Shown: one piece after another, positions 1 to 12,182 of the stretch | Numbering within the stretch: the first letter of the stretch is position 1 | How the letters are laid out: the number at the start of each line of letters is the position of its first letter | Virus record (IMG/VR): IMGVR_UViG_3300032070_000001 | Coordinates: 1-12,182 of that record | Strand: one strand, 5' to 3' | From: a virus | Taxonomy: Duplodnaviria; Heunggongvirae; Uroviricota; Caudoviricetes | DNA: 12,182 bases | The notes under the pieces: model-generated | What the model saw: the letters and a program-made list of their open reading frames with translations, nothing else | The model's database searches: none | Told to the model about the DNA's origin: nothing | Made by a program: the position numbers and the translations under genes

Positions 1-650
1 ACGATGGACTCGCCGGGCGGCCCGACGATGGATTCGCCGAGATCGCCTTTGTCGCCTTTGTCGCCTTTGTCGCCTTTGTCGCCTTTGTCGCCTTTGTCAC
101 CCTTCGGGCCGACGATGGACTCGCCGGGCGGGCCGACGATGGACTCGCCGGGCGGGCCGACAATGGATTCGCCGGGGTCGCCTTTGTCGCCCTTCGGGCC
201 GACGATGGACTCGCCGGGCGGGCCGACGATGGACTCGCCGGGCGGGCCGACAATGGATTCGCCGGGGTCGCCTTTGTCGCCCTTGTCGCCCTTGTTGCCC
301 TTATCACCCTTGTCGCCCTTCGGGCCGACGATGGACTTGCCGGGTGGCCCGATGATGGACTCGCCGAGATCGCCCTTGTCACCCTTCGGGCCGACGATGG
401 ACTCGCCGAGATCGCCCTTGTCACCCTTGTCGCCCTTGTCGCCCTTGTCGCCCTTGTCGCCCTTGTCGCCCTTGTCGCCTCTGTCACCCTTCGGGCCAAC
501 GACGGACTCGCCGGGCGGCCCGACGATAGACTCGCCTGTTTCACCCTTCGGGCCAACGATGGACTCACCTGTTTCACCCTTCGGGCCAACGATGGACTCG
601 CCTGGGTCGCCTTTGTCACCCTTGTCGCCCTTCGGGCCGACGATGGATTC
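1..650 (-). repeat. Coding tandem repeats: 9-nt GGCGACAAG (GDK) runs and ~24-nt GGCGAGTCCATCGTCGGCCCGCCC/AAG (GESIVGPP/K) units
   Basis: Directly visible on the plus strand as repeated gtcgccctt(t) and gacgatggactcgccgggcgg. Confidence 0.95.
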
Positions 651-875
651 GCTGTCGTCGCTCTTCAGGCCAGGCGGCCCCGGTTGCCGGGTCAATTCGT
701 TGATTTGCGCTTCGACTCGGCAAACGAAGCTATGCAAGTCAAGGACGCCGTTTTCGACAGCAACAAGTTCTGTCGCGACGAAGTGTAGATCGGCAGGGGT
801 GGGTGGGCCGGGAATACCGGTCTCCAGAGTCGAGGGCCAGATGCCATTCCAAACTTGTTGCGGGAAGTGACTCAT
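1..875 (-). CDS. Collagen-like (Gly-X-Y repeat) protein, runs off the left edge of the window; possible phage tail fibre or surface protein
   Basis: ATG at 875 overlaps the TGA of the upstream gene (ATGA). The frame reads MSHFPQQVWNGIWPSTLETG...INELTRQPGPPGLKSDDSESIVGPKGDKGDKGDPGESIVGPKGETGESIVGPPGES... with no stop seen before base 1. It is missing from the ORF track because it has no stop; the listed plus-strand 288-aa ORF is its antisense. Confidence 0.85.
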   Translation of the reverse strand, partial: MSHFPQQVWNGIWPSTLETGIPGPPTPADLHFVATELVAVENGVLDLHSFVCRVEAQINELTRQPGPPGLKSDDSESIVGPKGDKGDKGDPGESIVGPKGETGESIVGPKGETGESIVGPPGESVVGPKGDRGDKGDKGDKGDKGDKGDKGDKGDLGESIVGPKGDKGDLGESIIGPPGKSIVGPKGDKGDKGNKGDKGDKGDPGESIVGPPGESIVGPPGESIVGPKGDKGDPGESIVGPPGESIVGPPGESIVGPKGDKGDKGDKGDKGDKGDKGDLGESIVGPPGESI

Positions 876-1099
876 TTCGTGTTCCTCGGATCGTGGTAGA
901 CGATTTCGTCAGTCTCTTGGTTGTACAAGCGGCCGGCGTCTTTGCAGAGTTGCTGGCACTCGTCGATGGTGTCGCAGTCCATGTCCTCAAACAGGTCGAT
1001 GATATGGCGGGCAACCTGATGCCGCCGCGTGATAGGAATGTCCTTACGCACGGCCGCCCAGACGTTTTCCGCCAATTCTGATCCAGAAGCCCAACCCAT
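872..1099 (-). CDS. Hypothetical protein, 75 aa (MGWASGSELAENVW...)
   Basis: C-terminal part of track ORF 872..1252. The ATG at 1099 overlaps the upstream TGA (TGATG coupling), making it the more likely start. Confidence 0.65.
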   Translation of the reverse strand: MGWASGSELAENVWAAVRKDIPITRRHQVARHIIDLFEDMDCDTIDECQQLCKDAGRLYNQETDEIVYHDPRNTK

Positions 1100-1389
1100 C
1101 ACAACCTCCCTCGGGACACGGAGAGAATGACTTGATAGCAGTAAATCGCCGGCTCGAACTTGACTTGCACGCGATAGCGGTGAACCTGCCTGCTGCACTG
1201 AGTCACAAGTGCTCGGATGGCATCGTCGAAGAGTCGTCGGCTCTTGTGCCAAGGTCGCCAGTCCACGTTGAGCGGGACCATAAGAACCTGGTGGAAAGGC
1301 TGCGAACAGTAGTTGTAGCCGCAGGCAGTAATGCCCTCTTGATCCAAAGCGTCGCGCAGGTCTTGCAGAAGGTAGTTGAGCCAGTGCAT
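1099..1389 (-). CDS. Hypothetical protein, 96 aa
   Basis: GGAGG Shine-Dalgarno just upstream of the ATG; stop coupled to the next start. Confidence 0.65.
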   Translation of the reverse strand: MHWLNYLLQDLRDALDQEGITACGYNYCSQPFHQVLMVPLNVDWRPWHKSRRLFDDAIRALVTQCSRQVHRYRVQVKFEPAIYCYQVILSVSRGRL

Positions 1390-1404
1390 GGATGACCTCC
1401 GAAA

Positions 1405-1478
1405 TAGCCCCGGCGGGAGTTGAACCCGCGTCTCCGGGTTGAAGGCCCGGTATCCTTACCGCTAGAAATGACGGGGCC
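1405..1478 (-). tRNA. tRNA-Glu(TTC), no encoded CCA, non-canonical C33
   Basis: Minus strand GGCCCCG TC ATTTCTAGCGGTAAGGAT A CCGGG CCTTCAA CCCGG AGAC GCGGG TTCAACT CCCGC CGGGGCT A. It has a 7-bp acceptor stem, a Glu-like D arm, a 5-bp anticodon stem with a 7-nt loop and a T arm. Confidence 0.85.
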
Positions 1479-1483
1479 GCCAG

Positions 1484-1750
1484 TTACTTGACCGGCGGAA
1501 GGCTGACGTGGCGACGATACAGGGTTAGTCGCTCTTCGATTTCGATGATGGCCTTATTCGGCATCGACTGAATCAGTGCCACGATGTTGTTGGCATGAGT
1601 GGCCGACATGCGCTCATAGACCACGGATGACTCAGGCGTCTTGGGTGTCTTGGGCGTGGGATTCTCTTTCGGTAGTAGGTAGTAAAGCCTCAAGAACCAA
1701 TCCGGCCCCGCTCTAAGGAGGCACTAACCCGAAGCAGGGCACCAACTCAT
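1484..1750 (-). pseudogene. Small hypothetical protein with a possible in-frame TAG at codon 9 (or a shorter gene starting at TTG 1693)
   Basis: AGGA SD and ATG at 1750 are in frame with track ORF 1484..1693: MSWCPASG*CLLRAGPDWFLRLYYLLPKENP..., with TAG at 1726-1724. Confidence 0.4.
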
Positions 1751-1758
1751 AGGGGTTC

Positions 1759-2061
1759 CTACTGGCAAAGCTTCTTCCAGACCCGCTTCATCGCCTTGTT
1801 AGCGGAGACTTGAAGCTTCTCCATGTCGGCCGTGGCCTTGACCACAACGCCGGTCAGTTCCACGGTCCTGTTTAAGTCGGCGAGCAAGGTGCCGTAGTGG
1901 TCCGCGGCAGCCGGCTCGGCGGTTTTGAGCGCGGTGCTTTTCTCTTCCAACTTGCCGCGAAGGTCCGCGATCATGTTTCGGAGGTACGTAAGGGCTTCAT
2001 GCGAAATGGATTCGCCGTTCTCGGTGGTAACAATGGTGAGATTGACACAAGCGTCGTTCAT
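1759..2061 (-). CDS. Hypothetical protein, 100 aa, probably alpha-helical or coiled-coil
   Basis: GGAG SD, ATG start, amphipathic helical composition. Confidence 0.7.
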   Translation of the reverse strand: MNDACVNLTIVTTENGESISHEALTYLRNMIADLRGKLEEKSTALKTAEPAAADHYGTLLADLNRTVELTGVVVKATADMEKLQVSANKAMKRVWKKLCQ

Positions 2062-2084
2062 CGGTGTTCTCCAAAAGGAAATGG

Positions 2085-2816
2085 TTACTCGCGCATACCT
2101 GCGAGATGCCTGATGCCCAGTCGGACTAACCGCACGACCGCCAGGGCATCGGCAATGGCAGTGTGGGCGACTTTCGTATTGATTCCAGCCCGTTCGTAAC
2201 AGGTCTTGCTATCCGGTAGCCGCTCGTCTTCAGGTTTCCAGAACAAGATGGCTGGGTCAAGGATGCGGTGACGGAAACCAAGGTGCCGGCCGAAGCCTGG
2301 CAAGCGCTTCAGGAATTGTAGGTCGAAACTGGCGAAATTCTTGCCGGCAGCCTGAATATGCAGCGGATCGAATCCGTTGGCCTGAAGCCACCGGGCAAAC
2401 TGCTCGCAGAACTCTTCTGGCTTGCAAAATTCGCAACGGGAGGTGACGGGTGGAGTGGGCGGATTAGCAATCTGCTTGAGCAGATTGGCATTCAAGGCCA
2501 TTGCAAAGGGACTGCCGGTGACCGTCTCGTAAACCAGGATGCGACGGAACCGCGGCAATTGGTCAATAAGCGTCTTCCAGTCGTCGATCACGGCTCCCAC
2601 TTCGAGCGTCTGGCAGGTCTCGGGGTCCAACCCGGTAGTCTCGATGTCGATGGAGACGTAAGGCATCTTGGGCGCAACCGGCGGCAACTTGGGATCATGG
2701 AGTCCGTGCATGATGCTTCCGCTCCATCCACAGCTAGAACAGTAGGACAGGGCGGGATTGGAAATACCGCCAGATACTTGTAACACCGCTTCACACTTCG
2801 GACAGAGTTTCTTCAT
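2085..2816 (-). CDS. DEDDh (DnaQ-superfamily) 3'-5' exonuclease with an N-terminal Zn-ribbon, 243 aa
   Basis: ExoI SIDIETTGLDP, ExoII AGKNFASFD, ExoIII HTAIAD. N-terminal CPKC...CSSC. Starts 3 nt after the Ro60 stop. Confidence 0.9.
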   Translation of the reverse strand: MKKLCPKCEAVLQVSGGISNPALSYCSSCGWSGSIMHGLHDPKLPPVAPKMPYVSIDIETTGLDPETCQTLEVGAVIDDWKTLIDQLPRFRRILVYETVTGSPFAMALNANLLKQIANPPTPPVTSRCEFCKPEEFCEQFARWLQANGFDPLHIQAAGKNFASFDLQFLKRLPGFGRHLGFRHRILDPAILFWKPEDERLPDSKTCYERAGINTKVAHTAIADALAVVRLVRLGIRHLAGMRE

Positions 2817-2819
2817 GGA

Positions 2820-4415
2820 TCAGTTTCGCGCGAAGTCAGCCATCACGGCGGGACATGAGGCGTCGAAGCCCACCACGTCCAACATCCCAGGGTCACTGGA
2901 GTCGGCGATGGTGAACTCGGTGGCCGTCATGCCGACGACGATCAGCTTGGCGTTGATCCCGGTCGTCTTGCGGTACTGGACGAGGGCCTGGGAGGGGTGA
3001 ATCTGACCGGCCCAAGTCTCGTTGTCCGTATAAACGACGAACGCATCCACCTCCAGTTGGTTTTGGAGGGCGTAGATCATGGGCTGAGCGCAATCCGTGC
3101 GGCCGTAGTCGATGCAGTCGATCTTCTCGATCACGCTGTCAAGCCGGCTGCAACGGGAGATGTTGATGGGCACCAGCACGTGCGAAAAGCCAATCAAGTG
3201 GGTCTGGGGCTCGCTCTTGAGAGTCACCATTGCCATGCAGGCTGACGCCTTGCGGGCGTCCAGACCCGTGTTGGCGAGATACTGGCACGTCATAGACCCG
3301 GACACGTCCAGGGCCAGCAGGTGCCGCTTGCCGCTGGGCTCCACGGCGTCGAAAGCCAGGTAGAAGGCGTCTTCCAGGGCGTCTCGGATTTGGGCCACCG
3401 GGTCCCAGGTCAGGCTTCCCTTGAGGCCGTGGCCTCTGCCGTAGGTGTCCAGGGCCAGCAGGACGGAGAGCGGATGGACTCGGGCGGCCTTGAGCCGGGC
3501 CAGGTCCCGCAGGGTCTCGCAGGCGGCTTGGGTTCCCCGAGAGAGGGGCTTGAGCAGCCCGATGCTGGTCATCTTTCCTAGGTTGCGGATCAAGGCCGTG
3601 GGCGGCAGGTTCGGCAGCAGGGCCTCCCAGACCGCCGGACTACCCAGGTGCGTGTTGGGGACGTGCTCCAGGGTCAAACCGTAGGTGCCGATCAAGCCGA
3701 TCAGTTCCTTCTCGGTCACGTTTGGCTGATTGGCGGCCTCAAAACCGATGATGATGTCAGGCACGCCACCAATGATCGTGTCGAAGGTTGCGCCTTTGAC
3801 GATGTAGCGATAGAGGGCGTTGTGATCGGCATCGGCTGCCGTGGGGTGGCTTAGCCGCAGAGCATCCCGATGGGTGTAGCCCACGCGGTTGCGGTACTTG
3901 GTCACCTGGTAGGCCAGCTTCTCCACCGATTTGTCGTTGTACCAGGCGGCCACGGCCTCGCGGAGTCCACGACCCCAGCCGCGCAGTTCCTTGCAGTTGG
4001 CGAGGAACTGAAACAGATGGGTGCCGATGCGGCAAACGCGGGGCAAAGCAACCAGGGCCAGATTTCGGGCGGCGTTATTCCCTCGGCTGGCCACGAGTGC
4101 CAAGGCAAAAATCGCCGGGTCGTTTTTGGGAGCGCGGCCTGCCTCGCTCACCTGGCAGATCGTCTCCACGGTGCGAGCGGGGTCTTCCTCGGCACAAGCC
4201 GTGATGCAAGTGGCGTTCTCTTGAGTCAGCTTCCGCTCGCCGACGTAGTAGGTGCCGCCTTCGGAACCGAGGATCAAGAAGCGCTGCAACCGGCCCCAGT
4301 CGTCGAGAACGTAGCTGTAACCCCCGGCATGGTTTTCTTGCTGACTGGTGCCGGGGATCGGCTCACTCTGCGGGGTCTGACATCGGGAGACGTGACGGGC
4401 GTAAGTGCGACTCAT
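2820..4415 (-). CDS. rsr: Ro60/Rsr-family TROVE-domain RNA-binding protein with a C-terminal vWA domain, 531 aa
   Basis: NHAGGYSY...RLQRFLILGSEGGTYY, PKNDPAIFALA, THLFQF, KYRNRVGYTHRDALRLSHP and LIRNLGKMT match Ro60 motifs. The vWA MIDAS motif is ALDVSGSM, followed by AFVVYTDNETW and MLDVVGFD. GGAG SD. Confidence 0.95.
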   Translation of the reverse strand: MSRTYARHVSRCQTPQSEPIPGTSQQENHAGGYSYVLDDWGRLQRFLILGSEGGTYYVGERKLTQENATCITACAEEDPARTVETICQVSEAGRAPKNDPAIFALALVASRGNNAARNLALVALPRVCRIGTHLFQFLANCKELRGWGRGLREAVAAWYNDKSVEKLAYQVTKYRNRVGYTHRDALRLSHPTAADADHNALYRYIVKGATFDTIIGGVPDIIIGFEAANQPNVTEKELIGLIGTYGLTLEHVPNTHLGSPAVWEALLPNLPPTALIRNLGKMTSIGLLKPLSRGTQAACETLRDLARLKAARVHPLSVLLALDTYGRGHGLKGSLTWDPVAQIRDALEDAFYLAFDAVEPSGKRHLLALDVSGSMTCQYLANTGLDARKASACMAMVTLKSEPQTHLIGFSHVLVPINISRCSRLDSVIEKIDCIDYGRTDCAQPMIYALQNQLEVDAFVVYTDNETWAGQIHPSQALVQYRKTTGINAKLIVVGMTATEFTIADSSDPGMLDVVGFDASCPAVMADFARN

Positions 4416-4432
4416 GGTGCAAACTCCAAAAG

Positions 4433-4492
4433 TTAGGCAAGGTGTTGTGACTGGGCGAATCGTAGAAGGATAACCCAGTCACTTCGGCCCAA
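4433..4492 (-). ncRNA. Y RNA-like small RNA, copy A
   Basis: TTGGGC-C-GAAG TGACTGGGTTATCC...GCCCAGTCAC AACAC CTTGCCTAA. It has a lower stem with a bulged C, a perfect 9-bp upper stem GTGACTGGG/CCCAGTCAC and a following TTTT, and ends 17 nt before the Ro60 ATG. Confidence 0.75.
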
Positions 4493-4511
4493 ACGTGAAA
4501 CGCTTCAAAAT

Positions 4512-4569
4512 CGGGCAAGGTGTGCCGATGGGTGAAATCTTAACAGGATAACCCAAGGGCTTCGGCCCG
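4512..4569 (-). ncRNA. Y RNA-like small RNA, copy B
   Basis: CGGGC-C-GAAG CCCTTGGGTTATCC...ACCCATCGGC ACAC CTTGCCCG then ATTTT. Same fold as copy A with a different upper-stem sequence. Confidence 0.72.
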
Positions 4570-4572
4570 GAG

Positions 4573-4660
4573 GCACGTCGATAGGACTCGAACCTACGAC
4601 TTCAGGTTTCCTTGATAACGCTGGTTTACCTGCGCTCTAGCCAACTGAGCTACGACGTGC
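4573..4660 (-). ncRNA. tRNA-like RNA with a 20-nt anticodon loop
   Basis: GCACGTCG TA GCTC AGTTGGCTA GAGC G CAGGT [AAACCAGCGTTATCAAGGAA] ACCTG AAGTC GTAGG TTCGAGT CCTAT CGACGTGC. The D and T arms are canonical, the acceptor stem is 8 bp, there is no 7-nt anticodon loop and no CCA. Confidence 0.8.
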
Positions 4661-4673
4661 ATTTGGTTGTTAA

Positions 4674-4895
4674 TCAGGCAGTGTACCGCGTGATGCCGTC
4701 CCGCACTGCCTTGCCGCGAAGTGTCTTGATCTTCATGCCTTTCGCGCGAAGATGACTGAGTTGGACAGTCAAATTGGCGCGCTTGACCTTGCGACGAGTC
4801 TTCTTGCCGACTTATTCGACAAGTTGAGTCATTGTGTACCGCCGGCCGCTGCGAAGAACGGCCTTCAATGCTTCTTGCTGATTCGGTCGCGTCAT
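4674..4895 (-). pseudogene. Small basic, winged-HTH-like protein interrupted by an in-frame TAA at codon 28
   Basis: AGGA SD and ATG at 4895: MTRPNQQEALKAVLRSGRRYTMTQLVE*VGKKTRRKVKRANLTVQLSHLRAKGMKIKTLRGKAVRDGITRYTA*. TAA at 4814-4812; the frame stays protein-like on both sides. The fold call is by eye. Confidence 0.55.
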
Positions 4896-4942
4896 GGGTT
4901 CTTCCTAAATGGTTGAGTGGAAACAAACGGACAAGTTTTCAG

Positions 4943-5019
4943 TGGACCCTGCCGGGACTCGAACCCGGATCAGTCGTCGGCAAAGCCAAAGCTGTGCTGC
5001 CATTACACCACAGAGTCCA
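4943..5019 (-). ncRNA. tRNA-like RNA (D arm resembles tRNA-Gln) with a malformed anticodon arm
   Basis: TGGACTCTG TG GTGT AATGGCA GCAC AGCTTTGGCTTTGCCGACGACTGAT CCGGG TTCGAGT CCCGG CAGGGTCCA. The T arm is perfect, but no 5-bp stem with a 7-nt loop can be drawn in the anticodon region (best is TTGGC-TTT-GCCGA). Confidence 0.72.
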
Positions 5020-5024
5020 TAAAG

Positions 5025-5086
5025 CGCGGGCAAGGGTATGCCAGTGGGTAAACTGATGATAGGTAACCCATCGACTTTGGCCCGCG
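5025..5086 (-). ncRNA. Y RNA-like small RNA, copy C
   Basis: CGCGGGC-C-AAAG TCGATGGGTTACC...ACCCACTGGC ATACC CTTGCCCGCG then CTTT. It has a 7-bp terminal stem, a bulged C, and a G-to-A change that keeps pairing with U. Confidence 0.7.
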
Positions 5087-5101
5087 TGTTTCACGGTCTT
5101 G

Positions 5102-5464
5102 TTAAACTCCTAGTTCTTGGAGGATTCGGATTTCGACTTTCGTGAGTTTCTTGAGTGCTTGGCGTCGGTAAGCAGTGAGTCGGTCGTACTCGCGGCACGC
5201 TTGCCGGTGCGCTTCGAGGATTTTCTGGTACGCTTGGCGGCAGGCCGCTTTCGTCCCTTGCCCCGTGCCGTGGCAAGTGGCGCAACGGATGGGTCGGTCG
5301 AGTCGGTAGTTGTCTTCCGGGAAGACGCTTTCGATGCAGACTTCAATCGTTTGTGTCCCTTTTCCTCGGCAGACGAGGCAAGGGTAGGGGCGGATGGCAT
5401 CACTTCCGTGGGCGAAGCAGAAGAGTCCGAAGTTCTTATAAGGTCGTCGGGGGCGGCTTCGCAT
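5102..5464 (-). CDS. Hypothetical protein with two DnaJ-type CxxCxGxG zinc-binding motifs, 120 aa
   Basis: CLVCRGKG and CATCHGTG; GAGGA SD upstream of ATG 5464. Confidence 0.75.
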   Translation of the reverse strand: MRSRPRRPYKNFGLFCFAHGSDAIRPYPCLVCRGKGTQTIEVCIESVFPEDNYRLDRPIRCATCHGTGQGTKAACRQAYQKILEAHRQACREYDRLTAYRRQALKKLTKVEIRILQELGV

Positions 5465-5895
5465 TCCTCTTCCTCATAGTCTGCACGTTGTCGCACTGGG
5501 CGACTATCACTAAGAATGTCGTAAATCCGTCGATTCAGTTTTGTCTCGACCCATGCCGGGAAACCGATTGGAATGTGTCCGCCGAACAGTTCCTTCAAGG
5601 CCCGGATGCCGGTCACCTCGGTGGCCTTGGTCCAGAGCCGGTAATGCTGTTCACACTCTTCCTGAGCCGCTTTCAAGGTTTTAATGAGCCGCCGTTCGCG
5701 GTTCACGAAGTCCCATCCTGGTCGCAGTTCTCCGTCACTGTAAGGAATCAAGGTACGGACGCACGCTTGATACCTAGCGGGTATTTGAACGCCTCGGTAT
5801 TCACATCTCCAGATGATCCGGTAGCCTTCCTCCGTGAACCAACTGCGGCGGACCTTCTGGTCTTGGCCTTTTTTCTTTTTGCGGATGAATTCCAT
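5110..5895 (-). CDS. Hypothetical protein, 261 aa, with a globular-looking N-half and a Ser/Lys/Arg-rich tail overlapping the Zn-finger gene
   Basis: Long ORF whose ATG lies immediately after the last CRISPR-like repeat. The true 3' extent is uncertain. Confidence 0.65.
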   Translation of the reverse strand: MEFIRKKKKGQDQKVRRSWFTEEGYRIIWRCEYRGVQIPARYQACVRTLIPYSDGELRPGWDFVNRERRLIKTLKAAQEECEQHYRLWTKATEVTGIRALKELFGGHIPIGFPAWVETKLNRRIYDILSDSRPVRQRADYEEEECEAAPDDLIRTSDSSASPTEVMPSAPTLASSAEEKGHKRLKSASKASSRKTTTDSTDPSVAPLATARGKGRKRPAAKRTRKSSKRTGKRAASTTDSLLTDAKHSRNSRKSKSESSKN

Positions 5896-5896
5896 T

Positions 5897-5998
5897 GGTA
5901 GTCTTACTAGGGAATCTCAGGTGGTCTGCAACCTCTGCTGTCAAGGGCAATTGCGGGTTTGTGGTGGTCTTACTAGGGAATCTCAGGTGGTCTGCAAC
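5897..5998 (-). CRISPR. CRISPR-like mini-array: two 36-nt repeats and one 30-nt spacer
   Basis: Minus-strand repeats GTTGCAGACCACCTGAGATTCCCTAGTAAGAC(C/T)ACC at 5998-5963 and 5932-5897 (35/36 identical; 37 nt if the shared flanking A is included). Spacer ACAAACCCGCAATTGCCCTTGACAGCAGAG at 5962-5933. With only two repeats, this is below the usual array threshold. Confidence 0.72.
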
Positions 5999-7097
5999 AG
6001 GTTGGTTGTAACTTGTCGCTGGCCTTCATGTTCCAGTGTTTTGCTGGCATTAAAATCGCGGTCGTGGACCGTTCCGCAACCTGGGCACGTCCATTTTCCT
6101 CAAAACCCAAGGTTGTGTTCTTGAATCCACAGAGATGACACGTCTTGCTTGAAGGAAAGTAGGGGTCGGCCTTGAGAAGTTGTTTCCCACGGTCGTGCAA
6201 CTTGTACTCAAGGCACTGACGAAAATGGCCATGTCCAACATCCGTGAGCGACTTGGCAAACCGGCCCTGTTGTTGGGCTTTCAGGGAGTGGGACTCGATG
6301 CACACTGCGTCGTACTTCTCGGCCACTTGCTTCGAGATGAAGTGCGAAAAGTGCTTGCGCCGGTTGGCGATACCGGCATGAATCTTAGCGATGCGAGCCA
6401 CTGTCTGTTTGCGGCGATTGCTTCCTTTCTTTTGGCGGGCCAACTTGCGCTGCCAATGGGCTAGTTTGCGGGCGTATTGACATGTCCACCGGGGGTTAGC
6501 AATCACCCTTTCATCGCTGATGACTGCATACTTGCGGAAACCTGTGTCGAGGCCAACGAGGTTGATTGGTGCAACAGGTGGCGGTGTCGGTAAATCCTTC
6601 TTAACAGTGAAACTCGCATACCAACGGTTTGCGACTCGTTTGATTCGGACAGCGGCACCGATCTTACCAGTTGCCGGTAAGTCGCGGGCGAGTTTCAGCC
6701 GCATCTTAGCAGCAATCAATCGTCGGCCTTTTAGTCGGCAGTGTTCTGGAATCAAGAAGCCTTGGTTGCTATCCTCGGGTCGCTTGCGCCGAGGGAAACC
6801 GGCTTTAACTTTACCTTGTTTCACTCGCTTGAAGAATGCGTTCATAGCGGTCCTCAAGTCACGAAGGGCGGCACGAACGGTATGGCTGTTTAGAGTCTGC
6901 ATCCCTTCCGTCTTGTGCAGTGAGACCGATTCTCGGCTAAGTCGATTCCAATCCAATTTCTCCTTGGCTTTGTGCCATTGCTGGATGGTTGCTAATCCCC
7001 AATTCCATACGCGGCGACGTGCGAATAGATACTGGCGCAACAAGGCCGTTTGTATTGGCGTCGGAAACAACCGGATTGTGTATTTGCGAGTGCTCAT
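5983..7097 (-). CDS. tnpB: TnpB-family / compact type V-like RNA-guided RuvC nuclease, ~371 aa once a 1-nt frameshift at 6094-6097 is repaired
   Basis: N-terminal YTIRLFPT, GFPRRK, RWYASFTV, RuvC-I VGLDTG, RuvC-II VCIES and SSKTCHLCG. The canonical end KWTCPGCGTVHDRDFNASKTL lies in the -1 frame and stops at TGA 5985-5983 inside the first repeat. The likely start is ATG 7097; the track starts at TTG 7106. Confidence 0.9.
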
Positions 7098-7107
7098 TGT
7101 TTTCAAG

Positions 7108-7206
7108 GGGCGGGGTGACGTGGTTTCACGTCACCCGCCCTCCCTAGTAATTGACGTTTCGCTGGGCGTCACCACCCGCCTTGCGGCGGATTGACACACG
7201 CCCTCC
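7108..7206 (-). ncRNA. Candidate tracrRNA-like structured RNA upstream of tnpB
   Basis: Minus strand contains the hairpin CCGCC-GCAA-GGCGG (7189-7176) and GGTGGT (7176-7171), then a small GACG/CGTC hairpin. These are followed by TTACTAGGGA (7150-7141) and a 14-bp hairpin with one bulge (7140-7108). The two unpaired blocks complement the repeat 3' part TCCCTAGTAA-G-ACCACC. The RNA ends are unknown. Confidence 0.6.
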
Positions 7207-7250
7207 ACGTCCGTTTTAAGAGTCCGAACAACCTTCGGCCTCTTCGTTTG

Positions 7251-7442
7251 TTAACCTCTTCCTCGATTCTTACGTGTGTGCCCTTCCGCATACTTGGCGT
7301 GAACTGCCGGAGCCTTTACCAGTATGCGGCGGGCCTTCTTTCGGCCGCAACTTTTGCAGCGATAGGGTGGTCGGGCCTCTCTTGCTTGGAATGCCTCGAA
7401 GCGATGACCGCACGCGCTGCATTCCAAGTCGTAGCAAGGCAT
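7251..7442 (-). CDS. FmdB-family zinc-ribbon protein, 63 aa
   Basis: MPCYDLECSACGHRFE...YRCKSCG...ARRILVKAPAV matches the MPxYxYxCxxCG...CPxCG pattern. GAGG SD before ATG 7442; the longer track ORF overlaps the upstream gene. Confidence 0.85.
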   Translation of the reverse strand: MPCYDLECSACGHRFEAFQAREARPPYRCKSCGRKKARRILVKAPAVHAKYAEGHTRKNRGRG

Positions 7443-7453
7443 TCGTCGTCCTC

Positions 7454-7660
7454 TTAACTGGTGGCCTTGCGGACCACGACCACGTTCTTGAGGTTCGTGA
7501 TCTTCACCGGGCGGCCGGTGTTCGAGTATCCGGAAACATAGGTCTCGGTCACCTGCTGGACGCTCAGCGTGTGCAGGCCCATAGCCGAGCCGCGCCGCCA
7601 GGGATATACCACTAGGTCCCCGGCGTGGATTTCTTGATTCATGTAGTCGGTCGGATTCAT
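7454..7660 (-). CDS. Hypothetical protein, 68 aa, beta-rich (possibly SH3/KOW-like)
   Basis: GGAGG SD; IHAGDLVVY motif followed by alternating beta-strand patterns. Confidence 0.7.
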   Translation of the reverse strand: MNPTDYMNQEIHAGDLVVYPWRRGSAMGLHTLSVQQVTETYVSGYSNTGRPVKITNLKNVVVVRKATS

Positions 7661-7692
7661 CAGGTGACTTCCTCCAGGTGCAAAGACTCGTA

Positions 7693-7911
7693 TCAGATTG
7701 GCGGCGGAAACTTGTGTCGAAGGGGCTTGGAGAGTTCTGCCATCGCTTCATCCAAAGCCGCCTTATAGTTGCTCACGTGGTCAAGGCGAGTTCGCAGTTC
7801 TTTGCTTGGTCGCACGCCACATTCCACCAAGGCACGGAATTCGGGCCAGAACGTTGGATGAATCTCATGGCACTTCAGAATCCGGTCCAGGTTGGGCAGT
7901 TGCGTCTTCAT
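7693..7911 (-). CDS. Hypothetical protein, ~72 aa (MKTQLPNLDRIL...)
   Basis: Track ORF 7693..7950. ATG 7911 has an AGGGA SD-like sequence and a smaller overlap with the upstream gene. Confidence 0.55.
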   Translation of the reverse strand: MKTQLPNLDRILKCHEIHPTFWPEFRALVECGVRPSKELRTRLDHVSNYKAALDEAMAELSKPLRHKFPPPI

Positions 7912-8224
7912 TGGTGTTGTCCCTAGGTTGGTTGTGTTGCCGTTCATCATGTACGTCGGACACGGCGGGCAAATCCCGAGTCGGATTTCGCCTTTTCACC
8001 AGTTTTTCTAAGACGCGATAGAGTAAGTCCCATGCGGACAGGCGCTTACGAGGAAAACCCGTGATCTGGCCTTTCTTCCAACGGCGGCCGATGGCGTCTT
8101 TCAACTCAACCCGGTAATCGCCGCTGGTCGGTGTTCCTGTGCCAGTGTTGACGATGGTGCCGGTGGCAATGGTCGTGATCTCGCCAGTAACGGCGGAGTG
8201 CAGTTCGATCTTGACGACAAGCAT
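7865..8224 (-). CDS. Hypothetical phage-type protein, 119 aa (MLVVKIELH...GFPRKRLSAWDLL)
   Basis: Globular-looking N-terminal ~80 aa in the operon orientation. Confidence 0.7.
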   Translation of the reverse strand: MLVVKIELHSAVTGEITTIATGTIVNTGTGTPTSGDYRVELKDAIGRRWKKGQITGFPRKRLSAWDLLYRVLEKLVKRRNPTRDLPAVSDVHDERQHNQPRDNTNEDATAQPGPDSEVP

Positions 8225-8233
8225 GGTCGATTC

Positions 8234-8428
8234 TTACAGGTTCATGAAATCCACGCGACCGCTGACGTTTCGTCGAGGCATAGGACGGGCTTGTGAAGGA
8301 TTAGCAGCCTCCAAAGCTGCCAGCCGGGCGGCTACTTCATCGGCAACTTCAGATCGGGCGTGCGTTTCCGCAGGGCCTTCTACGAGGGCCTCTTTGGAAC
8401 CTTTCTTGATATCATAGTTGGTGTACAC
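8234..8428 (-). CDS. Hypothetical protein, 64 aa
   Basis: GTG start 2 nt after the upstream stop; fills the gap in the operon. Confidence 0.5.
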   Translation of the reverse strand: MYTNYDIKKGSKEALVEGPAETHARSEVADEVAARLAALEAANPSQARPMPRRNVSGRVDFMNL

Positions 8429-8430
8429 GG

Positions 8431-9171
8431 TCAGAATCCCAGGGTTTGATAAGTCCAGTCGGCTCCGAGATATTGGCGCGTGAATTGCCGCAAGGCTTTA
8501 GCGTCGGCGGCCGTGCGGAAACGATCCAGGGTGCTGGTGCGGACGCCCGAGACACGATAGAGGGCCGCAGCCCGTTCGATCTGCCAGCGGACGAAGCCCT
8601 GCATCTGGGCATCTTGCGAGCGGGCGGCCTTGGGCACGCAAAGGGCGTAGGGGATGAACTCCATCATGGATTTCACCGTCTCGCCTCGTTCGACGATGCG
8701 CCGTCGAAAGCGAGCCTCGCTGCCATTGGTGTAGGCCGTCCATTCGTCGAAGACATAGGTGGGCTGCTCTTGGAACCAGGCTTGCTGTTGGATGAGGTAG
8801 AGGTTGTAGCCTCGGCCTTGCAAGGACGTTGGCACTTGGGCGGCGACCTGGGCCAGCGTGACGACTGGCTCTTGCATCAGGACCGCACGATTCTCTTGCA
8901 CGTAGAAACCCGGTTGACGATATTGGTTTCGTAATTGGGCTGCAATTCCGTGGGTGCCTTCATGAGTCCAGGTCACTCGGTCACTGTCTTGGTAAGGGTG
9001 ACCCGGGTGCAAATGGGATTCGATGTCAGTCACGACTGGCCCCAGGTTTTCAGCCGGGCGCAGCGGTGGGTAGGTTGTCCAGACGGGGGCGACCGGAGGC
9101 CGAATAGGCGGCGCTACAGGTGGAGGCGCGCCGTCGGCCATAAGACTGAGAAGAAAGATGATTCGGAACAT
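8431..9171 (-). CDS. Putative exported zinc metallopeptidase (gluzincin-like), 246 aa
   Basis: Hydrophobic N-terminus MFRIIFLLSLMA, Pro-rich linker, HExxH motif (THEGTHG) and a downstream candidate third ligand (FDEWTAY). Confidence 0.6.
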   Translation of the reverse strand: MFRIIFLLSLMADGAPPPVAPPIRPPVAPVWTTYPPLRPAENLGPVVTDIESHLHPGHPYQDSDRVTWTHEGTHGIAAQLRNQYRQPGFYVQENRAVLMQEPVVTLAQVAAQVPTSLQGRGYNLYLIQQQAWFQEQPTYVFDEWTAYTNGSEARFRRRIVERGETVKSMMEFIPYALCVPKAARSQDAQMQGFVRWQIERAAALYRVSGVRTSTLDRFRTAADAKALRQFTRQYLGADWTYQTLGF

Positions 9172-9174
9172 GGT

Positions 9175-9280
9175 TTAGGCGGCTTTCCAGATGATGCAGT
9201 GAATGGAGTCGTTACGGATTCAGGCCGTGTTCCTTGGCGATGTTGTTGTAGTAATCCTTGTCGAGTTCGATCAAAGTGCA
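9175..9280 (-). pseudogene. Orphan second copy of the methyltransferase C-terminus
   Basis: Reads CTLIELDKDYYNNIAKEHGLNP*, versus CTLIELDRSYCKRIAAEHDLTP in the MTase (14/22 identical). It has no start codon. Confidence 0.75.
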
Positions 9281-9282
9281 GA

Positions 9283-9761
9283 TCATAACAGATGCTTCCA
9301 AATCCGTCGCTTTTGGATCATGCAGGTCAGCGATGGGGATACGCCATATTTCTCGGCCGCAACAGTCGGTGTATCATTCGAGGCTCGGATGGCTAGAACT
9401 TCCGCCTCCGTCAGTTTATGACCACCGTGCATAATTCCAGGTAGATGTGCCGCGCGTCCCTTGTCTTTCATGTCCGTCGAATTGGCAATCGGCGGCCCTA
9501 GAAAAAGATGTGCAGGGTTGCAGCAATGCGGATTGTCGCAGGTATGGCACACCAGTAATGTGCCCGGGTCACGGCCACTGTGAAGCCAATAGGCAATCCG
9601 GTTGGCTCGATAGTTCACGTAAGCGTACTTGAACTGACCGTATCCACTAGCCAAGATGTAACCTTGCCACGGCCAGCAATCCTTTGCACCGGCGGGGCGA
9701 CTGTGTTCCAGAATTGTTGCCGCATGGCGGCCGGGAGTGTTGGCATTGGTTTGTAGTGCAT
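9283..9761 (-). CDS. HNH homing endonuclease (HNH_3-like) with a 1-nt frameshift at 9694-9697
   Basis: ATG 9761 gives MHYKPMPTLPAAMRQQFWNTVAP; the -1 frame continues GAKDCWPWQGYILASGYGQF...VCHTCDNPHCCNPAHLFLG...N, with a C-terminal HTH-like KLTEAEVLAIR...YGVS. Confidence 0.85.
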
Positions 9762-9763
9762 GA

Positions 9764-10519
9764 TTAGCCTTGCCAAATTGCCCGATGGCAGTAGTCGATG
9801 GGCGTTAGATCGTGTTCAGCCGCGATTCGCTTACAGTAGCTCCGATCCAGTTCGATGAGAGTGCAGGACAGATTGATGCGTTTACACACTCTCAAAGAAG
9901 TACCCGTCCCGCCGAAAGGGTCCAAAACTGTCCCATTCGACGGAGTGGTGAGTCGCAGGCAGCGCTCCACCAACCGTTCTCCAAGTTGCGTCGGATGCCA
10001 ATTTCGACGTTCTTTCGAGTTACCGGTTACCCGCGGCACATCAAAAACATCCCCTGGCACCCGCCCTCTCGGGTCTGCCCGTTTGTCGCCGTTCTCTTGC
10101 CGCCATGACGGCACGCGGATGGCATCGGGGAAGAGCGGGGTGTCGCGCCAGCGGAGCCGCAGTAGGGGCCGGTGATTGTTGCCCAAGTCGTGGTGATTGT
10201 GCTGACCGAAGCTAAACGTCTGGACGCAGGGCTTAGCTTCCAGGTTGCCGGCCCGCAGGCCGACGACCTCGGTGACGATCTTGCCCACCTCGAAGGTCCA
10301 CTTTGAGTTGTAGCTGAACCAAACCGTCTTCGCCTTGAGGATGAAGGCATTCAGCCAACAGCGGAGCAACTTGACGTATTCGTCATTTGGCAACCGATCC
10401 CGGTAGGTGCTGTACCTGAGCCCGAGGTTGTCCGGCGGATCGGCGAAGATCGTGGTCCAGCACTGCGCGTTACCGCTGAGGTAGTCGAGGCAATCGGCGT
10501 TAATCAAGGTGTGTTTCAT
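9764..10519 (-). CDS. Beta-class N4/N6 DNA methyltransferase, 251 aa, with motif IV reading DPPD
   Basis: NADCLDYL, IFADPPDNLG, GDVFDVP, HPTQ and VLDPFGGTGTS. ATG 10519 is coupled (ATGA) to the upstream stop; the first ~108 aa of the track ORF are shadow of upstream genes. Confidence 0.9.
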   Translation of the reverse strand: MKHTLINADCLDYLSGNAQCWTTIFADPPDNLGLRYSTYRDRLPNDEYVKLLRCWLNAFILKAKTVWFSYNSKWTFEVGKIVTEVVGLRAGNLEAKPCVQTFSFGQHNHHDLGNNHRPLLRLRWRDTPLFPDAIRVPSWRQENGDKRADPRGRVPGDVFDVPRVTGNSKERRNWHPTQLGERLVERCLRLTTPSNGTVLDPFGGTGTSLRVCKRINLSCTLIELDRSYCKRIAAEHDLTPIDYCHRAIWQG

Positions 10520-10767
10520 TTGCGGGTTCTCCAACTGACAACAACGTAGGTGCCAAGCCACCCACCGATGATGTAGGCGACGACGGCCAGGAAGCACTTT
10601 TCGACGATGAGAACCGTCGAGATGATCGTGCAGACGTACATCAACGCACTCATGTTGGCCGCTTGAATCCGGCGGCGCATCTGGACGGCATCGACGCAGA
10701 GGGTCCATACCAGGTCCATTGCGAACCCGCAGAGGAATGCGAAGAATACGACTACGTAGGACATCAT
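10516..10767 (-). CDS. Small membrane protein, 83 aa, about 3 hydrophobic helices
   Basis: GGAGG SD and ATG 10767; hydrophobic segments ending GGWLGTYVVV. Confidence 0.75.
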   Translation of the reverse strand: MMSYVVVFFAFLCGFAMDLVWTLCVDAVQMRRRIQAANMSALMYVCTIISTVLIVEKCFLAVVAYIIGGWLGTYVVVSWRTRK

Positions 10768-11072
10768 GTACCTCCGTGTTCCCGAGGACGTGGAAAGTTG
10801 CATCGGGCAAATTTGCCATGCCGCAATCGTGCGGCTTCGTCATAGGCCCAGGCTGCTTGTTTTACTGTATCAAAGGTCCCGAGGTATTGTCCTTTTCCAT
10901 TAGTATGAATACGGGCTCGCCAACGATGGCTGTTGGCTGTGCGCGATGTTTGGCGGTAAGCGTACCAGAGACCTTTACTATGCCACGCTGTCCACTTCCA
11001 TTGGTTAAGGAAGGCAAAGTCGCAGTTGTCTACAGTAGTGTATGCGCCTTGTGTCAAAGGGATATGTTTCAT
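10764..11072 (-). CDS. AP2-domain protein derived from an HNH-AP2 endonuclease, HNH core absent, 102 aa
   Basis: N-terminal IPLTQGAYTTVD...FLNQWKW...YAYR and C-terminal AP2 WRARI...GQYLGTFDTVKQAAWAYDEAA..HGKFA.CNF are joined directly. No DHI/N..DN...NL catalytic segment is present. Confidence 0.8.
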   Translation of the reverse strand: MKHIPLTQGAYTTVDNCDFAFLNQWKWTAWHSKGLWYAYRQTSRTANSHRWRARIHTNGKGQYLGTFDTVKQAAWAYDEAARLRHGKFARCNFPRPREHGGT

Positions 11073-11350
11073 TATTTCCCTTTTACATATCGTTCAAGGC
11101 TGTCAAGTATTAGCCAACCAAGTTGAGCCAGAAAACTCCCCGCACAACCAGCAACAAACCAGATGAGCGGATTCAAACTCAAGAGTGGGGCCAGCAGTAG
11201 GCCGCACCACCACCCGCAACATTGATAACACTCCATGATCTTCCCGGCGACGGGGCAGCGCGGCTTGATCCACTCGTGGACCGGTCCCATGATCTCGGAG
11301 TCCACGACGATATGAGTCAAGCCGATGACGCCCAAGATGAAGAGGATCAT
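11072..11350 (-). CDS. DUF1360-like membrane protein, 92 aa
   Basis: Hydrophobic N-terminus with LTHIVVDSEI, and a CYQCCGWW motif followed by two hydrophobic segments. Confidence 0.65.
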   Translation of the reverse strand: MILFILGVIGLTHIVVDSEIMGPVHEWIKPRCPVAGKIMECYQCCGWWCGLLLAPLLSLNPLIWFVAGCAGSFLAQLGWLILDSLERYVKGK

Positions 11351-11574
11351 TCAAAGCCTCGTTCCAGCCGACTGACTCGGGCTTCCAGTTCATCGAGCCG
11401 GACTTCGATAGCAGTGCAACATTCGCGGATGCCTTTGGCAACGAGGTGCATTTGCTTCAAGCATCCAGCCATCAATTCGTCCATCCTGGTCATGTAGGTT
11501 GGCATACTGTTGGCTAAGACAGTCATCACAGCGTCAACAGTCTCATCGACGCTTAGCTTTTGTTGCTTATTCAT
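11347..11574 (-). CDS. Hypothetical protein, 75 aa, coiled-coil C-terminus
   Basis: ATG 11574 overlaps the upstream stop (ATGAATAA); ends LDELEARVSRLE. Confidence 0.65.
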   Translation of the reverse strand: MNKQQKLSVDETVDAVMTVLANSMPTYMTRMDELMAGCLKQMHLVAKGIRECCTAIEVRLDELEARVSRLERGFE

Positions 11575-11857
11575 GGGGGTAAGGCTCCTTGTCGCTCTTG
11601 ATGGTGAACTCGGCGTCGATGATGCCAGGACTACTGGCGTCGGGCAGGTCGGGCTGGCGGACAAGAGCCAAGACGAGGACCGGCACCAAGTCACCCGGCA
11701 TGAGCGTGTCGCCAGGGGCAACGTACTCCAAGTTCATGTTGGCGTTGCCGCCGGTGTAGTCGGCAACTAGCGCCAGTTTGGCGAAGGCGTCGGCCAAGTG
11801 CTCGCCGTTAAGGGCGGCGGTCCTGATACGGTCGAGGAGGAAGGGTGGAATCGGCAT
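11567..11857 (-). CDS. Hypothetical protein, 96 aa
   Basis: AGGAG SD upstream; stop coupled to the next start. Confidence 0.65.
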   Translation of the reverse strand: MPIPPFLLDRIRTAALNGEHLADAFAKLALVADYTGGNANMNLEYVAPGDTLMPGDLVPVLVLALVRQPDLPDASSPGIIDAEFTIKSDKEPYPHE

Positions 11858-11885
11858 CGGTAACGGTACTCCTAGGGGTTAGCCC

Positions 11886-12059
11886 TCAGTTGGATTCCTC
11901 AATCTCGCACCAATCTTCACGGAGCGTCGCGTGCCAGCCGTGGGACCACGGATGGATGAAATTGTCCACTTGAACCTTGAACACGCTGTCGATCATCTGG
12001 CCCAAGGCTGTAGCATTCACGAGGAGTCGAGTCGTCCCGGTGTAGCGATAGTGCTTCAT
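11886..12059 (-). CDS. Hypothetical protein, 57 aa (MKHYRYTGTTRLLVNATALGQMIDSVFKVQVDNFIHPWSHGWHATLREDWCEIEESN)
   Basis: Translated by hand (below the track cutoff); ATG lies 2 nt after the upstream TGA. Confidence 0.55.
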   Translation of the reverse strand: MKHYRYTGTTRLLVNATALGQMIDSVFKVQVDNFIHPWSHGWHATLREDWCEIEESN

Positions 12060-12061
12060 GG

Positions 12062-12182
12062 TCAGAACAACCTCTGTCGCGTAACATCGTTGAACCAGTT
12101 GTCCAGGGCCGAGCCATTGGAGACCAGACCAACGGACATCTGCTCCAAGACCTGGCAGCGAGCGTCACTGTCCTCGCGGCTG
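12062..12182 (-). CDS. C-terminal end of a gene entering from the right edge (...SREDSDARCQVLEQMSVGLVSNGSALDNWFNDVTRQRLF*)
   Basis: Open frame ending at TGA 12064-12062, adjacent to the next ATG. Confidence 0.45.
   Translation of the reverse strand, partial: SREDSDARCQVLEQMSVGLVSNGSALDNWFNDVTRQRLF

What the first reader, a model, noticed from the sequence alone, without database searches (positions are those of the whole stretch)
2085..5086. Self-contained Ro60 module: TROVE protein, coupled DEDDh exonuclease, three Y RNAs and two tRNA mimics in one apparent operon
Seen, 5'->3' on the minus strand: Y-like C, tRNA-like, small HTH-like ORF, tRNA-like, Y-like B, Y-like A, Ro60, a 3-nt gap, then the Zn-ribbon DEDDh exonuclease. 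Established: in Deinococcus, Rsr is tethered by Y RNA to PNPase (RYPER) to degrade structured RNA, and in Salmonella rsr-yrl loci sit with the RtcB RNA-repair system. Inference: this element encodes its own Ro60/Y RNA/nuclease machine using a DEDDh enzyme instead of PNPase. It could trim or degrade damaged or host RNAs, or counter RNA-damaging defences. I do not recall this combination being described, but cannot verify novelty.
Basis: partly seen in the sequence, partly recalled or inferred. Interest (0 to 1): 0.88.

Follow-up and report, generated by a model that had tools for sequence, protein, structure and literature searches.

The report
Phage Ro60 and Y-RNA cassette
A phage from sediment carries a real, mobile Ro60 gene with its own array of small Y RNAs and tRNA-shaped RNAs, but the exonuclease gene next to it is an ordinary backbone gene of this phage group that became its neighbour by insertion, not a demonstrated partner.

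Summary
On the minus strand lie three ~65-nt Y RNAs, two tRNA-like RNAs with abnormal anticodon arms, a small winged-helix ORF, a Ro60/Rsr ortholog and, 3 nt later, a Zn-ribbon DEDDh exonuclease. One correction: the small ORF is broken here by an in-frame TAA. A second sediment sample has the same junctions.

Ro60 plus Y RNAs is a typical phage Ro60 cassette. My Y-RNA model hits 60 of 81 viral Ro60 loci, almost always on the Ro60 strand and within 1.5 kb, with strong covariation.

The exonuclease is a conserved backbone gene:
- 18 of 22 relatives with it lack Ro60, and three others hold Ro60 about 25 kb away.
- Only 1 of 81 Ro60 loci has it within 5 kb.
- In 17 of 22 relatives a Zn-ribbon gene occupies the cassette's place.

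So a dedicated Ro60–DEDDh machine is unlikely (about 0.1). Use of a host exoribonuclease is more likely, as shown in vitro for Thermus phage phiLo.

One further result: 44 of 81 loci hold tRNA-shaped RNAs with a Ro60-binding helix in the anticodon arm, a circular permutation of YrlA that I did not find described. An earlier scan note on this genome also flagged the three Y RNAs.

The parts
5022..5088 (-). Y RNA 'C': linear mini Y RNA with a bulged Ro60-binding lower stem, an upper stem and a GGGUUAC motif
   Evidence: Model R1 77.6 bits. RF01656 27.3 bits. Fold z-score -2.5.
4944..5017 (-). tRNA-like element t1: cloverleaf with normal acceptor, D and T arms. The anticodon arm is a 5-bp stem with a UUU triloop, or a 7-nt loop GCUUUGC without U33.
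   Evidence: Rfam tRNA 39.2 bits. ARAGORN structure. R2 27.3 bits, like ordinary tRNAs.
4677..4895 (-). Small winged-helix ORF of the cassette, broken here by an in-frame TAA at 4814-4812 (Q/L in homologs)
   Evidence: Translation. Intact homologs P0003-P0006, 71-89% identical, sit inside Y arrays upstream of Ro60 in L113, L115 and L117. Winged-helix model. The TAA is not variant in a second sample.
4573..4659 (-). tRNA-like element t2: shortened member of the tRNA-shaped Y RNA family. It keeps the base helix and GCGUUAUC but lacks the Ro60-binding hairpin.
   Evidence: Rfam tRNA 50.2 bits with a 20-nt anticodon loop. R2 68.9 bits, against 52.8 bits or less for the ordinary-length (about 70-85 nt) tRNA hits. 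Alignment with L029 and L105.
4507..4572 (-). Y RNA 'B', directly abutting t2
   Evidence: R1 72.7 bits. RF01656 28.6 bits.
4429..4497 (-). Y RNA 'A', ending 14 nt before the Ro60 start codon
   Evidence: R1 78.3 bits. RF01656 32.8 bits. Fold z-score -3.9.
2820..4415 (-). Ro60/Rsr ortholog (TROVE ring plus vWA domain with a DxSxS MIDAS motif)
   Evidence: Pfam, PHROG 850, NCBIfam Rsr. Invariant D370, S372 and S374.
2085..2816 (-). Zn-ribbon DEDDh 3'-5' exonuclease. It is a conserved backbone gene of this phage clade and a neighbour of the cassette, not a demonstrated part of it.
   Evidence: for identity. for its independence from Ro60.

Best explanation
The stretch 2820-5088 is a mobile phage Ro60 ribonucleoprotein cassette. 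It consists of a Ro60/Rsr ortholog preceded, on the same strand, by a tightly packed array of non-coding RNAs: three linear, metazoan-type mini Y RNAs and two tRNA-like RNAs. A small winged-helix gene sits inside the array and is inactivated in this genome.

Inferred mechanism:
- The array is made as one precursor.
- It is cut at the tRNA-like elements by host tRNA-processing enzymes (RNase P at their 5' ends, a 3' tRNA-processing nuclease at their 3' ends). This releases Y RNAs.
- The conserved bulged helix of these Y RNAs (GGGCCGAAG paired with CUUGCCC) binds the Ro60 ring.
- As in Deinococcus, Salmonella and Thermus phage phiLo, the Y RNAs then gate the Ro60 ring or tether it to a host 3'-5' exoribonuclease such as PNPase. 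This would remodel or degrade structured RNA during infection.

The DEDDh exonuclease gene that follows Ro60 by 3 nt is a conserved backbone gene of this phage clade. The cassette was inserted in front of it, in the place of a Zn-ribbon gene. The two genes are therefore probably co-transcribed here by accident of insertion, not because they form one machine.
For: Shown:
- Ro60 identity.
- Y RNAs: model R1 gives 117 hits in 60 of 81 viral Ro60 loci. Of these, 116 are on the Ro60 strand and 102 lie within 1.5 kb of Ro60. There are none elsewhere in the window's 90.7-kb genome and none in the 21 exonuclease loci without nearby Ro60.
- Covariation for the Y RNAs: 93.7% of cells paired, covariation score 0.742 against 0.134 or less with slid partners.
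- tRNA-shaped RNAs occur next to Ro60 in 44 of 81 loci. All 28 pairs show compensatory changes.
- Head-to-tail packing is seen in relatives, for example L029: tY-tY-Y-Y-Ro60.
- The same Y/small-ORF/Y/Y/Ro60 order occurs in L113, L115 and L117, in a different genomic context (DNA polymerase A ... Ro60 ... ligase).
- The exonuclease is a backbone gene. The order o9764-o7865-o7693-o7251-o5110-(Zn-ribbon gene)-exonuclease is conserved in the 22 relatives.
- Only 4 of those 22 hold Ro60, and 3 of the 4 hold it about 25 kb from the exonuclease. Three relatives that are at least 91% complete lack Ro60.
- Only 1 of 81 Ro60 loci has the exonuclease within 5 kb.

From the literature:
[quoted passage not shown] M. 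smegmatis YrlA is cut by RNase P (PMC4201824).
- Phage phiLo Ro60 binds two upstream Y-like RNAs and forms a complex with host PNPase in vitro (PMC12135203).
Against: - No expression data exist. No RNA run holds the sequence, so transcript ends and processing are inferred only.
- t2 lacks the Ro60-binding hairpin and t1 never had one in the fetched data, so their role as processing signals is a guess.
- The small cassette gene is broken here, so the cassette may be partly decaying.
- Two of the five clade genomes that hold both genes have them within 1 kb of each other, in two different arrangements and in two different exonuclease subclades. That is more than I would expect for random placement in 90-150 kb genomes and leaves room for a functional link.
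- Which host nuclease, if any, is recruited is unknown.
Confidence: 0.72

Rival explanations
1. One reading: Ro60, the Y RNAs and the translationally coupled DEDDh exonuclease form a dedicated, phage-encoded RYPER-like degradation or trimming machine, with the DEDDh enzyme taking the place of PNPase.
For: - A 3-nt gap on the same strand.
- The predicted fold resembles RNase T and oligoribonuclease as closely as it resembles DnaQ.
- A second genome (G020/L024) has the cassette 0.74 kb downstream of its exonuclease, in a different arrangement and a different exonuclease subclade.
- Bacterial Ro60 is known to work with 3'-5' exoribonucleases (PMC4201824).
Against: - 18 of 22 exonuclease-bearing relatives lack Ro60, including three that are at least 91% complete. 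Three of the four that have Ro60 keep it about 25 kb away.
- Only 1 of 81 Ro60 loci has the exonuclease within 5 kb.
- No RNase_T-family protein was found among 70 downstream neighbours of Ro60.
- In 17 of 22 relatives the exonuclease start overlaps or abuts the stop of a different upstream gene, a 176-188 aa Zn-ribbon protein, so tight spacing is a property of the exonuclease's position, not of Ro60.
- The window's exonuclease shows no residue pattern that sets it apart from exonucleases of Ro60-free relatives.
Confidence: 0.1
2. The exonuclease is a DNA enzyme (a proofreading or repair DnaQ-like subunit) of the phage replication or DNA-metabolism module and has nothing to do with RNA.
For: - PHROG 192 'DNA polymerase exonuclease subunit', 3.1e-17.
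- The best solved relative by sequence is a DnaQ domain, 8h18, at 5.3e-07.
- A DNA methylase lies in the same conserved gene block.
- The family is widespread: 1321 homologs, with automatic names split between pol III epsilon and oligoribonuclease.
Against: - The phage's family A polymerase lies in an 890-aa open frame about 22 kb away and may carry its own exonuclease domain.
- Fold similarity to RNase T, Orn and REXO2 is equally strong.
- tRNA genes lie just downstream of the exonuclease in the window and in 4 relatives, which fits an RNA 3'-end role as well.
- Sequence cannot decide the substrate.
Confidence: 0.4
3. The two tRNA-like elements are simply decayed phage tRNA genes left over from a tRNA array and have no role in the Ro60 cassette.
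For: - 32 of 81 Ro60 loci have ordinary tRNA genes within 5 kb.
- t1 scores like an ordinary tRNA with model R2 (27.3 bits), and blastn (blastn-short, E <= 1e-3) found no full-length t1 homolog in the fetched loci.
Against: - t2 scores 68.9 bits with R2, above every ordinary-length tRNA hit (52.8 bits or less). It aligns end to end with the tRNA-shaped Y RNAs of L029 and L105 apart from one clean internal deletion, and it keeps the family motif GCGUUAUC.
- Both elements directly abut Y RNAs, with 2- to 6-nt spacers, as in relatives.
Confidence: 0.2

Closest known systems
Phage-encoded Ro60 with upstream Y-like RNAs (Thermus phage phiLo phiRo60 with Yrl1/Yrl2, PMC12135203; Ro60 phages in Chen et al. 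2014, PMC4201824)
   Same: A Ro60 ortholog is preceded on the same strand by two or more Y-like RNAs with the CGAA-containing bulged stem. The cassette encodes no PNPase, so a host nuclease is presumably used.
   Different: Here there are three very short (~65 nt) Y RNAs in which both strands of the metazoan-type helix and a GGGUUAUC motif are conserved. There are also stand-alone tRNA-like elements and a small winged-helix gene inside the array. The host is probably a Planctomycete (an earlier scan note, not tested by me).
Bacterial YrlA (Rfam RF02553; Salmonella, M. smegmatis)
   Same: A Ro60-binding stem is joined to a tRNA-like body with D and T arms, encoded next to rsr. M. smegmatis YrlA is even cut by RNase P in its acceptor loop (PMC4201824).
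   Different: YrlA has its ends at the Ro60-binding stem and a closed acceptor stem. The phage RNAs found here have open acceptor ends and a closed Ro60-binding hairpin in the anticodon arm, which is a circular permutation. RF02553 gives no hit in the window at E <= 1. In L024 it gives only a partial hit that runs from the T arm of one unit to the D arm of the next. Chen et al. filtered out hits of that kind as tandem-tRNA artefacts.
Metazoan Y RNAs and nematode sbRNAs (Rfam RF00019, RF01656)
   Same: A lower stem with a bulged C (GGNCCGA paired with UUGNCC), an upper stem, and the GGGUUAUC / UUAUC motif. The window copies hit RF01656 at 27-33 bits. One relative (L053) reaches that family's gathering score, 38.1 bits.
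   Different: About 65 nt instead of 80-130 nt, with almost no effector loop. They are encoded in tandem in a phage operon rather than as Pol III genes. The window copies score below the gathering thresholds.
RYPER (Rsr - Y RNA - PNPase) of Deinococcus radiodurans
   Same: A Ro60 ring plus a Y RNA.
   Different: The effector there is PNPase, bound through a specific Y RNA module. Here the candidate DEDDh enzyme does not co-occur with Ro60 in relatives, and the mini Y RNAs have hardly any effector-binding loop.
tRNA-punctuated processing of non-coding RNAs (MALAT1/mascRNA; tRNA-flanked sRNAs)
   Same: tRNA-like elements directly abut other small RNAs, so RNase P and a 3' tRNA-processing nuclease could define the ends of those RNAs.
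   Different: This is purely inferred here; no ends have been mapped.

Membership tests
Ro60 / Rsr (TROVE family) | TROVE HEAT-repeat ring domain | tested here: met
   PF05731, 2.4e-40; also found by the genome search.
Ro60 / Rsr (TROVE family) | C-terminal vWA domain with a DxSxS MIDAS motif | tested here: met
   PF25045, 9.3e-66. D370, S372 and S374 are invariant in 33 phage Ro60 sequences.
Ro60 / Rsr (TROVE family) | NCBIfam Rsr equivalog cut-off (900 bits) | tested here: not met
   540 bits over the full length. It is a divergent ortholog, not a close bacterial Rsr.
Y RNA | Terminal stem with the conserved bulged Ro60-binding helix, supported by covariation | tested here: met
   The consensus of 107 distinct hits keeps GGCCGaag ... 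GGUUAUC ... cUUGccC.
Y RNA | Encoded next to Ro60 on the same strand | tested here: met
   116 of 117 hits are on the Ro60 strand and 102 lie within 1.5 kb.
Y RNA | Rfam gathering score (RF00019 or RF01656) | tested here: not met
   Window copies score 27.3-32.8 bits against a threshold of 38 for RF01656. RF00019 gives no hit at E <= 1.
Y RNA | Physical binding to Ro60 | not testable with these tools
   Needs immunoprecipitation or a gel-shift assay.
YrlA (RF02553) | T arm, then a closed acceptor hairpin, then the D arm, all nested inside the Ro60-binding stem | tested here: not met
   No RF02553 hit in the window. The related phage RNAs have the permuted topology.
tRNA | Cloverleaf with acceptor, D and T arms | tested here: met
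   RF00005 at 50.2 and 39.2 bits, above the gathering score of 29.
tRNA | 7-nt anticodon loop with U33 and a purine at position 37 | tested here: not met
   t2 has a 20-nt loop, or C33 in ARAGORN's forced fold. t1 has loop GCUUUGC, which can close to a UUU triloop.
DEDDh (DnaQ / RNase T) exonucleases | Exo I-III motifs: D, E, D and H-x4-D | tested here: met
   D57, E59, D165, H218 and D223 are invariant in 20 sequences.
DEDDh (DnaQ / RNase T) exonucleases | DnaQ-like fold | tested here: met
   Model pLDDT 84.5. Foldseek probability 1.0 to DnaQ domain 8h18, RNase T, Orn and REXO2. Pfam RNase_T sits exactly at its cut-off, 24.0 bits.
RYPER-like Ro60 / Y RNA / exonuclease machine | The nuclease co-occurs with Ro60 across relatives | tested here: not met
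   4 of 22 and 1 of 81. None found among 70 downstream neighbours.
RYPER-like Ro60 / Y RNA / exonuclease machine | The Y RNA tethers the nuclease to Ro60 | not testable with these tools
   Needs co-purification with and without Y RNA.

The most novel reading that the evidence does not exclude
Phage Ro60 cassettes use a so far undescribed class of Y RNA. It is a tRNA-shaped molecule with open acceptor ends whose anticodon arm is replaced by a closed Ro60-binding hairpin plus a GUUAUC motif, in effect a circular permutation of bacterial YrlA. This class works together with metazoan-type ~65-nt mini Y RNAs. The whole array would be matured by the host's tRNA-processing enzymes. These RNAs could present Ro60 to tRNA-binding factors, or be CCA-tailed like a tRNA. 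In this phage the tRNA-shaped copy has lost its Ro60-binding hairpin.
Probability: 0.45. Interest if true: 0.65.

Novelty: new variant of a known kind. Interest (0 to 1): 0.45.

Why it matters
Ro60 and Y RNAs are a conserved RNA-surveillance system whose role in phages is almost unexplored; only one phage Ro60 has been studied biochemically.

This window shows three things:
- The cassette is mobile within a clade of sediment (pro)phages.
- Its Y RNAs are closer to the animal type than to bacterial YrlA.
- Many phage Ro60 loci carry tRNA-shaped RNAs with the Ro60-binding helix in the anticodon arm. Standard YrlA searches would miss that topology or discard it as tandem tRNAs.

These points give concrete, testable RNAs for asking how phages use Ro60.

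Showing that the attractive 'Ro60 plus its own DEDDh nuclease' idea rests on an insertion accident should also save a bench project from starting on the wrong premise.

Tried and rejected
- Complex prediction of Ro60 (33-row alignment) with the exonuclease (20-row alignment): no verdict, score 0.00. I use it neither for nor against binding.
- The look-up of sequencing runs: no RNA holder was listed, only DNA contigs from sediment metagenomes. Expression and RNA ends could not be examined.
- Sigma-70 promoter and terminator scan of 1300-6000: no promoter-like site, and four terminator-like sites, all on the plus strand and no more than in shuffles. Uninformative.
- Sequence and fold comparison of the exonuclease could not decide between RNA and DNA. 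DnaQ domain, RNase T, Orn/REXO2 and TREX-like hits have similar scores.
- Reading the L024 partial RF02553 (YrlA) hit as a true YrlA: rejected. It runs from the T arm of one tRNA-like unit to the D arm of the next, and the acceptor strands pair within units, not between them.
- Reading the 110-aa ORF 4594-4926: rejected. It runs through tRNA-like t2 and has no Pfam hit.
- Pfam on the small ORF family gave only sub-threshold hits. Foldseek E-values for its model are weak (0.03), although TM-scores of 0.64-0.74 to winged-helix domains are consistent.
- Literature searches for a Ro60-DEDD pairing or a permuted YrlA found nothing. The library is incomplete, and the 2020 Annual Review on bacterial Ro60 was not held.


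Full report
**Where the window lies.** The window is the first 12,182 bases of a 90.7-kb IMG/VR viral contig that is estimated 87% complete. Earlier scan notes call it a temperate Planctomycetes phage; I did not test that. DNA of this stretch occurs in two sediment metagenomes from different studies. Contigs from the second sample cover 1903-3439 and 3534-5930 with one mismatch each. The Ro60/exonuclease junction and the RNA array are therefore not assembly artefacts.

**The proteins.** ORF 2820-4415 (minus strand) is a Ro60/Rsr ortholog. It matches TROVE at 2.4e-40 and vWA_Ro60 at 9.3e-66, PHROG 850 and NCBIfam Rsr at 3.7e-162. The NCBIfam score is 540 bits, below the 900-bit equivalog cut-off. 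The MIDAS residues D370, S372 and S374 are invariant among 33 phage homologs.

ORF 2085-2816 starts 3 nt after the Ro60 stop codon. Across 20 homologs it has an invariant CxxC...CxxC Zn ribbon and invariant D57, E59, D165, H218 and D223. The predicted structure has pLDDT 84.5. It matches a DnaQ domain (8h18), RNase T, oligoribonuclease/REXO2 and TREX-like enzymes about equally well. It is a DEDDh exonuclease whose substrate cannot be read from sequence.

**The Y RNAs.**
- Rfam gives three sub-threshold hits to the nematode Y-RNA homolog family RF01656, at 4432-4495, 4508-4570 and 5024-5088 (27-33 bits, gathering score 38).
- The three copies and one from relative L024 share GGGCCGAAG, a covarying upper stem, UGGGUUAUC, CCCA and ACCUUGCCC. 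This is the bulged Ro60-binding helix of animal Y RNAs, with both strands kept.
- A covariance model built from these four (R1) finds 117 sites in the 81 viral Ro60 loci I fetched. Of these, 116 are on the Ro60 strand and 102 are within 1.5 kb of the gene. Loci hold one to five copies, and 60 of 81 loci have at least one.
- R1 finds nothing elsewhere in the window's own genome. It also finds nothing in the 21 exonuclease-bearing loci that lack nearby Ro60.
- On the hit alignment 93.7% of cells are paired, 16 of 17 pairs show compensatory changes, and the covariation score is 0.742 against 0.134 or less for slid partners. The alignment is fitted to the model, which flatters these numbers.
- GUUAYC is present in 91 of 107 distinct hits.

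These are real Y RNAs of a short, metazoan-like type. An earlier scan note on this genome (e1-5413848) reached the same reading.

**The tRNA-like elements.** Both pass the Rfam tRNA threshold, at 50.2 and 39.2 bits, but neither has a decoding anticodon loop.
- t2 (4573-4659) has a 5-bp stem closed by 20 nt.
- t1 (4944-5017) has loop GCUUUGC without U33, which can close to a UUU triloop.

In relatives, Rfam reports 120-131-nt 'tRNAs' just upstream of Ro60. When aligned, they show normal acceptor, D and T arms and an insert of about 55 nt in the anticodon arm. The insert reads cUUGCCC, a loop, GGGCCGAa ... GCGUUAUC. This is the Ro60-binding helix closed at its 'terminal' end and opening into the tRNA body, which makes it a circular permutation of bacterial YrlA. 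The acceptor strands pair within each unit, with full covariation, and not between neighbouring units. This excludes a YrlA reading of tandem copies.

Model R2 finds hits of at least 100 nt in 44 of 81 Ro60 loci, and 64 of the 68 hits lie on the Ro60 strand within 1.5 kb. All 28 pairs show compensatory changes, and the three insert helices are 80-90% paired.

The window's t2 scores 68.9 bits with R2, above every ordinary-length tRNA hit (52.8 bits or less). It aligns with L029 and L105 apart from one clean deletion that removed the Ro60-binding hairpin but kept the base helix and GCGUUAUC. t1 scores like an ordinary tRNA (27.3 bits) and has no full-length homolog by blastn (blastn-short, E <= 1e-3) in the fetched loci.

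**The small ORF.** Frame 4895-4677 has an in-frame TAA at 4814-4812. Four intact proteins of 73-75 aa, 71-89% identical, have Q or L at that position. In L113, L115 and L117 their genes sit inside a Y array just upstream of Ro60. The order there is tY-Y-ORF-Y-Y-Ro60, in a context of DNA polymerase A ... Ro60 ... ligase, with no exonuclease. The family model is a winged helix, with pLDDT 76 and TM-scores of 0.64-0.74 to Fur, BlaI and NolR domains, though the E-values are weak. The ORF is therefore a genuine cassette gene that is broken in this phage. The TAA is not variant in the second sample.

**Is the exonuclease part of the machine?**
- A scan of viral contigs found 22 relatives of the exonuclease.
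- They share a conserved gene order, o9764 (DNA methylase)-o7865-o7693-o7251-o5110-exonuclease.
- In 17 of the 22, the gene directly upstream of the exonuclease is a 176-188 aa Zn-ribbon protein; in L005 its stop overlaps the exonuclease start codon. That gene is absent from the window's genome. The Ro60 cassette sits exactly in its place, between o5110 and the exonuclease.
- Whole-contig searches show Ro60 in only 4 of the 22 relatives. In G020 the Ro60 gene starts 0.74 kb downstream of the exonuclease. In G011, G019 and G021 it lies about 25 kb away. Three relatives that are at least 91% complete have no Ro60.
- Conversely, of 81 Ro60 loci only the G020 contig has an exonuclease homolog within 5 kb.
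- The 70 downstream neighbours of Ro60 are heterogeneous and include no RNase_T-family protein. A few are RNA-repair genes: PNKP phosphatase, RlaP and a ligase OB domain.

The region is plastic. A TnpB gene (5973-7106) and an HNH gene are window-specific or patchy inserts. tRNA genes lie downstream of the exonuclease in the window and in four relatives. Ro60 cassettes often lie beside tRNA genes; 32 of 81 loci have tRNAs within 5 kb. The simplest reading is that the cassette landed in the accessory/tRNA region next to a backbone gene.

I put a functional link at about 0.1.

**Comparison with what is known.** Ro60 with neighbouring Y RNAs has been reported for 254 bacteria and 22 phages. In M. 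smegmatis, YrlA and YrlB are cut from one precursor, and RNase P cleaves YrlA (PMC4201824). Phage phiLo Ro60 binds two upstream Y-like RNAs and forms a ternary complex with host PNPase in vitro (PMC12135203). Jumbo-phage surveys also mention TROVE proteins (PMC7824862).

The cassette is thus a new member of a known kind. Its variant features are the very short animal-type Y RNAs, the tRNA-shaped permuted Y RNAs in relatives, and the embedded winged-helix gene. I found no paper describing a Ro60-DEDD pairing or the permuted topology, but the searchable library is incomplete.

**Mechanism.**
- Shown: the elements, their conservation, their linkage to Ro60, and the independence of the exonuclease from Ro60.
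- Inferred: one precursor transcript; cleavage at the tRNA-like elements; binding of the Y RNAs to Ro60 through the bulged helix; gating of the ring or tethering to a host exoribonuclease.
- Unknown: the target RNAs and the benefit to the phage.

Noticed in passing
window 5973-7106 (-): An IS605-family TnpB gene (OrfB_IS605, HTH_OrfB_IS605 and Cas12f1-like TNB domains) lies between o7251 and o5110. Those two genes are adjacent in most relatives (e.g. L005-L007, L013, L016), so it is a second insertion into this region, specific to this phage.
   Followed up: partly
L005:5438-6004 and homologs in 17 of 22 exonuclease loci: A 176-188 aa protein is encoded directly upstream of the exonuclease in relatives. 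Its N-terminal Zn ribbon weakly resembles the exonuclease's own Zn ribbon. It is absent from the window's genome, has no Pfam family, and its function is unknown.
   Followed up: partly
L022, L023, L024, L025 (match 6001-6915): A subclade of the exonuclease carries an insertion of about 65 aa between Exo I and Exo II, giving proteins of about 300 aa. G020, the other genome with Ro60 close by, belongs to this subclade.
   Followed up: no
L064:359-418 and L027:3921-3978: Twister ribozyme hits on the Ro60 strand 1-4.5 kb upstream of phage Ro60 genes. Twister-P5 scores 52.5 bits, above its gathering score. Twister-P1 scores 45.6 bits, below its threshold.
   Followed up: no
window 1405-1478 (-): The tRNA-Glu(UUC) downstream of the exonuclease scores 50 bits. 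However, it has loop CCUUCAA (C at position 33) and three nucleotides between the acceptor and D stems, so it may also be atypical. tRNA-Glu genes follow the exonuclease in L022 and L023 too.
   Followed up: no
L097:6665-6738: ARAGORN calls a tRNA with anticodon UCA ('SeC') about 70 nt after a phage Ro60 gene, next to an R1 Y-RNA hit at 6597-6665. It may be a suppressor-like tRNA or another tRNA mimic.
   Followed up: no
L001:4886-5373 (Mycobacterium phage prophiGD43A-5) and L002:4584-4805 (Gordonia phage BearBQ): Cultured actinophages with annotated 'Ro-like RNA binding protein' genes also give R1 and R2 hits just upstream of Ro60 on its strand, in stretches with no annotated feature (apart from one tRNA-Thr in L001).
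   Followed up: partly
L113:7936-9030: In the contigs that carry the intact small winged-helix gene, an ATP-dependent ligase-like gene (DNA_ligase_OB_2, with weak RNA_ligase similarity) lies 0.9 kb downstream of Ro60. This is a possible RNA-repair link.
   Followed up: no

What the first reader, a model, noticed from the sequence alone, without database searches (positions are those of the whole stretch)
4433..5086. Three minimal ~60-nt Y RNAs that resemble the metazoan type more than tRNA-mimic YrlA
Seen: three copies share GGC-C-(G/A)AAG...UGGGUUA(U/C)C...CCCA...AC(A/C)CUUGCC, each followed by a U3-4 run. Stems covary: upper stems GUGACUGGG/CCCAGUCAC, GCCCUUGGGU/ACCCAUCGGC and GUCGAUGGGU/ACCCACUGGC; terminal stems also differ but still pair. 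Established (recalled): the Ro-binding helix of vertebrate Y RNAs is GUC-C-GA/UUGAC with a bulged C, human Y4 and Y5 carry GUGGGUUAU in the upper stem, and bacterial Y RNAs share a GNCGAAN(0-1)G motif. Copies A and B match the bacterial motif exactly; C has a pairing-neutral G-to-A change. Inference: a compact Y RNA family lacking the tRNA-like module, whose different apical loops could recruit different partners or act as decoys for host Ro60.
Basis: partly seen in the sequence, partly recalled or inferred. Interest (0 to 1): 0.85.

Follow-up and report, generated by a model that had tools for sequence, protein, structure and literature searches.

The report
Three minimal phage Y RNAs beside Ro60
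Just upstream of this phage's Ro60 gene lie three real ~60-base hairpin RNAs of the Y RNA type, members of a large, uncatalogued bacterial and phage family whose whole stem looks surprisingly like that of animal Y RNAs.

Summary
Observation confirmed. Three 60-nt hairpins lie on the minus strand (A 4433-4492, B 4511-4570, C 5026-5085), directly upstream of a canonical Ro60 gene (TROVE+vWA, 2820-4415). All share a terminal stem, a bulged C, G.U/A-U pairs, a 9-10 bp upper stem and a loop starting UUAYC.

A covariance model built from seven such hairpins found 130 matches in 81 phage Ro60 loci chosen by protein alone. All 130 are on the Ro60 strand, and 59 of 81 loci have at least one. In 80 bacterial Ro60 loci it found 118 matches in 66 loci. 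About 95% of cells pair, against 37-52% in slid controls, with heavy compensatory change.

The copies do not match Rfam YrlA. They give significant sub-threshold matches to the nematode stem-bulge RNA model, and two relatives pass its threshold.

The best reading is minimal, YrlB-like Y RNAs that bind the phage Ro60 and are probably cut from one precursor at the two interleaved tRNA-like genes. Those tRNA-like genes are deletion remnants of tRNA-shaped scaffolds that, in relatives, carry a permuted Ro-binding module.

Binding and expression are untested. This scan has noted Ro60-linked small-RNA arrays, including un-permuted YrlA forms, on other phage DNA.

The parts
4433..4492 (-). Y RNA hairpin A: terminal stem, bulged C, G.U/A-U pairs, perfect 9-10 bp upper stem and an 18-nt loop starting UUAUC. 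It ends 17 nt before the Ro60 start codon.
   Evidence: R1 70.5 bits; fold z -4.4; RF01656 32.8 bits, E 1e-4, and RF00019 20.9 bits
4511..4570 (-). Y RNA hairpin B. It starts 1 nt after the 3' end of tRNA-like gene 2.
   Evidence: R1 50.5 bits; B was not a seed of the model. RF01656 28.6 bits. The junction GUGCCUCCGGGCCGAAGC is conserved in L026 and L052.
5026..5085 (-). Y RNA hairpin C, with A in place of the 99%-conserved G after the bulged C. It ends 7 nt before tRNA-like gene 1.
   Evidence: R1 67 bits; RF01656 27.3 bits; column frequencies; orthologues in L039 and L052
4572..4659 (-). tRNA-like gene 2: normal acceptor, D and T arms but a 20-nt anticodon loop. It is a 46-nt deletion derivative of a ~130-nt tRNA-shaped scaffold that carries a permuted Ro-binding module in relatives. 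Likely RNase P/Z processing signal.
   Evidence: Rfam tRNA 50.2 bits with a 20-nt insert; ARAGORN; alignment with L026, L052 and L039
4942..5018 (-). tRNA-like gene 1: acceptor, D and T arms intact, anticodon arm reduced to a 5-bp stem with a UUU triloop. It lacks ~48 nt relative to its orthologues.
   Evidence: Rfam tRNA 39.2 bits; ARAGORN; fold; alignment
2820..4415 (-). Ro60 gene (531 aa, TROVE + Ro60 vWA), the presumed protein partner
   Evidence: Pfam PF25045 9e-66 and PF05731 2e-40; PDB 2nvo 4e-126, 1yvp 1e-121, 9nen 2e-118
2085..2816 (-). DEDD/RNase T-like exonuclease with an N-terminal Cys-rich segment, 3 nt downstream of Ro60. Possible effector nuclease, but not a conserved partner.
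   Evidence: Pfam RNase_T, weak, E 6e-5; found beside Ro60 in only 1 of 81 phage loci, L082

Best explanation
The three hairpins are phage-encoded minimal Y RNAs. They are hairpin-type, YrlB/Yrn2/Yrl2-like relatives of YrlA without an internal tRNA-like domain, and they partner the phage's own canonical Ro60.

Proposed mechanism, with the basis of each step:
1. Inferred: the array C, tRNA-like 1, small ORF, tRNA-like 2, B, A, Ro60 is transcribed as one precursor together with the flanking genes.
2. Inferred from the geometry: the tRNA-like genes act as RNase P and RNase Z cleavage signals. These cuts set the 3' end of C and the 5' end of B, and other nucleases trim the rest.
3. Inferred from motif conservation and from published Ro60-Y RNA work: the conserved lower helix (GGGC, bulged C, GA paired with UU, GCCC) docks on the outer face of the Ro60 ring.
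4. Speculative: the invariant UUAYC and the U/A-rich single-stranded loop either gate the Ro60 cavity or offer a platform for a 3'-5' exoribonuclease. That nuclease could be host PNPase, as in RYPER and phiLo, or the DEDD nuclease encoded just after Ro60. The complex would reshape RNA surveillance or decay during infection.
For: Ro60 identity.

Hairpin reality:
- Pattern: 3 matches against 0 expected.
- Folds.
- Own genome: only these three R1 matches in 90.7 kb.

Family association:
- In 81 IMG/VR Ro60 loci chosen by protein alone, R1 found 130 matches, all on the Ro60 strand.
- 59 of 81 loci have at least one match. 110 matches are upstream at a median of 204 nt, and 20 lie just downstream.
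- In 80 bacterial Ro60 loci there are 118 matches, 115 of them on the Ro60 strand, in 66 loci.

Structure:
- 95.0% and 95.7% of cells pair, against 37-52% in slid controls.
- 15 of 17 pairs show double-sided changes. No shuffle out of 500 reached the observed covariation score.
- The bulged C is invariant. The G.U pair is kept as G.U in 99 of 118 and 106 of 118 sequences. UUAYC is 96-100% conserved.

Processing model:
- 22 of 118 hairpins lie within 12 nt of a tRNA-like gene on the same strand.
- No sigma-70-like promoter and no minus-strand terminator-like site was found in 4300-6000.
- In M. smegmatis, YrlA and YrlB upstream of rsr are cut from one precursor, and RNase P cleaves YrlA (PMC4201824).

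Precedent:
- Hairpin Y RNAs with small pyrimidine-rich loops are known in three bacteria.
- Thermus phage phiLo Yrl1 and Yrl2 lie upstream of its Ro60, bind it and bind host PNPase (PMC12135203).
Against: - No expression, end-mapping or binding data exist for this phage or its relatives.
- The alignments used for pair counts were fitted to the model, which inflates pairing somewhat.
- The model was seeded with sequences chosen for the motif, so invariance of GGCCGAAG and UUAYC is partly built in.
- Copy C carries A at a 99%-G position and may bind weakly.
- Loops beyond UUAYC are not conserved between orthologues, so no specific effector site can be named.
- The neighbouring exonuclease is conserved in only one related locus.
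- 22 of 81 phage Ro60 loci had no match.
Confidence: 0.8

Rival explanations
1. The hairpins are cis-acting operator sites in the Ro60 mRNA leader, not free small RNAs. Ro60 would bind its own 5' UTR to control translation or stability.
For: Copy A ends 17 nt before the Ro60 start codon, and the Shine-Dalgarno GGAG follows it directly. No promoter-like site, and no terminator-like site on the coding (minus) strand, separates the array from Ro60. In many bacterial loci the best match lies about 60-125 nt upstream of the Ro60 match.
Against: Twenty phage matches lie downstream of Ro60. Arrays hold up to 6 copies. Hairpins are bracketed by tRNA-like processing signals. In M. smegmatis, RNAs in the same position accumulate as stable Rsr-bound species. 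The two roles are not mutually exclusive.
Confidence: 0.1
2. The hairpins act mainly as decoys or sponges for a host Ro60, or for host Y RNA-binding factors, rather than as partners of the phage protein.
For: Ro60 genes occur in Planctomycetota assemblies. A Thermoguttaceae MAG has a 63% identical copy and another Planctomycetota MAG has a hit. Three copies could titrate a protein.
Against: The phage encodes its own canonical Ro60 immediately downstream. The same hairpins flank chromosomal rsr in 66 of 80 bacterial loci, where a decoy role makes no sense. The Thermoguttaceae copy may itself be a prophage.
Confidence: 0.07
3. They are DNA-level repeats, such as protein-binding or recombination sites, or chance palindromes with no RNA function.
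For: They are imperfect direct repeats with internal dyad symmetry.
Against: Compensatory base changes preserve pairing with G.U pairs allowed. All 130 phage matches are on one strand. There are significant matches to curated RNA models.
Confidence: 0.02

Closest known systems
Hairpin-type bacterial and phage Y RNAs: S. Typhimurium and M. smegmatis YrlB, D. radiodurans Yrn2 (PMC4201824), and Thermus phage phiLo Yrl1/Yrl2 (PMC12135203)
   Same: Small RNAs encoded next to Ro60 on the same strand. They have a stem formed by the two ends, a CGAA-containing Ro-binding motif, no full tRNA-like domain and a small pyrimidine-rich loop. In phiLo they lie upstream of a phage Ro60 and bind it.
   Different: Those RNAs were found one species at a time, and BLAST with YrlB found only Salmonella orthologues. 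Here the hairpins belong to a sequence-conserved family found in 59 of 81 phage and 66 of 80 bacterial Ro60 loci. No direct sequence comparison with YrlB, Yrn2 or Yrl2 was possible. The phiLo Ro60 is only distantly related to this one (E 8e-12).
YrlA (Rfam RF02553), the tRNA-mimic Y RNA
   Same: GNCGAAN0-1G near the 5' end. A conserved YUAY (here UUAUC or UUACC) directly after the Ro-binding stem. Position beside Ro60. Relatives with the same stem and an internal T/D-arm module exist (L015, L037, L073).
   Different: There is no T arm, D arm or acceptor-like stem inside the hairpins. RF02553 gives only 9-11-bit fragments, two on the window's separate tRNA-like genes and two on other tRNA-type sequence, against a gathering score of 69.
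Nematode stem-bulge RNAs (Rfam RF01656) and vertebrate Y RNAs (RF00019)
   Same: Lower stem with bulged C and G.U/A-U pairs. The same 4-nt spacing to UGGGUUAUC. CCCA and an ACAC-type 3' internal loop before CUUG. Significant Rfam matches (E 1e-4 to 3e-3 after correction for all families). Two relatives exceed the curated threshold.
   Different: The apical region is far shorter than the model consensus. The genes are bacterial-phage genes with no Pol III unit. The window copies stay below the gathering score. The published role of the upper stem and UUAUC motif in chromosomal DNA replication (PMC4726728) has no obvious counterpart here.

Membership tests
Bacterial/phage Y RNA (Ro60-associated Yrl RNAs) | Encoded within a few kb of Ro60 on the same strand | tested here: met
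   17 to 670 nt upstream of Ro60, same strand. The family shows the same rule: all 130 phage matches and 115 of 118 bacterial matches are on the Ro60 strand.
Bacterial/phage Y RNA (Ro60-associated Yrl RNAs) | GNCGAAN0-1G motif near the 5' end | tested here: met
   A and B have GCCGAAG. C has GCCAAAG, one change at a 99%-G position.
Bacterial/phage Y RNA (Ro60-associated Yrl RNAs) | The two ends pair into a helix with a bulged C, supported by covariation | tested here: met
   Folds. About 95% paired against 37-52% when slid, and 15 of 17 pairs show compensatory changes, in two independent locus sets.
Bacterial/phage Y RNA (Ro60-associated Yrl RNAs) | Physically bound to Ro60 and dependent on it for stability; a discrete small transcript | not testable with these tools
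   Needs EMSA or co-immunoprecipitation and Northern blot or small-RNA sequencing.
YrlA (RF02553) | Internal tRNA-like domain (T arm, D arm, acceptor-like stem); score at or above the 69-bit gathering threshold | tested here: not met
   The loops are only 18-19 nt with no T or D arm. The best RF02553 match in the genome is 10.8 bits, on a tRNA-like gene.
YrlA (RF02553) | Conserved YUAY following the Ro-binding stem | tested here: met
   UUAUC in A and B, UUACC in C. U100, U100, A96, Y97 and C97% across 118 members. The feature is described in PMC4201824.
Nematode sbRNA (RF01656) / vertebrate Y RNA (RF00019) | Score at or above the Rfam gathering threshold (38 bits for each) | tested here: not met
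   RF01656: 32.8, 28.6 and 27.3 bits. RF00019: 20.9 bits, for A only. Relatives L053/L132 (40.2 bits) and L108 (38.1 bits) do pass RF01656.
Nematode sbRNA (RF01656) / vertebrate Y RNA (RF00019) | Upper stem with (G/A)UG...CAC-type core followed by UUAUC | tested here: met
   UGGGUUAUC and CCCA align with both Rfam consensus sequences. This is a sequence-level match only.
Nematode sbRNA (RF01656) / vertebrate Y RNA (RF00019) | Pol III gene with a 3' oligo-U tail bound by La; eukaryotic host | tested here: not met
   The source is a virus record whose Ro60 is closest to Planctomycetota and other bacterial MAGs. U3-4 runs are present but not universal in the family, at 41%.
Hairpin Y RNAs (YrlB, Yrn2, phiLo Yrl2) | [quoted passage not shown] | tested here: met
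   The loops are 18, 19 and 18 nt with 72%, 63% and 67% pyrimidine, counted from the sequences. The description is in PMC4201824.
Hairpin Y RNAs (YrlB, Yrn2, phiLo Yrl2) | Sequence homology to the experimentally defined RNAs | not tested
   The sequences of YrlB, Yrn2 and Yrl2 were not available through the tools.

The most novel reading that the evidence does not exclude
The minimal hairpins are true homologues of animal Y RNAs and nematode stem-bulge RNAs along the whole stem: the lower Ro-binding helix, the 4-nt spacer, the UGGG/CCCA upper stem, the UUAUC loop start and the ACAC-type internal loop. If so, Ro60 and its Y RNA travelled together between bacteria or phages and animals. The upper-stem and UUAUC motif, credited in vertebrates and nematodes with DNA-replication activity, would then be an ancestral feature of the Ro60 ribonucleoprotein. 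This contradicts the published view that bacterial Y RNAs are not homologous to vertebrate Y RNAs.
Probability: 0.35. Interest if true: 0.8.

Novelty: new variant of a known kind. Interest (0 to 1): 0.62.

Why it matters
Y RNAs are known in only a handful of bacteria and one phage by experiment, and bioinformatically only as the tRNA-mimic YrlA. This window led to a compact, easily searchable hairpin family that accompanies most canonical Ro60 genes sampled in phages and bacteria. Rfam has no family for it.

Its stem is significantly similar to animal Y and stem-bulge RNA models. That makes two old questions testable: where Ro60/Y RNA particles came from, and what the conserved upper stem and UUAUC motif actually contact.

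The locus also suggests a simple biogenesis scheme, in which tRNA-like genes act as processing punctuation for Y RNA arrays. With only three minimal Ro-binding RNAs, this phage would be a convenient minimal system for structural work.

Tried and rejected
- My first own-genome pattern used the wrong spacer (N5-9) and found nothing. The corrected N3-6 spacer worked.
- The motif scan of IMG/VR gave 74 loci. About 15 of them are one coding-sequence false positive, and many others are chance matches. Only 20 have Ro60 in the fetched stretch. I therefore did not use it as the association test and sampled Ro60 loci by protein instead.
- The search for related loci with the single protein found only 2 loci.
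- MAFFT put the 3' halves out of register. RNAalifold on that alignment under-called the structure, so I seeded the model with 7 sequences of equal geometry and a hand-written structure.
- Megablast of the whole window against GenBank phages gave nothing useful.
- No sigma-70-like promoter and no terminator on the coding strand was found.
- The neighbouring exonuclease as a conserved Ro60 partner is rejected: it occurs in 1 of 81 loci.
- Stop-codon recoding as the explanation for the in-frame TAA in the small ORF is rejected: TGA, TAA and TAG all end the window's nine other long ORFs that I checked.
- Three reviews (PMC10870794, PMC6047535, PMC6542706) are not held. A prior description of the minimal family or of the permuted tRNA-shaped form cannot be excluded.

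Full report
**What is there.**
The window is the first 12.2 kb of a 90.7-kb IMG/VR virus record. Earlier notes of this scan assign the record to a Planctomycetes phage. The closest bacterial Ro60 is in a Thermoguttaceae MAG at 63% identity.

All genes in the region read on the minus strand. ORF 2820-4415 is a canonical Ro60. Pfam gives the Ro60 vWA domain at 9e-66 and TROVE at 2e-40. By sequence it is about as close to D. radiodurans Rsr (4e-126) as to Xenopus (1e-121) and human Ro60 (2e-118). It is far from the Thermus phage phiLo protein (8e-12).

Upstream of Ro60, in 5'-to-3' order on the minus strand, lie:
- hairpin C (5085-5026)
- a tRNA-like gene (5018-4942)
- a short ORF
- a second tRNA-like gene (4659-4572)
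- hairpin B (4570-4511)
- hairpin A (4492-4433)
- the Ro60 ribosome-binding site and start codon

**Checking the observation.**
The shared 5' motif occurs three times in the window against none in 200 shuffles. The repeat finder independently reports three 62-nt copies that are 61-71% alike.

Each copy folds as described:
- a 5-7 bp terminal stem
- an unpaired C
- G.U (A-U in copy C) and A-U pairs
- an asymmetric internal loop
- a 9-10 bp upper stem ending UGGG/CCCA
- an 18-19 nt pyrimidine-rich loop beginning UUAUC or UUACC

The upper stems differ between copies yet still pair. The U3-4 runs are present.

**Is it a real RNA family tied to Ro60?**
I built a covariance model (R1) from seven hairpins of equal geometry with a hand-written structure. 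I then sampled Ro60 loci by protein alone. An alignment of 15 phage Ro60 proteins retrieved 385 IMG/VR stretches, of which 80 were kept.

In the 81 phage loci searched (these 80 plus L079), R1 gave the following:
- 130 matches at E <= 0.01, every one on the Ro60 strand
- 59 loci with at least one match
- 110 matches upstream, at a median of 204 nt from the gene, and 20 just downstream
- 103 matches of 50-69 nt

In the phage's own 90.7-kb record only the three window copies match.

The same model run on 80 bacterial Ro60 loci found 118 matches. Of these, 115 are on the Ro60 strand, and 66 loci have at least one. The loci come from Verrucomicrobiota, Chloroflexota, Myxococcota, Armatimonadota, Planctomycetota and others.

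Pair counts in the two sets are 95.0% and 95.7% paired, against 37-52% when partners are slid. There are 554 and 394 cells with double-sided changes, and 15 of 17 pairs covary. No shuffle out of 500 reached the observed covariation score.

These alignments were fitted to the model, and the seeds were chosen by motif, so the figures are somewhat flattering. The strand and position statistics do not depend on that.

The bulged C is invariant. The following G.U pair is kept as G.U rather than G-C. The loop starts U, U, A, Y, C in 96-100% of members.

**Relation to known families.**
Rfam's YrlA model (RF02553, gathering score 69 bits) gives only 9-11-bit fragments in this genome, two on the window's tRNA-like genes and two on other tRNA-type sequence.

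All three hairpins match the nematode stem-bulge RNA model RF01656 at 32.8, 28.6 and 27.3 bits. The E-values are 1e-4 to 3e-3 after correction for all 4227 families. Copy A also matches vertebrate Y_RNA at 20.9 bits. All are below the 38-bit thresholds. Two relatives do pass the RF01656 threshold: L053/L132 at 40.2 bits and L108 at 38.1 bits.

The printed alignments show the likeness covers both strands of the whole stem. It includes the same 4-nt spacing between CCGAAG and UGGGUUAU, the CCCA, and the ACAC-type loop before CUUG.

Published reviews state that bacterial Y RNAs are not homologous to the vertebrate clades. They also attribute the upper stem and UUAUC motif to DNA-replication activity (PMC4726728). 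The resemblance is therefore unexpected.

It is not uniquely metazoan, however. Chen et al. describe a conserved YUAY right after the Ro-binding stem of YrlA. Relatives with the same stem carry internal T and D arms (L015, L037, L073).

Hairpin Y RNAs without a tRNA-like domain are known experimentally: YrlB, Yrn2 and phiLo Yrl2. I therefore class the three copies as a new, compact, conserved variant of a known kind. I found no paper or Rfam family describing the family, but three reviews were not available.

**The tRNA-like genes and biogenesis.**
Both tRNA-like genes keep good acceptor, D and T arms but cannot decode. One has a 20-nt anticodon loop. The other has a 5-bp stem with a triloop.

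Alignment with the closest phages (Ro60 68-70% identical) shows they are orthologues of ~125-135-nt tRNA-shaped RNAs. In those RNAs the anticodon arm carries CUUGCC, a loop, GGGCCGAA, a 9-bp upper stem and UUAUC. That is the same Ro-binding module, circularly permuted and capped by a loop. The window copies have clean 46- and ~48-nt deletions of that module.

A regular-expression census found such tRNA-topology carriers in 17 of 81 phage and 28 of 80 bacterial Ro60 loci, with a few ARAGORN artefacts among them. An earlier report of this scan describes the same un-permuted YrlA wiring in another phage.

Twenty-two of 118 hairpins lie within 12 nt of a tRNA-like gene on the same strand. In the window, C ends 7 nt before one such gene and B starts 1 nt after the other. 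The B junction sequence is conserved in relatives.

No promoter-like site, and no terminator-like site on the coding strand, was found in the array. In M. smegmatis, YrlA and YrlB are cut from one precursor and RNase P cleaves YrlA. Together these points suggest that one precursor is cut by RNase P and RNase Z at the tRNA-like punctuation. This is inference, not shown.

**Function.**
By analogy with RYPER and phiLo, the hairpins most likely dock on the phage Ro60 through the bulged helix. Their single-stranded loops could gate the ring or engage an exoribonuclease.

The loops beyond UUAYC vary even between orthologous copies. This argues against sequence-specific partner recruitment. The DEDD-type exonuclease just downstream of Ro60 recurs in only one related locus, so it is an optional effector at best.

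**Verdict.**
- Novelty: a new variant of a known kind.
- The main open points are expression, binding, and whether the likeness to animal Y RNAs reflects common descent or shared constraint from Ro60.

Noticed in passing
L026 12326-12455(-) and ~12480-12590(-); L039 8113-8240(+) and 8250-8379(+); L081 2372-2496 and 2504-2634; L113 2656-2781; window 4572-4659(-) and 4942-5018(-): Relatives carry ~125-135-nt tRNA-shaped RNAs with free acceptor ends and normal D and T arms. Their anticodon arm holds a circularly permuted Ro-binding module (3' strand, cap loop, GGGCCGAA, 9-bp stem, UUAUC), the reverse wiring of YrlA. The two window tRNA-like genes are 46- and ~48-nt deletion derivatives. A regex census found this wiring in 17 of 81 phage and 28 of 80 bacterial Ro60 loci. 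I found no description in the papers I could read; an earlier scan report saw it in another phage.
   Followed up: partly
window 4672-4895 (-): A small ORF between the two tRNA-like genes reads like a 74-aa basic helix-turn-helix-type protein but has an in-frame TAA at 4812-4814. TGA, TAA and TAG all end the window's other long ORFs that I checked, so it is probably a nonsense-mutated pseudogene or two tiny ORFs. The syntenic spacer in L082 encodes an unrelated ORF.
   Followed up: partly
L163 (Mycobacterium phage Alice, NC_028986) 2353-2418 and 2077-2145: The hairpin model matches (21.9 and 15.6 bits) fall inside the annotated hypothetical genes gp219 and gp218, just upstream of the Ro-like gene gp220. 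Those small ORFs may be miscalled Y RNA genes. None of the three GenBank phage records inspected annotates any ncRNA at the Ro60 locus.
   Followed up: no
window 2085-2816 (-): A 243-aa protein with an N-terminal CxxC...CxxC segment and a weak RNase T/DEDD exonuclease match starts 3 nt after Ro60. A homologue sits in the same place only in L082 (49% identity).
   Followed up: partly
window 5062-5082 (-), copy C: Copy C has A where 99% of 118 family members have the G that follows the bulged C. This turns the conserved G.U into A-U and may mark a weaker or specialised Ro60 ligand.
   Followed up: partly
L117 1298-1413 (+): A wcaG RNA (RF01761, 56.2 bits) lies about 1.6 kb upstream of Ro60 in one phage contig, next to a hairpin match.
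   Followed up: no
L173 (MAG labelled Candidatus Bathyarchaeota) 927-1367: Four hairpin matches lie upstream of a Ro60 gene in a contig binned as archaeal. This is either a rare archaeal Ro60/Y RNA locus or a binning error.
   Followed up: no

What the first reader, a model, noticed from the sequence alone, without database searches (positions are those of the whole stretch)
7141..7176. Split anti-repeat with a wobble-tolerated repeat variant
Seen: the repeat 3' end 5'-UCCCUAGUAA-G-ACCACC-3' can pair antiparallel with 5'-GGUGGU-[20 nt incl. hairpin]-UUACUAGGGA-3' upstream of tnpB, giving 10 bp plus up to 6 bp around a three-way junction. The only difference between the two repeats (ACCACC vs ACUACC) turns a G-C into G-U and keeps pairing. 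A rough estimate for a chance 10-mer match between the repeat and this ~140-nt intergenic region is about 1%, before counting the second block. Established: Cas12f and Cas12k guides use two separate repeat:anti-repeat duplexes. The GCAA tetraloop supports the minus strand as the transcribed one.
Basis: partly seen in the sequence, partly recalled or inferred. Interest (0 to 1): 0.75.

Follow-up and report, generated by a model that had tools for sequence, protein, structure and literature searches.

The report
Phage TnpB tracrRNA anti-repeat, confirmed
The 10-base match is real: it is the anti-repeat at the end of a conserved small RNA (a tracrRNA) that pairs with the repeats of a tiny CRISPR-like array behind a phage TnpB nuclease gene, a recently described kind of transposon-to-CRISPR intermediate, although the nuclease gene in this phage is broken.

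Summary
Minus-strand UUACUAGGGA (7150-7141) is a perfect complement of UCCCUAGUAA in both 36-nt repeats (5998-5963, 5932-5897). Dinucleotide shuffles give a match this long 0.12% of the time.

Homologous loci decide the case. This TnpB clade comes only from phage-like metagenome contigs. In 11 distinct repeat/anti-repeat pairs the 10-mer differs, yet 107 of 110 positions stay paired. Eight of ten positions show compensatory changes, and 0 of 100,000 permutations match this.

The anti-repeat ends a 102-nt structured RNA (7242-7141). In relatives this RNA has its own sigma-70 promoter and a terminator. Together with the repeat it matches the solved ISDra2 TnpB omega-RNA, cut at the stem-4 loop. 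It is therefore a tracrRNA:crRNA pair of the TranC / type V-U kind.

The second block is only partly supported. The 6-bp register GGUGGU:ACCACC occurs only in this window and overlaps a covariation-supported hairpin. A free GGUG, or the invariant GGUUG loop of the first hairpin, could pair instead.

The C/U repeat variant recurs in four other arrays.

The nuclease gene has a 1-nt frameshift, seen in three sediment runs. No spacer targets were found and no RNA data were available. I class it as a new member of a known kind.

The parts
7141..7150 (-). Anti-repeat (UUACUAGGGA), the 3' end of the tracrRNA scaffold. It pairs with nt -17 to -8 of each repeat.
   Evidence: Perfect 10-nt complement (I6/I7). 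Chance 0.12%. 107 of 110 cells paired across 11 distinct loci, with compensatory changes at 8 of 10 positions. It is the minimum-free-energy intermolecular duplex.
7141..7242 (-). tracrRNA scaffold, 102 nt. It comprises hairpin H1 (7242-7220, loop GGUUG at 7233-7229), stem A (7211-7207 with 7157-7153), stem B (7203-7198 with 7169-7164), hairpin C with a GCAA loop (7191-7174), a free GGUG (7173-7170) and the anti-repeat.
   Evidence: RNAalifold on 13 loci gives 25 pairs, 17 with compensatory changes. 97.1% of cells are paired against 78% in shuffles and 34-52% when slid. Covariance model R1 finds exactly one copy per locus and one in the 90.7-kb phage record.
7171..7176 (-). Positions 7176-7174 belong to the base of hairpin C; only 7173-7170 (GGUG) is unpaired in the consensus structure.
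   Evidence: The 6-bp register is specific to this window.
7108..7140 (-). GC-rich hairpin directly after the anti-repeat, at the terminator position. The U-tract is weak in this window.
   Evidence: (I12, I3). The equivalent hairpin plus T-run is scored as a terminator in L008 and is visible in the other loci.
5973..7097 (-). tnpB-like gene (HTH_OrfB_IS605, OrfB_IS605/RuvC and TNB zinc-ribbon domains). It is frameshifted at the A4 run 6097-6094, and the listed ORF 7106-5973 ends in a wrong-frame tail.
   Evidence: Pfam. Alignment with intact homologues. The closest relative, P0003, reads LGFEEKWTCP in frame. The same sequence is present in contigs of runs X1, X2 and X4.
5983..6096 (-). The displaced true C-terminal reading frame (KWTCPGCG..HDRD..LLQTT*), carrying the second CxxC and the RuvC-III Asp. 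Its stop codon, TGA 5985-5983, lies inside repeat 1.
   Evidence: compared.
5963..5998 (-). Repeat 1 (36 nt). It overlaps the end of the nuclease frame. The R block is 5979-5970 and the guide-adjacent ACCACC is 5968-5963.
5933..5962 (-). Spacer (30 nt), unique in the phage record.
5897..5932 (-). Repeat 2 (the terminal repeat), with ACUACC at 5902-5897. It is followed directly by the ATG of the next ORF (5895).

Best explanation
Positions 7141-7150 are the anti-repeat of a tracrRNA gene (7242-7141, minus strand) that belongs to a phage-borne, TnpB-sized RNA-guided nuclease with a mini CRISPR-like array.

Proposed mechanism:
1. The roughly 102-nt scaffold, followed by a terminator hairpin, is made upstream of the nuclease gene.
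2. The array is transcribed as the 3' extension of the nuclease mRNA. Its first repeat contains the stop codon.
3. The last 17 nt of each repeat dock on the scaffold. UCCCUAGUAA forms a 10-bp helix with the anti-repeat. This helix is the equivalent of stem 4 of the single-piece ISDra2 omega-RNA and of the Cas12f repeat:anti-repeat stem.
4. The guide-adjacent ACCACC forms a short pseudoknot with a conserved GGU-containing element of the scaffold.
5. The spacer that follows is the guide.

The system is therefore an omega-RNA split at its stem-4 loop into tracrRNA and crRNA, that is, the TranC / type V-U kind.

Shown here: the complementarity, its covariation, the scaffold structure, promoters and terminators in relatives, and the homology of the protein to ISDra2 TnpB.

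Inferred: that both RNAs are made, how they are processed, which element partners ACCACC, and that DNA is cleaved.

In this particular phage the nuclease gene is frameshifted and the array has shrunk to two repeats, so the local copy is probably decaying or nuclease-dead.
For: Complementarity: a 10-nt perfect complement, expected by chance in 0.12% of shuffles.

Covariation: the 10-mers differ between loci (for example GCAUCUGGUA, UCAAUUGGGA, GUAUCAAGGA) and each matches its own repeat. 107 of 110 cells are paired, against a non-cognate mean of 7.1 of 10, and 0 of 100,000 permutations reach this.

Scaffold: structure with 17 of 25 compensatory pairs, 0 of 500 shuffles reaching it, and one copy per locus.

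Transcription signals in relatives: TTGACA-16-TATACT promoters (11 of 12 matches) 8 nt before the scaffold, and a terminator right after the anti-repeat.

Arrays: 2-6 repeats spaced about 66 nt, overlapping the ORF end, in L004, L008, L014, L016, L020, L021 and L022.

Solo units: promoter-driven units in L008 and L012 keep exactly the 17-18 nt of the repeat that dock on the scaffold, followed by a spacer.

Protein: the closest solved structure is ISDra2 TnpB (E 1e-39). Its omega-RNA has a 10-bp stem 4 at -30 to -7 and a pseudoknot at -6 to -2 (PMC10097598). The geometry here is the same: helix at -17 to -8 and ACCACC at -6 to -1.

Strand: the non-Watson-Crick cells in L018 and L008 are G-U on this strand.
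Against: There are no expression data. No RNA run was available and only metagenome contigs hold the sequence.

No sigma-70-like promoter was found before the scaffold in this window, and the U-tract after the hairpin is weak.

No protospacer or TAM was found for any spacer, and there is no adaptation module.

The nuclease here lacks RuvC-III in frame.

Both candidate pseudoknot partners are invariant within the clade, so covariation cannot decide between them.
Confidence: 0.85

Rival explanations
1. Second duplex, loop model. The guide-adjacent ACCACC pairs with the invariant GGUUG loop of hairpin H1 (7233-7229), forming the pseudoknot common to type V guides. The C/U position (-4) faces U and is unpaired.
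For: In ISDra2 the 5' strand of the pseudoknot lies in the loop of stem 1, and only 3 Watson-Crick pairs form. H1 occupies the same position in the stem order. The loop is invariant in 13 of 13 loci and in the sister clade L025. The guide-adjacent sequence in L025 is CAACC, a perfect 5-bp complement of GGUUG. Position -4 is the only freely varying position (C, U or A).
Against: Only 3 contiguous pairs, plus 1 after a mismatch, form in this clade. The loop has 5-7 nt, much shorter than the 19-nt loop of ISDra2. No covariation test is possible within the clade.
Confidence: 0.45
2. Second duplex, junction model. The free GGUG (7173-7170), between hairpin C and stem B, pairs with CACC (-4 to -1). 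ACUACC then gives a terminal G-U pair.
For: GGU is invariant in 13 of 13 loci and GGUG is present in 11 of 13. Four contiguous pairs are possible in 10 of 12 loci with known repeats. C-to-U at -4 recurs in the terminal repeats of L014 and L008 and in most repeats of L021 and L022, which fits G-U tolerance.
Against: L014 and L018 lack hairpin C and read GGUC there. The sister clade L025 has no GGU at this junction. If all four C's were G-paired, C-to-U would be expected at other positions too, and it is not seen. The written 6-bp register would have to open three covariation-supported pairs of hairpin C.
Confidence: 0.25
3. The complementarity acts in cis within one long transcript (leader - tnpB - array). 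It would, for example, regulate translation or processing of the nuclease mRNA, rather than form a separate tracrRNA.
For: In this window no promoter was detected before the scaffold and the terminator U-tract is weak. The scaffold lies only about 45 nt before the start codon.
Against: Relatives have a strong promoter and terminator bounding the scaffold. Several repeats, and solo promoter-driven half-repeats, all keep the docking sequence. The architecture matches a solved guide RNA.
Confidence: 0.07
4. The match is a DNA-level inverted repeat (ends of a mobile element or a recombination site), or simply chance.
For: Inverted repeats at element ends also co-vary. TnpB genes are normally carried by transposons.
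Against: The 10-mer is internal to a structured, promoter- and terminator-bounded RNA, not at an element boundary. It is matched by tandem repeats separated by spacers. The mismatches are G-U on the sense strand only. No tnpA is present in the window or in any locus, and there is a single copy in the genome. Chance is 0.12% before covariation is counted.
Confidence: 0.03

Closest known systems
TranC (transposon-CRISPR intermediates; Jin et al., Cell 2025, cited in PMC13565253 and bioRxiv 10.64898/2026.03.27.714800), including LaTranC (PDB 9JFO) and the phage-borne CauTranC9
   Same: A TnpB-sized effector next to a short array, with no cas1/cas2. The guide is split into tracrRNA plus crRNA derived from the omega/reRNA. 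Some members are encoded by Caudoviricetes.
   Different: The protein is far closer to ISDra2 TnpB (E 1e-39) than to LaTranC (E 8e-8). The tracrRNA gene lies upstream of the effector, not between effector and array. The first repeat contains the stop codon. Repeats are 36 nt and proteins are mostly 371-391 aa, versus 38 bp and about 414 aa reported for clade 9. Whether this clade is one of the published numbered clades could not be checked, because the paper and its tables are not held.
ISDra2 TnpB omega-RNA (PDB 8H1J / 8BF8; PMC10097598)
   Same: Closest solved protein. The order of RNA elements is the same: 5' hairpin, enclosing stems, a dispensable inner hairpin, a 10-bp guide-proximal stem, a roughly 6-nt pseudoknot strand, then the guide.
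   Different: In ISDra2 the RNA is one piece overlapping the 3' end of tnpB, and stem 4 is closed by a UUUA loop. Here the RNA is cut at that loop, the 5' part is an independent gene upstream, and the 3' part is repeated as an array. No tnpA or transposon ends are present.
Cas12f (type V-F) tracrRNA:crRNA
   Same: Two separate repeat:anti-repeat contacts, a stem and a guide-adjacent pseudoknot, as stated in PMC10097598. The repeats are non-palindromic.
   Different: Cas12f is larger, acts as a dimer and usually has cas1/2/4. Its tracrRNA lies between the cas genes and the array.
Cas12r of Thermus Lalka phages (bioRxiv 10.64898/2026.04.20.719267)
   Same: A phage-encoded TnpB-derived nuclease followed by a mini array, without adaptation genes.
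   Different: Cas12r is 564 aa, has 29-bp repeats and needs no tracrRNA.

Membership tests
TnpB (IS200/IS605 OrfB) protein family | HTH_OrfB_IS605 + OrfB_IS605 (RuvC) + zinc-ribbon TNB domains | tested here: met
   Pfam E-values 1.8e-11, 1.8e-16 and 1.2e-9. ISDra2 TnpB matches at E 1e-39 over residues 6-331.
TnpB (IS200/IS605 OrfB) protein family | Complete RuvC D-E-D triad and second CxxC in one reading frame | tested here: not met
   The conserved columns for the first Asp (D187) and the Glu (E271) are present, but the RuvC-III Asp and the second CxxC lie in the -1 frame after the A4 run at 6097-6094. The frameshift is present in three runs. Homologues are intact.
TnpB as part of an IS200/IS605 or IS607 transposon | Adjacent tnpA, transposon ends, multiple copies | tested here: not met
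   No transposase domain in the window ORFs or in the flanks of any locus. Single copy in the 90.7-kb record.
TranC / type V-U (TnpB-derived effector with array and split guide) | TnpB-like effector adjacent to direct repeats separated by unique spacers | tested here: met
   Two repeats here. Two to six repeats, about 66 nt start to start, in seven homologous loci.
TranC / type V-U (TnpB-derived effector with array and split guide) | Separate tracrRNA whose anti-repeat pairs with the repeat | tested here: met
   Covariation, scaffold structure, promoter and terminator in relatives. Expression itself was not tested.
TranC / type V-U (TnpB-derived effector with array and split guide) | RNA-guided DNA cleavage that needs both RNAs; a defined TAM/PAM | not testable with these tools
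   No protospacers were found, so no TAM could be inferred.
TranC / type V-U (TnpB-derived effector with array and split guide) | Placement in a published numbered TranC clade | not testable with these tools
   The Cell 2025 paper and the preprint's sequence tables are not held.
Cas12f-type dual repeat:anti-repeat guide | Guide-adjacent repeat bases form a pseudoknot with the tracrRNA (R:AR-1) | tested here: inconclusive
   There are two candidate partners, both invariant within the clade. Comparison with the sister clade favours the H1 loop.
Adaptive CRISPR-Cas system | cas1/cas2 adaptation module; spacer turnover | tested here: not met
   No cas genes in any flank. L021 and L022 share a diverged homologous first spacer, which indicates vertical inheritance.

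The most novel reading that the evidence does not exclude
This clade may preserve successive stages of omega-RNA splitting in one family:
- Members with a trans-encoded scaffold gene upstream and only one 'repeat' at the ORF end (L010, L018). These would be TnpBs with a two-piece omega-RNA and no array.
- Members with added promoter-driven half-repeat-spacer units (L008, L012).
- Members with true arrays.
- A sister clade with the order tracr-array-gene (L025).

If so, relocation of the scaffold to a separate upstream gene came before array formation. It could also explain why tracrRNAs were not found for some TranC clades when only the effector-to-array interval was searched.

A further possibility is that the frameshifted protein here still binds the guide and acts as a nuclease-dead regulator.
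Probability: 0.3. Interest if true: 0.7.

Novelty: new member of a known kind. Interest (0 to 1): 0.55.

Why it matters
The work gives a covariation-proven tracrRNA, with exact boundaries, structure and docking rules, for an uncharacterised and very small family of phage-borne RNA-guided nucleases (about 371-391 aa). A single-guide RNA can be designed directly by closing the 10-bp helix with a tetraloop.

A practical lesson follows: tracrRNA genes of such systems can lie upstream of the effector. The general principle, however, was published in 2025. The local copy is broken, and neither activity nor targets are known.

Tried and rejected
Searches for more loci that gave little or nothing:
- Close relatives in IMG/VR, by protein or alignment and by the repeat: none.
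- tracrRNA core patterns in viral contigs and genome contigs: none. The metagenome scan gave only 5 loci, so most loci came from exact-protein look-ups.
- Rfam: no family for the scaffold or repeats.

Protospacers:
- The window spacer matches only itself in the phage record.
- There are only chance-level hits in INPHARED phages.
- There are no cross-matches of 28 spacers to the phage genome or to any fetched locus, apart from the shared L021/L022 spacer.
- Three 20-mers gave nothing in viral contigs.

Expression: no RNA holder is listed for this stretch.

RNAcofold cannot show the second duplex, because it would be a pseudoknot.

A third candidate partner for ACCACC, the GUGG between stems A and B, was rejected because L020 reads GUCG there while its repeat is unchanged.

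Programmed -1 frameshifting at GAG GAA AAU was considered and set aside. There is no slippery heptamer, and the closest relative simply has one more A.

The Cell 2025 TranC paper and the preprint's supplementary tables are not held.

Full report
**What is in the window**

The window is the first 12 kb of a 90.7-kb IMG/VR virus record. Earlier notes of this scan call it a Planctomycetes phage from sediment.

On the minus strand, a 377-aa ORF (7106-5973) carries the three TnpB domains HTH_OrfB_IS605, OrfB_IS605 and Cas12f1-like TNB. Two 36/37-nt direct repeats follow 66 nt apart, at 5998-5963 and 5932-5897. They differ at one base (ACCACC versus ACUACC) and enclose a 30-nt spacer.

Minus-strand UUACUAGGGA at 7150-7141 is a perfect complement of UCCCUAGUAA in both repeats (I6/I7). 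In 20,000 dinucleotide-preserving shuffles of the 144-nt intergenic region, a complement of 10 nt or more arose in 0.12%.

**The gene is broken**

Intact homologues read ...LGFEEKWTCPxCG..HDRD.... The closest relative, P0003 (79% identical), does so in frame. In the window, the A-run at 6097-6094 has four A's. The second CxxC, the RuvC-III Asp and the true C-terminus (...LLQTT*) therefore lie in the -1 frame at 6096-5983, with the stop codon inside repeat 1.

Logan contigs from three sediment runs of different studies cover this site without any difference; one of the three may be the source of the record. The frameshift is thus a property of this phage population and not a single assembly slip.

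**Relatives**

A search of 1.84 billion representative proteins found only about five clusters close to this protein. Scores then drop to generic TnpBs. The word-index search gave 17 close proteins, 45-79% identical.

Their contigs are phage-like, carrying Ro60, rIIB, HNH and methylase genes. No tnpA or cas1/cas2 gene is present.

In seven loci, the end of the ORF runs into an array of 2-6 repeats of 36 nt, about 66 nt start to start. L010 and L018 have a single repeat at the end of the ORF. L021 and L022 share a diverged first spacer, so the arrays are inherited rather than actively acquired.

**The upstream RNA**

All loci with enough upstream sequence carry a conserved RNA just before the gene. 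RNAalifold on 13 loci gives:
- hairpin H1, with an invariant GGUUG loop;
- a conserved UUAAAACG linker;
- two nested long-range stems, A and B;
- a variable inner hairpin C, with GNRA or UUCG loops, missing in L014 and L018;
- the anti-repeat.

Seventeen of 25 pairs show compensatory changes. On a formal count, 97.1% of cells are paired, against 78% in shuffles and 34-52% when the partners are slid, and 0 of 500 shuffles reach any measure. Many pairs are G-U, so the fold exists only on this strand.

A covariance model built from the alignment finds exactly one copy per locus and one in the whole phage record.

In L008 and L012, a TTGACA-16-TATACT promoter (11 of 12 matches) ends 8 nt before H1. 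In L008, a scored intrinsic terminator starts at the last base of the anti-repeat. No such promoter was found in the window, and its hairpin (7140-7108) is followed by a weak U-tract.

**The decisive test: covariation of repeat and anti-repeat**

The 10 nt after the conserved CGUCAA differ from locus to locus, and each is the complement of its own repeat:

| Locus | Anti-repeat | Repeat block |
|---|---|---|
| window | UUACUAGGGA | UCCCUAGUAA |
| L003 | UCAAUUGGGA | UCCCAAUUGA |
| L010 | GCAUCUGGUA | UACCAGAUGC |
| L016 | UCAUCAGGGA | UCCCUGAUGA |
| L020 | GCACUUGGGA | UCCCAAGUGC |
| L022 | GUAUCAAGGA | UCCUUGAUAC |

Over 11 distinct pairs:
- 107 of 110 cells pair;
- 8 of 10 positions have two or more Watson-Crick pair types;
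- non-cognate combinations average 7.1 of 10;
- 0 of 100,000 permutations of the assignment reach the observed total.

Two of the five non-Watson-Crick cells are G-U on the sense strand (L018 and L008).

RNAcofold predicts the duplex in all 11 loci tested.

There is independent support from solo units. L008 (2283-2299) and L012 (1810-1826) carry extra promoter-driven units that keep only the last 17-18 nt of the repeat, followed by a spacer. That is exactly the part that docks on the scaffold.

L012 and L013 encode the identical protein and repeat, but their sequences diverge immediately after ACCACC. This marks the boundary between scaffold and guide.

**Comparison with solved structures**

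The closest solved protein is ISDra2 TnpB (8H1J/8BF8, E 1e-39). LaTranC scores only 8e-8 and Cas12n 3e-19.

The ISDra2 omega-RNA has this layout (PMC10097598):
- stem 1, whose loop holds the 5' strand of the pseudoknot;
- stem 2, enclosing stem 3;
- a 10-bp stem 4 at -30 to -7, closed by a UUUA loop;
- a pseudoknot strand at -6 to -2;
- the guide.

That paper equates stem 4 and the pseudoknot with the two repeat:anti-repeat contacts of Cas12f.

Here the order is the same: H1, stems A/B enclosing C, a 10-bp helix at -17 to -8, ACCACC at -6 to -1, then the guide. The one difference is that the RNA is cut where ISDra2 has the stem-4 loop.

This is the 'functional RNA splitting' described for TranC systems (Jin et al. 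2025, as cited in PMC13565253, PMC13639567 and bioRxiv 10.64898/2026.03.27.714800). It also fits the roughly 50 independent associations of TnpB with arrays, grouped as type V-U (PMC12669027).

**The second block**

The written 6-bp pairing GGUGGU:ACCACC exists only in this window. L010 has 5 bp and the other loci 3-4 bp. Its first three bases (7176-7174) form the base of hairpin C, where all five pairs of the helix show compensatory changes.

Two partners remain possible.

The junction model uses the free GGUG (7173-7170) paired with CACC:
- GGUG is present in 11 of 13 loci, and in this register ACUACC gives a terminal G-U.
- L014 and L018 read GGUC at this site.
- The sister clade lacks it.

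The loop model uses the H1 loop GGUUG:
- The loop is invariant in all 13 loci.
- It sits where ISDra2 keeps its pseudoknot strand.

The sister clade was found through P0118 (37% identical). Its locus, L025, has a homologous scaffold (model R1, 44 bits, E 1e-9) followed by an array and then the gene. Its 12-nt anti-repeat matches its own repeat. Its guide-adjacent CAACC is a perfect 5-bp complement of GGUUG.

Position -4 is the only freely varying base of the hexamer. It is C or U in this clade and A in L025. C-to-U recurs in the terminal repeats of the window, L014 and L008, and in most repeats of L021 and L022.

Whether that is through a G-U pair or because the base is unpaired remains open. 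My estimates are loop 0.45, junction 0.25, and other or neither for the rest.

**Function and status**

No spacer matched the phage itself, the fetched loci, INPHARED phages or IMG/VR. Targets and the TAM are therefore unknown. Inter-phage competition, as proposed for CauTranC9 and Cas12r, is only an analogy.

The local system looks degenerate: a frameshifted nuclease, two repeats, and a variant terminal repeat that abuts the next gene's ATG.

**Verdict**

It is wrong in detail for the intervening 'hairpin' and unproven for the second duplex. The system is a new member of a known kind (TranC / V-U, split omega-RNA). It is notable for the upstream tracrRNA gene, for the first repeat overlapping the stop codon, and for relatives that range from a single repeat to full arrays.

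Noticed in passing
window 6094-6097 (minus strand): There is a one-base frameshift in the tnpB-like gene, at an A4 run where the closest relative has one more A. It removes the second CxxC and the RuvC-III Asp from the frame. The identical sequence occurs in contigs of three sediment runs.
   Followed up: yes
L008:2247-2330 and L012:1744-1860: These are stand-alone units: a TTGACA-16-TATACT promoter, then only the last 17-18 nt of the repeat, then a spacer. They look like ready-made crRNA genes outside the array. In L008 the unit sits upstream of the tracrRNA promoter.
   Followed up: partly
L025:64-480 (also L026): A sister TnpB clade (P0118, 37% identical) has a homologous scaffold RNA, then a 4-repeat array, then the gene (order tracr-array-gene). 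Its 12-nt anti-repeat AGCCCUCGUUUG matches its repeat. In isolation, the anti-repeat is predicted to fold back on hairpin H1.
   Followed up: partly
L012:1656-1700 vs L013:3359-3398: Two contigs encode the identical nuclease and repeat but diverge immediately after ACCACC. This is expected if that point is the scaffold/guide boundary (different spacer or different insertion site).
   Followed up: no
L008:3736-3860: Part of the L008 array has collapsed: repeats are separated by only 5-6 nt instead of 30, and the terminal repeat is degenerate.
   Followed up: no
L011:2501-2620: The database protein P0010 (420 aa) starts at an ATG inside the tracrRNA scaffold. Its N-terminal 40 residues are almost certainly a mis-called extension that reads through the RNA gene.
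   Followed up: no
window 4429-5088 and 2820-4415: Three copies of a roughly 62-nt structured element lie interleaved with tRNA-Leu (4572-4659) and tRNA-Lys (4942-5018), next to a Ro60/TROVE gene. The nuclease cassette also sits near Ro60 in L013 and L014. Earlier notes of this scan treat these elements as Y RNAs.
   Followed up: no
window 1-870: A long imperfect 9-nt periodic repeat (GCCTTTGTC and variants) reads as collagen-like Gly-X-Y on the minus strand, at the edge of the record.
   Followed up: no
L014:2501-2620 (P0014, P0015): Two clade members carry an extra N-terminal CxxC...CxC zinc-ribbon-like extension of about 35 aa before the conserved TnpB start.
   Followed up: no
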